Assembly (NCBI GenBank): GCA_037446635.1
Contig: JBBIIG010000005.1
Coordinates: forward strand, 1-64,000
Source: a bacterium
Lineage (GTDB): Bacteria; Zhuqueibacterota; Zhuqueibacteria; Oceanimicrobiales; Oceanimicrobiaceae
DNA: 64,000 nt
Direction of reading: 5' to 3'
Every line of letters begins with the position of its first letter. Positions within the stretch are counted from its first letter, which is position 1. A program made the translations under genes and the position numbers. This document shows positions 1 through 64,000 of the stretch, one piece after another. Below the pieces are notes generated by a model that saw nothing but the letters and a program-made list of their open reading frames with translations, did not search any database and was not told where the DNA came from.

Positions 1-1404
1 ACAAAAGCCCACGCCCTCGACAAACCCCGCGCAAACTGAGGCGGGATGGGCGTTTTCGGTCACCCGGCCGCCGCCTTCTTTGCGTATCAAGGTTTGTACG
101 CCCTGCAGCATCGCGGGCAGGAAAGCTCCGGCATCGTTTCCAGCGACGGCAAATCCATGTACCGCCACATCGGCATGGGGCTGGTGAACGACGCGTTTGC
201 CGATATCTCTATTTTGAAGAGCCTCAAAGGGCATCTCGCCGTCGGACACAACCGCTACTCTACCACCGGCTCCACCATGATTCACAACGCCCAGCCGTTT
301 TTAGTGAATTTCAAAGACGGCCCGCTGGCGATTTCCCACAACGGTAATTTCGTCAACGCCCGTTCGGTGCGGGAAAAGTTAGTGGAAGACGGATCGATTT
401 TTCAAACCAGCAGCGACACCGAAGTCGTGCTGCATTTGATGGCGCGCTCGAAAAAGCAAAACCTCGTCGAAAAAATTCAGGACGCGTTCACGTTTCTTCA
501 GGGCGCCTACTCGATGGTGCTGCTCACCCGCGACAGCATCATCGGCGTGCGCGACCCCCGCGGCTGGCGGCCTCTTTGTCTCGGCAAAAAAGAAGACGCC
601 TATTTCATCGCCTCGGAATCGTGCGCCTTCGATCTCATCGACGCCGAGTACATTCGCGAAATCGAAGCCGGCGAAATTCTGGTGGTGAACGAAAACGGCG
701 CCGAATCGCACCGTTTGTTTGAGGATGCGGAACGCTGCGCCTGCATTTTCGAGTACGTCTATTTTTCCCGGCCCGACAGCAAAATCTTCAACGAAAACGT
801 GGACAGAGCCCGCCGCAAGTTGGGAAAGAATTTGGCGCTGGAACATCCCGCCGCGGCCGACATCGTGATCGCCGTGCCCGATTCCTCCAACACCGCCGCG
901 CTGGGTTACGCCCGCCGCTCCGGGATTAAATTTGAAATTGGGTTGATTCGCAATCACTACGTTGGCCGGACCTTCATACACCCCGAGCAGACCGATCGCG
1001 ATTTCAAAGTGCGGGTGAAGTTCAACCCGGTGGAAGGCGTGCTCAAAGATCGCCGGGTGGTGATTGTCGATGATTCCATCGTGCGCGGCACTACGTTGAA
1101 GCAACTGGTTAAAATGGTTCGCCGCGCCGGCGCAAAGGAGGTGCACGTGCGCGTGAGCTCGCCGCCCATCATTTCCCCCTGTTATTACGGCATGGATTTC
1201 CCCACCAAAGAAGAGCTCATCGCTTCCTCTAAAGCGGTTGAGGAAATAAAAGACTATCTGGGCGTGGACAGCCTCGGCTATCTTTCGCTGGAGGGAATGG
1301 TTAGCGCCGTTTCGGAAGATCAGAAAGGATTTTGCACCGCGTGTTTTACTGGCAAGTATCCACTGCCTCCGGAGGAAGGGATCAATAAATTACAATTGGA
1401 GTAA
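1..1404 (+). CDS. purF: Amidophosphoribosyltransferase; 5' end runs off the window; in-frame TGA at 37-39 at the catalytic Cys position
   Basis: LQHRGQES, GHNRYST, HNGN, SDTE and PRPP-binding VDDSIVRGTT motifs. The upstream frame reads DKPRAN*GGMGVFG, matching the propeptide/Cys1 region. Confidence 0.95.
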
Positions 1405-1412
1405 CGAAGTTT

Positions 1413-2384
1413 ATGAAAAAACTTTTGAAACCATTCGACTATCTTTTTGTGTTGCGGCCTGTGCAGTTTTACGCCGTGTGGGCGGTGTTTCTCGCCGGAT
1501 TTTTTGTGCAAAACAAATTTGGCGTGGCCGCCACTCCGATCGATTCCAGCAACAGCGCGCTACCCGTGAACGACTCCGGCCTGATTTGGATTGGCGTGAG
1601 TTTGACAGTGCTGATGGCTGCGGTTTTTGTGGTAAACCAAATTATGAGCCGCCATAACGGCAGCAAGGATAAAGCGAATTTGATTGCACAGGGCCACGTC
1701 GCCCCCAAAGTTGCGCTTATCGAAGCCGCCATTTTGTTGCTAGTTTCACTGGGCGCCGGATTTCTCTTTTCATTAAAAATCGGTTTGCTGCTGGTGGCGC
1801 TCGCGGTGGTCGGAGGATACTTTTATAATTTCAGACCCTTTAGCTGGAAAGACCAGCCGCTCTTGAGTCTCACTGCGAACGTCGTCGGCGCGTTTCTGGT
1901 TTTTGGAATCGGCTGGCTCATTCGCGGAACGATTTCGATGAACACAGTCGTCCACGATACCCCTAAACTGTCCATGTTGGCGGCGGTTTACCTGTACACG
2001 ACTCTCCCCGATTCTAAAAGCGCGGAGGCGTCCGAGCAAAATTCTTTCGGCAAAAAATATGGAATTCAAACCACCGTTTATCTGGGATTATCGCTGCAAG
2101 TCGTTGCGACAATTTTAGGCTTTCTTCAGAACGACGAAACCATTTTTTATTCCGCCTTTTTTGCGATTCCGTTTTCGGCCTGGGCGGCGGTCAAACTCAA
2201 AAGCGAAGACGTGCGCCGCGCCACCGGCTATTCGATTTTGCTGTTGACGATTGCCGTTTTGATCCAATATCAGTTGCAAGCGGGATCGTACATGTTGTTT
2301 TTCGTCATGCTCGGGTTTTATTTTTTTGCGCGCTTTTATTACCGCTTTCGTTTTGGTCTGGACTATCCAAGAATCGGGGCTTAA
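1413..2384 (+). CDS. UbiA-family prenyltransferase-like membrane protein with degenerate Asp-rich motifs
   Basis: N-terminal LRP motif, about 8-9 hydrophobic segments, YNFRPFSWKD loop. Motif I reads NQIMSRHNGSKD and motif II reads TTLPDSKSAE. Confidence 0.75.
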   Translation: MKKLLKPFDYLFVLRPVQFYAVWAVFLAGFFVQNKFGVAATPIDSSNSALPVNDSGLIWIGVSLTVLMAAVFVVNQIMSRHNGSKDKANLIAQGHVAPKVALIEAAILLLVSLGAGFLFSLKIGLLLVALAVVGGYFYNFRPFSWKDQPLLSLTANVVGAFLVFGIGWLIRGTISMNTVVHDTPKLSMLAAVYLYTTLPDSKSAEASEQNSFGKKYGIQTTVYLGLSLQVVATILGFLQNDETIFYSAFFAIPFSAWAAVKLKSEDVRRATGYSILLLTIAVLIQYQLQAGSYMLFFVMLGFYFFARFYYRFRFGLDYPRIGA

Positions 2385-2467
2385 ATACGGAGGGCAATGC
2401 TTTAGCATTTCTGTCATAACGCTAAAGCGTTTTACTCCGGATCTAAAGTAATGTAGAGTACCTTGAA

Positions 2468-2677
2468 ATGATTGCCGTCATCAACGATCGCTGTGATTTC
2501 TGCGGCGCGTGCGTCGCCGTCTGCCCGGTGGACTGCATCGATTTGTACGAAGCCCGGCTGGTCGTCAACGAAACCTGCATCGATTGCATGTTGTGCGTGT
2601 GGATTTGTCCGGTGGAAACTCTGGCGCCGCTGCACAAAATTGAGGAAGCGTCATGCGCGACTATTACGACTGCATAG
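2468..2677 (+). CDS. 2x[4Fe-4S] ferredoxin
   Basis: CDFCGACVAVCP and CIDCMLCVWICP motifs. Confidence 0.92.
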   Translation: MIAVINDRCDFCGACVAVCPVDCIDLYEARLVVNETCIDCMLCVWICPVETLAPLHKIEEASCATITTA

Positions 2678-3831
2678 TGGTGGGCGGTGGGCCCGGCGGC
2701 GCCTGGGCCGCGAAGCACGCCGCGGAAAACGGCGCCAACGTTTTGCTGCTGGAAAAAGATCGCGAGGTGGGCGTGCCGGTGCGCTGCGCCGAAGCCGTGA
2801 GCGCAGCCGGGTTAAAAACGGTGGTCGATCCCGACCCGCGCTGGATTTCCGCGGTCATCGAAGGCGCGGTGCTGATTGCGCCCAACGGCCGCGAAGTGGT
2901 GGTGGAAAGCGAAACCACCCGCGGCTACGTTCTCGACCGCAAAATCTTCGATTACGATCTCGTTCACCTCGCCGCCCGCCGCGGGGTGGAGGTGCGAACC
3001 AAAGCCTACGTCTATGATCTCATCAAAACCAATGGCGCGGTGGAAGGGGTGCGGGTGCAGCACTTGAGCCAGCACTACGACATTCGCGCGAAGGTGGTGA
3101 TTGGCGCCGACGGCGTGGAATCGCGCGTGGGCCGCTGGGCCGGACTGCGAACCAACATCAAGCTAAAAGATCTGGAAAGCTGCTTGCAGATGACGCTGGC
3201 CAATGTGAATGTGGATCCGCGCTACATCTATCTTTATTTTGGAGAGACGATTGCGCCCGGCGGTTACCTCTGGGTGTTTCCCAAAAACGATCAGCTCGCG
3301 AACGTGGGTCTTGGAATTTCCGGCGAGTATGCCCGACACAAATCCGCTAAGCGCTACTTGCAAGAATTTGTGGATAAACATTTTCCGAATGCCGCGGTGT
3401 TGTACACGGTAGTGGGCGGCGTCCCCTGTGCCAAGACATTGAAAAAAATCGTCGCCGATGGTTTGATGCTGGTGGGCGACGCCGCGCACCAGGTGAACCC
3501 GATGTCCGGCGCCGGCATTGTCACCGCGATGATCGCCGGACAATTGGCGGGCCGGGTCGCGGCGCAGGCCATCAAAGAAAATGATGTTTCGGAAAAGCGG
3601 TTACTCGAGTACCCTGATGCCTGGTATAAGGCCAAAGGCAAAAACAACGAACGCTTTTACAATATCAAAAAGGCAGTTTACACATTGACGGACGACGACC
3701 TCAACGCTACTGCCGACGTTGTGCTTCGGCTGCCGCCGGAAAAACGGACGCTGGTGAATATTTTTAAATCGGCGCTGGTGAAACATCCGGCTTTGCTCAT
3801 CGACGTGGTTAAAGCGTTTATGAAAAGTTAG
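2653..3831 (+). CDS. Geranylgeranyl reductase family flavoprotein (digeranylgeranylglycerophospholipid reductase-like)
   Basis: GGGPGG FAD motif, PVRCAE, ADGVES, APGGYLWVFPK (PxxYxWxFP), GDAA..VNPMSGAGI. Confidence 0.88.
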   Translation: MRDYYDCIVVGGGPGGAWAAKHAAENGANVLLLEKDREVGVPVRCAEAVSAAGLKTVVDPDPRWISAVIEGAVLIAPNGREVVVESETTRGYVLDRKIFDYDLVHLAARRGVEVRTKAYVYDLIKTNGAVEGVRVQHLSQHYDIRAKVVIGADGVESRVGRWAGLRTNIKLKDLESCLQMTLANVNVDPRYIYLYFGETIAPGGYLWVFPKNDQLANVGLGISGEYARHKSAKRYLQEFVDKHFPNAAVLYTVVGGVPCAKTLKKIVADGLMLVGDAAHQVNPMSGAGIVTAMIAGQLAGRVAAQAIKENDVSEKRLLEYPDAWYKAKGKNNERFYNIKKAVYTLTDDDLNATADVVLRLPPEKRTLVNIFKSALVKHPALLIDVVKAFMKS

Positions 3832-3863
3832 ATTCGCAACTTTTATGACAGGGCGTACTGAGA

Positions 3864-4430
3864 GTGAATTTCAGAGAAGTTTTTTATATTTCTAACCTGC
3901 TCAGCGTCAGCCGGATTTTTCTTTTGATCCCGATTTATTATTTATTGAAGCAGCAAACGCCGGCCGGCAACTATTTAACCATTACGGTGATGTTGCTCGC
4001 CGCCGCCACCGATTTTTGGGATGGCCGGCTGGCGCGGCTGCGAAATGAGCAGTCCGATCTCGGCCGAATTCTCGATCCGCTGGCGGATAAAATTTGTGTG
4101 GCCGCCGCAGCCATTTTGTTGGTGGGACTGCGCGGCTTGCCGCTGTGGTATGTGGCGCTGATTTTAGTGCGCGACTTGATGATTTTAATTGGCGGGTTGT
4201 TTCTAATGTACAAAACTAAAAAAGTAGTTGAATCCAACTGGCCGGGAAAAATAACGGCGGGCGGACTGGCGGTGGTGATTATGACTTACACGCTCAATCT
4301 CGAGGTGGTTGAGCGACCCTTCCTGTGGATCAGCGTGGGCATGGTTGTAATTTCTTCTTTGTTTTATTTGATTAAAATGGTAAATTTGCTTCGTCAGAAA
4401 AAACCGGGAGAAAGCAGTGCAAAAATATAA
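3864..4430 (+). CDS. CDP-alcohol phosphatidyltransferase (PgsA-like)
   Basis: Signature TDFWDGRLAR...GRILDPLADK. Confidence 0.92.
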   Translation: MNFREVFYISNLLSVSRIFLLIPIYYLLKQQTPAGNYLTITVMLLAAATDFWDGRLARLRNEQSDLGRILDPLADKICVAAAAILLVGLRGLPLWYVALILVRDLMILIGGLFLMYKTKKVVESNWPGKITAGGLAVVIMTYTLNLEVVERPFLWISVGMVVISSLFYLIKMVNLLRQKKPGESSAKI

Positions 4431-4641
4431 CTTTCCAGTCGTGATTGAGAAAGATAAAGATGGCTATTTTGCTTTTTGTCCTGCCTTGCAAGGTTGCTAC
4501 ACTCAGGGTGAATCTTACGAGGAAGCTTTAACAAACATCCAGGATGCCATTCGACTGCATATTGAAGATCATTTGGCGTCTGGTGAATCACTTCCTTCTT
4601 TAGAAATGGTGAGCCTCGCGACTTTGGAGGTGGAGGTGTGA
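4417..4641 (+). CDS. hicB: HicB-family antitoxin
   Basis: VVIEKDKDGYFAFCPALQGCYTQGESYEEALTNIQDAI. Confidence 0.9.
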   Translation: MQKYNFPVVIEKDKDGYFAFCPALQGCYTQGESYEEALTNIQDAIRLHIEDHLASGESLPSLEMVSLATLEVEV

Positions 4642-4859
4642 GTCCTCGACTGCCCCGAGTGACGTCGTCACAAGTAATTCGTGTCCTTGAGAAATTAGGT
4701 TTCGAGCTGTCCCGTCAGAGTGGAGTCACAAAATAAACCGAAGAAGGGAAACGTGTAACCGTGCCATTTCACTCAAAAAAGATATTGCATCCTAAAGTTT
4801 TGAAAAATATTCTTGATGATGCCGGTTTAACACAGGAAGAATTTGCAGAATTGCTATAA
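4638..4859 (+). pseudogene. hicA: HicA-family toxin, disrupted
   Basis: GTG overlaps the hicB stop. Reads MSPRLPRVTSSQVIRVLEKLGFELSRQSGVTK*TEEGKRVTVPFHSKKILHPKVLKNILDDAGL. The GSH motif is shifted out of frame and there is a TAA at 4734-4736. Confidence 0.85.
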
Positions 4860-4908
4860 TGCTCTTCAGTTGAATTTCAAAAGTCAGAATAAAAGTGATA
4901 AACCTGCT

Positions 4909-4938
4909 CGTAGGGGCGTATTGCAATACGCCCCTACG
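4909..4938. repeat. GTAG-type REP palindrome
   Basis: Perfect palindrome CGTAGGGGCGTATTGCAATACGCCCCTACG; related copy at 31599-31626. Confidence 0.8.
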
Positions 4939-4963
4939 ATGATCATAAACGACCGTCAATTCG

Positions 4964-5899
4964 ATGCCCTCTATTTTCGAAAAATTCAAAGCCGGTCTCG
5001 CCAAAACCCGCCAGGGCTTTATGGAGGAGATCGTCAAGCTGCTCAAAAATCAATACACCATCGATGAGCCGCTGCTGGAGCAGATCGAGGAAATTCTTAT
5101 TCGCGCCGATGTGGGAGTTGAGACGAGCCAGCGCCTCATCGAAGCGTTGCGCCAACAGGTTTTGAAAGAAGGCTTCCGCGAGCCGCAGGAATTGCTTGCC
5201 GTTCTCAAAAAGCAGTTGTTGATGTATCTAACCACGAATGGCCACGTGGATGCGGAATCGGCGAACGGTTTCTTCTCACCCACGGTAAAACCGTTTGTGG
5301 TGATGGTGGTCGGCGTCAACGGCACGGGCAAAACCACCACCATCGCCAAATTAGCCAAGGCGTTTCATGAGCGCGGCCAGAAGGTGCTGCTGGCGGCGGC
5401 CGACACCTTCCGCGCCGCGGCCTCCGAGCAACTCGAAATTTGGGCGCGGCGCGCTGGCGTCGATATCGTACGCACGCTGCCCGGCGGCGATCCGGCCGCC
5501 GTGGCCTTTGACGCGCTGAACGCCGCCATCGCCCGCCACGTCGATGTGCTGATCGTTGATACCGCCGGGCGGCTGCACACCAAAGTCAATCTCATGGAAG
5601 AATTGAAAAAAATTCAGCGGGTGTTGAAAAAAGCCCTCGAAACCGCGCCCCACGAGATTTTGCTGGTGCTCGACGCCTCCACTGGACAGAACGCCTTAGC
5701 GCAAGCGCAGCAGTTTAAAGAGGCGGTCAACGTCACCGGCATCGTGGTGACCAAATTGGACGGCACGGCGAAAGGCGGCATGGTCTTCGCCATTCAAAAT
5801 CAGCTCAGGGTGCCGGTTCGTTTCATTGGATTGGGAGAAACGATGGACGATCTCAAAGCCTTTGATCCCGCAACGTTTGTTGAGGCGCTGTTCGAATGA
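4964..5899 (+). CDS. ftsY: Signal recognition particle receptor FtsY
   Basis: [33 protein letters not shown]. Confidence 0.97.
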
Positions 5900-5957
5900 G
5901 GTCCTAAAATTGGGCTGTCAAGACAGCCTGAAATTCGATTGTCGAATTTCTAAATAC

Positions 5958-6004
5958 GAAACAAATTCAAAATTTTTTGAATTTATTTTTTTGAATTTGT
6001 TTCG
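5958..6004. repeat. AT-rich inverted repeat
   Basis: CGAAACAAATTCAAAA ... TTTTGAATTTGTTTCG between ftsY and rimO. Confidence 0.6.
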
Positions 6005-6037
6005 GATTTCATTCTAAATTTTTCAGATGAACTTTAA

Positions 6038-7324
6038 ATGAAAATTAATCTCACCACATTGGGTTGTCCCAAAAATATCGTGGACTCTGAAATTTTGCTG
6101 GGCGGCCTCAAAGGCGACGGCGCCGAAATCGTGGATGATGCCGCGCAGGCCGAGACCATCATTCTCAACACCTGCGGTTTCATTCAGGGCGCGAAAGAGG
6201 AATCCATCGACGCGATTTTACAGGCGGTGGAGATGAAAAAGCGCGGCCGGTGCCGGCGGGTGTTTGTGACCGGCTGCCTCTCGCAGCGCTACCGCGACGA
6301 ATTGCAAGCGGAAATTCCGGAGGTTGATGGTTTTTATGGCAACCGCGACCTGATCCAAATTCTCCGCGACATTTTGAGTCGCCTCGATCTCAAACGCGAG
6401 TTGTTGGGCGAGCGCCATCTCACCACGCCGCGCCATTTCGCGTATCTCAAAATTTCCGAGGGCTGCGAGAATCCCTGCACCTTTTGCTCGATTCCGCAAA
6501 TCCGCGGCAAGTTTCAAAGCCGCAGCCTGGAGTCGCTGCTCGAAGAGGCGTATCGGCTGGCCGACCACGGCGTGCAGGAGCTCATTCTGATCGCGCAGGA
6601 TACGACCATCTACGGTCAGGATCGTTACGGCGAAAAACGGCTGGTCCCGCTTCTGGATAAGCTGACCCAAATCCCAGCCTTCAAATGGGTGCGTTTGTTG
6701 TACACCTATCCGGCGCATTTCAATGATGATTTAATTGAAATAATTTCAGAACGAAAGAGTATTATAAACTACGTGGACATGCCCATCCAGCACATCTCGG
6801 ATCGCATGTTGAAGTTGATGGGACGCCGAGTGCGGCGCGCGCAGATTGAGCGGATCATCGAAAAGCTGCGCACGGGCAATCCGGAGTTGGCGATTCGTTC
6901 CACGTTGATTTCTGGATTTCCAGGAGAAACCGAGCAGGAACATTTGGAGCTGCTGGACTTTGTGAAACAAGTGCGTTTCCATCGCCTGGGGATGTTCGCG
7001 TTTTCGCGTGAAGAAAACACCCCGGCCTATCGGCTGCCCAATCAGATTCCGGGGCACGTCATTCAAGAGCGGCTGGCAGAGCTGACAGATGCGCAAAACG
7101 AAATTTCGTTTGCGATGAATCGGGAATTGATCGGCCAGGTCCGAGAAGTAATTTTTGATGAATCGAACCCGGCCCCTGGTGAGTCGATTGGGCGCACGCC
7201 CTGGGACTGCCCCGAGATTGATAATTCAGTGCTCGTGAAGGGGGAGGTGGAACCGGGTCGGTTTCACCGAGTGAGAATTATTGACTGTGATGACTACGAC
7301 TTGATCGGGGAGTTAGCCGAATAA
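6038..7324 (+). CDS. rimO: Ribosomal protein S12 methylthiotransferase
   Basis: LGCPKNIVDSE, NTCGFI, radical SAM CENPCTFC, C-terminal TRAM domain with PEID. Confidence 0.96.
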   Translation: MKINLTTLGCPKNIVDSEILLGGLKGDGAEIVDDAAQAETIILNTCGFIQGAKEESIDAILQAVEMKKRGRCRRVFVTGCLSQRYRDELQAEIPEVDGFYGNRDLIQILRDILSRLDLKRELLGERHLTTPRHFAYLKISEGCENPCTFCSIPQIRGKFQSRSLESLLEEAYRLADHGVQELILIAQDTTIYGQDRYGEKRLVPLLDKLTQIPAFKWVRLLYTYPAHFNDDLIEIISERKSIINYVDMPIQHISDRMLKLMGRRVRRAQIERIIEKLRTGNPELAIRSTLISGFPGETEQEHLELLDFVKQVRFHRLGMFAFSREENTPAYRLPNQIPGHVIQERLAELTDAQNEISFAMNRELIGQVREVIFDESNPAPGESIGRTPWDCPEIDNSVLVKGEVEPGRFHRVRIIDCDDYDLIGELAE

Positions 7325-7387
7325 TGACATTAAGCAATTTTTACTTCAGCGTACTCTATTCTGTATCATAGCGAGTCGGAGGCCATT

Positions 7388-8683
7388 ATGAAGACTTCAA
7401 AATTAATTATTGCGTTGATCATATTCTCTGTGGCCGCCTTGCCGATATCCGCGTCAGAATTGAAAACCGAGGACCACCCGAAGTTTGATTTTGACGCTGT
7501 AAATACGGCCTCGGACAATTTCAACTTGAGCCATCTCGACATTTACGTGAGAGTCAACTTCGATGAGCTGCAATTTCTGAAATCGGATGATGGCTTTCGC
7601 GCAAGTTATGAGATCATCGTTTCGATATTGGATAAATCCGGCCATCCCATTGATGTCAAAGACGCGCGCGAGGAAATTCTTACCGAAGAGGTTAATGATA
7701 TTCAATCCATCCGCAAGTTCAAGCTTAATAAGTTTTCTTTTGATTTGCCTCCGGCAAAATATGAAATTGTGTTGAGCCTGCAAGACCTCGAAACTCAGAA
7801 GGTCACAAACCGCAAGCAAGATATCACTTTAAAAAAATATCCGAAGAGCGATTTTCTCGCCAGCGACATCTTGTATTTAGACTATGTTTCAGAAGATGCC
7901 GACGGCAATCTGAAATTCAACCCAAAGGTTTCTGGATCGAAATTGCCCGATTCCCGGTTGTACGCTTATTTTGAGGTATATAATATTCCGGACTCCGACA
8001 GTGTTTTTGTGAGCATCGAGATTGTTAATCCCAAGAATGGAAAATCCCTGCAGCAAGAGTCGCATGAATACTGGCTGCGAAGCGGCGGGCGGGTGACGAA
8101 GAGTTATCTGGAAGTCGCCGATAGCCGTTTACCCCACGGCCGTTATACCACTCGCATTCAGGTGAAGCATGACAACGATACTGTGTCCTTAGAACGGCCG
8201 TTTGAATGGTATTGGGAGGGGCTGCCGAGCTCGTTCTCGAATTTGGACGAAGCGATTGATGCGCTGGCTTACATTGTTTCGAAGGAGGAATTGCAAAAAC
8301 TCCAGGCCGTTTCAATGGCTGAGAAACATCAGGCCTATCTGAAGTTTTGGGAAAAGCACGATCCCACCCCCGGCACTTCTGAAAACGAATTTCGGATGGA
8401 TTACTATGAGCGCATCGCTTATGCCAATGACAATTTTTTTGGTCATCGCAAGCCGGGCTGGAAAACCGATATGGGATGGGCTTATGTTTTATTGGGCCCG
8501 CCTGATTCCATCGAGCGCAACCCGTTTAATCAAAAATTTGCAACCTTACCAGGGCGAACCATCAAAGCGTTAGAAGTTTGGACCTACTACCGCTACAGTC
8601 GGCAATTAATCTTCATTGACGAGCTCGGTTTTGGCGAGTACCGCCTCGACAATCCAGTTACTTTGTATGACATGATTAAATGA
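7388..8683 (+). CDS. GWxTD domain-containing secreted protein
   Basis: Signal peptide; FWEKHDPTPGT..NEF..YYERIAYAN..F..GWKTDMG..Y..LGPPD. Confidence 0.88.
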   Translation: MKTSKLIIALIIFSVAALPISASELKTEDHPKFDFDAVNTASDNFNLSHLDIYVRVNFDELQFLKSDDGFRASYEIIVSILDKSGHPIDVKDAREEILTEEVNDIQSIRKFKLNKFSFDLPPAKYEIVLSLQDLETQKVTNRKQDITLKKYPKSDFLASDILYLDYVSEDADGNLKFNPKVSGSKLPDSRLYAYFEVYNIPDSDSVFVSIEIVNPKNGKSLQQESHEYWLRSGGRVTKSYLEVADSRLPHGRYTTRIQVKHDNDTVSLERPFEWYWEGLPSSFSNLDEAIDALAYIVSKEELQKLQAVSMAEKHQAYLKFWEKHDPTPGTSENEFRMDYYERIAYANDNFFGHRKPGWKTDMGWAYVLLGPPDSIERNPFNQKFATLPGRTIKALEVWTYYRYSRQLIFIDELGFGEYRLDNPVTLYDMIK

Positions 8684-8733
8684 GGCTTGTGCCCTTATCG
8701 AATGTTCGGCAGTTTATGAAGGGGTGAGGTTAG

Positions 8734-10086
8734 ATGATGCGAATCGTTTCCAAAAATTTCCTATCGGGGGTTCAAAGCGCGAAGCGGCTGGTTTTGATTT
8801 TGACGCTGCTGCTGGCGGCTGCTCTTCACCGCTTCCTTCACGCACAAACTCCCATCTCAGAGAGGCTTGATTATTACGATGCCACATTGGGCTTCAAGCA
8901 GCGGCCGCTTACCGTCATCACCTACAGCACCGCCAGCCTTGATAGCAATTTGAGCCAGTTGAATATTACCGTCAGTTTCGTTAACGATGAGCTCCAGTTT
9001 GTAACCACCAAAGATAAAAAATTCCGCGCCGATTTTTTGGTCAAACTCGTTATCCTGAATTCTGACGGCAGCAAGGTGGACAGCGTCAATTGGCGGGGGT
9101 TTGTCATGGCGCAGAATTTCAAGGAAACGATCTCCACCACCATAAGACACACCACGCGCGGTGAGATAAGTTTAGCCCCGGGAGAATACCGCTACCGAGT
9201 CGAGTTGGTGGATCTGGAAACCCGCCGCGCCAAGCATCGCGAAGGAACCGCTGCGGTTCGAGACTTTTCCAGCGCTGCTGTTCTTCTCAGCGATATCGCT
9301 ATCCTCGACGCTCAGACTCTGGCGCAAACCAGTGCATTGAAAAGCCAGGAACCATTAGCCGACTCCCTCCACTACGCCTTTTTCGAAATCTATAACCTGC
9401 CGCCGGGCGACAGCGCCGTCGTGCAATATGAGATCTCCGAGCCGATGAGCGAGAAGGTCGTAAAAGGGCAGCGAGTCGTAACCAGCCAAGGCCGGATCAC
9501 AAAACAGATTTTCGCTATCGAAGATCCAAACGTCATAAGCGACGCGACGCGCATCAAATTTTCCATCTCCGTCAACGATACCACCCATGAGTTGGAACGC
9601 CAAGTTGTTCCGGGCCCCGCCGCGGCTAAACCGCAAATCGACTTAAAAGACGCCATCGAAAAGTTGATCTACATTGCCAAAGGCGATGAGCTCAAGCGGC
9701 TGCGAAAAGCCAAAGGAGAGGAGCAGGCGCTGGAATTCCAGAAATTCTGGGAGAAACGAGACCCCACGCCGGGCACGCCTGTGAACGAGTATTACGAAGA
9801 ATATTACCGTCGAATCGAATACGCCAACAAAACGTTTGGCAGCAACGACCGGGGCTGGCGCAGCGATCGGGGGATGATTTTCGTCAAGCTGGGCCCACCC
9901 GATTATATCAATCGCCCGTTTAACTTTAATGAATATAGCGATTCATTCTCCCCACAACGGGTTTATATTGTCTGGCAGTACATTAACCTCGCCCGGCGGG
10001 TAGTGTTTTTATTTGATGCCGGCGAGTATCGCATCGTCAACTATCACGAAATTTTCGACATCATTAATGATGAAATGCGCCTCTGA
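8734..10086 (+). CDS. GWxTD domain-containing secreted protein (paralog)
   Basis: Signal peptide; FWEKRDPTPGTPVNE..YYRRIEYAN..GWRSDRG..LGPPD. Confidence 0.88.
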   Translation: MMRIVSKNFLSGVQSAKRLVLILTLLLAAALHRFLHAQTPISERLDYYDATLGFKQRPLTVITYSTASLDSNLSQLNITVSFVNDELQFVTTKDKKFRADFLVKLVILNSDGSKVDSVNWRGFVMAQNFKETISTTIRHTTRGEISLAPGEYRYRVELVDLETRRAKHREGTAAVRDFSSAAVLLSDIAILDAQTLAQTSALKSQEPLADSLHYAFFEIYNLPPGDSAVVQYEISEPMSEKVVKGQRVVTSQGRITKQIFAIEDPNVISDATRIKFSISVNDTTHELERQVVPGPAAAKPQIDLKDAIEKLIYIAKGDELKRLRKAKGEEQALEFQKFWEKRDPTPGTPVNEYYEEYYRRIEYANKTFGSNDRGWRSDRGMIFVKLGPPDYINRPFNFNEYSDSFSPQRVYIVWQYINLARRVVFLFDAGEYRIVNYHEIFDIINDEMRL

Positions 10087-10098
10087 GTTCCATCTGAA

Positions 10099-11031
10099 TT
10101 GACCGTGCTACCTCCTAAGCTAAACCCCGGCGATGCCATCGGCATTGTTGCCCCGGCCAGCCCGATGATCCCCGAACGTCTTGCCAACGGCATTAGGTAT
10201 CTGCAAAACCGCGGCTTTCAAATTAAGCTCGGCGAGCATATTCACGTCGTCCACGGCTATTTAGCCGGTCGCGATGAAGATCGCGTTGGCGATCTCAACC
10301 AAATGTTTTTGGATGATGCGGTTGCCGCGATTTTTTGCACGCGCGGCGGCTACGGCGTTCCGCGGATTTTGCCGGCGGTCGATTACGAGGCCATTCGCCG
10401 CCGCCCGAAAATCTTGGTGGGCTACAGCGACATCACCGCCCTGCAATTAGCGATTTTCAAGAACACCGGGCTGGTGACCTTTTCCGGCCCCATGGTGGCG
10501 GTGGAAATGGCGACGGCCATCCCGCCCTTCACAGAAGCTAATTTCTGGAAGATGTTAAGCGAACCCCGCGCCGGTTTTCAGATGCGGGTTAAATCGGCCA
10601 GCGGCTTCTGCCTCCGGCCGGGGAAGGCGAAAGGCCGTTTGTTGGGAGGGTGTTTGTCGTTAATTTGCTCTCTGCTGGGGACGCCGTTTTTGCCGGACTT
10701 CCGCGGCGCCATTTTGTTTTTAGAGGACGTCGGCGAAGAGCCCTACCGCGTCGATCGCATGCTCGCCCAGCTCAAATTGGCTGGCGTTTTGAATCAGGTG
10801 AACGGCATCGTGTTTGGGCAGTTTCCGGAGTGCGTGCCCAAGACCGGAGGCCCCAGTTTGAATTTGTCCGAAGTCATCGCAGAGATGACCGCCGACCTGC
10901 GCGTTCCAATCTTGGTTGATTTCCCGTACGGCCACGTTGATGAGAAGTACACCCTGCCCATCGGCGTCGAAGCGGTTCTGGATGCCGAGGCCGGGGTGTT
11001 AGAAATCGCCGAGCCGGCTGTTTTGAGTTGA
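10099..11031 (+). CDS. LD-carboxypeptidase (peptidase S66)
   Basis: RGGYG, GYSDIT (catalytic Ser), FLEDVGE, YGH. Confidence 0.93.
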   Translation: MTVLPPKLNPGDAIGIVAPASPMIPERLANGIRYLQNRGFQIKLGEHIHVVHGYLAGRDEDRVGDLNQMFLDDAVAAIFCTRGGYGVPRILPAVDYEAIRRRPKILVGYSDITALQLAIFKNTGLVTFSGPMVAVEMATAIPPFTEANFWKMLSEPRAGFQMRVKSASGFCLRPGKAKGRLLGGCLSLICSLLGTPFLPDFRGAILFLEDVGEEPYRVDRMLAQLKLAGVLNQVNGIVFGQFPECVPKTGGPSLNLSEVIAEMTADLRVPILVDFPYGHVDEKYTLPIGVEAVLDAEAGVLEIAEPAVLS

Positions 11032-11132
11032 GGGTACAATTCAAACGCGGAGCTCTCCAAAAAGTCGATTTTCATCGAATGGCATGCGTTTATCTGCACC
11101 AATCTGTGTCCAATTTTTTATCAACTCATAAA

Positions 11133-11759
11133 ATGAAACTCCTCAAAATCGCCGTGTTGGCCTCCGGCCGCGGCTCCAATTTAGCGGCGCTGATTTCAGC
11201 CATTGAACGGGGCGAGTTGCACGCTCAGATCGTGCTGGTGATCAGCAACAAAGCGGACGCCGGCGCGCTGGAAATGGCACGCAGCCGCGGCATTCCAGCC
11301 CGGCATCTGTCTGCGGAGACTTTTTCTTCTCTCGCTGCTTTCGACCAAGCGCTGTTGGGTTGTCTGCAACTGCATCAAGCCGACGTCATCGCTCTGGCCG
11401 GCTATTTAAAAAAAATTGGCGGCGCCATCATTCGCGCTTACAAAAATCGCATCGTCAATATTCATCCGGCGCTGCTGCCGGCGTTTGGCGGCAAAGGGAT
11501 GTACGGCCTCAAGGTGCATCAGGCGGTGCTGGAGTACGGCTGCAAAGTCACCGGCGTAACCGTGCACCTGGTGGATGATGAATACGATACCGGGCCGCCG
11601 ATTTTGCAGCGCTGCGTTCCCGTGCTGCCGGACGACACCCCCGAGACGCTCGCCGCCCGGGTTTTGGAAGTGGAGCACAAAGTGTACGCCGAGGCCCTCC
11701 AGCTTTTTGCCGAAGACCGAATAGAGGTGGTTGGTCGACAGGTGCGCATCAAGCCATGA
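11133..11759 (+). CDS. purN: Phosphoribosylglycinamide formyltransferase
   Basis: ASGRGSN, NIHPALLP, GVTVHLVD..YDTGP. ATG at 11133 is preferred over the ORF-track start. Confidence 0.96.
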   Translation: MKLLKIAVLASGRGSNLAALISAIERGELHAQIVLVISNKADAGALEMARSRGIPARHLSAETFSSLAAFDQALLGCLQLHQADVIALAGYLKKIGGAIIRAYKNRIVNIHPALLPAFGGKGMYGLKVHQAVLEYGCKVTGVTVHLVDDEYDTGPPILQRCVPVLPDDTPETLAARVLEVEHKVYAEALQLFAEDRIEVVGRQVRIKP

Positions 11760-11876
11760 ATTATTCAAAGAAACCGTTTATTTTTTCATTTTTTCTATTT
11801 ATATTAGCCGCGTTTGCCTGCCCGCGTTGGTGGGCCTGCATCGTCCAAACCATAGAATTGAAATTGGAGGAAGGTA

Positions 11877-13436
11877 ATGCCCAGGATGCAGCGGGCGTTG
11901 ATCAGTGTTTTCGACAAAACAGGGATTGTTGATTTCGCAAAAGTTTTAAAAGCATTCAACATCGAAATCCTTTCCACCGGCGGCACCGCCAAACATCTTC
12001 ACAAAAACGGCCTCGCGACGACGGCCATTTCCGATGTCACCACCTTCCCGGAAATTTTGGGCGGCCGCGTGAAAACTCTGCACCCCAATATTTTCGGGGG
12101 AATTCTGGCGCGGCGCGACGACGATTCGCAAATGGCGCAGTTGCAGCAGCACGGCATCGCGCCCATCGATCTGCTGGTGGTGAATTTGTATCCATTTGAA
12201 CAAACGGTTGCCGCTGAAAACGCCACCCTCGATGCGGCGCTGGAAAACATCGACATCGGCGGGCCGGCGATGATTCGCGCCGCGGCCAAAAATTTCGTCA
12301 GCGTGGCCGTGGTGACGTCTCCCCGCCAGTACGAGCAAATTATTTCCGAATTATGCGCTCGCGGCGGCGAGATTTCACTGGAGACGCGGCGGCGGCTGGC
12401 GGTGGAAGCGTTTGCCCGCACCTCGCGATATGATCATGTCATCCATTCGTATCTCGCAACGCCGCAGGATGACTCACCGTTTCCAGTGCAAAGGCAAATG
12501 CTGCTGGAGAAAATACAGGATGTGCGTTACGGCGAGAATCCCCACCAGCGGGCGGCATTTTACCGCGAGAGCGGGGCGCCGGTTTTCGGACTGGTAAAAG
12601 CCCGGCAATTGCACGGCAAAGAGTTGTCGTTTAACAATTTTCTCGATTTGGACGCCGCGCTGGGGTTGGCGCAGGAGTTTTCGGAGCCGTGTGCAGTGAT
12701 CATCAAACACACGAATCCCTGCGGCGCGGCCGCTGGTAAAACGTTGTCCGAAGCGTACGCGCGCGCCAAAGCCACGGATCCGGTTTCGGCGTTTGGAGGA
12801 ATTGTGGCGTTGAACCGCGAAGTGGATGAAGCCACCGCGAGCGCCATTGCGGAGCTGTTCACCGAGGCGGTCATCGCTCCGGGGTTCAGTTCGCCGGCGC
12901 TGGAAATTCTAAAAGCGAAAAAAAATCTGCGGTTGCTGGAATGCGGCGATATAAAACAACCCCGCGTCAAGGAAATCGAGGTTAAGAAAGTGCAGGGTGG
13001 GTATCTTTTGCAAGATCGAGATTTTTATAATTTAAACGATATCAAAACGGATGTGGTCACCACCCGCCAGCCGACGTCGGAGGAATGGTCGGCGATGAAG
13101 TTCGCGTGGCGGGTGGCAAAGTGGGTGAAATCCAACGCCATCGTGTTGAGCGATTCGCAACGCACGCTGGGGATCGGCGCGGGGCAAATGTCGCGGGTGG
13201 ATTCGTGCCAGTTGGCTATTGAAAAGGCGAAGCGTTTCGGCCACGATTTGCGCGGCGCCGCAGCGGCCTCGGATGCGTTTTTTCCGTTTCGCGACGGCCT
13301 GGATGTTCTCGCCGCAGCCGGCGCCAGCGCGGTCATTCAGCCCGGCGGCTCGCTGCGGGACGATGAGGTCATTAAAGCCGCCAACGAGCGCAACCTGACG
13401 ATGGTTTTCACCGGGGTGCGGCATTTCCGGCATTAG
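11877..13436 (+). CDS. purH: Bifunctional AICAR transformylase/IMP cyclohydrolase
   Basis: RALISVFDK, STGGT, GRVKTLHP, YGENPHQ, KHTNPCG, SDAFFPF, C-terminal RHFRH. Confidence 0.98.
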   Translation: MPRMQRALISVFDKTGIVDFAKVLKAFNIEILSTGGTAKHLHKNGLATTAISDVTTFPEILGGRVKTLHPNIFGGILARRDDDSQMAQLQQHGIAPIDLLVVNLYPFEQTVAAENATLDAALENIDIGGPAMIRAAAKNFVSVAVVTSPRQYEQIISELCARGGEISLETRRRLAVEAFARTSRYDHVIHSYLATPQDDSPFPVQRQMLLEKIQDVRYGENPHQRAAFYRESGAPVFGLVKARQLHGKELSFNNFLDLDAALGLAQEFSEPCAVIIKHTNPCGAAAGKTLSEAYARAKATDPVSAFGGIVALNREVDEATASAIAELFTEAVIAPGFSSPALEILKAKKNLRLLECGDIKQPRVKEIEVKKVQGGYLLQDRDFYNLNDIKTDVVTTRQPTSEEWSAMKFAWRVAKWVKSNAIVLSDSQRTLGIGAGQMSRVDSCQLAIEKAKRFGHDLRGAAAASDAFFPFRDGLDVLAAAGASAVIQPGGSLRDDEVIKAANERNLTMVFTGVRHFRH

Positions 13437-13445
13437 AAAAAAACT

Positions 13446-13486
13446 AAACCTCAAAGTTCGCTAAGGAAACGCGAAGAAAGCGCAAT
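13446..13486. repeat. Half-copy of the periodic AACCGCAAAG-type palindromic repeat
   Basis: AACCTCAAAGTTCGCTAAG is nearly identical to AACCGCAAAGTTCGCTAAG at 62949. Confidence 0.6.
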
Positions 13487-13581
13487 GAAAATATTCTTAT
13501 AATCTGCGAACATCTGCACTGATCAGCATCCAAAAAATCTTTTCAAAAAATTACGAAAACGAACAAGGATAGGACCAAACT

Positions 13582-14631
13582 GTGAACACGAATTCAAAAG
13601 CAGAATCATTCTGGACAAAATATTTTTCCAATGACATTGCTATCGATTTGGGGACAGCCAATACGCTGGTCTTTGTGAAAGGCCGCGGCATTTTGATCAA
13701 TGAGCCGTCCATTGTTGCTGTTCGTAAAAGCGATCAGCAAATTCTGGCCTACGGCAACGAAGCCAAAGTGATGATGGGGCGCACGCCGGAAGATTTGGTG
13801 ACGGTGCGGCCCCTGAAGGACGGCGTGATCGCTGATTTCGATATCGCCGAAAGAATGATCCGCCACTTCATCAAAAAAGTGCAGACCAACCGCTTCATTC
13901 GTCCCCGCATCGCGGTGTGCATTCCTTCCGGAATCACGGAGGTTGAAAAGCGCGCGGTGCGCGACTCGGCGGAGCACGCCGGCGGCCGCGAAATTTATAT
14001 GATTCAGGAACCGATGGCCGCGGCCATTGGCGTCAACTTGCCTATCGAGCAGCCGGTGGGGAGCATGGTGGTGGACATCGGCGGCGGCACCACGGAAATT
14101 GCAGTGATTTCGTTGTCCGGCATCGTCACCGATATTTCCGTTCGCATCGCCGGCGACGAAATGAACGAGGCCATCGTGCAATATTTCAAAAAAGCGTACA
14201 ACCTGTTGATTGGCGAAAACACCGCCGAGGCGATCAAAATCACCATGGGTTCGGCCGAGCCCTACAAATGCGATGATGTCAAAATGGTCAAGGGCCGCAA
14301 CATGGTGGACGGCATCCCCAAGACCGTGAAAATCCACGCCAAAGAAATCCAGGAGGCGCTCTCCGAGCCGGTGAGTTACATCGTTGATGCGGTCAAATTA
14401 TGCCTCGAGCGCACCCCGCCGGAGCTGGCGTCGGATATTCTCGATCGCGGCATCGTGTTGACCGGCGGCGGCGCGCTGCTGCGCGGCCTGGACGAACGGC
14501 TGCGCCTCGCCACCGAGCTGCCCATCATCGTCGCCGACGATCCGCTCACCTGTGTGGCGCTCGGCACCGGCAAAATTTTTGACGACCTGAACACCTACCA
14601 GAAGGTACTGGTTACCGGCAAAAAATATTAA
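13582..14631 (+). CDS. mreB: Rod shape-determining protein MreB
   Basis: IDLGTANT, EPMAAAIG, DIGGGTTE, LTGGGALL. Confidence 0.98.
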   Translation: MNTNSKAESFWTKYFSNDIAIDLGTANTLVFVKGRGILINEPSIVAVRKSDQQILAYGNEAKVMMGRTPEDLVTVRPLKDGVIADFDIAERMIRHFIKKVQTNRFIRPRIAVCIPSGITEVEKRAVRDSAEHAGGREIYMIQEPMAAAIGVNLPIEQPVGSMVVDIGGGTTEIAVISLSGIVTDISVRIAGDEMNEAIVQYFKKAYNLLIGENTAEAIKITMGSAEPYKCDDVKMVKGRNMVDGIPKTVKIHAKEIQEALSEPVSYIVDAVKLCLERTPPELASDILDRGIVLTGGGALLRGLDERLRLATELPIIVADDPLTCVALGTGKIFDDLNTYQKVLVTGKKY

Positions 14632-14636
14632 TTCCG

Positions 14637-15440
14637 ATGCGAAGCTTGAACGAGTGGGTCAGCTATCGCCGCGATTTGTTTACGCTGCTCGCGGCCATTT
14701 TATTTTCCCTTGGCTTACTCTGGTCCAACGAGGGCTTGCAAATTCAAACCATCCAGCGCTGGACGCTGAGCGGCTTTGGATTCTTGTTGGAGAAGGTTTC
14801 TTTTTTAAGCGAAATGAATTCGCTGCGCGAAGAGAACGAGTGGCTGCGTCAGAAAAATACCGAGCTGATGCTCGCCAATAGTCGGCTGAAGGAGGCCCTG
14901 AACGAAAACCGCCGCCTGCGCGAGCTGCTGGATTTCAAAGAAACGAGCCAGCTCGATTTGATTCCGGCGAAGGTGATCGGCAAAGCCAGCAACAGCTTCG
15001 TCAACTCGATCATCCTCGCCGCGGGCAGCGCTGATTCCATTGAGAAAAATATGGCGGTGGTGACCGCGCAAGGATTGGTCGGCAAAGTGTTCAGCGTCAC
15101 TGAAAACCACGCCACTGGCCAGCTTCTCCTCGATCGTAATTTCCGGGTGAGCGCGATGACGCAGCGCAGCCGCGTTAACGGCATCGTTAAGTGGCGCGAG
15201 GGCAACCGTGTGGCGCTGGCGGAGGTTCCCAAGCGTTCCGACGTGGCCGCGGGCGATACGGTGATCACCTCCGGACAGAGTTTCTTTTTTCCCGGTGGGC
15301 TGCTGATCGGCAAAGTAGTCTCACTCAGTGAAAGCGAACAAAGCATGTTTATGGACATTCTCGTCGAACCAGCCGTGGATTTCACGAGATTGGAAGAGGT
15401 GTTTGTTATTCGCAGCCGACCCATTAATCCACGAAATTAG
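14637..15440 (+). CDS. mreC: Rod shape-determining protein MreC
   Basis: N-terminal TM, coiled coil (ENRRLRELL), GLVGKV, TSG...FPGG; operon position. Confidence 0.95.
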   Translation: MRSLNEWVSYRRDLFTLLAAILFSLGLLWSNEGLQIQTIQRWTLSGFGFLLEKVSFLSEMNSLREENEWLRQKNTELMLANSRLKEALNENRRLRELLDFKETSQLDLIPAKVIGKASNSFVNSIILAAGSADSIEKNMAVVTAQGLVGKVFSVTENHATGQLLLDRNFRVSAMTQRSRVNGIVKWREGNRVALAEVPKRSDVAAGDTVITSGQSFFFPGGLLIGKVVSLSESEQSMFMDILVEPAVDFTRLEEVFVIRSRPINPRN

Positions 15441-15926
15441 ATGCCCGGCCTGATTCATATTCTGTTGTTGGTTCTTTCTATTTTACTGCAACTGAAGGTT
15501 GCGCCGCTTTTTTCAATCAAAGATATCGCGCCGGATTTTATTTTGATTGGGATCGTGGCGGTGGCGCTGCAAAAGGGCCGCACTTGGGGAATAATTGCGG
15601 GATGTCTGGCCGGATTGCTGTTTGATACCTTCAGTGCCGATTTGGTCGGCTTGTCATCGCTGACCAAAACCATCGCCGCTTTTTTCGCGGGGTTCGTTGG
15701 CGGCGAGCGCTTAGAGCGGCGATTTGTAAGCATCGTTGGTTTTTTGTTTTTGCTGTTTTTGGCGCATGATATTCTCTATTTCACCATTTTGTCAATTGGC
15801 GCCGCCGCCAGTTTTTGGAAAATCGTTTGGCGCTTTGCTCTGCCAACGACCATCTACACTTTAACGTTTATGACAATGATCAATTTGGTTTGGCCAAGCG
15901 CCCTTTGGGGCCGTTCCGACAGGTAA
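15441..15926 (+). CDS. mreD: Rod shape-determining protein MreD
   Basis: Hydrophobic protein with PDFILI and GLLFD; lies between mreC and mrdA. Confidence 0.9.
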   Translation: MPGLIHILLLVLSILLQLKVAPLFSIKDIAPDFILIGIVAVALQKGRTWGIIAGCLAGLLFDTFSADLVGLSSLTKTIAAFFAGFVGGERLERRFVSIVGFLFLLFLAHDILYFTILSIGAAASFWKIVWRFALPTTIYTLTFMTMINLVWPSALWGRSDR

Positions 15927-15932
15927 ACCCTG

Positions 15933-17708
15933 ATGAAAAACAATTTGAATTTCCTGAAATCGTTTTATAAAATTGTCGCTGTGACCGTGTTTGTGCTGCT
16001 GCTGGGCCGATTGGCGCAACTGCAGCTTTGGCATTGGGACAAATATTTCAAGGAATCGGAACGCAACCGCATTCGCGAGATCGTGATCGATCCGCCGCGC
16101 GGCGTCATTTACGATCGGCGCGGGGAAATTTTAGTGGACAATCGTCCCGCCTACTCAGTGTCGGTCATCCCCTATGAAGTCATGAAGTACGAGCAGCCGG
16201 TGAATCTGCTTTCCAATATTTTAGAACAGCCGGCCAGCAACCTTAAACAAAAAATCCGCAAAGAAAAGATCAGCAATTTTCTGCCGGTGAAAATCAAGCG
16301 CCAGGTTGATTTTTCAACCCTCAGCGTTCTTGAAGAGTCGCGGTTGGATTTGCCCGGCGTCTTTTATACCGTCGAATCGAAACGATATTATCCCGGCGGC
16401 GTCAACGCCCCGCACATTTTTGGATATTTGGGCGAAATCACCTCCGAGGAGTTGGTGCAGCGGCGAGACGTCGGTTACCGCATGGGCGATATCATCGGCA
16501 AGAGCGGATTGGAATTTCAGTACGAGCGGTTCCTGCGCGGCGAACCGGGCATCAAATACGTCGAGGTGGACGTGTTAGGGCGGGAAATAAAAGATTTGCC
16601 GGAGCTTTCTTTTAAATCGCCCAAGCCCGGTCATCACCTTTATTTAACGATGGACGCCAAACTTCAGCGCTACCTCGAAGAGGCGATGACCGGCAGACGC
16701 GGCGCCGCGGTCGCGCTCGATCCCCGCAACGGCGACATCCTGGCGATTTTAAGCAAACCGGATTACGACCCCGAAATTTTTTCCAGCCCGCTCACGCCGG
16801 AAATTTGGCAGCAGCTCATCAGCGACGAAGGTCATCCGCTTTACAATCGGGTGTGTCAGAGTTTGTATCCGCCCGGTTCCACGTTTAAGCTGGCGTTGGC
16901 GGTTGCGGCGCTGGAAAGCGGCCGCGTCAATTTGGAGCAAAAAATCTTTTGCGCCGGCAGCTACCGTTTAGGCAACCGCACCTTTGATTGCTGGAGAAAG
17001 GGCGGCCACGGCGAGGTGAATTTTTTCGACGCCATCGAGCAATCCTGCAACGTCTATTTTTACACCAAGGGTTTGGAGGTCGGGCTGGATAATTGGGCCA
17101 AATATTCCAAACTCTTACTTTTTGGAAAGCCCACCGGCATCGATCTCCCCAACGAGAGCGCCGGCCTGGTGCCCGACCGAGCCTATTTCGCCGCCAAGTA
17201 CGGCGAGCGCCGATGGAGTAAAGGCTTGGTTGTAAACCTTGCGGTGGGCCAGGGGGATTTGCTGACGACGCCGCTGCAAATGGCCTACTTCGCGATGATC
17301 CTGGGCAACGAGGGGGTGGCCTACAAACCGCGCTTGCTGCGCAAAATCGTTGACCCGGTCACTCACCACGCGGCGTTTCCGGCCAGCGATTCCGTGCACC
17401 TGTCGGGCATCTCGCCGGATACGTTCAAAAAACTCAAGCAGGGGATGTATTTGGTGGTGAACGGCGGGCGCGGCACCGGCCGGGCGGCGTGGATTCCGCG
17501 CGTCAAAGTGTGCGGGAAAACCGGCACCGCGCAAAACCCCCACGGCGACTCCCACGCCTGGTTCATCGGCTTCGCGCCCATGGAAAAACCGGAGATTGCG
17601 TTTTGTATTTTGGTCGAAAACGGCGGCGGCGGCGGCGCGGTGGCGGCGCCCATCGCCCGCGGTTTGTTGTCCATCTATTTTGAAGACAAGTTGATGGCGC
17701 AGCAATGA
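15933..17708 (+). CDS. mrdA: Penicillin-binding protein 2
   Basis: PPRGVIYDR, STFK (SxxK), SCN (SxN), KTGT. Confidence 0.96.
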   Translation: MKNNLNFLKSFYKIVAVTVFVLLLGRLAQLQLWHWDKYFKESERNRIREIVIDPPRGVIYDRRGEILVDNRPAYSVSVIPYEVMKYEQPVNLLSNILEQPASNLKQKIRKEKISNFLPVKIKRQVDFSTLSVLEESRLDLPGVFYTVESKRYYPGGVNAPHIFGYLGEITSEELVQRRDVGYRMGDIIGKSGLEFQYERFLRGEPGIKYVEVDVLGREIKDLPELSFKSPKPGHHLYLTMDAKLQRYLEEAMTGRRGAAVALDPRNGDILAILSKPDYDPEIFSSPLTPEIWQQLISDEGHPLYNRVCQSLYPPGSTFKLALAVAALESGRVNLEQKIFCAGSYRLGNRTFDCWRKGGHGEVNFFDAIEQSCNVYFYTKGLEVGLDNWAKYSKLLLFGKPTGIDLPNESAGLVPDRAYFAAKYGERRWSKGLVVNLAVGQGDLLTTPLQMAYFAMILGNEGVAYKPRLLRKIVDPVTHHAAFPASDSVHLSGISPDTFKKLKQGMYLVVNGGRGTGRAAWIPRVKVCGKTGTAQNPHGDSHAWFIGFAPMEKPEIAFCILVENGGGGGAVAAPIARGLLSIYFEDKLMAQQ

Positions 17709-18937
17709 TGTTCCAAGAAAATCGAATGATGCGGCAAATTGACGGGGTGCTGCTGGCAGCGGCAATTGGGCTGACGGTTTGTGGGTTGATCGCCATTTAC
17801 AGCGCCACCCACAGCAGCGAGTCCCTGGTCATCAAATTGAATTTCAAGCGCCAGCTCATTTGGGTGGCGTTTGGCTATGTCGTCATGCTGGCGACCATCT
17901 TCATCCCCAACCGCTTTTTTTATAAATACGCTTATCACGCTTACGTCCTCACGCTTGCGCTGCTGGTCTTGGTGCTGTTTATTGGAACCGGCAGCGGTGC
18001 ACGCCGCTGGATCACCATTGGCCCGGTTTGGATTCAACCCGTAGAGTTTGCCAAAGTCGGGACCGTGATGGCAATGGCGCGTTTCTTGAGCCAGGACAAT
18101 CGCAAAATGGATAAGCTGCTGGACGTGGGCCTCGCGTTTGGGATCGCCCTGCTGCCGATGCTGCTGGTGATGAAACAGCCTGACCTGGGATCGGCGATGG
18201 TGCTGATGGCGGTTATTCTGCCCGTCCTGCATTGGGCCGGGCTTCCCAACATCGTGCTGTTTGTGTTGGTGGCGCCGGTTATTGTTCTGGTGTGCGCGTT
18301 CAATTACTATTCGTTTCTCATCGCTATGATCGTGATTAGCGTGGTGCTGCTGCTGTCGCGGCGGGGAATGATGTTTTTTCTGATCAATTTTTTCATCAAC
18401 ATCGGCGTGGGGGTTTGCACTCCCATCATTTGGAATTTGTTGAAGGGATATCAACGGCAGCGCATTCTAACTTTTCTGGGCTTGGTGACCGATCCGCAGG
18501 GACTGGGATACCAGGTCATTCAATCCAAAGTGGCCATCGGTTCCGGCGGCTTTTTCGGCAAAGGATTTTTGCAGGGCACGCAAACCCACTTGCGCTTTTT
18601 GCCCGAGCAGCACACCGATTTTATTTTTTGTGTGATCGGCGAGGAGTTCGGTTTCATTGGCGCGGTGGTGATTTTGTCGCTCTATCTTATTCTAATCCTG
18701 CGCTGTCTGGGCATTTCGGTGAATGCACGCACGAAATTCGAGAGCTTGCTGGTGTTTGGCTGCGTCATTATTTTTCTTTTTCAAATTGCGGTGAACATCG
18801 GGATGACGGTTGGGATCATGCCAGTGACCGGCATCCCGCTGCCGTTTTTGAGTTACGGGGGCTCCTCCATGATCATGAGTTTTATTATCGTGGGCCTGGC
18901 CTTGAACGCCGCCCGCAAACGGTTTGAATACAATTAG
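17705..18937 (+). CDS. rodA: SEDS peptidoglycan glycosyltransferase RodA
   Basis: QPVEFAK, QPDLGSA, LPEQHTDFIF, GIPLPFLSYGGSS. Confidence 0.96.
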   Translation: MMFQENRMMRQIDGVLLAAAIGLTVCGLIAIYSATHSSESLVIKLNFKRQLIWVAFGYVVMLATIFIPNRFFYKYAYHAYVLTLALLVLVLFIGTGSGARRWITIGPVWIQPVEFAKVGTVMAMARFLSQDNRKMDKLLDVGLAFGIALLPMLLVMKQPDLGSAMVLMAVILPVLHWAGLPNIVLFVLVAPVIVLVCAFNYYSFLIAMIVISVVLLLSRRGMMFFLINFFINIGVGVCTPIIWNLLKGYQRQRILTFLGLVTDPQGLGYQVIQSKVAIGSGGFFGKGFLQGTQTHLRFLPEQHTDFIFCVIGEEFGFIGAVVILSLYLILILRCLGISVNARTKFESLLVFGCVIIFLFQIAVNIGMTVGIMPVTGIPLPFLSYGGSSMIMSFIIVGLALNAARKRFEYN

Positions 18938-18977
18938 CATATCATTAGGCAAAACAAGGGCTAAACAAAAAATCAGC

Positions 18978-19006
18978 TTGACTTTTTGCATTCTCTTTAA
19001 TACCTT
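18978..19006 (+). promoter_or_regulatory. Putative sigma70-type promoter
   Basis: TTGACT-17 nt-TACCTT upstream of 19039. Confidence 0.55.
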
Positions 19007-19038
19007 TAGCCAATATCAATAATATTTAAGGTCTTACG

Positions 19039-20175
19039 ATGAAACCAAAATGTCTGACGGTGGCGGGCTTGTTTTTGCTATTGGGGGTCTGCGGGTTGGC
19101 CCAGGCCGGTGACTGGCGGTTTGGAATTGGATTGCAGGCGGGTGTGAGCCGAATTGAAGCTGACCGCGATGGCAAGTTGAGTCCGATGGTTTCCGGGCAT
19201 TTGCGCGTTTTGCCGATCCCATATTTTGCGATCAATGGCGAGTTGGGCTACGGGCGTTTAGGTTACTCCAATCTCGCTGGCAGTCCGAGAACAGAAATCA
19301 TCCCATTCGAGCTCAGCGGAATGGTTAATTTTCTCCCTTTTAAAAAGATCAACCCGTATGTTTTTGTTGGCGGCGGCGGCACTTGGTGGGCGGCGAAAAG
19401 TAACGCCGGCACAGCGCAGGACGGCATCGATTCCTTTCTCAAAACCGGCGGCGGGTTGGAATTTCGGGTCTCACCGAGCATCGCTTTGAATTTGGGCGCC
19501 AGCTATCGTTATTCTCTCACCGATGTTTTTGATCAGAATCCCAGCGGCGACGAAAACGATCAGGTGCTGGACGTGCACGCCGGCTTCACGTTCTATTTCA
19601 ACAAAGTGCGCGGCGATCGCGACCGCGACGGCATCCCGGATGAATTCGATCTCATGCCCGAAATCGCCGAAGACCGCGACGGTTACATGGACCACGATGG
19701 TATCCCGGAAAAGAACGCCAACCCCGCCGCCATGAACGCTCTCGATAATCCCCTTGAAAGCAACAGCGACGGCGCGGCGCCCATCGTTATTCATCACCTC
19801 GTCACCCAGGCAGAATTGGGAGGCGGCATCCCCATCAAGGCCCAAGTTTTTTCCAATATTGAATTACGAGTCGTGGCCGCGCTTTACCGGCCCATCGGCA
19901 CCCCCAACTGGAACGTGGTTCGGTTGGAAAATAACGGCGGCAATCTTTATCAGGGGGAGATCCCTGGTTACGCGGTCACCAGTTCGGGTTTGGAATATTG
20001 CGTGGTGGCGGTGGATCAAACTCTCTCCGGGGTGGGCTATTCCGGTCTGCCAAGCAAGCCCATCGCAGTGAAAATTTCCCCGAGCGGCAAACCCTGGCGC
20101 ATCGTTGGCGGGATAGTTGGCGCGGCCGCCGTTGGCACAGCTTCCTACATCGTTTTACGAGAACAAAAAAATTAA
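19039..20175 (+). CDS. Outer-membrane beta-barrel protein with thrombospondin type-3-like Ca-binding repeats and a non-OmpA C-terminal domain
   Basis: Signal peptide, amphipathic strands ending GFTFYF, DRDRDGIPDEFD..PE..EDRDG..DHDGIPE. Confidence 0.72.
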   Translation: MKPKCLTVAGLFLLLGVCGLAQAGDWRFGIGLQAGVSRIEADRDGKLSPMVSGHLRVLPIPYFAINGELGYGRLGYSNLAGSPRTEIIPFELSGMVNFLPFKKINPYVFVGGGGTWWAAKSNAGTAQDGIDSFLKTGGGLEFRVSPSIALNLGASYRYSLTDVFDQNPSGDENDQVLDVHAGFTFYFNKVRGDRDRDGIPDEFDLMPEIAEDRDGYMDHDGIPEKNANPAAMNALDNPLESNSDGAAPIVIHHLVTQAELGGGIPIKAQVFSNIELRVVAALYRPIGTPNWNVVRLENNGGNLYQGEIPGYAVTSSGLEYCVVAVDQTLSGVGYSGLPSKPIAVKISPSGKPWRIVGGIVGAAAVGTASYIVLREQKN

Positions 20176-20207
20176 ATTTATGGTTGGATGGAGCCATTGG
20201 AGGTAGT

Positions 20208-21020
20208 ATGAAAGACGCACGTTACCTGAACGAGTTTTCAGCGGTGATTTGCATCCTGAGCTTATCTTTTTTTCTATTCATTGGCTGCGGCGCTTCTCGC
20301 CAAAAAGTCGAAGGTCAAGATGTGAATATCGACGACCTGTTGGGCGAAGGCGACATTACCAAAACCAGCCAGAATTCGGACGAAGAAGAGGTTTTGCGAT
20401 TGCTGGGCATCTCTCGGCAAGACACGCAACCCGTGGAAACGACCACCGCAACTCCCGCTCCCGATGAATCTCTGCAAAGCGACGTTGACGCTCTGCAGGA
20501 AGACCTATTGCAAAAAGAGCGTGAGATTTCGACGCTGCGCTCGGAAATCACCCAGAAGGAGTCAAAAATTAGCGAGCTGGAATCCCAACTCCAGGCTTCG
20601 AGCCGGCGCAGCAATTCTGTGAGCCGCTCCGGCCGTTACGCGGACGCTCCTCCTGAGTTTGTAACCCAATATCAGGCGGCGCTCAACCAATTCAATGCCC
20701 GCAGTTATCGCCAGGCGATGGCCGCCTTCAGCGCCTTGCTGGCCAGCGACGCCAACAATTCGCTTTCGGACAATTGCCAATACTGGATCGGCGAATGTTA
20801 TTACGCGCTGGGAGATTACAATCAGGCGATCGCCGAATTCGAAAAGGTCTTCTCGTTTCCGAATTCCAACAAGAGCGACGACGCGCAGTTGAAACTCGGC
20901 TTGTGCTACATGAAATTAGGCGAGCGGCAGCAGGCGCGCGCCGAGTTCGAGCGTTTGATAGCAAGCTATCCCCAAAGCGAGTACGTGCCGTTAGCGCAGC
21001 GCTACATGGCCAGGTTGTAA
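20208..21020 (+). CDS. cpoB: Tol-Pal system CpoB/YbgF-like TPR lipoprotein
   Basis: GGAGG RBS and ATG at 20208, lipobox FIGC, coiled coil, TPR region QYWIGECYY...KSDDAQLKLG...YPQS. Confidence 0.8.
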   Translation: MKDARYLNEFSAVICILSLSFFLFIGCGASRQKVEGQDVNIDDLLGEGDITKTSQNSDEEEVLRLLGISRQDTQPVETTTATPAPDESLQSDVDALQEDLLQKEREISTLRSEITQKESKISELESQLQASSRRSNSVSRSGRYADAPPEFVTQYQAALNQFNARSYRQAMAAFSALLASDANNSLSDNCQYWIGECYYALGDYNQAIAEFEKVFSFPNSNKSDDAQLKLGLCYMKLGERQQARAEFERLIASYPQSEYVPLAQRYMARL

Positions 21021-21051
21021 AGCAACCGTGCAATAGTGGAACAATTTTTTC

Positions 21052-21077
21052 AGGGTGGGAGCGATCCCACCCTTTTT
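21052..21077 (+). terminator. Rho-independent terminator
   Basis: AGGGTGGGA-GCGA-TCCCACCCT followed by a T tract. Confidence 0.8.
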
Positions 21078-21097
21078 AGTTTGCGTCAGGCCGTAGC

Positions 21098-21125
21098 TTG
21101 ACTTTCTATCAAAATTTCTTATATT
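21098..21125 (+). promoter_or_regulatory. Putative sigma70-type promoter for galT-glgA
   Basis: TTGACT-16 nt-TATATT. Confidence 0.5.
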
Positions 21126-21170
21126 TGAGTTGTCAATTTTCAGAAGGTACGAATACTTTTGCCCCTTGAA

Positions 21171-22166
21171 ATGTCAGAGCTGCGTAAGGATCCGATAGTT
21201 GGAAGATGGGTGATTATTTCAACCGAGCGCGGAAAACGTCCCTCCGATTGGGCCAGCGAGCCAAAAATGAAGGGCGGCGGTTACTGCCCATTTTGTCCGG
21301 GCAACGAGGACAAGACGCCGCCGGAAATCACCGCCTCTCGTCCCACGAGCAGCCAGCGCGACGTTCCGGGTTGGAATATTCGCGTTGTTCCCAACAAATT
21401 TCCGGCGCTGCGAATTGAGGGCGAGCTTCGCCGCCGCGCCGAGGGCAACTACGATATCATGAATGGCGTGGGCGCCCACGAAGTCGTCATCGAAACTCCC
21501 AACCATGCTTTGGACCTGGCCGATCTCAGCGAGAGCCACATTCGCGACGTGCTGATCACCTTTCGCAACCGCGTTTTGGACCTTAAGAAAGACGCCCGTT
21601 TTCAATACGTTTTGATTTTCAAAAACCACGGCGTGGCGGCCGGCGCTTCGTTGGAGCATACTCACTCTCAACTCATCGCCACGCCCATTATTCCGATTCA
21701 AGTAGCCGATGAGATTGACGGCGGGCGGCGGTTTTTCAATTATAAAGAACGCTGCATTTATTGCGATATTATTTTGCAGGAAGTCAAAGCACAGGCGCGA
21801 GTGGTTACAAATTCCCACGCGCACATCGTGATCGAACCGTTTGCTCCCCGTTTTCCGTACGAAACCTGGATTTTGCCCACCCAGCATTATTCTCATTTTG
21901 AAGACATGCCGGAGGCGAATTACCTGGAATTGGCAATCACCCTGAAGGAAACGCTGAATCGGCTGAACCGCGCTTTGGGGTATCCGCCTTATAATTTCAT
22001 TTTACACACCTCGCCGCTGCAGGAGCCCTTTTTGCTGGAGTACCACTGGCACATCGAGTTGATGCCAAAATTGGCGAAAGTGGCTGGTTTTGAATGGGGC
22101 TCCGGATTTTACATCAATTCCACGCCGCCGGAAATTGCAGCGGAGGATTTGCGCAACGCCGTTTAA
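21171..22166 (+). CDS. galT: Galactose-1-phosphate uridylyltransferase family protein
   Basis: SELRKDP...RGKRP, CPFCPGNE, NKFPAL, GASLEHTHSQ (HxH), HWHIEL. Confidence 0.9.
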   Translation: MSELRKDPIVGRWVIISTERGKRPSDWASEPKMKGGGYCPFCPGNEDKTPPEITASRPTSSQRDVPGWNIRVVPNKFPALRIEGELRRRAEGNYDIMNGVGAHEVVIETPNHALDLADLSESHIRDVLITFRNRVLDLKKDARFQYVLIFKNHGVAAGASLEHTHSQLIATPIIPIQVADEIDGGRRFFNYKERCIYCDIILQEVKAQARVVTNSHAHIVIEPFAPRFPYETWILPTQHYSHFEDMPEANYLELAITLKETLNRLNRALGYPPYNFILHTSPLQEPFLLEYHWHIELMPKLAKVAGFEWGSGFYINSTPPEIAAEDLRNAV

Positions 22167-22191
22167 CCCGTTTTTATTATTATTTGAAAAG

Positions 22192-23679
22192 ATGAAAAGC
22201 AAATTCAACATTCTTTACGTTTCTTCCGAAGTCTTCCCGTTTACGCCGATAGGCGCGCTGGGAGAAATCTCTGGCGCGCTGCCTAAATATCTGAAAAACT
22301 TTGGACACGATATCCGGGTGATCATGCCCAATTATCGCGCCATCAACGAGCGCAAATACGTTTTGCGCGACGTCATCCGCCTGCAGGGAATTAAAATCAG
22401 AATTGGTGAGCAGGTTTATGAAGCCAGCGCCAAATCCGCTTTCATCCCCGAATCCAAAGTGCAGGTTTACTTTTTGGATAATAAACATTTTTTTGATCGC
22501 GAAGGCTTGTACGCCGACGCCGCCACCGGCAAAGAATACGAGGACAACCCCGAACGCTTCATGTTTTTTAGCAAGGGCTGTCTTGAAATTTTAAAGCTTC
22601 TCCACTGGCAGCCCGATATTATTCATTGCAACGATTGGCAGACCGCCATCATTCCGCCGCTTTTGAAAACCGTTTACCGCGAGGATGATTTTTTTAAAAA
22701 TACCAAAACCCTGCTCTCCATTTATACCCTTTCGGAAGAAGGCGCTTTTGAAGCGTCGGCCGAACGGCTGGGCCTTCCTGAATCAGCATTTGCAGAGTTG
22801 GGGCTCGAGGGGAACGAGTGGGTTAATTTTTTGAAGATGGGTTTGCATTTTGCGGAGTTACTTAACACTTCAAGCCCGGCCACCTTCAAGAAACTACCGA
22901 AACAGTTTTCTAATTCAAATTTCGCTGAGCTGATCAAAAAAAGAAAGAATGATATTCATAGCATCGAAAACGGCGTGGACGAGCAGATTTGGAATCCGGA
23001 GTCGGATGGGTTGATTCCGGCAAACTTCAGCCGTCGCGACCTCAGCGGTAAATCTAAAAACAAAGAGGAATTGCTAAAAAGGTTCGGTCTGCGTTTCAAC
23101 AACTCCATCCCGCTGGTGAGCATGGTGACGCGCCACCCGGAGGACGAAGTTTCAGATCTGCTGGTCGAGATGGCAGAGCAGGTTTTGCACTTGGATCTCC
23201 AGTTGCTGATTGTTGGCGCGGCCGCCGCCAAACATAAAAAGCGCTTGAAGGCAATTCAGAAAGAATATGCTGGCAAGATTGGAGTCGAACCTCATTTCGA
23301 CGCCGCGCTGCTGCATCTCATCTTTGCCGGCAGCGATGGCTGTTTGCTGCCGTCTCGTTTTCAATCATGCGGTTTAAGCCAACTCTACGGTTTGGCTTAC
23401 GGAGCCATCCCCATCGTTTATCAGGGTGGCTCCGGCGCCGAACAAGTCCAGGACGTCAACGCTGGCAACGGCGCCGGCAACGGATTTTTCTTCAATGAAT
23501 TGGATGCCAAAGAATTGATCCGGGTTTTTAAAACTGTTTTGAAGTCATACGAGAAAAAGGATTTTTGGACGAAGATTGTTCAAAACGCTATGAAGCAGGA
23601 TTTTTCCTGGGACGCCTCTGCCCAAAAGTATGTCAAGCTATATCAGAAGCTTATGGCAACGAAAGCCTCGAGCAAATGA
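22192..23679 (+). CDS. glgA: Glycogen synthase-like GT5 protein with degenerate catalytic motifs
   Basis: SSEVFPF, DNPERF, HCNDWQT, NGVD..WNP, FSW..SA..Y. KTGGL is replaced by PIGAL and PSRFEPCGL by PSRFQSCGL. Confidence 0.8.
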   Translation: MKSKFNILYVSSEVFPFTPIGALGEISGALPKYLKNFGHDIRVIMPNYRAINERKYVLRDVIRLQGIKIRIGEQVYEASAKSAFIPESKVQVYFLDNKHFFDREGLYADAATGKEYEDNPERFMFFSKGCLEILKLLHWQPDIIHCNDWQTAIIPPLLKTVYREDDFFKNTKTLLSIYTLSEEGAFEASAERLGLPESAFAELGLEGNEWVNFLKMGLHFAELLNTSSPATFKKLPKQFSNSNFAELIKKRKNDIHSIENGVDEQIWNPESDGLIPANFSRRDLSGKSKNKEELLKRFGLRFNNSIPLVSMVTRHPEDEVSDLLVEMAEQVLHLDLQLLIVGAAAAKHKKRLKAIQKEYAGKIGVEPHFDAALLHLIFAGSDGCLLPSRFQSCGLSQLYGLAYGAIPIVYQGGSGAEQVQDVNAGNGAGNGFFFNELDAKELIRVFKTVLKSYEKKDFWTKIVQNAMKQDFSWDASAQKYVKLYQKLMATKASSK

Positions 23680-23916
23680 GGCGAGTTGGTGACCGCGTAC
23701 AACCTCAAACGCTGGGGTGATTTGCGCTCCCCGCGTTTATTCCTCTGTTTCATCAAGGCACATTGTTTCGGGCAAGCACAGGAAACCGATTGGTTAGGCA
23801 AAGTCCTTTGTTTCATAAGCCTTGGTAACATTAAACTTAAGCTCTCGTCAAAGCTGAGAATTCCTTGCAAATAGTGGCATAGTATTTGAGAACGGTTTAT
23901 TATTTTAAAATACAGT

Positions 23917-24630
23917 ATGGAAGGAATTCAAATTTCAGAATCCCGAGTTGGCGCGCGGCGAGATATCGCCATGTTAACGGTTAAGGGGTACGTCGATACG
24001 ATGACCTGCGGGATTCTGTTGAATCGGATTACCGAAAATTTAAACAATGGCACGCTGCACATCGTCATCGATATGGCGCAGGTCAACTATGTGAGCAGCG
24101 CTGGCTGGGGCGTTTTCGTAGGCGAGATCAAGGGCATTCGCGAGCGCGGCGGCGATTTGAAGATCGTGCAAATGACCCCCGAAGTTTACGATGTATTTGA
24201 GATGCTGGAGTTCAATAAGATTTTATCGTATTACGACACCATCGAAGAAGCCATCAACGATTTTGATTTTTCTCTGGGGTTGGATATAACAAAAAGCTTG
24301 AAACGCTCGCTTAACCAGCAAGTCGAAACCAAAGCACAAGCCACGCCGCTGGTCGCCGCGCAGCGGCTCGCGCCGCGGCCGGCCTCCAGCGACGGCTCGC
24401 AATTCGTGTACAAAAAAACCAAAGTTGATGAGAAGGTCATTCCGCTGACGGAGAAAATCAAATTAGTCATCATCGATGATCCGCGCCGCGGCGCCTTCAA
24501 AATCAAAAAAGCGCTGATGTCCGAGCGTTTCGGCTACACCAAAGTGAGCGCGCTCAAAATATATCGCACCCTCAAAAAGTTGAACCTCGAAACCACCGAA
24601 AAAAGATATCGCTTTTATCGATCTCGATAA
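23917..24630 (+). CDS. STAS-domain (anti-sigma factor antagonist-like) protein with C-terminal extension
   Basis: GYVDT, IDMAQVNYVSSAGWG, YDVFEML; extra domain of about 110 aa. Confidence 0.82.
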   Translation: MEGIQISESRVGARRDIAMLTVKGYVDTMTCGILLNRITENLNNGTLHIVIDMAQVNYVSSAGWGVFVGEIKGIRERGGDLKIVQMTPEVYDVFEMLEFNKILSYYDTIEEAINDFDFSLGLDITKSLKRSLNQQVETKAQATPLVAAQRLAPRPASSDGSQFVYKKTKVDEKVIPLTEKIKLVIIDDPRRGAFKIKKALMSERFGYTKVSALKIYRTLKKLNLETTEKRYRFYRSR

Positions 24631-24688
24631 CGAGCAAATTAACCCCAAATCAGTTGATTGTATGTATTTCAAAAGAAAGCGAGAAAGT

Positions 24689-25376
24689 ATGAATTTAAAA
24701 GTGAACGGACGACGACTCGACCTCGTTCTGCTCTTTTCCGTGATTTTGGTGCTGTCGTTTTTTTTGATCCTCAGCAGCGGCCATGCTCACGCCCAATTAT
24801 CCAGCCTGACCTTTAAAAAAGGCGATGGCCTGCGTTTAACCATCTGGCATTGGCGATTCCAAAACCCCAACCATCGACATCAACGGCGAGTACATTATCG
24901 ACAGCCGCGGCGCGGTTTTTTTTCCAATCATCGGCGAGGTGCGGGTGGTGGGCCACAGCACGCAGAGTTTAGCCGATGACCTGAGAGAAAAATTGAGCGT
25001 TTATCTTCAGGAACCGATCATTGTCGTCGAGCCTCTCATCCGCGTGACGATGATGGGCGCGTTTCGCCGCCCCGGCACCTACTTGATCTCGCCGGACGCC
25101 TCATTCTGGGAATTGGTCAATCTTGCCGGCGGTCCGGACGACAACGCCAATTTGAAAAAGATGGTGGTCGAGCGCGGCGGCAAAGTGGTCAAAAAAAATA
25201 TTTTAGGGGGATTTGAGCGCGCCTACACTCTGCAGGAAATGAACATCTTTTCAGGAGATCAGGTTTTTGTGCCGATCAAAAAAGAGTTCCGGGTGCGTGA
25301 TGCCTTTGAGATCGTCCGCTTTGGCATCACCCTGATTAATCTTTACTTGCTTATCCAAAATTTGGACGATAGGTAA
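24689..25376 (+). pseudogene. Polysaccharide export protein (Wza-like Poly_export plus SLBB), split by a frameshift near 24845
   Basis: Frame A: signal peptide...FKKGDGLRLTIW. Frame B continues GIGDSKTPTIDINGEYIIDSRGAVFFPIIGEV...VTMMGAFRRPGTY...AGG...SGDQVFVP. Confidence 0.8.
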
Positions 25377-25409
25377 GTTTTAAAAAATCCAACTGGAGAT
25401 TCAGAGGCT

Positions 25410-27743
25410 ATGGAGCAGTATTTCATCGATGATGATGAACACCTGAATGGTGAAAAGTTAGACGTTCGAAGATATTACAATGCCCTGTTGAAACGCTGGT
25501 GGGTCGTGCTGGTGGTGGCGCTCGTGGTGACGGCGCCGTGGCTGTGGTATTTGAGCACGCAGCCGCCGATTTACGAGGCCTTCGCGACCATTAAGTTCAA
25601 AAATTTTGCTGGCAACGATCCCACCCTCGCCCTCAGCCGCAAGATGGAGCTCACCAGCCGTTCGTTTGCGGAACGAGTGGTGGCGCAATTAGGCTTATCC
25701 ATGATCTTGCTGCCGCAAAATGATCACATCCCGCATCGCAACGATATCTTTGCGGATTTCTCGACCACTCGCGATCAAGTCCCCGGCCAATATGTTCTAA
25801 GGTTGAACAGCAATGGCACGTTCGAATTGCGGCAAAAAATAGACGAGCACAACGACAAGATTATCAAACAGGGGCTCATCAGTGAAATCCGCGAGCAGAA
25901 ATGTGAAGTGAATGGTTTCTCTTTTACTCTTGCCAAAACCAATTTTGTTCTGCCGCTTGAAATTCCCTTCAAAATCGTGGCTTTCCGCAATGCGGTTAAG
26001 TCATTTCAGGGAAGAACCAACGTGCAGGTCGATAAGTTAGGGACGCTGATGACGGTTACTCTCACCGACACCGATCCGGAACTGGTAGCGGAGATGACCA
26101 ACCGCCTGGCGCAAATCTTCATCGAAGAAAGCGCGAACTTGAAAAATCAGGGAGTAACCGGCCGCCGCAAAATTTTGGAAGAGCAGCTCGAGCTCATCAA
26201 AAAACAATTGGATGATTCTGATCGCGATCTCAAAGAGTTTCAGGAACGCTATTCCACTTACCTCGATACCGATCAGAATAAAAAAATCAACGACGTGATG
26301 ACGTTTACCCGGCAAAGAGACGATGTACAAGATGTCATCAATACGCTGAGCGGCTTGCTGGCCAAAATCGACGAAACTAAAAACGCTGCTAACGGCGCCA
26401 GCGAAAACAACGAGCTGACCCGCCGTTACATCATGTCGGAAATCGCGCGCCACAGCGTTTTTAACGACGACGCCAATATGGTCATCGAGCGCAAACGTCT
26501 TGAAGATCTGGAGACCACCTGGCGCGACATCACCAGCCGCTATTCGCCGGAAAATGTAAAGGCAAAAGAAACCTTGGAGGAAATCAAAAAGCTGCACGGC
26601 AAGATCGAGATCAGCGCACGCAAGAAAATTCAGATTTTGGAGAACCAGCTTGCCGCCATTAACCAGGAAATCGCCCGCGCGGAAAATCGCTTGCGCCAGC
26701 TTCCGACGCAACAATACCAGCTCAGCGAATTGACGCGCCAGAATAAAGTTCTCGAAAGACAATATTTAGACTTGCTGGCCAAAACCGAAGACGCGCGCAT
26801 CTCCGAAGCCGTTTCCTCCGAAGATATCGAAATTTTGGATTCCGCCATCGTGCCCGATTTCCCCACCAATCGCGACAAGCAACAGAAGGGACTTTTTGGC
26901 GGCGTTTTCGGTTTGATGTTGGGCATCGGCGTAGTGTTGTTAGTGGAATTTCTTGATAAAACCATCAAATCCGTGGATGATATCAAACGCAACTTGAAAT
27001 TGTCGGTGCTGGGCACCATCCCGCAGATTAACTTTGCCGATGCTTATGATTTTCAGGATTCCGAAAAAATCAAGCAAATCGATCAGCAGTTGGTGACGCA
27101 CGATTACTCGCCGACGCCGGTGGGTGAGGCCTATCGCTCGCTGCGAACCAACTTGCTCTTTTCCAAAGAAAACGGCCGCGTTCGTTCCCTCGTCATCACC
27201 AGCAACGAGCCGGGCGATGGCAAATCCTTTACGGCCGCCAACCTTGCCATCACGCTCGCGCAATTGAAGTCAAAGACCGTTTTGATTGATGGCGATTTAC
27301 GGCGGGGCGTTCTGCACAATACCTTTGGGATGCCCAAAGAGCCGGGATTCAGCAATTACCTGACCAGCGGTCTGCCGCTCAATACTGTGTTACGTGAGAC
27401 CCATATTCCAAACTTAACCCTGATCACCTGCGGCTCTCTCATTCCGAACCCCTCCGAGCTGCTGGGCTCTCATCAGATGCAACGCTTCTTGGACGACATC
27501 CGCAGAAAATTTGAGATCGTCATTTTCGATACTCCGCCGCTCAATGCCGCCACGGATGCAGTGGTCGTTGGCACACAGGTGGATGGAACCGTCATCGTCA
27601 TTCGCGCCGGCAAAACCCACCGTGAGCTGGCGCGGCAAAAATTGGAACTCTACAGCAACGTGCCTGCAAAAATTTTAGGCACCATACTGAACGGCACCAC
27701 TGAAGACATGGCGCATCCCGGTTACAGTTACTATCATTATTAA
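25410..27743 (+). CDS. wzc: Polysaccharide co-polymerase / BY-kinase (Wzc-like)
   Basis: Two TMs around a coiled coil, EAYRSLRTNL, Walker A PGDGKS, DGDLRR, DTPP, C-terminal Tyr cluster YSYYHY. Confidence 0.93.
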   Translation: MEQYFIDDDEHLNGEKLDVRRYYNALLKRWWVVLVVALVVTAPWLWYLSTQPPIYEAFATIKFKNFAGNDPTLALSRKMELTSRSFAERVVAQLGLSMILLPQNDHIPHRNDIFADFSTTRDQVPGQYVLRLNSNGTFELRQKIDEHNDKIIKQGLISEIREQKCEVNGFSFTLAKTNFVLPLEIPFKIVAFRNAVKSFQGRTNVQVDKLGTLMTVTLTDTDPELVAEMTNRLAQIFIEESANLKNQGVTGRRKILEEQLELIKKQLDDSDRDLKEFQERYSTYLDTDQNKKINDVMTFTRQRDDVQDVINTLSGLLAKIDETKNAANGASENNELTRRYIMSEIARHSVFNDDANMVIERKRLEDLETTWRDITSRYSPENVKAKETLEEIKKLHGKIEISARKKIQILENQLAAINQEIARAENRLRQLPTQQYQLSELTRQNKVLERQYLDLLAKTEDARISEAVSSEDIEILDSAIVPDFPTNRDKQQKGLFGGVFGLMLGIGVVLLVEFLDKTIKSVDDIKRNLKLSVLGTIPQINFADAYDFQDSEKIKQIDQQLVTHDYSPTPVGEAYRSLRTNLLFSKENGRVRSLVITSNEPGDGKSFTAANLAITLAQLKSKTVLIDGDLRRGVLHNTFGMPKEPGFSNYLTSGLPLNTVLRETHIPNLTLITCGSLIPNPSELLGSHQMQRFLDDIRRKFEIVIFDTPPLNAATDAVVVGTQVDGTVIVIRAGKTHRELARQKLELYSNVPAKILGTILNGTTEDMAHPGYSYYHY

Positions 27744-27769
27744 GGTGGATGGCAGTTCAGGTTGATGTC

Positions 27770-28726
27770 ATGCAAAAAATTTTGATTACAGGCGGGGCCG
27801 GATTCATCGGCTCGCACCTTTCTGAAACGTTGTTACTTGCGGGGCATGAAGTGGTGTGCCTCGATGATTTTAACGATTATTACGATCCTCAGAGCAAGCG
27901 GCGAAATATTGCGCCGTTGCTTTCTCATAAATCCTATTCGCTCGTCGAGGGCGACATCCTCAACAGCGAGCTGCTCAATCAGATTTTTCAAAAATCGCGC
28001 ATCAACGTGATTGTTCACCTGGCGGCGCGCGCCGGCGTTCGGCCTTCCATCAAAGAACCGTTGTTATACCAAAAAGTTAATGTGGAGGGCACCACCAATT
28101 TACTCGAGGCAGCCCGTAAATTCGGCGTGGAAAAATTTATCTTCGGCTCGTCGTCGTCGGTTTACGGAGAAAATAAAAAAGTTCCATTCAGCGAAAACGA
28201 TCCGGTGGATCACCCCATTTCTCCCTACGCCGCCAGCAAAAAAGCCGGCGAGCTCATCTGTTATACCTATCATCATTTATATCGGCTGCCGGTGACGTGC
28301 CTGCGTTTTTTTACGGTTTATGGTCCCCGCCAGCGTCCGGACATGGCGATTCACAAATTTACTAAAAACATTTTTGAGGGGCAAAAGGTCACCATGTTTG
28401 GCGATGGCAGCTCCCGTCGCGACTATACTTTTGTTGACGATATCATCGACGGCATCACCCGGTCGATCGCCTATTGCCGGGGCTATCATATTTACAATTT
28501 AGGGGAATCAAAGACCATCGCGCTCAACGAGCTCATCCAGCTAATACCTCATCCCCTCGCCAAAAACCCCATTATTGAAAATCTGCCCGAACAAGCGCGC
28601 GATGTGCCCATCACGTATGCCGATATCACCAAACCGCGCGCGGAGACCGGCTATGATCCGAAAATAGCAATTGAGGCGGGCATTGAACGATTTGTAAAAT
28701 GGTATGTGGAAACGGCTTCGAGTTAA
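27770..28726 (+). CDS. NAD-dependent epimerase (UDP-glucuronate 4-epimerase-like)
   Basis: TGGAGFIG, HLAARAGVR, SSSSVYG, YAASK, RFFTVYGPRQRPDMA. Confidence 0.9.
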   Translation: MQKILITGGAGFIGSHLSETLLLAGHEVVCLDDFNDYYDPQSKRRNIAPLLSHKSYSLVEGDILNSELLNQIFQKSRINVIVHLAARAGVRPSIKEPLLYQKVNVEGTTNLLEAARKFGVEKFIFGSSSSVYGENKKVPFSENDPVDHPISPYAASKKAGELICYTYHHLYRLPVTCLRFFTVYGPRQRPDMAIHKFTKNIFEGQKVTMFGDGSSRRDYTFVDDIIDGITRSIAYCRGYHIYNLGESKTIALNELIQLIPHPLAKNPIIENLPEQARDVPITYADITKPRAETGYDPKIAIEAGIERFVKWYVETASS

Positions 28727-28770
28727 AACGCCGTGCGATCTGATCACGAGACGCGCCACTGAGGTCTGGC

Positions 28771-30228
28771 ATGGTTAAAGAAAAAGAAGCCTTTCTGAGC
28801 CACGCGGCTAAAGTCATTGATGCGATTTTCATCATTATTGCTAATATCCTTTCCTACTTCAGCAGCGTCTATGTGCGCAGCGTCTATCAGCTCGGCGAGA
28901 TGGCCTACGCCATTGCGCCCAACTTTGAAGGGTTGCTTTTCTTCACTCAAAAAAATATCATCATCGTTGGCTCCACCATTCCCGTTTGGCTGATCTTGCT
29001 CTCGATGCAAGGCGCATATAAAGATTTTCGGACCCGAACTTTTTCAAAAGAATTGGAGGTGATTTTTAAGTCCTGCATTCTGGCGACCATCGTTTTGGGC
29101 AGCATCATCTTCCTTTTCAAAATGACGTTGACCAGCCGGCTTTATATCGGCATCAATTCGATCGTCACCGTGATTTTGTTGACGATCGCGCGGGTAGTTC
29201 TCAATCATTTTTTCGATTATATCCATCGCCGAGGATATAATCAAGTCCACTTGCTGATCGTGGGCACCGGCAAACGCGCTCGCGAGTTTATTCGCATGGT
29301 GAAGGCGCGCGCCAATTGGGGGCTGCAGATCGTGGGCTTGATCGATGATGAGCATGGGATGTTTGGTAAAGAAATCGAGGGCATGCGTGTACTCGGCCGG
29401 CTGCAGGATATCCCGTTCATTTTGCATCACAAAGTGGTGGATCGCGTCATCTTTGTGGTGCCGCGCCTTTGGCTCAACCGCATCGATGAAGCGATCATGG
29501 CGTGCGAGCGCGAGGGCATCCCCACTTCCATCAGCCTCGATTTGTACAATCTGCGGATTGCCAAAGTGCGGCAGACCGATTTCGCCGGCTTTCCGTTGTT
29601 GGATTTCGAAACCTTCTCCGCCAAACCCTGGCAGCTTTTTGTCAAGCGAACAATCGACCTGGTTATTTCCATTTCTTGTTTGATTTTGTTTAGCCCACTG
29701 TTGTTGGCGACGGCCATCGCCATTAAAGCGACCTCGAAAGGCCCCGTCCTGTTTACGCAGATCCGCTCCGGAATGAATGGCCGTAAATTTAAGCTCTACA
29801 AATTTCGTACGATGGTGGTGGGCGCCGAAATGAAGAAACGCGAGCTGGAGAAGATGAACGAAATGGACGGCCCGGTTTTCAAAATTAAACACGATCCCCG
29901 CATTACGCCGTTTGGCAGGTTCTTGCGCAAATTTAGCATTGATGAGCTGCCGCAATTGTGGAATGTGCTGAAAGGCGATATGAGCATCGTCGGGCCGCGG
30001 CCGCCGCTGCCCGTGGAGGTGGAATTGTACAAGCTGTGGCAGCGCCGCCGCTTGAGCTTGAAACCCGGGTTGACTTGCATCTGGCAGGTGAGCGGCCGCA
30101 ACAAAATTCAATTCGAAAAGTGGATGGAAATGGATCTCGAATACATCGATAACTGGTCGCTTTGGCTCGATATTAAAATTATCTTCAAAACAATTTTCGT
30201 GGTGCTCTTCGGCTATGGCGCCAGTTAA
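28771..30228 (+). CDS. Priming polyprenyl-phosphate glycosylphosphotransferase (bacterial sugar transferase)
   Basis: N-terminal TMs, CoA-binding-like domain, KFRTM, DPRIT, DELPQL, GPRP, KPGLT. Confidence 0.94.
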   Translation: MVKEKEAFLSHAAKVIDAIFIIIANILSYFSSVYVRSVYQLGEMAYAIAPNFEGLLFFTQKNIIIVGSTIPVWLILLSMQGAYKDFRTRTFSKELEVIFKSCILATIVLGSIIFLFKMTLTSRLYIGINSIVTVILLTIARVVLNHFFDYIHRRGYNQVHLLIVGTGKRAREFIRMVKARANWGLQIVGLIDDEHGMFGKEIEGMRVLGRLQDIPFILHHKVVDRVIFVVPRLWLNRIDEAIMACEREGIPTSISLDLYNLRIAKVRQTDFAGFPLLDFETFSAKPWQLFVKRTIDLVISISCLILFSPLLLATAIAIKATSKGPVLFTQIRSGMNGRKFKLYKFRTMVVGAEMKKRELEKMNEMDGPVFKIKHDPRITPFGRFLRKFSIDELPQLWNVLKGDMSIVGPRPPLPVEVELYKLWQRRRLSLKPGLTCIWQVSGRNKIQFEKWMEMDLEYIDNWSLWLDIKIIFKTIFVVLFGYGAS

Positions 30229-30285
30229 CCAGTTGGCGATAGCAGGAGCCGTAACTGACAACGAACAATTCAATGGAGGCCAGGG

Positions 30286-31587
30286 ATGCATATCAGCGTA
30301 ATTGGCACAGGCTACGTCGGTTTGGTCACAGGCACGTGCTTCGCAGAATTTGGTAATGACGTGATTTGCGTCGACATTGACGCGGAGAAAATAAAGCAGC
30401 TGCAAAATGGCAAAGTGCCAATTTACGAACCCGGCCTGGAAGATCTGGTTGTCAAAAACACCCGCGAAGGGCGCTTGACCTTTACCACCGATCTTAAAGC
30501 CGCGGTCGAAAAATCGCTGGTCATTTTCATCGCCGTCGGCACGCCCCAAAATGATGATGGTTCCGCGGACATGCGTTTTGTCGAGGCGGTGGCGAAGGAA
30601 ATTGCCGGCTATTTGAACGGCTACAAAGTCATCGTCAACAAAAGCACGGTGCCAGTGGGCTCCGGTAGATGGATGGAGGAAATCATAAAAGCGCATTTGC
30701 AGGAGAAGCACGCTTTCAGCGTGGTTTCCAACCCGGAGTTTTTGCGCGAGGGTTCGGCTATTGAGGATTTTCTCCGCCCCAACCGGGTGGTCATCGGCGC
30801 GGAAAGCAGTGAGGCCATCGCCATCATGAAAGAACTGTACTCGCCGCTCTATTTGATCGAAACGCCGTTCGTGATCACCAACCTCGAAAGCGCCGAGCTG
30901 AGTAAATACGCCTCCAATGTTTTTCTTGCCACTAAAATTTCTTTCATTAACGAAATCGCCAATTTCTGTGAGTTGATCGGCGCCGATGTTCATCAGGTGG
31001 CGTTGGCGATGGGATTAGACAACCGCATTGGAAAAAAATTTTTGCACCCCGGCCCGGGGTTCGGCGGCTCCTGTTTTCCCAAGGATACCACGGCGCTGCT
31101 GCACCTTGGCCAGAAATTCAATTTTGATTTTCAGATTCTTCAATCAGTGATCCGCGTCAATCAACAGCAGCCCGCTTTAATGGTGACAAAAATAAAAGCG
31201 GCGGTTGGCCAACTCACAAACAAAACGTTGGGCGTGCTGGGACTTTCGTTCAAGCCCAACACCGACGATATGCGCGAGGCGCCTTCTGTTAAAATCATAA
31301 AAGAATTGCAGAAGGAAGGCGCCCGTATCAAAGCCTTTGATCCAGCGGCGATGGAAAACGCAAAAAAAATCCTGCCCGATTTAATTTATTGTCAGGATAC
31401 GTATGACGTCGCCGAAGACTCCGACGCGTTGATTTTCATCACCGAATGGAACCAATTCCGCAGCCTTGATTTGGATAGAATCAAAGCGCTGATGAAAACG
31501 CCAATCATCGCTGACCTGCGAAATATTTACCAACCCGAAAAAATGCGAGAAAAGGGATTTCAGTACACCAGCGTCGGCCGCCCGTGA
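30286..31587 (+). CDS. ugd: UDP-glucose 6-dehydrogenase
   Basis: GTGYVGL, NPEFLREG, GFGGSCFPKD, FKPNTDDMRE. Confidence 0.95.
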   Translation: MHISVIGTGYVGLVTGTCFAEFGNDVICVDIDAEKIKQLQNGKVPIYEPGLEDLVVKNTREGRLTFTTDLKAAVEKSLVIFIAVGTPQNDDGSADMRFVEAVAKEIAGYLNGYKVIVNKSTVPVGSGRWMEEIIKAHLQEKHAFSVVSNPEFLREGSAIEDFLRPNRVVIGAESSEAIAIMKELYSPLYLIETPFVITNLESAELSKYASNVFLATKISFINEIANFCELIGADVHQVALAMGLDNRIGKKFLHPGPGFGGSCFPKDTTALLHLGQKFNFDFQILQSVIRVNQQQPALMVTKIKAAVGQLTNKTLGVLGLSFKPNTDDMREAPSVKIIKELQKEGARIKAFDPAAMENAKKILPDLIYCQDTYDVAEDSDALIFITEWNQFRSLDLDRIKALMKTPIIADLRNIYQPEKMREKGFQYTSVGRP

Positions 31588-31598
31588 CATTCCCCAGC

Positions 31599-31626
31599 GT
31601 GGAGGCGTATCGCGATACGCCCCTAC
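31599..31626. repeat. GTAG-type REP palindrome (second copy)
   Basis: GTGGAGGCGTATCGCGATACGCCCCTAC. Confidence 0.7.
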
Positions 31627-31755
31627 TTATCTCGTGTGTCAGTGATAAACAACGTTTCAGCCTGGCACAAGCCATCCGTTCAGAAAGGCAAGTTGCCCGA
31701 TATTTTAGGATAATAAATTTAAGTAGTTAAGAATTATTCGATTCCCAGTTTTGAA

Positions 31756-31770
31756 TGGCATCATACTTGC
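31756..31770 (+). promoter_or_regulatory. Putative sigma54 (-24/-12) promoter
   Basis: TGGCATCATACTTGC has GG-N10-GC spacing, about 70 nt upstream of 31839. Confidence 0.6.
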
Positions 31771-31838
31771 GAAAAGCCTGCTGATTTAGGTCTTTTGAAA
31801 TGCCATTGCAGAGTTGAGTTTTTGTAGGAAGACATAAC

Positions 31839-33053
31839 ATGCGCACGTTGATGATTGCCCCCCAGCCCTTTTTTCAACCGCGGGGAACGCCATTCAGCGT
31901 TTTACATCGTCTCAAAGCGCTTTCGCAGTTGGGATACAAAATCGATTTGCTGACCTATCATTTGGGCGAAGACGTCGCCATCGATGGCGTCACCATTCAT
32001 CGCATCCCGAAGGTGCCCTTTATCAACAAAATTGCCATCGGGCCGTCGAAGAGCAAGGTGGTGTTGGATGTTTACGTTTATCGAAAAGCACTGCGCATGT
32101 TGGCCTCCGGCAAATATGATTTGCTCCACTCCCATGAAGAAGCCGGATTTTTCGCCACGCGACTTTCCCGAAAATTCAACACCCTGCATCTTTACGACAT
32201 GCACTCGAGTCTGCCGCAGCAATTGTCGAATTTCAAATTCAGCAAATCAAAAATATTGATTGGCGTGTTTGAAAATTTAGAAGCGCGCACCATCAACGGC
32301 GCCGACGCGGTGATTACGATTTGCCCGGAGTTGTATGCTTACGTCAAAGAGCGCTTCCCGCAAAAATTCAACCTGCTGATCGAAAACGTCGCCGACAACA
32401 GTTTGGTTTTCGATTCTCACCTCGATGCGCAAGCGCTCCGTGAGCAACTGAAGACTAACGGCGAAGCCGTGGTTTTGTACGCTGGCACCTTCGAGCCGTA
32501 TCAGGGTATTGATTTACTTATTCAGTCCAGTGTCAAAGTTATTGCGCATAACAAACATGTGCGTTTCGTTTTGGTGGGAGGAAAGCCGGAGCAAGTGAAT
32601 CAATACAAAAAGATGGTCAATGAATTGAAGCTCGATGATCATTTCCTTTTCACCGGCTCGGTTCAGCCGCAGGAAGTGCCGGCATACATCGCTGCCTGCG
32701 ATGTGCTGGTTTCGCCGCGCGTCTCGGGCAACAATACGCCGTTGAAAATCTATTCGTATTTGCGATCGGGCAAACCCATTGTCGCCACCAATCATATCAC
32801 CCATACACAAGTTTTGAATGAAAATGTAGCGGTTCTCACCGATTGCGATCCGGCATCGTTCAGCGATGGCGTGCTGGCGGTGTTGAACGACGCCAATTAT
32901 CGCACGCGCCTCGCCAGCAACGCGCAGCGGCTCGCTGAAGAAAAATACAGCTATGAAGCTTATTTGAGAAAAACCAAAACGGTGTATGAATTTTTGGAAA
33001 AGCAACTTTCTACTCGGAGGGCAACCAACTCATGTGCGGCATCTGCGGCTTGA
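31839..33053 (+). CDS. Glycosyltransferase family 4
   Basis: YAGTFEPYQG, PLKIYSYL..GKPIVAT (GT-B fold). Confidence 0.88.
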   Translation: MRTLMIAPQPFFQPRGTPFSVLHRLKALSQLGYKIDLLTYHLGEDVAIDGVTIHRIPKVPFINKIAIGPSKSKVVLDVYVYRKALRMLASGKYDLLHSHEEAGFFATRLSRKFNTLHLYDMHSSLPQQLSNFKFSKSKILIGVFENLEARTINGADAVITICPELYAYVKERFPQKFNLLIENVADNSLVFDSHLDAQALREQLKTNGEAVVLYAGTFEPYQGIDLLIQSSVKVIAHNKHVRFVLVGGKPEQVNQYKKMVNELKLDDHFLFTGSVQPQEVPAYIAACDVLVSPRVSGNNTPLKIYSYLRSGKPIVATNHITHTQVLNENVAVLTDCDPASFSDGVLAVLNDANYRTRLASNAQRLAEEKYSYEAYLRKTKTVYEFLEKQLSTRRATNSCAASAA

Positions 33054-34969
33054 CTTATTTTGATCGCGAACGCATCGTTTCCGAATCTGCTATCAAACGC
33101 ATGTGCGATGCCATGACGCACCGCGGCCCGGATGACGAGGGGGTGCTCGCCAAACGCAACACCGGCATTGGCATGCGCCGACTCAGTATCATCGATCTCG
33201 CCACCGGCCACCAGCCGCTCTCCAATGAAGACGGCACGGTGTGGATCGTCTTCAACGGCGAAATTTACAATTACCTCGACGTGCGCGAGGAACTGATGAA
33301 ACGCGGCCACAAGTTTCGCACCAAGAGCGATACTGAAACCATCATCCACGCTTACGAAGAATACGGCGTCGATTGTCCGAAGAAGCTGAATGGCATGTTC
33401 GCGTTCGCAATTTGGGATCAGAAAAAGCAAACACTGTTCATCGCTCGCGACCGCCTCGGCATTAAGCCGATGTACTACTACTACGATGACGAAAAGCTGG
33501 TCTTTGCCTCCGAACTCAAAGCGCTTCTCGAAGTGAAGGAGGTGCCGCGACAAGTTGAGCTGCAGGCGCTCGATATGTTCCTGACATTCGAGTACATTCC
33601 CGCGCCCTACACGATTTTCCAAAACATCGCCAAGCTATCACCCGGGCATTGGCTGAAACTTGAAAATGGCAAAATCACCATCCGCCGCTATTGGGACGTG
33701 AAGTTCGACGAGCGCGAATATAAAGAAAAAGAAATCTGCGAGCAGCTCGTGGCGCTGCTGCAGGACGCGGTGAAAATTCGCTTGATGAGCGAAGTGCCGC
33801 TGGGTGCATTTTTGAGTGGTGGCATTGATTCGAGCACCGTCGTGGCGTTGATGAGCCGCGAGATGAATCGCCCCGTCAAAACGTTTTCCATCGGATTCAA
33901 AGAATCGAGCTACAACGAAATCAACTACGCCCGCATCGTCGCCAATCATTTCAAAACCGAGCATCAGGAATTTATCATCGAACCCAATGCGTTGGAGTTG
34001 GCGGAGAAGTTGATCTGGCATCTCGACGAGCCGTTCGGTGACTTTTCGATCTTTCCAACTTATCTGGTTTCAAAAATGGCGCGGCAGTATGTCACGGTCG
34101 CGCTCTCTGGCGATGGTGGCGACGAGCTGTTCGCCGGCTACGATACTTACATCGCCAACAAAGTCGCACGTGCCTATCGCCGGTTGCCGAGTTTTTTGCG
34201 CAAGGGCATGTTGGAACCGTGGATTGCCAAGCTGCCGCCGACTGAACAGAAAAAGGGGCTCGTCAATCGCGCGAAGCGATTTGTCGAAGGCACGCTCTTG
34301 CCGGAAAATTTAGAGCACACGCGCTGGATGATCTTTTTGCAGGAGATGGAGAAATCGCGGCTGTATGCGCCGGAAGTCCAATCCGAAATTCGTTACAGCG
34401 ACAGCTTCGAGTTCATCCGCAAATATTTCAATCAAACCCGCACCACGGATGAGCTCAATCGCCAAATGTACGTGGACATCAAAACTTATTTGGTGGACGA
34501 CATTTTGGTGAAGGTCGATCGCATGACCATGGCCGCGTCGCTTGAGGGCCGCGTGCCGTTTTTGGATTACCGCTTTGTAGAGCTGGTCGCCACCATTCCC
34601 AGCCGATTGAAATTGAAAGGCACGAACACCAAAGACATTTTGAAAAAAGCGATGAAAGACATTTTGCCGCCGCAGATTTTGAAGCGCGGCAAACAAGGCT
34701 TCAGCATTCCCATTAAAAATTGGCTGAAAGAAGATCTCAAAGGCCTGATGCTCGATGTGCTGAGTCCGCACAAAATCAAACAGCAGGGATTCTTCAATGC
34801 AGATTATGTGCAGCGGCTTACGCAAGAGCATTTGTCCGGCAAAGAAAACCACAGCCACCGCCTGTGGGCGATGATGGTGTTTGGCATCTGGCACGATATC
34901 TATTTGGGAAATCAAAACGGATCAGTTGAAAAGAGTTTCAAAACTTCCGGCGAGTTCGCAGCGGTTTGA
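33032..34969 (+). CDS. asnB: Asparagine synthase (glutamine-hydrolysing) family amidotransferase
   Basis: MCGI, HRGPD, FNGEIYN, SGGIDSS, GDGGDELFAGY, RVPFLD. Confidence 0.93.
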   Translation: MCGICGLTYFDRERIVSESAIKRMCDAMTHRGPDDEGVLAKRNTGIGMRRLSIIDLATGHQPLSNEDGTVWIVFNGEIYNYLDVREELMKRGHKFRTKSDTETIIHAYEEYGVDCPKKLNGMFAFAIWDQKKQTLFIARDRLGIKPMYYYYDDEKLVFASELKALLEVKEVPRQVELQALDMFLTFEYIPAPYTIFQNIAKLSPGHWLKLENGKITIRRYWDVKFDEREYKEKEICEQLVALLQDAVKIRLMSEVPLGAFLSGGIDSSTVVALMSREMNRPVKTFSIGFKESSYNEINYARIVANHFKTEHQEFIIEPNALELAEKLIWHLDEPFGDFSIFPTYLVSKMARQYVTVALSGDGGDELFAGYDTYIANKVARAYRRLPSFLRKGMLEPWIAKLPPTEQKKGLVNRAKRFVEGTLLPENLEHTRWMIFLQEMEKSRLYAPEVQSEIRYSDSFEFIRKYFNQTRTTDELNRQMYVDIKTYLVDDILVKVDRMTMAASLEGRVPFLDYRFVELVATIPSRLKLKGTNTKDILKKAMKDILPPQILKRGKQGFSIPIKNWLKEDLKGLMLDVLSPHKIKQQGFFNADYVQRLTQEHLSGKENHSHRLWAMMVFGIWHDIYLGNQNGSVEKSFKTSGEFAAV

Positions 34970-34975
34970 AGAAAT

Positions 34976-35121
34976 AAGTTCCCTCCTTTGGAAAAGGAGG
35001 GACAGGGAGGATTGGTTTTTGTAGGATGGTCGTACTAATGAATCCCCCTTCCGCGAAGCCTGCCTGCGCAGGCAGGCGGATCCGCTTTGGCGGAAAATCC
35101 CCCTCTTTCAAAGGGGGACTT
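34976..35121. repeat. CCCCCT/AGGGGG composite palindromic element with nested CCTGCCTGCGCAGGCAGG
   Basis: CCCTCCTTTGGAAAAGGAGGG ... CCCCCTCTTTCAAAGGGGG hairpins. Confidence 0.75.
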
Positions 35122-35192
35122 TTAGTCCCGAATGGTGACGTTTGCATTTTTCAATTTTCACTTTGCATTATGACTACACAATTTGAGGAGAA

Positions 35193-36002
35193 ATGGAATT
35201 GACTGAGGCTGAAGAAATTGTAGAATCAAAGCCAGAATTGAACGACCCGCTGCTTGAAAAAATCCGCCGCTACTGGAACTCCCACATCCATGATCTCGAA
35301 TTAGCAAAGCACCCTGTTGGCAGCAAGGGATTTTTCGAGGATCTCAATGAGTACCGTTTCGACAAATTGCGCTACCTGCCCAAGGTCGTCGATTTCAATG
35401 GCTACAAAGGAAAGAAGCTGCTGGAAGTCGGATGTGGCGTCGGCATCGATGCGGTGCGATTCGCCCGCGGCGGCGCAATCGTTACCGGAGTGGATTTGTC
35501 TGAAACGGCCATCGAACTGGCGAAGAAGAATTTTTCGCACAATGAATTAGCTGGCGACTTCCGCGTGGGCAATGGCGAGGCGCTGGAATTCGCCGACAAT
35601 TCTTTTGATGTGGTTTACGCCCACGGCGTTATTCAATACACCGCCAACGCGCAGAAATTAGTGGACGAACTGCGCCGCGTCGTCAAGCCCGGCGGCGAGG
35701 TGATCATGATGGTGTACAACCGTCATTCGTGGCTCAACTTTCTTTCGGTGACGATGGGGGTCGGTCTCGAACATCAGGATGCGCCGGTGTTGAAGAAATA
35801 CACCATCGCGGAATTTCGAGAGTTGCTTGCTAATTTCTCACAAGTCAAAATTATCCCGGAGCGGTTTCCGGTAAAATCGCGTCTGCAAAAGGGCGCGAAA
35901 GCCGCGTTCTTTAACTACTTTTTTGTGCCTGCTTTCAATTTGATTCCGAGATTTTTGACGCGTAATAGCGGCTGGCACATCATGGCTTTTGCGTATAAGT
36001 AA
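35193..36002 (+). CDS. Class I SAM-dependent methyltransferase
   Basis: LLEVGCGVG, GVDLS, FDVVY, RVVKPGG. Confidence 0.92.
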   Translation: MELTEAEEIVESKPELNDPLLEKIRRYWNSHIHDLELAKHPVGSKGFFEDLNEYRFDKLRYLPKVVDFNGYKGKKLLEVGCGVGIDAVRFARGGAIVTGVDLSETAIELAKKNFSHNELAGDFRVGNGEALEFADNSFDVVYAHGVIQYTANAQKLVDELRRVVKPGGEVIMMVYNRHSWLNFLSVTMGVGLEHQDAPVLKKYTIAEFRELLANFSQVKIIPERFPVKSRLQKGAKAAFFNYFFVPAFNLIPRFLTRNSGWHIMAFAYK

Positions 36003-36018
36003 GTCATCAATATTGATA

Positions 36019-36108
36019 AACCGCAGCGAACGCAGAGTGAAATCCTTTTGGAAAAAATGTGATCTCCAGAATTTGGTTTTCTCTGCGCTCTCCGCGTCCT
36101 CTGCGGTT
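36019..36108. repeat. 9-nt periodic inverted repeat (CGCAGAG family)
   Basis: AACCGCAGCGAACGCAGAG ... CTCTGCGCTCTCCGCGTCCTCTGCGGTT. Confidence 0.75.
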
Positions 36109-36132
36109 AAATTTTCTGGACAAACGATCTAA

Positions 36133-37806
36133 ATGAAACGAGACCTGACGGAGTTAGCAAAGGGGGAGTTCGATGTAATTGTCATTGGCGGAGGAATATA
36201 CGGAGTGTGTACAGCGTGGGACGCCGCGCTGCGCGGGCTCACCGTCGCGCTGATCGAGAAAAGTGATTTCGGCAGCGCGACTTCTTCCAACAGTTTAAAA
36301 ATTATTCACGGCGGATTGCGCTATCTGCAGCATGCGGATTTCAAGCGCATGCGCGAGTCGATTGTCGAGCGCAGTCACCTCATGCGCATCGCGCCGCACC
36401 TCGTGCATCCACTGCCCTGTGTCATGCCCACCTACGGCCATGCCCTCAAAAGCAAGGAAGTGATGGCCGTCGCACTGCTCATCAATGATATTATCGGCTT
36501 CGACCGCAACCGCATCGCCCGTTCGCAGCACATTCCCAACGGTCGCGTCATTTCCAAAAAAGAAATTCTCGATATTGTGCCCGGTCTCGATGAAAAAGGA
36601 CTCACCGGCGGCGCGCTGTGGTACGATGGTCAAGTCTCCAATTCCGAGCGGATGCTGTTATCGATTTTGCATTCGGCGGTGGCGGCCGGAGCCGTGGTTG
36701 CCAATTATGTTGAGTTGACGGGACTTCAAAGAAATGGCGATCGTGTTACGGGCGTTAAAGTGCGTGACACGATGAGCGGCGATGAATTGGTCATTCACTC
36801 GAAGCTTGTCATCAACAACAGCGGACCATGGGTGAATTCGATTTTGCAGAATCTGAACGGCCGCCATGTCCAGTTCAAAATCGGATTGTCGGCGGCGATG
36901 AATTTGGTGGTGAAGAGAAAAATTTTTCCGGAATATGCGGTTGGTCTTTGGAGCAAAAAGCAGTTCAAAGACGACGATGCCGTGCTGAGCAAAGGTGGGC
37001 GATTGTTTTTCATCACCCCGTGGAAAGATTATTCGCTGGTCGGCACCACGCACGTTCATTACGAAGGCATCCCCGGCGATTTCAAAATTCGCGAAAGCGA
37101 CATCATCAATTTTATGAATGAAGTGAACGACGCTTATCCGCCGGCCAATCTCAAACGCGAAGAGGTGTCATTTTTCTACGGCGGGCTGCTGCCGTCTGAT
37201 GGTGTCAATCCCCAAACCGGCGATATCAAGTTGCTAAAGAGCTATCGCATCGTCGATCACAAAATCGAAAACGATCTCGATGGGATGATCTCCATTTACG
37301 GTGTCAAATACACCACCGCCCGCGACGTGGCGGAAAAAACAGTGGATTATGTTTTTAAGAAACTCGGAAAGACCGCGCCCGTCTGCCAAACTTCCTCGCG
37401 GCCGGTTTATGGTGGCAATGTCGAAAACTACGAGGAATTTTTGCTTAACGAAAAACGCAAGTCATCAAAGTTAAGTATGGATGTGATCGAATATTTGATC
37501 AGTAATCACGGATCGGCGTATGGCAAAATCGTGCGCTATGCAGAAGAGAATCCTGAATTGGCGGAGCGAGTTCATTCTTCTTTCAAAACGATCAGGGCTG
37601 AAGTCATCTACGCGGTGCGCGATGAGATGGCGCTGAAGTTGGCGGACGTCGTCCGTCGCCGCACCGAATTGGGCAGCGCCGAATGTCCTCCGGATGCCGC
37701 GCTGAAAACCTGCGCGCAATTGATGGCCGCGGAGTTGGGATGGGATGCGAAGAGAATTGAAAAAGAAATTGAAGAGGCGAAAGCGATTTATGTCCCGGCG
37801 CAGTAG
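36133..37806 (+). CDS. FAD-dependent glycerol-3-phosphate dehydrogenase/oxidase family protein
   Basis: IGGGIYG, DAALRGL, TSSNSLKIIHGGLRYL, GTT, KYTTAR, RRT. Confidence 0.88.
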   Translation: MKRDLTELAKGEFDVIVIGGGIYGVCTAWDAALRGLTVALIEKSDFGSATSSNSLKIIHGGLRYLQHADFKRMRESIVERSHLMRIAPHLVHPLPCVMPTYGHALKSKEVMAVALLINDIIGFDRNRIARSQHIPNGRVISKKEILDIVPGLDEKGLTGGALWYDGQVSNSERMLLSILHSAVAAGAVVANYVELTGLQRNGDRVTGVKVRDTMSGDELVIHSKLVINNSGPWVNSILQNLNGRHVQFKIGLSAAMNLVVKRKIFPEYAVGLWSKKQFKDDDAVLSKGGRLFFITPWKDYSLVGTTHVHYEGIPGDFKIRESDIINFMNEVNDAYPPANLKREEVSFFYGGLLPSDGVNPQTGDIKLLKSYRIVDHKIENDLDGMISIYGVKYTTARDVAEKTVDYVFKKLGKTAPVCQTSSRPVYGGNVENYEEFLLNEKRKSSKLSMDVIEYLISNHGSAYGKIVRYAEENPELAERVHSSFKTIRAEVIYAVRDEMALKLADVVRRRTELGSAECPPDAALKTCAQLMAAELGWDAKRIEKEIEEAKAIYVPAQ

Positions 37807-37950
37807 TAAGAATTTTGTCATTTCGAACGCCGCCGTATTTTGGTGGCGTGAGAAATCTGACGACGCAGACACGTTCAAAGAAAAGCTGACCGCTGAAAAG
37901 CTGATAGCTGACAGCTTGAACCCAATGAATTAGACAAGACATTCGTTCAC

Positions 37951-38961
37951 ATGAAATCATCGAAACCAAACGCATTAAAACCTCGCGCCTTCGTCACCGG
38001 CGGCAGCGGCTTCACTGGCGGGCACCTCTGTCGAATGCTAGTTGAACAGGGTTACACCGTCACCGCGCTGGCTCGCGCATCTAGCAAAGTCGATCATCTG
38101 AAAGCATTGGGGATACAAATCGCCACTGGCGACCTTTCGACTTCGTTTTCTCTAAACGGCGTGCTGGAAAACATCGACGTGGTTTTTCATGTCGGCGCGG
38201 CGTATCGGCAGGAGGGGGTGCCCAAAGAATATTTTTGGAAAGTGAACGTCGATGGCACGCGCACGTTGTTGGAGCAGGCGCGCGATGCCGGCGTGAAGCG
38301 ATTCGTTCATTGCAGCACGGTGGGCGTGCAGGGCGAGATCAAAAATCCACCGGCGAAAGAGACCGATCCCTACAATCCCGGCGATCACTATCAAGAATCG
38401 AAAGTGGAAGGAGAGAAGCTGGCGTTGGGATTTTTCGAGCGCTACAAAATGGAAGGCGTGATCGTGCGCCCTGTTGGCATTTATGGTCCGGGCGATACTC
38501 GCTTCTTGAAATTGTTCAAGCATATCAACAACGGCACATTTCGCATGATCGGCACCGGCGAAGTTTTGTATCACCTAACTTTTGTCGAAGATTTAGTGCG
38601 CGGAATTATTTTAGCCGGCGAAAAACCCGAAGCCGTCGGCCACATTTACGCCATCGGCGGAGATGAATATTTGACGCTGAAAGAACTGGTGGCACTGATC
38701 GCCGAAGTGCTGGGCAAGCCGGCGCCGAAGAAACGCGTGCCGCTCGGACCCGTGTATGCCGCCGCAGCGTTGTGCGAAGTCATCTGCCGGCCGCTGGGCA
38801 TCGAGCCGCCGCTCTATCGCCGGCGCTTGGATTTTTTCACCAAAGATCGCGCATTTGATATTTCGAAAGCAAAAAAGGAACTAGGCTACCATCCTCAGGT
38901 GCCACTGCGCGAGGGTTTGGCGAGAACAGCGAAGTGGTATAAAGAGCAAGGATGGATTTGA
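37951..38961 (+). CDS. NAD-dependent epimerase/dehydratase
   Basis: TGGSGFTG, NVDGT, HCSTVGV, YQESK, IYGPGD. Confidence 0.9.
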   Translation: MKSSKPNALKPRAFVTGGSGFTGGHLCRMLVEQGYTVTALARASSKVDHLKALGIQIATGDLSTSFSLNGVLENIDVVFHVGAAYRQEGVPKEYFWKVNVDGTRTLLEQARDAGVKRFVHCSTVGVQGEIKNPPAKETDPYNPGDHYQESKVEGEKLALGFFERYKMEGVIVRPVGIYGPGDTRFLKLFKHINNGTFRMIGTGEVLYHLTFVEDLVRGIILAGEKPEAVGHIYAIGGDEYLTLKELVALIAEVLGKPAPKKRVPLGPVYAAAALCEVICRPLGIEPPLYRRRLDFFTKDRAFDISKAKKELGYHPQVPLREGLARTAKWYKEQGWI

Positions 38962-38971
38962 CAAGCAAAAA

Positions 38972-39289
38972 TGCCAGGCACCTTCAAGGTGCCTGGCACT
39001 TCAGTGATACAGGCAGGCGAATCCCGACGCTTTTCCGCGAAGCGGATCGGCTCTGCCGATTGTCGGGTGAGGAATCTGACGAAGAATGGATCGCAGAGAT
39101 TAAATGAGAACTGAGCGATTCGCCAAGTCTATTCTCCGACAGATTCCTCGACTCCGCTGCGCTCCGCTCGGAACGACGCGTTGAATCGAATGTTCGAACA
39201 TCGAACAAGGAACTTTTGAATTTCGAACATGCAAAAAGCTGACAGCTGAACTTAAAAAGTGCCAGGCACCTTCGAGGTGCCTGGCACTT
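38972..39289. repeat. Two TGCCAGGCACCTTC(A/G)AGGTGCCTGGCA palindromes (38972-39001, 39257-39289) enclosing a GTCATT-family element
   Basis: Direct repeat of a 27-nt palindrome; internal GAGGAATCT...AGATTCCTC element at about 39010-39177. Confidence 0.85.
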
Positions 39290-39303
39290 AAAGTGAGTCA
39301 CCA

Positions 39304-41145
39304 ATGAAAAAGCTAATCAAAACCTCGTTCCGCCTCATCATCAGCGCCTCGCTGATAGTCTTTCTCGTGAGCAAAACCAATCTCACGGAAATCTGGCAAT
39401 CTGCGAAGTCCGCGGACGCGCTGCTGATTGCGCTGGCGTTCCTGCTGCACGGCATCGGCTATTTTTCAAGCTCATGGCGCTGGCAAATTCTCCTCCGCGC
39501 GCAGGGCTTCGACGTGCCCGTGATGTACCTCGTGCGCTCGTACGCCGTGGCCATGTTCTTCAACAACCTGCTGCCGTCCACCATCGGCGGCGACGGCTAC
39601 CGCGCGTACGACACCGCCAAGTGCAACATCCCGCCGCTGAAAGCGCTGGCCAGCGTCATCGTCGAGCGCTTCCTCGGCATGTTCGGGCTGATGATTTTCG
39701 CGGTGGTGGCGCTGGCGGTCGCTACCGAGCTCACTACACAAATCGAAAACATCTGGATGTGGTCGCTGCTGACGTTCGGCCTGATGATCGCCGCCGTGTA
39801 CCTGATTTTCTTTCACAGCGGCAAAGTGCCGTGGCTGCGTCGCATTTTGAATCTCCCCGGCCTGGCGATGGTCAACAAGCAGCTTATGAAAATCACCGAG
39901 TCGTTTGCACCGTTCCGCGGCAAAACCCGCGCGCTCACGTGGTCGATGGTTCTGTCGCTGGTGCTGCAATTCAACGTGATTCTGCATTACTACCTGATTT
40001 CCGAAGCCCTCGGCCTGCACATCCCGCTGGTGAAATTTCTGGTGATCATCCCGCTCGCCACGTTCGTGCAGATGGCGCCGGTCTCCATCAACGGCATCGG
40101 CATTCGCGAATCGTTCTACGTTTTCTTTCTCTCAAAAATTTACGGCGCGCCCATTGCCGCCAGTCTGGCGTTCTCGTGGATCGCCTACGGCATGGTGGTG
40201 CTGCTCGGCGTGCTCGGCGGAATCATTTATATGTTTCGCAAAGACGCGGCGCCCGCGTCGATTACTTCAGACTCATTGAAAACCGCTCCCGACGCGTCGG
40301 GACAGGAGGCAACTATGGCTAACAACAATCGGCAAAGCCGATCCGCTCAGGCGGACAAGCATCAAATCATGGACACGCAGAAGGATTTGTTCGACGCGAA
40401 AAAGTCGAAGTCCAAAAAGTATCAGGAAATTTTCATTGGCGAGCCCGGCCTGTGGAAGATGATCAAGTACGAACTCGTCACCACGTTTTTTAGCTGGGTG
40501 CCGGGCGCGTTCGGGATTTTGCTGCGTTCGATTTTTTACCCGATGATTTTGGGAAAGGTGGGGCGCGGCGTGGCGTTCGGCGCCAACGTCGCCATCCGCC
40601 ATCCCGGTAAAATTTGCATCGGCGACAATGTGGTGATTGACGACAACTGCGTGCTCGACGCCAAAGGCCAGAGCAACACCGGCATCACTATTGGCAATGG
40701 CGTGTTCATTGGCCGCGGCACGATTCTGACCTGCCACAACGGCGACATCATTTTGGAAGACAACGTCAACATCGGCTTCAACTGCGTGATTTCCTCGCTC
40801 AGCAAAATCGTCATCAAGAAGAATCATTTGATGGCGGCGTTCTGCTATCTCGTCGGCGGCGATCACGACAGCGACCGCACCGACATTCCCGTGCTGTTTC
40901 AGGGCCGCTCCTCGAAAGGCATTACCATCGAAGAGAATGTTTGGCTTGGCGCCGCGGTGGCCGTGCTCGATGGCACCACCGTTGGCCGCGACAGCATCAT
41001 TGGCGCGCACGCGGTGGTGAACAAAAATGTGCCCGAGTTTGCCATTGCCGCCGGCGTGCCCGCGAAGTTTTTGTGGGATCGGCGGAAGGGGAAGGAACAT
41101 AATGAGATTTTAAAGGGAGAGAATGTTGCGCAGCCGGCTAAGTAG
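39304..41145 (+). CDS. Fusion of a lysylphosphatidylglycerol-synthase-TM (UPF0104, flippase-like) domain and a hexapeptide-repeat acyltransferase
   Basis: RWQILL, FFNNLLPSTIGGD, PVSINGIGIRE in the N half; left-handed beta-helix repeats with GVPAK in the C half; internal RBS and ATG at 40315. Confidence 0.8.
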   Translation: MKKLIKTSFRLIISASLIVFLVSKTNLTEIWQSAKSADALLIALAFLLHGIGYFSSSWRWQILLRAQGFDVPVMYLVRSYAVAMFFNNLLPSTIGGDGYRAYDTAKCNIPPLKALASVIVERFLGMFGLMIFAVVALAVATELTTQIENIWMWSLLTFGLMIAAVYLIFFHSGKVPWLRRILNLPGLAMVNKQLMKITESFAPFRGKTRALTWSMVLSLVLQFNVILHYYLISEALGLHIPLVKFLVIIPLATFVQMAPVSINGIGIRESFYVFFLSKIYGAPIAASLAFSWIAYGMVVLLGVLGGIIYMFRKDAAPASITSDSLKTAPDASGQEATMANNNRQSRSAQADKHQIMDTQKDLFDAKKSKSKKYQEIFIGEPGLWKMIKYELVTTFFSWVPGAFGILLRSIFYPMILGKVGRGVAFGANVAIRHPGKICIGDNVVIDDNCVLDAKGQSNTGITIGNGVFIGRGTILTCHNGDIILEDNVNIGFNCVISSLSKIVIKKNHLMAAFCYLVGGDHDSDRTDIPVLFQGRSSKGITIEENVWLGAAVAVLDGTTVGRDSIIGAHAVVNKNVPEFAIAAGVPAKFLWDRRKGKEHNEILKGENVAQPAK

Positions 41146-41162
41146 GTGGGCGGTTTTGCCTC

Positions 41163-41440
41163 TGTCATTCCCGCATGCTTTTAGCGGGAATCCATTTGAC
41201 GAGAATGCTGGATGCCCGATTGAAGCATTCGGGCATGACAACGAAAATTATCGAATTGTCATTTCGAAGCTGAGCGCAGCGAAGTGAGAAATCTGACGGA
41301 GAATAGATGTCGCGAATCTGGTCGGAGTTAATTTGAAAGATCGGCTCTTCGCCAGATTCCTCACCCGACAATCGGCAGAGCCGATCCGCTTCGCGGAAAA
41401 GCGTCGGGATTCGCCTGCCTGCCGCAGGTAGGGAATGACA
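41163..41440. repeat. Two tandem GTCATT...AATGAC palindromic elements (41163-41240, 41257-41440)
   Basis: TGTCATTCCCGC..GCGGGAATCC..GGATGCCCG..CGGGCATGACA, then TGTCATTTCG..GAGAAATCT..AGATTCCTC..GGAATGACA. Confidence 0.85.
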
Positions 41441-41448
41441 AAATTCGA

Positions 41449-41650
41449 GATTTTATTTGAACTTGGAGCACTAAATGATTTTCGGCATCACACATCACGA
41501 TAAAAATCGACACGTCAACAAAGAAGCATTTTTGAATTTGGCGCCGGCGCGGTTGGCTGGCAAAGCGGTGAACAGTCTCATCCAGCAAAACATCGCGCTG
41601 GGAACATCCGAGATGAACGTCCCTACTATTGATGATGGCGTGGGACTCGC
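41449..41650 (+). pseudogene. Orphan duplicate of the leader and first ~58 codons of the downstream asnB-like gene
   Basis: GATTTTATTTGAACTTGGAGCACT..ATGATTTTCGGCATCAC is repeated at about 41756 onward. Confidence 0.85.
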
Positions 41651-41780
41651 CATCGATGAGATAGATAAAGATCCTACACTGTTTGCAACGGTGTATTTGG
41701 ATTGTTCGAATGAAAACACAGTCAGAGACTGTGTGTTGGATCTGAATTGGATACGATTTTATTTGAACTTGGAGCACTGA

Positions 41781-43721
41781 ATGATTTTCGGCATCACCCA
41801 TCACGATAAAAATCGACACGTCAACAAAGAAGCATTTTTGAATCTCGTACCGGCGCGGTTGGCGGGCAAAGCCGTTAGCAGTTTCATTCAGCAAAATATC
41901 GCGCTGGGAGCTTCGGAGATGAACGTCCCCACGATCGATGACGGCGTGGGACTCGCGTTCAGCGCGGATAAGAAAATCGTGGTGGCGGCATCGGGTAATA
42001 TTTTCGCCGCTGCTGAGTTTGCCGGAAGCAAAAATGAACCCGTCGCGCAAACCATTTTGCGGGCGTATCAGTCCGCGGGTGAAAACGGCTTCAAACATCT
42101 TAACGGACAATTTGCTGCCGCCATCTGGGATTCGACGCAAAACAAATTTCTGCTGGTGCGCGATCACCTCGGCTTCGAGCCACTGTTCTACTACTGGGAT
42201 GGCCAGACCCTCATCTTCAATTCGTTTCTCAGAGATTTGATTCGCCACGAGAATGTGCGCCGCGATTTCAATCATCGCGCCATCCGCAATTACCTGTTGT
42301 TCAATTACAATCCCGGCCTCGAGACGTTTATTCAGAATGTGCGAAAGGTGCGGCCGGGGCACGTGCTGGTTTTGGAGAATGGGAAGGTGGAGGAGAGGAG
42401 GTATTGGAGGCTTTCATACAATACCAGCGGCAACACCCCCCCTAGCCCCCCCTCAAGGGGGGGAATGGAAGTGGGTTCGAAGGGGGGAACTCTAGAAGAT
42501 TACAAAGCGGAGCTACTGCGGCTGACGCGCGACGCCATTCGCATCCGCACGCAGGAGACGGCGTCCGACCCCGGCGCGTTCCTCAGCGGCGGCATGGATT
42601 CCAGCTCGGTGGTGGGACTGCTGAGCGGACTCACCGAGCGGCCCATCCACACTTTTTCCTTTCGCTGCGAGGGCAAGTACGTGGACGAGTCCTACTACGC
42701 GCGAGTGATGGCTAACCATTACAAAACTCGCCATAACGAAATTCCGTTCACCGCCGACGAGCTGCTCAACTTTGAAAAAATGGCCGAGTGGATGGATGAG
42801 CCGCTGTGCGACATCGGCGTGGAGCTGGGGTCGTTCATCATGGGGCGCGCGGCGCAGGGCCATGTTCAGTACATCCTCACCGGCGATGGCGGCGACGAGC
42901 TGTACGCCGGCCACCCGGTGTATCTCGCCGATCAAATGGCCGCGGCGTTCGACAAAATTCCGGCGCCGCTGCGCGCGGGCGTGCTTGGCATCGCGGGGCT
43001 ACTGCCGGATTCCGATAAAAAGAAAAGTCTGTTGGTGAAAGCGCGGCGCTTCGCGTATAGCTACGGTTTCCCCGCGGAGCTGCTGAGCAATCGCTGGCGC
43101 ATTTATTACACCGGCGCGGAGCTGGCGCGTCTTTGCACTCCGGAGGTGGTGCAGCAATTCGGCGATCTCGACTCGTACCGCGATATCACCGATTTGTACG
43201 CCGACGCCGACGGCCCCGACCATCTCAGTCGCGCGCTTTATGGCGATTATCAGACGCTGGTGCATTTCCACGTTGACCGCCTGCGGCTGACCCGCGCATG
43301 GGGCATCGAGGCGCGCTTCCCGCTGCACGATTACCGGCTCGTCGAGTTTTCGGCGACCATTCCGTCGGCGCTGAAGATTCGCCCGCCTGCCTCAGGCCTC
43401 TGGCGGGCAGGCAACTCGCAGGTGAAATACATTCAGCACGAAGCGCTGGCCGGCGTGCTGCCCGATGAAATCGTTTTTCGCAAAAATAAAATGGGTCACA
43501 ATGTGCCGATGAAAAACTGGATGCGGGAAACTACCGTGTTCCGCGATTTGATGAACGACGTACTCTCCGAAACTGCGGTGAAGCGGCGCGGCATGTTCAA
43601 CGCGCCGTTCGTGAAACAGATGCTGGATCTCCATCTCCGAAAGAAAAAGGACTACTCCCATCGCCTCTACGCCCTCGTGATTTTGGAACTCTGGCTCAAG
43701 AAAAACATCGATAATCGATGA
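41781..43721 (+). CDS. Asparagine synthase-related amidotransferase lacking the N-terminal Cys
   Basis: LNGQFA, RDHLG..PLFY, SGGMDSS, GDGGDELYAG, RFPLHD; starts MIFG rather than MCG. Confidence 0.85.
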   Translation: MIFGITHHDKNRHVNKEAFLNLVPARLAGKAVSSFIQQNIALGASEMNVPTIDDGVGLAFSADKKIVVAASGNIFAAAEFAGSKNEPVAQTILRAYQSAGENGFKHLNGQFAAAIWDSTQNKFLLVRDHLGFEPLFYYWDGQTLIFNSFLRDLIRHENVRRDFNHRAIRNYLLFNYNPGLETFIQNVRKVRPGHVLVLENGKVEERRYWRLSYNTSGNTPPSPPSRGGMEVGSKGGTLEDYKAELLRLTRDAIRIRTQETASDPGAFLSGGMDSSSVVGLLSGLTERPIHTFSFRCEGKYVDESYYARVMANHYKTRHNEIPFTADELLNFEKMAEWMDEPLCDIGVELGSFIMGRAAQGHVQYILTGDGGDELYAGHPVYLADQMAAAFDKIPAPLRAGVLGIAGLLPDSDKKKSLLVKARRFAYSYGFPAELLSNRWRIYYTGAELARLCTPEVVQQFGDLDSYRDITDLYADADGPDHLSRALYGDYQTLVHFHVDRLRLTRAWGIEARFPLHDYRLVEFSATIPSALKIRPPASGLWRAGNSQVKYIQHEALAGVLPDEIVFRKNKMGHNVPMKNWMRETTVFRDLMNDVLSETAVKRRGMFNAPFVKQMLDLHLRKKKDYSHRLYALVILELWLKKNIDNR

Positions 43722-43814
43722 TCGATAATTGATGATTGAAAAGCGAAACGAGGAAATTGATACCGGACGTCGATGTTCTTTTTAATCGTCGATCAACGAT
43801 TATCGATCATCGAT
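43707..43814. repeat. 7-nt periodic inverted repeat (ATCGATR family) overlapping a stop codon
   Basis: ATCGATAATCGATGATCGATAATTGATGATTGA ... AATCGTCGATCAACGATTATCGATCATCGAT. Confidence 0.75.
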
Positions 43815-43847
43815 CTTCACATTTCTACCCAAAGAGAGAGGAACTAA

Positions 43848-44663
43848 ATGTTAAGCAAGAGCAAGCTTGCAGTACTGGGTGCCGGCAAAATGGGCGAGAC
43901 GCTGATCAGCAGTTTGCTGGAGGCGAAAGTGGTGAAGAAAGAAAATATGATCGCCACGGCGAAACACCAAAATCGTGCGAAGGACGTTGCTGCGAAATAT
44001 GGTATTCGGACGACCCTGGATAATCGCGAGGCGGTGGAGTTTGCGGATATAGTGCTGCTGTGTGTGAAACCGCAGACGACTCGTGAAGTGTTGGATGAAA
44101 TTAAAGAAGGCATGACGGCGAAGAAGCTGTTGATTTCTATCGCGGCATCGGTGACAACGAAATTCATCGAAGAGCAGTTGGGGAAAGCGACGCCGGTGAT
44201 TCGCACCATGCCCAACACGCCGTGTCTCATTCGCAAAGGGATGACGGCGCTGTGCGCGGGAACGCACGCCACGCCCGAGCATCTCAAACGCGCGGAGAGC
44301 ATTTTTCAGCAGGTGGGTCGCACGATGATTTTGGACGAAAAGCATTTCGATGCCGTCACCGGTTTGAGCGCCAGCGGGCCGGCCTTCATTTACGTGGTCA
44401 TCGAAGCGATGGCCGAGGGCGGCGTGAAAGTCGGCCTGCCGCGCACTATCGCCACCGAGTTAGCGGCGCAAGCGGTGTTGGGCGCAGCGAGCATGGTGCT
44501 GGAAACAAACGAGCATCCCGCGCTGCTGAAAGATGCCGTCACCACGCCGGCCGGCTGCACCATCGACGGACTGATGGAGTTGGAGGAGGGCGGTCTGCGG
44601 GTGACGCTCATCAAAACTGTCGTCAAAACGACCCAACGCGCGGCGGAGTTGATTTCGGGATAG
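43848..44663 (+). CDS. proC: Pyrroline-5-carboxylate reductase
   Basis: GAGKMG, CVKPQ, RTMPNTP, SASGPAF, VTTPAGCT. Confidence 0.95.
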   Translation: MLSKSKLAVLGAGKMGETLISSLLEAKVVKKENMIATAKHQNRAKDVAAKYGIRTTLDNREAVEFADIVLLCVKPQTTREVLDEIKEGMTAKKLLISIAASVTTKFIEEQLGKATPVIRTMPNTPCLIRKGMTALCAGTHATPEHLKRAESIFQQVGRTMILDEKHFDAVTGLSASGPAFIYVVIEAMAEGGVKVGLPRTIATELAAQAVLGAASMVLETNEHPALLKDAVTTPAGCTIDGLMELEEGGLRVTLIKTVVKTTQRAAELISG

Positions 44664-44684
44664 CGAGTGCTGATGTTTAGGATG

Positions 44685-45047
44685 TGGATTAATGGATTGT
44701 TGGATCAATGGATCAATGTAACAAAGATGTCATTCCGAACCTCGATGCTTTTTATCGGGGTGAGGAATCTGGCGGAGAGCGAAACGTGATATTGCGAAGG
44801 TACTTTGAAAAACGGCAACTCATCCCTCGTGTTCGCTGGGGATTTAAGCCCGCGTGCTCGGCCCGCCAAGGAATCTCCAGCAGAATTAATGGCTGTGGAA
44901 TTATATTCCATGCAGTTGAAGGAGATAAAATCTCAGGCTCATTTATTCCGCGTGGGATTACGTGGAAAAAACGGCGCGGAGCGACAAATCCCACGCGAGC
45001 CGGCGGGCCTTTTCATTGATCCATTAATCCATCAATCCAACGATCCA
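44685..45047. repeat. 8-nt periodic inverted repeat arms (TGGATCAA family) enclosing an insert of about 295 nt
   Basis: TGGATTAATGGATTGTTGGATCAATGGATCAATG ... CATTGATCCATTAATCCATCAATCCAACGATCCA. Confidence 0.8.
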
Positions 45048-45083
45048 TTTACATTAACTCGGATCAGAATAACAAATTAGATT

Positions 45084-45728
45084 ATGCCACTTCCGGTTGG
45101 ACATAGCTTGATGGGCTACGCCCTCTACGATAGCACCCGCAAAGACGACACGCGCTTCTCGTGGCGGCTACTGTTGCTGCTAGTGATTTTAGCGAACTTG
45201 CCGGACATTGATTTTTTGCCCGGACTGCTGGTTGGAAACGCCAATCAGTTTCATCATCACTATTTCAGTCACAGCCTTGGCGCGGCGATCGTGGTGGGCA
45301 TTCTCACAGCGGTTTTTTATACCAAAGGGACGGATCGAAAATTTGCGCCCTACTTCGGCTTGTTTTTCGGCGCCTATTTTTCGCACCTCGTTTTGGATTA
45401 TTTCACCGCGGACACCAGCGAGCCGCTGGGACTGCCCATGTTCTGGCCGCTGACAACTCAATATTTTTATTCGCCAAAAACCATATTTATGGCGGTACAT
45501 AAAATCGGCGCAAGTGGGCAGTTTTTTCAGAGTTTATTTGTGCTGCACAATCTTGGGGTTGTTGCGTGGGAAGCAGTGGTGTTTGTGCCGGTTTTGACGA
45601 TAATTAAGATAGCAAAAATGATGAGAGCAAAGCGCATGGCGAACACCGCAGAGGGCAGAAAGCGTGGCCCAGAGCGGTGCGAAGCCAGTGGGACTGCTTC
45701 GCAAAAAGCGCCTCGCAGTGACAGTTAA
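45084..45728 (+). CDS. Membrane-bound metal-dependent hydrolase (YdjM/DUF457-like)
   Basis: GHSL, LPDID, H..FSHSL, SHLVLD, FWP. Confidence 0.85.
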   Translation: MPLPVGHSLMGYALYDSTRKDDTRFSWRLLLLLVILANLPDIDFLPGLLVGNANQFHHHYFSHSLGAAIVVGILTAVFYTKGTDRKFAPYFGLFFGAYFSHLVLDYFTADTSEPLGLPMFWPLTTQYFYSPKTIFMAVHKIGASGQFFQSLFVLHNLGVVAWEAVVFVPVLTIIKIAKMMRAKRMANTAEGRKRGPERCEASGTASQKAPRSDS

Positions 45729-45803
45729 AGGTTGTCATTGCCTGCCTGTCCGCAGAAGCGGATCCGCCTCGCGGACGCGGGCAGGCGAGTCGAAGCAATC
45801 TCA
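45689..45803. repeat. GACTGCTTCG..CGCAGTGAC / GTCATTG..GAAGCAATC element overlapping the gene end
   Basis: Near reverse-complement copy at 52327-52417. Confidence 0.75.
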
Positions 45804-45823
45804 CGTAAGTTTGAAAATTCTGT

Positions 45824-46807
45824 ATGAGAAAAATGAAGCAACCAGAATACTCCGTCGTAGTCCCTGTGATGAACGAAGAGCAGAACGTCGAAATTCTCTT
45901 CAATCGCATCAACGATGTGCTCAGCCAGATGGGGCGGGAGTATGAGATCATTTTCGTCGATGATGGCAGCAGCGACCGCACGTTCGAGATTTTGAAAGCG
46001 ATTCACGCGCGACACCCGCAGCTCAAGGTGGTGAAGTTCCGCCGCAACTTCGGGCAATCGGCGGCGATGGCCGCGGGCTTCGAACAGGCAAAGGGGCGCA
46101 TTGTGATTTCGATGGACGGCGATCTGCAAAACGATCCTGCGGACATCCCGGCGATGATCAAAAAAATGGATGAGGGCTACGACATCGTCGCGGGCTGGCG
46201 GCGGAATCGGCAGGATAAAATGCTGGTGCGCAAAGTGCCGTCGAAAATTGCCAATCGGCTCATTCGCTATTTTACCGGCGTGCAGTTGCACGACACCGGC
46301 TGCTCGCTGAAAGCGTACCGCTCGGAGGTCATCAAAAAAATTCGGCTGTACGGTGAGCTGCACCGGTTCATCCCGGCGTTGGCGCGAGTGGAGGGCGCGC
46401 GCATTTCGGAAATCGTGGTGGCGCATCACGCCCGCCAATTCGGCCGCTCGAAATACAACTTGACCCGCACCTTCAAAGTGATCATGGATCTCACCACGTT
46501 GAATCTGTTCATCAAATATCTCCACAAGCCGCTGCACTTTTTCGGCGGACTGGCGTTCTGGTTCAACGTGGTCGGGCTGATTTCACTATTCCTGTGTGGC
46601 TATCTGTTTTTCACAAACCGATATGATCTGGCTGGATTGAATGTGTTGATTTCAGTGTCGTTTCTGTGGCTGGCCTCGGGCTGGCAATCGATTTTTTACG
46701 GCCTGATCGCCAACATGGTGGTGAAGACGGGGGATAATCATGATGGCAAGTTGGTTGAAATTTATAACCATAAAGACACAAAGAACACAAAGTTTGAAAA
46801 GCATTAA
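45824..46807 (+). CDS. GT2 polyprenol-phosphate glycosyltransferase (ArnC/DPM synthase-like)
   Basis: PVMNEE, DDGSSD, RNFGQS, MDGDLQNDP, GELHRFIP, two C-terminal TMs. Confidence 0.92.
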   Translation: MRKMKQPEYSVVVPVMNEEQNVEILFNRINDVLSQMGREYEIIFVDDGSSDRTFEILKAIHARHPQLKVVKFRRNFGQSAAMAAGFEQAKGRIVISMDGDLQNDPADIPAMIKKMDEGYDIVAGWRRNRQDKMLVRKVPSKIANRLIRYFTGVQLHDTGCSLKAYRSEVIKKIRLYGELHRFIPALARVEGARISEIVVAHHARQFGRSKYNLTRTFKVIMDLTTLNLFIKYLHKPLHFFGGLAFWFNVVGLISLFLCGYLFFTNRYDLAGLNVLISVSFLWLASGWQSIFYGLIANMVVKTGDNHDGKLVEIYNHKDTKNTKFEKH

Positions 46808-46987
46808 CCACGAAGAACACGAAGGTCACGAAGTTGGAAAAAATATTTTTATCTCAAATTCTAAAAAACTGTTCTTCCACTTTCATGGAGGTTTTTTTCT
46901 TGTGGATTTTCTTCGTGTTCTTCGTGACCTTCGTGGTTCAAAAATTTTAATGGGTTTATTTCTTTGTGACCTTTGTGCCTTTGTGGT
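46767..46987. repeat. Nested 9-nt periodic inverted repeats (outer CACAAAG family, inner CACGAAG family at 46806-46938)
   Basis: ACCATAAAGACACAAAGAACACAAAG / CTTTGTGACCTTTGTGCCTTTGTGGT enclose AACCACGAAGAACACGAAGGTCACGAAG / CTTCGTGTTCTTCGTGACCTTCGTGGTT. Confidence 0.88.
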
Positions 46988-47006
46988 GAATTAAAATTGA
47001 GGATAT

Positions 47007-48041
47007 ATGAAAGAGCAAGTTCTCAGCAGGACTAAACCCTTGGACGGAAAGGCAAACAAGAAAGTCGCGCCAGCTAAAACACTCGCTTCGATCATCGTGG
47101 CGGTGCGGGATTTTGAAGATGACATTCAGAGCGTCTACGCTGGCTTGACAGAGACGTTTACTAAACCTCCGACCTTTACTAAACCTTCGAGGTTTAGTAA
47201 AGGTGAGGGCAGCTACGAGTTCATTTTCGTCGATGATGGCAGCCTCGATGGCACGTGGAATCAATTGAAGAAAATCGCCAATGGCAACGCGGGCGTGAAG
47301 CTCGTGCGGATGCGCACCTCGTTTGGCGAGGCCGCCGCTTTCGATGCGGGACTGAAGCAGGCGGCGGGCGAGAAGATTGTGTTCTTCACCACGCGCGTGC
47401 GCATCAATCCCGCGCAGCTCTCCAAATTGCTGGCGCGCCTCGACGACGGCTGCGATCTGGTGATGGGGTGGCGCCATCCCCGCCGTGACTCGAAACTCAA
47501 CCAGTTTATCTCGAAGGGCTTCAACGCCATCATCCGCTGGATTTCGAAACTGCATTTGCAAGATGTGAACAGCGGCGTGTTTGCGGCGCGGCGCGAGGTT
47601 TTGGAGGACGTCCCCATTTACGGCAACATGAACATCTTCCTGCCGATACTGGCGTCGCGCAAAGGCTACCGCGTCGGCGACGAGCCCATCGAGCAGTTGG
47701 CGGGAAAATTCCGCCAGTCGAAATATGTGTCGGAGTACGTGCAGCGCGTGCTCGATATCGTCACGGTGATTTTTCTCACCAAGTACTCGAAGAAGCCGCT
47801 GCATTTTTTAGGATTTTTGGGATTCATTTTCACCATCGTTGGGCTGGCGATGAACGTGTATTTGTTCATTTATCGCGTGCTGCAGTTCGGCCCGATTGCG
47901 GGACGGCCGCTGCTGCTGTTGGGCGCGCTGCTGCTGGTGATCGGCATTCAGATGATCTCCATCGGCTTGATTGGCGAGATGATCATTTTCACCCACGCGC
48001 GGGAGATTAAGGAGTACACGATTGAGGAGATTTTGGAGTGA
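47007..48041 (+). CDS. GT2 ArnC-like paralog lacking the DxD motif, with an in-frame palindrome insert
   Basis: DDGSLD is retained; MDGDLQ is replaced by FTTRVR; two C-terminal TMs. Confidence 0.82.
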   Translation: MKEQVLSRTKPLDGKANKKVAPAKTLASIIVAVRDFEDDIQSVYAGLTETFTKPPTFTKPSRFSKGEGSYEFIFVDDGSLDGTWNQLKKIANGNAGVKLVRMRTSFGEAAAFDAGLKQAAGEKIVFFTTRVRINPAQLSKLLARLDDGCDLVMGWRHPRRDSKLNQFISKGFNAIIRWISKLHLQDVNSGVFAARREVLEDVPIYGNMNIFLPILASRKGYRVGDEPIEQLAGKFRQSKYVSEYVQRVLDIVTVIFLTKYSKKPLHFLGFLGFIFTIVGLAMNVYLFIYRVLQFGPIAGRPLLLLGALLLVIGIQMISIGLIGEMIIFTHAREIKEYTIEEILE

Positions 48042-48140
48042 TTGGTTGGCACACGGATGACGCGGATTGGACGGATAGGGACGGATTTTAAAACTCGGGA
48101 ACGAGAGAGAATTTGTGATTTTGTAGGAGTTCCTTCTAAA

Positions 48141-48246
48141 CTGTCATTTCGAGCTGAGCGCAGCGAAGCGAGAAATCTGACATAGCACAAATCTGTGTAC
48201 CGCCAGATTTCTCATCCCGTAAAAAGCACGGGATTCGAAATGACAG
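48141..48246. repeat. GTCATTTCG...CGAAATGAC palindromic element
   Basis: CTGTCATTTCGA..GAGAAATCTG..CAGATTTCTC..TCGAAATGACAG. Confidence 0.85.
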
Positions 48247-48327
48247 GGGGAGAGAGGTTGATTGGCGAGATGATCGTTTTCGTCTAATGTAGTAGATCAA
48301 AAAATAGGCTATTGGAGATTTTGGACC

Positions 48328-48930
48328 ATGAAAATTGGTGAGCATCTTTATTTTTCTCCGAATTATAAATTCACAGAACTGAGATGGGATGACAAAAGCA
48401 ATCTGATACCCGCCTTTCAAGATAGAGTAACAGGATTTTATTTGGATCCAGTAGATCAACTTAATAATACTATTAGTTCTTTTGCTGCGGGAGTTTTGTG
48501 TGTAACAACAATTGATTTTTTAGCTGCTATTACTACGGGAATTCAGAAAACGGGAGTAAGAATTGAGAACTGGCTCAAATCGAATATCTCTACTTTCGAT
48601 AAAATTGATCCTAACAACAAATCGCAAACTCTCGCTCGAAGGTTTTATAATGAATTTCGAAATGGGTTAGTTCATGAAGGCCGTATCAAAGAAGGTGGTC
48701 AGTTCTCATATGATTTTGAAGAACTTGTCCAAGTTGAGGAATCAGTAATGGTTGTAAATCCCATGCTGCTTGCCACTGCCATCCGCGAAGCTTTTAAAAA
48801 GTATATAGAAAAGGTGAAAACGGACGAATTTGCTTTTCAATCTTTCAAAGCCTCCATAATTCAATTCTTCAGAGTGGATATTGAAATTGTTAAACCTAAA
48901 AACACTATGGTTCAGAATAGGCAGCAATGA
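48328..48930 (+). CDS. Hypothetical protein with a HEPN-like RxxxxH motif
   Basis: 200-aa AT-rich ORF containing FRNGLVHE. Confidence 0.65.
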   Translation: MKIGEHLYFSPNYKFTELRWDDKSNLIPAFQDRVTGFYLDPVDQLNNTISSFAAGVLCVTTIDFLAAITTGIQKTGVRIENWLKSNISTFDKIDPNNKSQTLARRFYNEFRNGLVHEGRIKEGGQFSYDFEELVQVEESVMVVNPMLLATAIREAFKKYIEKVKTDEFAFQSFKASIIQFFRVDIEIVKPKNTMVQNRQQ

Positions 48931-48931
48931 T

Positions 48932-49852
48932 ATGAAAAACACAATTCCGAATTTAGTATTTTTTGGTGGGAGTATTTTGTTTGTTATTTTCATTAGGACA
49001 GTGGATTTGAGCTTTGGAGGCTTATTTTTTTCCATTACACTCTTCTTAATTGCAATTGTAGTATTTTTCATGAAATATTTGAAAAGGGAAGAAGAGAAAT
49101 TTGATGCTCGAGTTAATAATCTTCTAAGTAAGATTACAGAATTCAATGCTACTCAGAAATATTTGAATTTGGCTTCAGAGTCAGGGATAGCAGTTGATGA
49201 AGCTTCAAACAAACTTTGTTTCTTCGAAAAAAAGAATGAGAGTTTGCAACCTTATATTTATAGTTACAACCAACTCGTCGAATGCGAGCTTGTCGAGGAC
49301 GGGGATACCGTAACTAAGACCTCTCGTGCCAGTCAACTTGGTGGAGCATTGGTTGGCGGGTTAATAGCTGGTGGTGTTGGTACTATCGTTGGTGGCCTTT
49401 CTGGTAAGCGGAAAAGTCTTCAAAAGGTAAGGCGGGTCGATTTAAAAATCATAGTAAATGACACAAGAAAACCAGTGCACATACTTAACTTTTTTGATTA
49501 TGAAACAGAAAAAGGTAGCATACAATACCAAAATGTAATGGCGAAGGCAAATCATTGGTATGGTTTAATAAGCGTATATATAAAACGAGCGGAGCAAGAA
49601 TCCAAATTGATAGAAAAAGTGAGTTCCTTCCGCTGCTCAAACTGTGGCGAGCAGATCGAGCGCGGTTGGCAACATTGTATCAAGTGCGGCGCGTCCGTGA
49701 GTTTATCACGCGATTCTACCGAGACTATTTCCAAAAATCCTTCATATTCTGTGGCTGATGAATTAGCAAAGCTTGTTGAGCTACGAAAAAATGGAACTCT
49801 CACACATGAGGAGTTCATTGCTCTAAAACAAAAGCTACTTTCACAGGGATAG
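48932..49852 (+). CDS. Membrane protein with zinc ribbon and C-terminal SHOCT domain
   Basis: Two N-terminal TMs, Gly-rich GGALVGGLIAGGVG, CSNC..CIKC, ADELAKLVELRKNGTLTHEEF..LKQKLL. Confidence 0.8.
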   Translation: MKNTIPNLVFFGGSILFVIFIRTVDLSFGGLFFSITLFLIAIVVFFMKYLKREEEKFDARVNNLLSKITEFNATQKYLNLASESGIAVDEASNKLCFFEKKNESLQPYIYSYNQLVECELVEDGDTVTKTSRASQLGGALVGGLIAGGVGTIVGGLSGKRKSLQKVRRVDLKIIVNDTRKPVHILNFFDYETEKGSIQYQNVMAKANHWYGLISVYIKRAEQESKLIEKVSSFRCSNCGEQIERGWQHCIKCGASVSLSRDSTETISKNPSYSVADELAKLVELRKNGTLTHEEFIALKQKLLSQG

Positions 49853-49888
49853 ATCTTCAGGGCATTAAGAAGAGAAATACAGGAGTAC

Positions 49889-50530
49889 ATGATGAGAACC
49901 GAGGATATTCTTGAGTGCAATCAGAAATCAATTTTAATAGTGGAAAAAAGGAGTTTAAAGGAAATTGTAGTGGCTGCACCTCACCATGCTCCGTTGGGTA
50001 CTTCTGAACTGCCATGTGATAGCCATCGTGTTGCTGACGAAAATGTTGGGTTTTTAGCATTGTATATTGCAAAGCTAATAAACTGCAATAGTATTATTGC
50101 CTGCAATTATTTTATAGATCCTAATAAGCTGGAAAATAGTGACTATTTTCAACGAATAAAAAGTTGGCATCCCAAAATTCTTGTCGAGATTCATGGGCAT
50201 GGAGGGAAAAAAGCGAAGTATGATATCGAAATATCCTCGGGAAGCCTTGACAGAAATAGATTTTCAACTTCATTGGCTGAAAAGTTGAAGGCAAACGTAT
50301 CGAATCTAATTCCACTTCAAAAGTTTGTCATATCGGGAGATTTTAGTGAAATTTATTTTAAGGCGGAAAGAAGTAAAACAATTACTTCAAATGATTGGAT
50401 TGCCTTTCACATTGAGCTACCAATGTCCTTACGTTCGGAAAAAAGTCTTTATCTTCCATTCTGTGAAAAATTATCCGAGGTAGTCAAGGAAATGCTCTTA
50501 GATTATGAGAAGGAAGGGAAACAGCCATAG
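49889..50530 (+). CDS. Hypothetical protein, possible Zn-dependent hydrolase (N-formylglutamate amidohydrolase / poly-gamma-glutamate hydrolase-like fold)
   Basis: APH..DE, EIHG, HIEL..LR motifs. Confidence 0.55.
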   Translation: MMRTEDILECNQKSILIVEKRSLKEIVVAAPHHAPLGTSELPCDSHRVADENVGFLALYIAKLINCNSIIACNYFIDPNKLENSDYFQRIKSWHPKILVEIHGHGGKKAKYDIEISSGSLDRNRFSTSLAEKLKANVSNLIPLQKFVISGDFSEIYFKAERSKTITSNDWIAFHIELPMSLRSEKSLYLPFCEKLSEVVKEMLLDYEKEGKQP

Positions 50531-50539
50531 AAGATTGGT

Positions 50540-51208
50540 ATGAAACAGAAGGTGCTTTCAACAGTTATGCATGAATGGTTGCGAGTTAACAAATACTCTG
50601 AGGCCATATCATCAATTGAAATGATGGCCGAACAATCAGAACGTCTAAGTTCCGATCCTTATCGATGGAAATGGTTTATCATTTCACTACATAATACGCT
50701 TCAATGCTTTATGGTCCTAGCTTTACACAAATTGAATCCCCTGCCTATTTTGAAAAAGAAGGACGTAGAGAAATGGCTTAGGGCATATCACGAGCAGTCA
50801 GACAAGATGAATCATTATGAGTTGGATTCTTTTAGAAACTTATATAAAAAAATAAAGAATCAGGACAATAGTGGTTACAATTTGAAGGTTCGATTCTATC
50901 AACCAATCGACACTGAAGATTGGAGCGTAGAAAGACTTAATGAATATCGAAACATCTTTACCCATTTCATTCCTTGTGGTATGTCCTTGAGCATTGCAAA
51001 CTTGATCAGAGTAGGTTCCGACTCTCTTGGCATTATCAAACATCTTGGTTGGGATACGGACAGAATCAAACTTGCAAGAGGCGATTCTCAAAGAGCACGG
51101 GACGCAATAAATAAAGCGATCTTCAACATCAACAAACTAATTGATCAGTATCAACTCAAAGTGATCAAACAAGAACTAATCGAGGACGAATCGTTTACCG
51201 TGAGATAG
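50540..51208 (+). CDS. Hypothetical protein with a HEPN-like RxxxxH motif
   Basis: 222-aa AT-rich ORF containing LNEYRNIFTHF. Confidence 0.62.
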   Translation: MKQKVLSTVMHEWLRVNKYSEAISSIEMMAEQSERLSSDPYRWKWFIISLHNTLQCFMVLALHKLNPLPILKKKDVEKWLRAYHEQSDKMNHYELDSFRNLYKKIKNQDNSGYNLKVRFYQPIDTEDWSVERLNEYRNIFTHFIPCGMSLSIANLIRVGSDSLGIIKHLGWDTDRIKLARGDSQRARDAINKAIFNINKLIDQYQLKVIKQELIEDESFTVR

Positions 51209-51325
51209 TATCACAAAATGTGACACCACATCGCAATCATAAAAAATTGACGAGGCAAAAAAATATTCGGTGTCAATCCGTTAAACCCGTGTCATCCGTG
51301 TTCTATTATTTAGAGAAAAAATAAA

Positions 51326-52321
51326 GTGAAGCTCATCATCCAAATACCCTGTTTGAACGAAGAAAAAACCCTGCCGCAGACCATCGGCGATCTGCCCAAG
51401 TCCATTGCGGGCGTCGATGAGATCGAGGTGCTGATCATCGACGATGGCAGCAGCGACCGCACGGTGGACGTGGCGCGACAGTTGGGTGTAAACCATATCG
51501 TCCGCCACACCAACAACAAAGGACTGGCCGAGGCCTTCATGAACGGCATCGATGCCTGTTTGAAACTGGGCGCCGACATCATCGTCAACACCGACGCCGA
51601 CAACCAGTACAGCGGGGGGAGCATCCCCGACCTCGTGCGCCCGATCCTCGACTCCAAAGCCGACATGGTGATCGGCGACCGCCAGATCAACGGCATCCCG
51701 CATTTTTCCTTTCTCAAAAAGCGGCTGCAGAATTTGGGCAGCTGGGTGGTGCGCCACGTTTCGGACACCAACATCCCCGACACCACCAGCGGCTTCCGCG
51801 CCTTCAGTCGCGAGGCGGCGCTGCGCATGAACGTGGTTTCGAAATTCACGTACACCCTCGAGACCATCATCCAGGCGGGCAAAAACAACATCGCCATCAC
51901 CCACGTGCCCGTCAGCACCAACGCCAAGACGCGCGACTCGCGGCTGTTCCGCAGCATCCCCAATTACGTGAAGCGCTCGCTCGCCACCATTTTGCGCATC
52001 TACACCATGTACGAGCCGCTGAAAATGTTTTCGATTATCGGCTCGCTGGTGTTCAGCGGCGGCCTGCTGCTCTCGCTGCGATTTCTTTATTTTTATTTCA
52101 CGGAGGGCGGCGCCGGCCACATCCAGTCGTTGATTTTTGCCGCGGTGCTGATGCTAATCGGATTTCAGACGGTGATGATTGGTCTGGTGGCGGATTTGAT
52201 TCGCGGCAATCGCCGGTTGATTGAGGATACACAGTATCGGGTGCGGAAGTTGGAGATTGGGAGGTTTTATAAAGAGAAGAAATCAGATGATAAAGACAAG
52301 AAATCAGAGAAAACTTTGTAG
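51326..52321 (+). CDS. GT2 glycosyltransferase (DPM synthase-like)
   Basis: IPCLNEE, DDGSSD, TDADNQY, DTTSGFRA, C-terminal TMs. Confidence 0.92.
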   Translation: MKLIIQIPCLNEEKTLPQTIGDLPKSIAGVDEIEVLIIDDGSSDRTVDVARQLGVNHIVRHTNNKGLAEAFMNGIDACLKLGADIIVNTDADNQYSGGSIPDLVRPILDSKADMVIGDRQINGIPHFSFLKKRLQNLGSWVVRHVSDTNIPDTTSGFRAFSREAALRMNVVSKFTYTLETIIQAGKNNIAITHVPVSTNAKTRDSRLFRSIPNYVKRSLATILRIYTMYEPLKMFSIIGSLVFSGGLLLSLRFLYFYFTEGGAGHIQSLIFAAVLMLIGFQTVMIGLVADLIRGNRRLIEDTQYRVRKLEIGRFYKEKKSDDKDKKSEKTL

Positions 52322-52326
52322 TTCCA

Positions 52327-52710
52327 TGAGATTGCTTCGACTCGCTGAACAGCGCGAGTCTCGCAATGACAGCGCTCGACCTGTCACTGCGAGGCGCTTT
52401 TTGCCGAAGCAGTCCCATGATTGGAGCACCTTCGGAACTCACCCCCTAAATCCCCCTCTCTTAAAAGACAAGAGAGGGGGACTTGAACGGGTCTCGATCT
52501 CTAAGCCCCCTTCTCTTAGCAAGAGAAGGGGGTTGGGGGATGAGTTCGGAAAGCGAGCATGAGTGAATAATCAGATGACAATGACAAGAAAGCACAAAAT
52601 TAGAACTCAGAGCAATGTCATTTCGAACCCCGACGCTTTTTGTCGGGGTGAGAAATCTGGCACTGCACGAATCGTTGCAGACCAGATTTCTCGCTGCGCT
52701 CGAAATGACA
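52327..52710. repeat. Cluster of three palindromic elements (52327-52417, 52435-52547, 52616-52710)
   Basis: GAGATTGCTTCG..GCAATGAC/GTCACTGCG..GAAGCAGTC; CCCCCTCTCTT..AAGAGAGGGGG twice; TGTCATTTCG..CGAAATGACA. Confidence 0.85.
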
Positions 52711-52738
52711 CGTTCATTGTTCCGTGCGAGGTCGAACT

Positions 52739-53821
52739 ATGAGTTCGCCGAATGTAGGCAAGGCTCCAAGAATCTGCTACGTCGCGGGCCGCGAGGCGAG
52801 CTACTCCCGCACGCGCACGATGATTTACGCCATGCAGCAGGCGGGCTATGAGGTGGTGACCTGTCTGCCGCCGAACAAATCGTTCAAAAATTATCCGCGG
52901 GTGATCTGGGAGTTTCTGAAAAGGAAGCGCGGCTGCGATCTGGTGGTGGTGGGATTTTACGGACAACTGCTGCTGCCGCTGGTGTGGCTCTTCACCCGTA
53001 AACCGATTTTGTTTGATGTTTACATTTCCACCTTCGGCACGATGATTCACGATCGCGGCAAAGGGAGCGAAAAGGGATGGAAGGCGAAACTGTTCTGGCT
53101 CTCCGATCACATCTCGATGAAATTGGCGAAGCGCATCATCATCGAGAGTCGCCATCATATTCGGGTCTATTCGCAGATGTTCAAGATTCCCGAAAGCAAA
53201 TTCCGCCACATTTTTCTCGCCACCGATCCCGCGGTGATGCGGCCAAAAGCAGCGACTGGGGAATCGAACGGAAAATTTTTAGTGCACTTTCACGGCGAGT
53301 ACGCACCGTTTCACGGGGTGCAGTACATTTTGCAGGCCGCGGATCTGTTGCGGGATTCGGATGTCGAATTTCAAATCATCGGCAAGGGCATTACCTACGA
53401 ACGCGATATGCTGCTCGTGAAAAAACTGAATCTCACAAACTGCCGTTTCATCGATTGGGTGCCGTACGACCAGCTTGCAGATTACATGTCGCGGGCGGAC
53501 TGCTGCCTCGGATTCTTCGGCGAGAATCCCCGCGCGACGCGGGTGTTCACCAACAAAGTGGTGGAAACGCTGGCCGTGGGGCGGCCGCTCATCACCTGCA
53601 AAAACGAACCCGTGCAGGAGCTGCTCAAAGACGGCGAGAGCGCGTTGCTGGTGGAACGCGCCAATCCGCAGGCCATCGCCGATGCCATCCGCAAGCTGCG
53701 CGAAGATGCGGCGCTGCGAAAGCAACTCGCGCAAAACGGTCACGAGCGCTTTTTGCAAAATTGCACGTTGGAAGTGTTCTCACAAAAATTGAAAAACGTT
53801 ATTGAGGAGATGTTGAATTGA
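52739..53821 (+). CDS. Glycosyltransferase family 4
   Basis: FHGEYAPFHG, NKVVETLAVGRPLIT (GT-B fold). Confidence 0.88.
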   Translation: MSSPNVGKAPRICYVAGREASYSRTRTMIYAMQQAGYEVVTCLPPNKSFKNYPRVIWEFLKRKRGCDLVVVGFYGQLLLPLVWLFTRKPILFDVYISTFGTMIHDRGKGSEKGWKAKLFWLSDHISMKLAKRIIIESRHHIRVYSQMFKIPESKFRHIFLATDPAVMRPKAATGESNGKFLVHFHGEYAPFHGVQYILQAADLLRDSDVEFQIIGKGITYERDMLLVKKLNLTNCRFIDWVPYDQLADYMSRADCCLGFFGENPRATRVFTNKVVETLAVGRPLITCKNEPVQELLKDGESALLVERANPQAIADAIRKLREDAALRKQLAQNGHERFLQNCTLEVFSQKLKNVIEEMLN

Positions 53822-54819
53822 GCTTTGACTATTCCATATTGAAAGACAAGCGAGTTTTGATCACGGGTGGATTGGGTTTCATCGGCAGCAACCTCGCGCA
53901 CCGCTGCGTGGAGTTGGGCGCGCGGGTGACCATCATGGATGCCTGCATCGAGCCGTACGGTTGGAATCCATTTAATATCGAAGAGATAAAAGACCGGGTG
54001 CAGTTCATCAAAGGCGATGTGCGCAACCGTGCGCTGCTGGTGGAGCTGACGGCGGAGAAGGACATCGTCTTTCACATGGCGGCGCAGGTGGGGCGCGAGA
54101 TTTCGGTGGAGTCGCCCGAGCTGGACGTGGACATCAACTGTCAGGGCACCATCAATTTGCTGGAGGCGGTGCGCCGCAATGGCAGTCGTGCCAAAGTGGT
54201 GTTTGCGGGATCGCGCGGACAAATTGGCGAGCCTGTGTATATGCCCGTGGACGAGCAGCATCCGCAAAATCCGACGGATGTGTATGGCATCAACAAGATG
54301 GCGGCGGAGCAGTACCTGTTTTTGTACAGCAAAATTTACGGCTTCCCCGTGGTCTCGCTGCGGCTGAATAATGTTTATGGCCCGCGCTGTCAGATGCACG
54401 CGGGATTTTACGGCATCCTCAACTGGTTCATGGCCAACGCGATGACGGGCAAGCCCATCACGGTTTACGGCGAAGGCCGCCAGACCCGCGATTACGTTTA
54501 CATCACCGACGTGGTGGACGCGTTCATCCGCGTGGCGATTTCGGAGAAGGCAAATGGGCAAATGTATTTTGTCGGCTCGGGTGTGGAGACAGTGTTCATC
54601 GACATGGTGAAGGAGATCGTGCGTGCCGTGGGCAAAGGCGAAATCACGCACATTCCCTTTCCCAAAACCCGCGAGGCCATCGACATCAAGCGCTTCGTGG
54701 TGACGTACCAGAAAATTCAGGATGCGGTGGGCTGGAGTCCGCAGGTGGATTTGGCGACGGGGGTGAAGAGGACGTTTGAATTCTATGAGAAGAACTTGTC
54801 GAAGTATTTAAATAGGTGA
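53818..54819 (+). CDS. NAD-dependent epimerase/dehydratase
   Basis: TGGLGFIGS, YGINK, NVYGPR, QTRDYVY. Confidence 0.9.
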   Translation: MSFDYSILKDKRVLITGGLGFIGSNLAHRCVELGARVTIMDACIEPYGWNPFNIEEIKDRVQFIKGDVRNRALLVELTAEKDIVFHMAAQVGREISVESPELDVDINCQGTINLLEAVRRNGSRAKVVFAGSRGQIGEPVYMPVDEQHPQNPTDVYGINKMAAEQYLFLYSKIYGFPVVSLRLNNVYGPRCQMHAGFYGILNWFMANAMTGKPITVYGEGRQTRDYVYITDVVDAFIRVAISEKANGQMYFVGSGVETVFIDMVKEIVRAVGKGEITHIPFPKTREAIDIKRFVVTYQKIQDAVGWSPQVDLATGVKRTFEFYEKNLSKYLNR

Positions 54820-54876
54820 AAAGTGAAACGGCAGAGGGCAAACGGCAGACGTGAAAGCAATCAGTCGGCCCCAAGG

Positions 54877-55018
54877 TGTCATTCCGAACCGACGCTTTTT
54901 GTCGGTGAGGAATCTGGCGGCTCACAGATCGTTCTTGCAGTACTGAGTTAGGGGCGTAATCGTAAAGTCTATTCTCCGTCAGATTTCTCGACTCCGCTAC
55001 GCTCCGCTCGAAATGACA
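54877..55018. repeat. GTCATT...AATGAC palindromic element
   Basis: Same family as 39010-39177 and 41257-41440; shares TCTATTCTCCG. Confidence 0.85.
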
Positions 55019-55032
55019 AATATCGGGTAACC

Positions 55033-55923
55033 ATGCTAAGTAAATCGAACGAAATCTTTCTATCCATCGTCATCCCCTCGTACAACTCGAAGCACTGGAT
55101 CGCCCACTGTCTCGACTCGCTCAAAGATCAAGTGCAGCGGGAGGACGTGGAGGTGATCGTGGTGGACAGCTCCGAGGACGATCTGACGCCGTTCATTCGT
55201 GAGCGCTATCCGTTTGTGCAGACGCACCATCTGCCGCAGCGGGCGTATCCCGGCACCGCGCGCACCTACGGCATTCGCCAGAGTCGTGGACAAGTGATTG
55301 CGTTCATCGATACGGACTGCAAAGCCAGCGAGGACTGGGTGGAGCGCATCATCGCCGAGCAGAAGAATGGCAAGAGTGTGGTGGGCGGACCCGTGGCCAA
55401 CGGCACGCCGAAAAGCTTGGTGGGCACGGCCGAGTACATTTTAGAATTCAGCGAGATGGTGCCCGCCATGCCCGAGGGTCCCGTGCGATTTATTCCCACC
55501 TGCAATATTTCCTTCAAGCGCAGCGTGTTCGATCAGATTGGCAAAATCGAAGATACCATCAAAGGCAGCGACGCACTCTTTTGCCGAAAAATCACTTTGC
55601 TCGGCGAGCCGATCTATTTTCAGCGGCCGATCACGGTGTGGCACTCCAATCGCACGAAGCTGAAAAAGTATTTGCAGAATCAGTACGACATCGGCGTGGG
55701 TGCGGCGCAGGTGCGGAAAAAGGAATCGCAGGTTGGCGCGGTGCTGGTGAAATATCCGGTTTTGATTCCGCTGATTCCGTTTGCCCGCACGCTGCTCATT
55801 GGCAAACGGTTTTTCAAATACGACAAGAAATTGTTCCTGCAGTTTGTGGGATTGTATCCGCTGATATTTTTGGGGATGGTGGCGTATACGAAGGGGTTCT
55901 GGGATGGGCGATTTAAACACTGA
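55033..55923 (+). CDS. GT2 glycosyltransferase
   Basis: IVIPSYN, VDSSED, FIDTDC. Confidence 0.9.
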   Translation: MLSKSNEIFLSIVIPSYNSKHWIAHCLDSLKDQVQREDVEVIVVDSSEDDLTPFIRERYPFVQTHHLPQRAYPGTARTYGIRQSRGQVIAFIDTDCKASEDWVERIIAEQKNGKSVVGGPVANGTPKSLVGTAEYILEFSEMVPAMPEGPVRFIPTCNISFKRSVFDQIGKIEDTIKGSDALFCRKITLLGEPIYFQRPITVWHSNRTKLKKYLQNQYDIGVGAAQVRKKESQVGAVLVKYPVLIPLIPFARTLLIGKRFFKYDKKLFLQFVGLYPLIFLGMVAYTKGFWDGRFKH

Positions 55924-55955
55924 AATTACCGAAACACACTGAATGAAGATTTTCT

Positions 55956-57992
55956 GTGCTAAGAAATAAAACCATTTTAACTGTACTTATTTTGGTTATC
56001 CTCGCCGCCGCCTACCTCCGCCTTGCCAACCTCGGCGTCCCCAGCTTCTGGGTGGACGAGCTGGATTTCGTCGATGCGGCGAAATCGATGCTGCGAGTCG
56101 GTGAGCCGCTGCTGGATTCGGGCTATCCCTATCCGCGCGCGCCGCTGCAAACGTACGCGCTGATGGCGTCGTTTAAATTATTCGGCGTGTCGGAGTTTTC
56201 CAGTCGGCTGCCGTCGGCGATTTTTGGGATTCTCTCCATTCCGCTGATTTTCATCATCGGCCGCGGATGGTTCAACGAGCGGGTAGGATTGCTGTCCGCG
56301 CTATTTTTGGCGGTGTCGCCATTTGCCATCGGCTGGTCGCGGGCGTGTCGGATGTATGCGTTGTTTCAACTTTTGTTTTTGGCGGGAGCGTATTTTTTTT
56401 ATCGCGGATTTGAGAATCCCCCTGTTTCCCCCTTTAAAAAAGGGGGAGCAGAAAAATTCCCCCCTGATAAGGGGGGATTAAGGGGGGTGTTCCAGCGCTG
56501 GCAACTGAATCTGCCCTACTTACTTTTAGGTGGATTCTTTCTGCTCCTCAGCTACTCCACGCACCAAAACGCCGGACTTTTTTTGCTAACATTCATCGCC
56601 TATCTTTTATTGATGGCGATCGCGGCCGTTTTTCAACAAGGTTTCTTCGAAGCGTTGAAAAGCAAATACGTCATTCTGATGACAACTATTTTGGGCACAC
56701 TGGTTTTGGCGTACCTCGTTCTCCCGCCAATGCGCGAGTTCGTGATTTACGCTGCCGAGTATCAACCCAAATGGGCGGAGGTGGCATCGGCGCAGAATCC
56801 CTGGCGCATTTTTGAATTTTTCTTTGGCGCGGAGAGATTGCCGTTCAATCTGCTATTCATTGGCGGCGCAATTCTAATTTTGGTAAACTGGAATCGCGTG
56901 GGCGTGTTCACGTTGTTGACTTTCTTCGTCCCTGTGATTCTTTTCAGTTTTGTTTTCCAATATCGCAAAAATGATTATGTGTTTCACGTGTATCCGTTGT
57001 TTTACTTGGTCGGCGCCGTGGCGCTGGATTTTGTGATTGTGAAATTGTCCGAAGTGAAGTTCTTTGACGCTGTGTTTAACAGATTCGCAGTATCCGGGAA
57101 GACACCCCCCTTTATCCCCCCTCAAGGGGGGAATGGAATGGGCGTCCCCCCTCGAGCGGGGAATAAAATCGACGCGTCCCCTCAAAAGAGTGATCAAAAA
57201 AGTGTCCCTCCGCAGGAGGGGGAAAATTTCCCCCCTTACCAAGGGGGGATTAAGGGGGGTCTTAGCCGACTCCCGAAAGAAGCTATTATCGTAGTTGCCT
57301 GCCTGCTTTGGCTGCCGCTGACCTTCAACTTCCGCTTCGCGCAGAAAATCCCGCGGCTGCCGGATGGCAACTTCAACGGCGCCATTTATCACAATGAGTG
57401 GAAAGAAGCGGCGGCATTTTTGAAAGGAAAAGTCTCCGACGAAGATGTGCTGATGTCCACACTGCCGCTGACCGTCAAACATTATCTCGGGCGGGCGGAA
57501 TACAATCTCAATGTCTCGAACGGCGATTTGGCGCGGGAGAAGAACATCGTCGCGGCGGATGGCCGGCTCATCGACTTCTACTCCGGCGCCGATATTATTG
57601 AAGATGTGGCGGAGTTGCAATCGGTGCTCGAGGCGCATCCCTCAGGATGGCTGGTGGTGGATAACTACCGCTTCGAAAATGATGTCTATGTGCCCGCGGC
57701 CATGTGCGAGTTTATGTTGTCGCGCGTAAAAAAAGTGCATGAGACGAAGAACAAAACTGTTTCGGTGTATCGCTGGGAAAAAGCGAGTCAGCCGCCGAGC
57801 GGCGATTCGTCGCTGGATCCGGCCGGTGGCGAAGTTGCTTGCCCTAAAATAGGCAATGTCATTTCGAACCCCGACGCTTTTGCTTTTTGTCGGGGTGAGA
57901 AATCTGGAAATGCACAGGTCGTGCTCAGCCAGATTTCTCGCTGCGCTCGAAATGACACGGCCTCGTTAATGATAAAGGAGACACTCAATTGA
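55956..57992 (+). CDS. GT-C fold membrane glycosyltransferase (GT39/ArnT-like) with in-frame repeat insertions
   Basis: FWVDE, RLPSAIFG, SRACRMY, many TMs; Pro/Gly-rich inserts encoded by palindromes. Confidence 0.82.
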   Translation: MLRNKTILTVLILVILAAAYLRLANLGVPSFWVDELDFVDAAKSMLRVGEPLLDSGYPYPRAPLQTYALMASFKLFGVSEFSSRLPSAIFGILSIPLIFIIGRGWFNERVGLLSALFLAVSPFAIGWSRACRMYALFQLLFLAGAYFFYRGFENPPVSPFKKGGAEKFPPDKGGLRGVFQRWQLNLPYLLLGGFFLLLSYSTHQNAGLFLLTFIAYLLLMAIAAVFQQGFFEALKSKYVILMTTILGTLVLAYLVLPPMREFVIYAAEYQPKWAEVASAQNPWRIFEFFFGAERLPFNLLFIGGAILILVNWNRVGVFTLLTFFVPVILFSFVFQYRKNDYVFHVYPLFYLVGAVALDFVIVKLSEVKFFDAVFNRFAVSGKTPPFIPPQGGNGMGVPPRAGNKIDASPQKSDQKSVPPQEGENFPPYQGGIKGGLSRLPKEAIIVVACLLWLPLTFNFRFAQKIPRLPDGNFNGAIYHNEWKEAAAFLKGKVSDEDVLMSTLPLTVKHYLGRAEYNLNVSNGDLAREKNIVAADGRLIDFYSGADIIEDVAELQSVLEAHPSGWLVVDNYRFENDVYVPAAMCEFMLSRVKKVHETKNKTVSVYRWEKASQPPSGDSSLDPAGGEVACPKIGNVISNPDAFAFCRGEKSGNAQVVLSQISRCARNDTASLMIKETLN

Positions 57993-60148
57993 AAGCACTG
58001 GTAACCGGCGCGGCCGGATTTTTGGGACGCCACATTGTTGAAGTTTTACAGAAGCACAAGTATGAAATCGTGACCGTGGTGCGTCCCACGAGCGATGTGA
58101 GTTTTCTCAGAGAAAGAAACGTGCGCATGATTGACGGCGATCTGCGCGATCCCAAAGTTCTCGCAAAAGCCGCCAAAGGTGTGGATGTGATCGTGCACGC
58201 CGCGGCGGCGCTGCGCGGCAGGTGGGAGGATTTCAACGAAATCAACGTCGAGGCGACGCGCCATTTGCTGGAGATAGCACTTCAAGAAAAGGTACAGCGA
58301 TTCGTTTTCATCAGCTCGATCATCGTTTACGATCACACCTCGGCGAAGGCGGGACACACCTTTCGCGAGGACATGCCCTACGAGGAGAAGCAGCAGACGT
58401 TTTACTGCAAAACAAAAATCGCGGGGGAGAAGCTGGTACAGCAGTATCACGAAAAAGGTTTGGCGACGACCATCATTCGCCCCGGCGCGCTCTATGGCAA
58501 GCACGGTCCGATGTTCATGTCGCGACTCGGCATGCCCCTCGGCAGCAATCGTTATCTGATTGTTGGCAACGGAAAATTGCCGTTGCCACTTTCGCACGTG
58601 GAAACGGTGGCCGAAGCGGTCTGGCTGGCGATTTCAAAAAAGGAAGCAATCGGTCAAATTTACAACGCCGTCGAAAGCGATACCCTCACGCAGCGTGAAT
58701 TTTTCGCGCAAGTTCGCCAGCATGTGAAACCGAAATTTTCCACCATTCGTGTACCGCTGCCGGTGATGAACTTCATGGCGATTTGTCTCGACAAATTATT
58801 GGGACTGGCGAAAATGAAATCGCCACTGAGTTTGTCGCAGATCCGACTTTGGGCCACGCCGTTTTTTTATTCAAATGAAAAAATCAGAACAGAGCTCAAC
58901 TGGCAGCCGGCAGATGTTCCCGCCACCGTGCGCGATATGCTTATTTGGAATAAGCAGAAAACACAGCCGAAGCGGAATCCGCCGGGCAACAAAATTAACG
59001 TTGCGATCAATTCCGACAAACAAGTTCGCGTCGGTGTAATTGGATGCGGCGTGATCTCCGGTCCGCATCTCGCTGCGCTGAGTCGCATCAAAAACGCTGT
59101 GGTCGCAGCCGTGAGCGATCCCGTTGAAACCGCGCGCGAAACAATGGCGAAAAAGTACAGCGTCATGAAATCGTATTCCAATTACAAAGAGATGCTGGAA
59201 AACGAAAAGCTGGACGCAGTGCACGTGTGCACGCCATCGCAGAGTCATGCCGAGATCAGCATCGCGGCGATGAATTGCGGCTGCCACGTGTTTGTGGAAA
59301 AACCGTTCGCGCTGACTGCCGCTGAAGCCAAGCGCATGTTGGCCTCTGCGAAAAAGAACAACGTGCTGCTCTGCGTCGATCACAATCACCTCTTCGACGA
59401 AGTGATGGTGAAAGCGCGCGCGATCATCGCCAGCGGCGCACTTGGTCGCGTCTCGTACGTGGAAAGCTGGTACGGCACCTCGTACAGTTCTGACGCCGGC
59501 AGCCGCTACCTGACGTGGGAGGGCCGCAACAACTGGGCGTACAACATGCCCGGCTCGCTTTATCAAAATTTCATCTCCCATCCCATCGCGCTCTTGTTGG
59601 ATGTGATGGGCGACGCGCGCGTGCACGGCGTGCAGGGGAAATTCAATCGCATCGTTCCCCACATGAAAACCGACGAGCTGCGGGTGATGCTCGAAAACGA
59701 AACCATGCTCGGCCTGCTCAGCATGTCGATGGCGGTTTCGCCGCGCTATTTGTTCGTGAATGTTTATGGCACCGCCGCCACGCTGAAGATCGATTTCCTC
59801 AACAAGTACGTTTTTCTCGACAAGCCCGCCGCGAAGCTGCCGCGCGTGGTGAGCCGCAGTCTCAGCGCCATGAAACAGGCGCGCATCATTTTTAGCTCGG
59901 GAATGAAAAACACGGTGCTCGGTTTGCTCGGAAAATACAACATGTATCAGGGCAATGAGACGCTCATTCGGCTATTTTACAAAAGCATCCTCGATGGCGA
60001 TCCGCTGCCCATCGCGCCGGAGGAAGGAGTACGCTCGATGGAAGTGATGGATGAGATTTGGACGAAGCTCGCCACCAGCAATGGCGCGTCTTCGTTAGCC
60101 AAAGTGCCGGTGAAGGGCAAGAAAACTTCGATGACCAAAGAGGATTAA
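57989..60148 (+). CDS. Fusion of an NAD-dependent epimerase (extended SDR) and a Gfo/Idh/MocA oxidoreductase
   Basis: TGAAGFLG and YCKTK in the N half; VGVIGCG, CTP..SH and VEKP in the C half. Confidence 0.88.
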   Translation: MKALVTGAAGFLGRHIVEVLQKHKYEIVTVVRPTSDVSFLRERNVRMIDGDLRDPKVLAKAAKGVDVIVHAAAALRGRWEDFNEINVEATRHLLEIALQEKVQRFVFISSIIVYDHTSAKAGHTFREDMPYEEKQQTFYCKTKIAGEKLVQQYHEKGLATTIIRPGALYGKHGPMFMSRLGMPLGSNRYLIVGNGKLPLPLSHVETVAEAVWLAISKKEAIGQIYNAVESDTLTQREFFAQVRQHVKPKFSTIRVPLPVMNFMAICLDKLLGLAKMKSPLSLSQIRLWATPFFYSNEKIRTELNWQPADVPATVRDMLIWNKQKTQPKRNPPGNKINVAINSDKQVRVGVIGCGVISGPHLAALSRIKNAVVAAVSDPVETARETMAKKYSVMKSYSNYKEMLENEKLDAVHVCTPSQSHAEISIAAMNCGCHVFVEKPFALTAAEAKRMLASAKKNNVLLCVDHNHLFDEVMVKARAIIASGALGRVSYVESWYGTSYSSDAGSRYLTWEGRNNWAYNMPGSLYQNFISHPIALLLDVMGDARVHGVQGKFNRIVPHMKTDELRVMLENETMLGLLSMSMAVSPRYLFVNVYGTAATLKIDFLNKYVFLDKPAAKLPRVVSRSLSAMKQARIIFSSGMKNTVLGLLGKYNMYQGNETLIRLFYKSILDGDPLPIAPEEGVRSMEVMDEIWTKLATSNGASSLAKVPVKGKKTSMTKED

Positions 60149-60214
60149 TGGATCAATGGATTATTGGATCATTGTTTTTCATTAATCCATTGATCCAACA
60201 ATCCATTAATCCTC
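60140..60214. repeat. 8-nt periodic inverted repeat (TGGATCAA family), empty form, overlapping a stop codon
   Basis: GAGGATTAATGGATCAATGGATTATTGGATC ... ATCCATTGATCCAACAATCCATTAATCCTC. Confidence 0.85.
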
Positions 60215-60280
60215 GTTCCAAAAGCAGGATCATAATGAAAAGAACTCTCGTTCGAATTACTCCGTCGGTTGGGTGAAGAC

Positions 60281-61729
60281 ATGCTCGGACAAGCAACCAT
60301 TCTATTATTGATAAGCCAAGTGGTGTTCCTGATCTCCGGCTACGTCATCAACGTTGGCCTCGCGCGGATGCTCGGACCCGAGGGCTTCGGCACGTTCGGC
60401 GTGGTGATGTCGTTTCTGTTTGTGGCGCACCTGTTCGTCATCACCGGCATCCCGATTGCGTTGCAAAAATTCGTCGCCGAAAACATGGATGCCGCACGCC
60501 TGCTCGTGCGCAAAACTCTACCGGTGCATTTGCTCAACTCGCTGGGATTCTTCATTTTGTTCTGGTGCATCGCGCCGCTGATTGCCTCGTGGTTCGACGA
60601 TCCGAGTTTGCAATTCTATCTGAGAATCGCGGCGTTCGACATCATCTTCTACGGGCTGTACAAATATTATCAGAGCCTGCAAAACGGACTGCACCAATTT
60701 GGCCGGCAGACACTCGGCGCCATCGCGTACGCGATCGCCAAACCGCTGTCGATTTTCGCGCTAGTGCTTTCGGGATTCTCCGTCACCGGCGCGGTGCTCG
60801 GCAACACGCTCGGCGCGCTGGGCGGATGGCTCGGCGGACTGCTGCTGGTGAAGATGCCCGAGATCAAAGCGAAGTTGGAAGAAATTCAATTCTTCCGTTT
60901 CGCGTTCATCAACGTGTTTTATTACGTCGGGCTGCAGCTGCTGTTCTCGGTGGACATCTGGTTTGTGAAATATCATTTGAGCGATGTCGAAGTGGGGCAG
61001 TACGTGTCGGCGTCCAGCATGGCGAAGATCCCGTACTTTTTGTCGCTGGCGATTTCCTCGGCGCTGATGCCGGTGATTTCGCGCGCCACCAAAACCGGCG
61101 ATGAGAAACGGGTGCGCGACGTCACCGCCATCACGCTGCGCTACTGGCTGATGCTGCTGTTCGCGATGATCGTGGTGATTGGCGCTACCGCCGTGCCGCT
61201 GATGACGCTCTTTTTTGGCGAGCAGTACACCGCCGCGGGCCCGATACTCGCGGTGCTGTTTGCGGGCATCGCGCTCATCACTTTTTTTGCGGTGATGAAC
61301 ACGATTTTGATCATGCGCGAGCAATTGAAATCGTGCTTGATCGGCACCGGCTCATTGATTATTTTGCACGTCGCTGCCAACGCGATTTTGGTGCCGAGGT
61401 ACGCGGGATTGGGCGCTGCGCTAGCCACGCTAATCGTCGGCGTCGTGGGCATTGTGGTGGTGGGAACGCTGCTGCTGCGCAATGTGCGAGTGGTGATGCC
61501 GCCGCTCTCCGCCGCACGCACGGTTCTCTCCGGTGCAGCGGTACTGGCGCTGGCGTACTACTTCCCGATTTTGGATCACTACTTAATCGCCAAATGCGCG
61601 TTTTTGCTGATGCTGTTTGTCGGGGTGTTGTTTGGGATTCGTGAGTTGAGCTTTTCGGATATTGTACGCTTTCGATCAATTCTTATTCCGATCAATCCCT
61701 CTCCTTCTTCGCTTTCGAAGGGTTTATGA
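60281..61729 (+). CDS. Oligosaccharide flippase (Wzx/MOP family)
   Basis: About 14 TMs, ARMLGPEGFG, VGQY, P.IS, LVPRYAGLGAALAT. Confidence 0.88.
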   Translation: MLGQATILLLISQVVFLISGYVINVGLARMLGPEGFGTFGVVMSFLFVAHLFVITGIPIALQKFVAENMDAARLLVRKTLPVHLLNSLGFFILFWCIAPLIASWFDDPSLQFYLRIAAFDIIFYGLYKYYQSLQNGLHQFGRQTLGAIAYAIAKPLSIFALVLSGFSVTGAVLGNTLGALGGWLGGLLLVKMPEIKAKLEEIQFFRFAFINVFYYVGLQLLFSVDIWFVKYHLSDVEVGQYVSASSMAKIPYFLSLAISSALMPVISRATKTGDEKRVRDVTAITLRYWLMLLFAMIVVIGATAVPLMTLFFGEQYTAAGPILAVLFAGIALITFFAVMNTILIMREQLKSCLIGTGSLIILHVAANAILVPRYAGLGAALATLIVGVVGIVVVGTLLLRNVRVVMPPLSAARTVLSGAAVLALAYYFPILDHYLIAKCAFLLMLFVGVLFGIRELSFSDIVRFRSILIPINPSPSSLSKGL

Positions 61730-61773
61730 TAAGAGCGAAAATGCAATAAGCTTTTTGTGATTTGGAGTAGTTA

Positions 61774-62328
61774 ATGGACTGGAGTGACTTGATTAAACAA
61801 AACTTTGTTACTGTTATAGCAGTTCTCGGTACCCTGTTAGCTGGATTGGGAAGTGGCTTCTTAGCCTCACTTATTTCAAAAAAGTTTGAGTTAAGAAAAG
61901 CTCGGTTCGAATGGCAAAAAGAATATCAAACTCAAAACCTTGTTCAACCCATTATATCATATATTGACGAGACATTTGCATTAATGGAAAATATTTATTG
62001 GACTGTAATGGAAATCAAATGGCAGGTTAGTGAACACAAAGCGGAAGACATCGCAGATGAGATATTGGTCAAAGAGCTTGATAAAAACAGAAACAGATTG
62101 ATTTCATTTAGAGAAAAGAAGAGACTAATCAAAGTACGTGTCAGGTGTTTCTATGATGATGAACTTAACCATGCCTTTGATGAGTTTATGAAAAAGTATG
62201 GTGAGTTTGCAAATCTTAACTTTTTGAATAATACATCTATCATGTTCAATAAAATACAGGAGGCAGTACCATTTGCAACGACAATATTCTCTAGATTGAA
62301 TTATGGACTAGAGAAACTACTTAATTGA
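61774..62328 (+). CDS. Hypothetical AT-rich protein with an N-terminal TM
   Basis: 184-aa ORF with GGAG RBS. Confidence 0.6.
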   Translation: MDWSDLIKQNFVTVIAVLGTLLAGLGSGFLASLISKKFELRKARFEWQKEYQTQNLVQPIISYIDETFALMENIYWTVMEIKWQVSEHKAEDIADEILVKELDKNRNRLISFREKKRLIKVRVRCFYDDELNHAFDEFMKKYGEFANLNFLNNTSIMFNKIQEAVPFATTIFSRLNYGLEKLLN

Positions 62329-62346
62329 ATTGTGGCGTCCGAAACA

Positions 62347-62637
62347 CTAAATACGCGATCGCCAGTTTTTAGGATCTCGATGAAGATGCATAACAGCAGT
62401 GATGAGAATGGAGTCAGGTCGGATTTGATAAATCACCCCGTATGGAAAACGCTTGAAGATGCAGCGCCGGGCGCGTTTGGAAAGTGGCGGCCACGCTTTA
62501 GGAAATTGGACGATGCGTTCCAGAGTACGTTTGACCTCTACTTCAAACTCATCGCCGAGGCCTTCGCGTTGGTCGTTATAATAATCAATCGCTTCCTGCA
62601 ATTCGATTTCAGCGACGGTGAGAAACTCGATCTTCAC
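62347..62637 (-). CDS. RelE/ParE-family toxin
   Basis: AEIELQEAIDYY..GLGDEF..RFPYGVIY..AVMHLHRDP. Confidence 0.9.
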   Translation of the reverse strand: MKIEFLTVAEIELQEAIDYYNDQREGLGDEFEVEVKRTLERIVQFPKAWPPLSKRARRCIFKRFPYGVIYQIRPDSILITAVMHLHRDPKNWRSRI

Positions 62638-62642
62638 CGAGA

Positions 62643-62867
62643 CTACTTCCTTCGATTCTTATCGAATACTCGGTGGGCAGGAATCGCTGCTATTTCTCCG
62701 CGCTCGTATGCATCGATGCGATCTTCGACTTCCTCCGCCCACATCTCATCGATTGATTTCGATTGTGGGAATTCGAAGCTCGACAGCAGGCGGTCAATTA
62801 ATTCCGCGCGTTCGTCGGGCGGCAAGGTTAAAGCTTGGGAGAAAATTTGTTCAGCTTGTTCAGACAT
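62643..62867 (-). CDS. Addiction module antitoxin (TIGR02574-like)
   Basis: ALTLPPDERAELIDRLLSS..W.EEVEDRIDAYERG. Confidence 0.88.
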   Translation of the reverse strand: MSEQAEQIFSQALTLPPDERAELIDRLLSSFEFPQSKSIDEMWAEEVEDRIDAYERGEIAAIPAHRVFDKNRRK

Positions 62868-62899
62868 GACGACTGACCTTTCGTTAAAAATGCGTTGAA

Positions 62900-62928
62900 A
62901 TAATACAATTGTACGTTTGAAAAATCAA
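62900..62928 (-). promoter_or_regulatory. Putative sigma70 promoter of the toxin-antitoxin operon with an operator-like palindrome
   Basis: TTGATT-17-TATTAT on the minus strand; TACAATTGTA at 62904-62913. Confidence 0.55.
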
Positions 62929-62946
62929 GACATTTATTCTGACAAA

Positions 62947-63024
62947 TTAACCGCAAAGTTCGCTAAGATGCCGCAAAGAAAACCATGGCGATCTTTGCGC
63001 AACTGTTGCGTTCTTTGCGGTTAA
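62947..63024. repeat. Periodic inverted repeat (CGCAAAG family)
   Basis: TTAACCGCAAAG ... CTTTGCGGTTAA. Confidence 0.8.
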
Positions 63025-63055
63025 AGAGATAATCTAAAATGAGATTTTGAAAACT

Positions 63056-63127
63056 ATGAAACTTGCAATCATGGGCATCCGGGGCATCCCGGCAAACTAC
63101 GGTGGATTTGAAACTTTCGCGAATTGA
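63056..63127 (+). pseudogene. Orphan 5' fragment of a DUF1972-type GT4 glycosyltransferase
   Basis: MKLAIMGIRGIPANYGGFETFA followed almost immediately by a stop. Confidence 0.8.
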
Positions 63128-63181
63128 GCTTTATTGAATAATTTCTTATTTTCATCAACTAAAAGTGGATCAGGATTTCTC

Positions 63182-63856
63182 ATGAAGCCGCAACTTTCGA
63201 TTCAGCATCTGATTGACGAAGCAAAAATCTTTTGCGAAATGGAATCGAAATACGAAAACAAAGAGTTGTTCGGGATTACGGATGGGAAGGCCGTCGGGAC
63301 TTTCATCGAGCACAAATTTCAGAATCATCTTGCAGCGAAGTATGAATACCAAAAGGGTTCTTCCGCAAACGGAATCGATTTCCCATCGCGATCATTAAAC
63401 ACGGATGTGAAAGTTACATCGGTGAAGCAGCCGCAGTCGTCCTGTCCTTTCAGAAATGCGCGGCAAAAAATTTATGGGTTAGGGTACAATCTTTTGATAT
63501 TCGTTTACGAAAAGAATGATGATCCTCGTAGAGCCACCGCAACGCTTGATTTCCTAAACTGCTCTTTCATTCATCAACATCGCACGGGCGATTTCCAAAT
63601 CACCAAAGCTTTGCGACAAATGTTGGATAACGAGGCCAACGCTGATGACATCATCGCCTATTTGAGTGATAGAAACTTACCTACCGACGAAATAGCTCTC
63701 AACGCGCTCGCCGAAGAAATCTTGACAAATCCACCTGAACAGGGATATTTGACCATATCCAACGCATTGCAGTGGAGATTGCAATACGGACGAATCGTGA
63801 AACTTGCTGAGTCAGTGGATGGAATTGTGAAAATCATAAACAAGCCAATCTCGTGA
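63182..63856 (+). CDS. Type II restriction endonuclease, NspV-like
   Basis: TDGKAVGT, GIDFP, DVKVTS..QPQSSCPF, SNALQWRLQY motifs recalled from the R.NspV family. Confidence 0.8.
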   Translation: MKPQLSIQHLIDEAKIFCEMESKYENKELFGITDGKAVGTFIEHKFQNHLAAKYEYQKGSSANGIDFPSRSLNTDVKVTSVKQPQSSCPFRNARQKIYGLGYNLLIFVYEKNDDPRRATATLDFLNCSFIHQHRTGDFQITKALRQMLDNEANADDIIAYLSDRNLPTDEIALNALAEEILTNPPEQGYLTISNALQWRLQYGRIVKLAESVDGIVKIINKPIS

Positions 63857-64000
63857 TGAACAAATTGGAATATCAGTTTCACCAAAAACGCATCGAGTAT
63901 CTCAAACAGCGCTTTTCCGAAGTAACGGATTTTAGGGAAGCCAATGAGATCATCTCCGCGATTTCCGGGTTGATGGATTTCTTTCCAGAACAAGCTGATT
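63856..64000 (+). CDS. Partial ORF, possibly the cognate DNA methyltransferase
   Basis: TGATG coupling to the endonuclease; open to the window end; function inferred from position only. Confidence 0.45.
   Translation, partial: MNKLEYQFHQKRIEYLKQRFSEVTDFREANEIISAISGLMDFFPEQAD

Follow-up and report, generated by a model that had tools for sequence, protein, structure and literature searches.

In this bacterial genome, four AT-rich genes lie inside the loop of an inverted periodic repeat between two glycosyltransferase genes, raising the question of how they came to be there. An earlier note on the window (the whole 64,000-nucleotide stretch of DNA analysed) proposed that the repeat arms capture or exchange gene cassettes by means of an enzyme supplied in trans. 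The features discussed are the following.

47007–48041, + strand: GT-A, upstream host gene, GT2 glycosyltransferase (Pfam PF00535)
48051–48087, + strand: left arm, 9–10-nt periodic, CACGGAT subfamily of the GxxExxY-associated repeat
48141–48246, no strand assigned: nested second repeat, a multi-copy hairpin (fold z −7.6)
48256–48325, + strand: displaced, decayed copy of the GT-A 3′ end (52/68 aligned nt identical, in-frame stop)
48328–48930, + strand: ORF1, 200 aa, likely HEPN-type RNase (R-N-G-L-x-H motif)
48932–49852, + strand: ORF2, likely membrane protein with zinc ribbon and C-terminal SHOCT (Pfam, sub-cut-off)
49889–50530, + strand: ORF3, likely N-formylglutamate amidohydrolase/poly-gamma-glutamate hydrolase-like (Atlas feature)
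50540–51208, + strand: ORF4, likely HEPN-type RNase (R-N-x-F-x-H motif)
51267–51301, − strand: right arm, CACGGAT subfamily, reverse complement of the left arm
51326–52321, + strand: GT-B, downstream host gene, GT2 glycosyltransferase (Pfam PF00535)

Arms and layout of the locus

Alignment confirmed the matching arms reported in the earlier note: positions 48051–48085 and 51267–51301 form an inverted pair of 35 nt, 77 % complementary and spaced 3181 nt apart. The enclosed + strand ORFs, of 200, 323 (likely start 48932), 213 and 222 aa, have a GC content of 0.36–0.38 versus 0.55–0.56 in the flanking genes. GT-A also adjoins GT-B in 45 related loci. As the arms hug the neighbouring codons, with the left one beginning ∼10 nt past the GT-A stop and the right one ending ∼25 nt short of the GT-B start, the loop takes up nearly all of the free space in this junction. 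The reported lack of a recombinase was borne out for the 55 main window ORFs (of 189 listed) scanned with Pfam, among which there was no recombinase (including no tyrosine recombinase) or transposase.

We considered whether the island might lie merely by coincidence between two unpaired arms of a common repeat. Partners are indeed missing within 700 nt for 54/111 strong intergenic arms, matches over long range were seen in each of the four orientations (3 inward inverted, 4, 2 and 1), and a partner-like arm was present in 22/333 random 6-kb regions. However, amongst the 100-nt stretches upstream of 2940 genes, the one before GT-B was the top match to the reverse complement of the left arm (score 38, runner-up 34), and being the best of 2940 it indicates that the pairing is more than chance. 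Furthermore, both arms are located at the borders of the island, and in contigs of relatives GT-A is followed by the left arm and GT-B is preceded by the right one. As such, coincidence is a very unlikely explanation.

The similar arms noted elsewhere in the window (36019, 46767, 60140, 62947 and 44685) are all present, and the nearby sites that were folded form hairpins (36015, z −2.6; 60135, z −5.4; 62940, z −6.0). For the 8-nt family, said to occur both empty and filled, the arms at 60140 and 44685 exist; the ∼290 nt inside the pair at 44685–45047, however, are mostly other multi-copy repeats, i.e. a repeat within a repeat, and the ORF they contain has no Pfam match. We therefore rejected this filling as gene cargo.

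Cargo genes between the arms

ORF1 has 156 homologues, and its R-N-G-L-x-H motif is invariant in 28/28 aligned sequences; its structure model (pLDDT 91) resembles several HEPN proteins weakly in fold (Z 5.2–5.8). In ORF4 the R, N and H of the motif are invariant in 13/13 aligned sequences, and the top Foldseek rows were HEPN toxins and Csm6, but at E ≥ 0.26. A conserved R-x4-6-H motif is thus found in both proteins, and HEPN entries recur in the top fold rows of both, yet with Z ≤ 6.0 and E ≥ 0.26. ORF1 and ORF4 are likely to be HEPN RNases. ORF2 matched PF09851 (E 4.8e-6) and PF13248 (E 2.3e-5), both slightly below the cut-off. For ORF3 the Atlas feature score was 0.98, with concordance in 10/10 family-bearing matches. 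Searches against Pfam, NCBIfam and PADLOC families returned nothing over the cut-off for ORF1, ORF3 or ORF4, and the ORF1 profile had no match amongst PDB sequences.

An ORF1 query against 166 other genomes of the phylum found no homologue. The cargo DNA matched the phylum genomes only at ORF4 in G009 and at three bare arms, so its context elsewhere rests on a single locus, where the ORF4 homologue sits after leuS without an arm pair. There were likewise no cargo matches in 80 metagenome loci fetched via GT-B. Within the island no repeat separates ORFs 1–4, and no recombination site follows each cargo gene.

A displaced end of GT-A inside the loop

Two items in the loop had been missed in the earlier note. 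The first is the hairpin at 48141–48246, which has 9–16 further copies and is of a type that, with like ends, flanks a small GIY-YIG gene elsewhere in the genome (contig C4). The second, at 48256–48325, is a decayed copy of the last ∼75 nt of GT-A (from ∼47965). Its 68 aligned nt are unique to the locus, making it a duplication of host sequence longer than 30 bp, and its end supplies the GGAG right before the ORF1 ATG. It lies ∼170 nt inside the left arm, and 215 nt separate the two tails, in a structure of 3.2 kb overall. The GT-A tail scored 44 against the island, a value equalled by one of 2997 other gene tails, and that one matches the nested hairpin and not the displaced copy. A corresponding copy of the GT-B head was not found within the island (score 22).

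With the displaced tail placed in the loop immediately ahead of ORF1, the boundary of the cargo does not coincide with the arms here, and capture or exchange at the arms is not supported. The last ∼75 nt of GT-A, judged from the duplication itself, are likely to have served as a recombination anchor.

The tail copy also bears on whether arms and cargo moved as one, as a composite (MITE-bounded) transposon. The foreign genes are enclosed by inverted ends, as such an element would have them. Nevertheless, the loop contains a piece of the adjoining host gene, the unit occurs only once in this genome and was not found in any of 166 further genomes from the phylum, and no long flanking duplication was found; we regard this origin as highly improbable.

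The arm family and its nuclease genes

The arms belong to a family of inverted tandem 9-nt units placed at gene junctions, which flanks 4/4 genes of this genome for GxxExxY, a PD-(D/E)XK nuclease family (PF13366); the CACGGAT subfamily itself flanks one of them (contig C92). This agrees with the suggested non-autonomous element: the arms form its two ends, and GxxExxY is the gene in the form that carries one. The loops are usually near-empty or occupied by a single small nuclease gene, and they span ≤ 300 nt in 34/41 arm pairs of this genome. One 16-nt arm pattern occurs in an estimated 16,000 or so stretches in GTDB, indicating a widespread family. We found no paper on it in the literature searched, which covered neither subscription journals nor preprint supplements. 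The genome has four matches to PF01797 (RAYT), each with repeats other than these arms.

Listing all arm pairs, as had been proposed, gave long gene-filled loops in 2/41. The second stretched pair with accessory genes, at C7:19397–22826, also contains displaced carA tails, and its cargo begins right behind a decayed arm, itself after a displaced carA tail. A further long pair (C21:23764–29543) was judged to be chance, with a threshold score and housekeeping-like genes inside. Loops > 700 nt were absent among 30 arms from five family relatives, and none > 1 kb was confirmed among 108 arms of a GTDB sample; three such pairs in that sample, all in L103, were discarded, each arm having its own partner 0–2 nt away. 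A strong 9-nt arm is absent from 26/28 AT-rich islands of this genome, and the two islands with one each lie between matched arms that face inward. Displaced gene ends were seen in 5/28 islands. Orphan arms showed no excess facing AT-rich DNA over backing onto it (26/52).

These censuses weigh on the proposal that recombination or capture takes place at the arms and that a trans-acting enzyme swaps cassettes between them. It is consistent with the matched arms that border this island and the one at C7 on both sides, with arm-flanked GxxExxY genes available in trans, and with the different kilobase-size content that follows the same left arm in two metagenome runs, X2 and X5. Against this, a host-tail copy and a second repeat intervene between arm and cargo, no arms lie between individual cargo genes, gene-filled long loops are rare in all three censuses, and the majority of islands have no arms, just as the majority of arm pairs enclose no cargo. 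In addition, the ORF4 homologue in G009 is without arms, a run with the same four cargo genes has another arm type after GT-A, and GxxExxY proteins do not have a known recombinase fold. We consider arm-directed capture distinctly unlikely.

The junction in relatives

As the earlier note had expected, this junction occurs in empty and filled forms. The GT-A/GT-B junction is empty (2–356 nt) in the 45 related loci, which are distant relatives and not strains, and metagenome runs showed its content to be polymorphic among near relatives. Beyond the shared left arm, contigs from X2 and X5 continue with different sequence for 3.2 and 1.9 kb, respectively. The arm type at the junction varies, with a CACAAAG pair in G017, a CACGAAG right arm in G001 and a CACAGAG left arm in runs X1 and X5; in the run with the same four cargo genes, the host-tail contig runs on into a different arm subfamily. 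Coverage of the cargo ORFs was almost nil in runs X2, X3 and X5, a gap that alone shows no absence.

In X5, one contig joins the hairpin end and a G-run to GT-A sequence at 47965, as in the window. In X2, positions 47969–48032 have a depth of 39 versus 16–20 on their neighbours, with two different continuations, which likely reflects two tail copies, although contigs are short and unlinked and strain mixtures could mimic a tail duplication. The X1 GT-A tail shows no differences over 47937–48039 and two over 47850–47964, against 52 over 47209–47964, the gene body being 7 % divergent.

Gene-end copies across the genome

Copies of gene ends are not special to the glycan locus. The last 70 nt were repeated ≤ 1.2 kb downstream (score ≥ 36) for 22/2967 genes, compared with 0/2967 when tails of other genes were used as a control; as an internal-segment control, still including tandem paralogues, gave 14 matches at the same score, this raw count is overstated. 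Amongst 2587 genes, short copies comprised 20 of tails downstream and 11 of heads upstream. Paralogue pairs were removed from the tail-copy list, and a uvrA-like copy (C8:50235) was dropped since it spans an N gap and may be an assembly artefact. Displaced ends thus occur in ∼20 genes, mostly ahead of small toxin–antitoxin (TA)-type genes, with a TA-type family over the cut-off at 10/13 scanned insert loci; most tail-copy inserts contain TA-type genes and neither arm nor hairpin repeat. Other inserts with tail copies are bare palindromes, and no common enzyme was found.

In 20 chosen copies, 167/246 mismatches fell at third codon positions and 155 were synonymous, suggesting that the copies had diverged as working alleles before meeting. 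The GT-A copy differs by 4 synonymous and 12 non-synonymous changes and 2 gaps and is not allele-like, so that for this locus an origin in another strain is inferred from the remaining genomic copies. On the gene side the mismatched bases are evenly spread (A 51, C 66, G 71, T 58); they are not confined to adenines of one copy, and a DGR-like origin was rejected. The competence genes comEC and dprA are intact.

Such copies could also be left by a homing-like process, in which GxxExxY or the GIY-YIG nuclease of the nested hairpin would make a targeted cut within or close to the host tail, and the break would be mended from a donor that contributes a fresh tail together with the element. The newest segment behind the working GT-A tail is exactly the left arm plus the nested hairpin, the joint abuts the hairpin end in X5 as well as in the window, bare palindromes make up some of the small inserts that have tail copies, and the GT-A tail is nearly identical in relatives whose gene body differs by 7 %. 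On the other hand, a long flanking duplication was found at 0/38 arm pairs, TA-type genes with no such repeat make up most tail-copy inserts, head copies exist besides tail copies, and the locus is without a nuclease gene. On balance, homing appears unlikely here.

A possible route of entry

We consider it reasonably probable that the four genes entered by recombination on the GT-A 3′ end, and not through an arm-acting enzyme, the arms being the ends of a gene-less hairpin repeat of the GxxExxY type. Incoming DNA from a relative, likely acquired by natural transformation, would pair at one end with the host gene and be joined illegitimately at the other, as in homology-facilitated illegitimate recombination (HFIR) or ‘insertion with long target duplication’. 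The host gene would stay whole with a new tail, and its old tail and followers would be shifted downstream; the resulting tail repeats could then permit RecA-type swapping or loss of the intervening modules. Here, an allele consisting of GT-A, left arm and nested hairpin would have been joined to the old tail, ORFs 1–4, right arm and GT-B. The outcome would be an integron-like stack with the host gene tail in the role of the att site, and the arms would have spread in a separate step, likely with GxxExxY supplied in trans.

Several observations count against this route. The matched inward arms at both arm-bearing islands, together with the C7 border, are also expected from arm-directed capture; X2 and X5 have kilobase-size alternative content behind the same left arm; and no displaced end was seen in 23/28 islands. 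HFIR has also been reported to occur rarely under laboratory conditions (PMC5361080).

It is also conceivable, albeit rather doubtful, that the GxxExxY/GIY-YIG hairpins act as break generators by stop codons, such that a cut followed by tail-anchored repair draws foreign genes into the loop. If so, arms, nuclease and host tail would form an integrase-free cassette-stacking system across many phyla, and the large GxxExxY family would gain a function.

Comparison with known systems

In integrons (attI/attC/IntI), short accessory genes are stacked at one site, the newest first. The present locus likewise stacks short accessory genes at one site in this order, but has no integrase nearby and no repeat between its four cargo genes, and a host-gene duplication replaces att. 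The description of the system as integron-like and recombinase-free thus holds for the outcome of stacking, and not for arms serving as the capture sites of an enzyme.

In REPIN–RAYT systems (Bertels & Rainey, 2011; PMC3116915), as here, extragenic inverted doublets form hairpins, with many gene-less copies and few that flank a small gene. Unlike REPINs, however, our arms are tandem 9-nt units and not palindromes, the linked gene specifies a PD-(D/E)XK nuclease, GxxExxY, and not an HUH tyrosine transposase, and the RAYT genes of this genome carry other repeats. Insertion of WHO elements at yeast FBA1 replaces the host gene 3′ end (Coughlan et al., 2020; PMC7282813), leaving the old end downstream so that clusters build up, which resembles our locus; in contrast, the insert described here is without an endonuclease gene, many unrelated host genes are involved and head copies occur too. 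Sequential displacement at T6SS effector–immunity and Rhs/CDI loci, for which HFIR was proposed (Kirchberger et al., 2017; PMC5361080), is similar in that a module enters by a conserved anchor and old material shifts downstream, producing an integrase-free, integron-like array; the anchor here is instead a housekeeping or glycan gene of unchanged function, and not a polymorphic toxin.

The features of insertion with long target duplication, described for R-M systems (Furuta et al., 2010; PMC2853133), and of HFIR (PMC3240628) are also found here: an insert < 20 kb, no mobility gene and > 30 bp of duplicated unique host sequence, together with an empty allele that has one target copy in related, if distant, loci. 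Low-GC, defence-type cargo is a further likeness to the former, known cases of which are mostly in competent species (PMC2853133). Unlike in those R-M cases, our cargo also includes TA-type and HEPN-like genes and bare repeats, the copies are gene ends and often diverged alleles, and the event at GT-A is nested in a hairpin repeat. Thus, two things that resembled one system, the arms and the entry of cargo, can now be separated, and the cargo likely entered by a known route. This genome records gene-end entry unusually often and clearly, with ∼20 gene ends, allele-like mismatches and a variable junction, which suggests that ordinary gene ends can serve as standing entry points for TA and defence genes without a mobile-element enzyme.

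An AT-rich island between inverted arms

Between an upstream GT2 glycosyltransferase gene (GT-A, 47007–48041) and a downstream one (GT-B, 51326–52321), both on the + strand, we found four + strand ORFs (ORF1–ORF4) with a GC content of 0.36–0.38, compared with 0.55–0.56 in both GT2 genes. The inverted arms that the earlier note had described ∼3.2 kb apart around these ORFs are present, 3181 nt from one another, with the left arm ∼10 nt past the GT-A stop and the right arm ending ∼25 nt ahead of the GT-B start.

Features of the island
48051–48085, left arm, 35 nt, 77 % complementary to the right arm
48141–48246, nested hairpin of a multi-copy, GIY-YIG-associated type
48256–48325, decayed copy of the GT-A 3′-terminal ∼75 nt (52 of 68 nt identical), after the nested hairpin
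51267–51301, right arm, 35 nt, 77 % complementary to the left arm

Long-range arm matches in the window's own genome (G000) comprised three inward inverted cases versus 4, 2 and 1 in other orientations, a count that alone is not above chance, and a partner-like arm occurred in 22 of 333 random control regions. As the stretch before GT-B was the top match to the reverse complement of the left arm among 100-nt stretches upstream of 2940 genes, the arms were treated as a true pair; that they pair merely by chance is highly improbable. No recombinase was detected among the 55 window ORFs scanned, again as previously noted, and a composite transposon bounded by these arms is extremely improbable.

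ORF1 and ORF4 carry an invariant R-N-x-x-x-H motif and their models weakly match HEPN proteins, so that both are likely, on these predictions, to be HEPN RNases. ORF2 gave zinc-ribbon and SHOCT matches slightly below cut-off, whilst ORF3 probably encodes an amidohydrolase of FGase/poly-gamma-glutamate hydrolase type; the four look like defence-island accessory genes rather than glycan genes. An ORF4 homologue with 79 % DNA identity and an internal stop lies directly after leuS in the related genome G009 (L016:7690–8326, G009:C89), where no arm pair was found. Two further AT-rich ORFs (184 and 188 aa; 61774–62898), without a family match, follow the flippase gene outside any arm pair, and one open reading frame on contig C23 extends over 19 kb and contains internal repeats (G000:C23:40893–60008).

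The arm family and what it encloses

A scan of G000 for three tandem CRCRRAK-like units returned 130 strong arms (111 intergenic), compared with 21 in shuffled sequence. All four GxxExxY (TIGR04256) genes are enclosed by 9-nt arms, those of the gene on contig C92 being of the window's subfamily; the window arms are therefore gene-less ends of this GxxExxY-associated repeat element. Four of five four-helix-bundle genes are clearly enclosed by 7- or 8-nt periodic arms and the fifth weakly, one of the five by the 8-nt family present at 44685 and 60140. Of the small genes that the earlier note had singled out for a genome-wide listing of arm contents, the RAYT and GIY-YIG genes are flanked by other repeats. 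One 16-nt arm pattern gave 125 matching stretches in 1/64 of GTDB, across many bacterial phyla and some archaea, and our literature searches found no paper on the arm family.

At least five repeat families in G000 each occur, at some site, next to a small gene of their own: 9-nt arms (GxxExxY), 7/8-nt arms (four-helix-bundle), hairpins (GIY-YIG) and palindromes (RAYT) are among these pairings. On contig C94, a tRNA-like sequence, the start of which recurs further downstream, is directly followed by a GIY-YIG gene. Two nested 9-nt arm pairs (outer CACAAAG, inner CACGAAG) occupy 46765–46990, and the reading frame of the upstream gene continues through the outer left arm.

Arms rarely carry gene cargo. 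By a conservative threshold, which missed the GxxExxY pair on C31, 41 pairs were found in G000: 34 spanned ≤ 300 nt, four 301–700 nt and three > 700 nt, one of the last enclosing housekeeping-like genes and likely due to chance. Two of the 41 pairs had a long, gene-filled loop. Of 31 matches to the closest subfamily in five family relatives, 30 were retrieved; these arms gave 20 rows of ≤ 300 nt and three of 301–700 nt, seven were partnerless, and no loop was > 700 nt. A GTDB sample of 108 arms with a third unit gave 40 pairs of ≤ 300 nt, two of 301–1000 nt, 31 arms without a partner in ≥ 3 kb and 28 truncated cases; three longer pairs were artefacts of one locus. A strong 9-nt arm occurred at two of 28 AT-rich islands in G000, both bracketed by a matched pair: the GT-A/GT-B locus and C7:19397–22826. 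Additionally, 30 of 38 arm pairs lie ≤ 35 nt from a neighbouring gene on one or both sides, 17 of them on both.

The junction in relatives

Adjacency of GT-A and GT-B was seen in three sets of loci, not all independent: 13 loci with gaps of 3–166 nt, 14 of 80 metagenome loci with gaps of 4–356 nt, and 18 of another 20 loci with gaps of 2–98 nt. Longer gaps often contain repeats whose type varies by relative: G017 has a pair of CACAAAG arms, G007, G014 and G002 carry other hairpins, and in G001 (same genus) a right arm of the CACGAAG type precedes GT-B.

Among metagenome runs with near relatives, a 3412-nt contig from X1 carries all four cargo genes and the GT-B start at ∼88 % identity, matching the window from 48314, whilst the sole X1 contig covering the GT-A tail has no differences over 47937–48039 and then a CACAGAG arm, also present in X5. 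In X2 and X5 the GT-A tail and the window's own left arm lead into different sequence, over 3.2 and 1.9 kb, respectively; in X3 the left arm is interrupted by another hairpin. The empty and filled junctions anticipated in the earlier note were encountered as short gaps and differing content. The contigs from X1, X2, X3 and X5 are unlinked and possibly from mixed strains, and are therefore read as variable content of the junction rather than complete alleles. As cargo identity to X1 (88 %) does not exceed that of flanking genes (90–93 %), the cargo may be an old resident of this junction.

Displaced gene ends inside the loops

ORF1 starts at the position expected for a GT-B start behind the tail copy. 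When scored against the island, only one of 2997 other gene tails reached the score of the GT-A tail, and that one aligns to the nested hairpin. An X5 contig has the window's joint (hairpin end and G-run, then GT-A sequence from 47965), and in X2 depth is doubled over 47969–48032, with two continuations. A short copy of the GT-B 3′ end (52568–52594) follows 247 nt of stacked palindromic repeats.

The C7 island repeats this plan. Ahead of carB, its loop contains a nucleotidyltransferase gene along with two unknown ORFs, in the order several displaced carA tails, repeats including nested hairpins, cargo, right arm, carB (C7:19350–22860, L264); the best tail aligns over 124 nt (score 86, null maximum 40). 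carA and carB are neighbours in all four relatives inspected; the working carA of G000, with its own left arm, is at C5:69666–70742, and the two genes have therefore been separated. The C7 cargo begins directly behind a decayed arm, as capture directed by the arms would have it, but in the window the GT-A tail copy and second hairpin lie between left arm and ORF1. At the GT-A/GT-B locus the arms are thus not the cargo boundary, and arm-directed capture, the earlier note's model, is quite unlikely.

Gene-end copies across the genome

The last 70 nt were repeated ≤ 1.2 kb downstream (score ≥ 36) for 22 of 2967 genes. A control with the tails of other genes gave none, and one with an internal segment, in which paralogues had been left, gave 14. 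Short copies alone numbered 20 tails downstream and 11 heads upstream in 2587 genes, versus 5–10 in each control class, with paralogues in all classes. Between gene and tail copy lie 50–1550 nt holding small gene pairs or bare palindromes. Of 14 loci fetched, 13 were scanned, and ten had families above cut-off: ParE, BrnT/BrnA, TumE, addiction-module, DUF433/DUF5615, DUF4160/DUF2442, UPF0150, DUF2283 or DUF5674, the DUFs presumably having toxin–antitoxin roles. Few inserts contain a 9-nt arm, and a long flanking duplication was found at none of 38 arm pairs.

Twenty copies were chosen by hand, leaving out paralogues and N-gap cases; of their 246 mismatches, 167 were at third positions and 63 % were synonymous. 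Most copies therefore diverged as working alleles in different lineages, pointing to lateral recombination; the GT-A tail copy is an exception, decayed without third-position bias. The allele-like mismatches rule out duplication in place, and their lack of adenine bias rules out a DGR origin.

Small toxin–antitoxin-type pairs lie between host gene and diverged tail copy on C46, C13, C42, C61, C8, C18, C28, C1, C3, C29, C4, C11 and C36 (L250–L263), often with additional small genes downstream. A GT1 glycosyltransferase gene has two displaced 5′ ends (window 63056–63121, C5:63134–65616, C5:∼65821–65909, C5:66552), a head-anchored version of the tail-copy scar; they enclose a gene for a type II restriction enzyme, its large partner gene and a pair of DUF433/DUF5615 genes. 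The asparagine-synthase-like gene at 41781 has its 5′ end copied over 176 nt (41475–41650), next to a large inverted hairpin repeat (39010–39114/41317–41421) bracketing a 613-aa gene.

Proposed route and comparison with known systems

The GT-A/GT-B junction is a real, variable insertion site within a repeat element, and insertion was probably anchored on the tail of the host gene. The cassette system proposed earlier is supported in part: it is variable, recombinase-free and integron-like in outcome, but its anchor is probably the host gene tail, not the arms. From the observed geometry, tail copy, common joint, recurrence, allele-like divergence and intact comEC and dprA, we infer a route of uptake, pairing and illegitimate joining. 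One end of DNA from a relative would pair with the host gene and the other would be joined illegitimately, so that the incoming neighbours come to lie between a working gene and a displaced gene end; modules could stack through repeated rounds, and tail repeats would permit later swapping. As arm pairs hug gene ends, any insertion into an occupied junction would end up inside the loop. That a nuclease sets off such repair, in the manner of WHO elements (PMC7282813), is unlikely.

Integration with one homologous and one illegitimate end has been put forward as a model for T6SS immunity arrays (PMC5361080), and in the case of R-M systems the same pattern is named insertion with long target duplication (PMC2853133).
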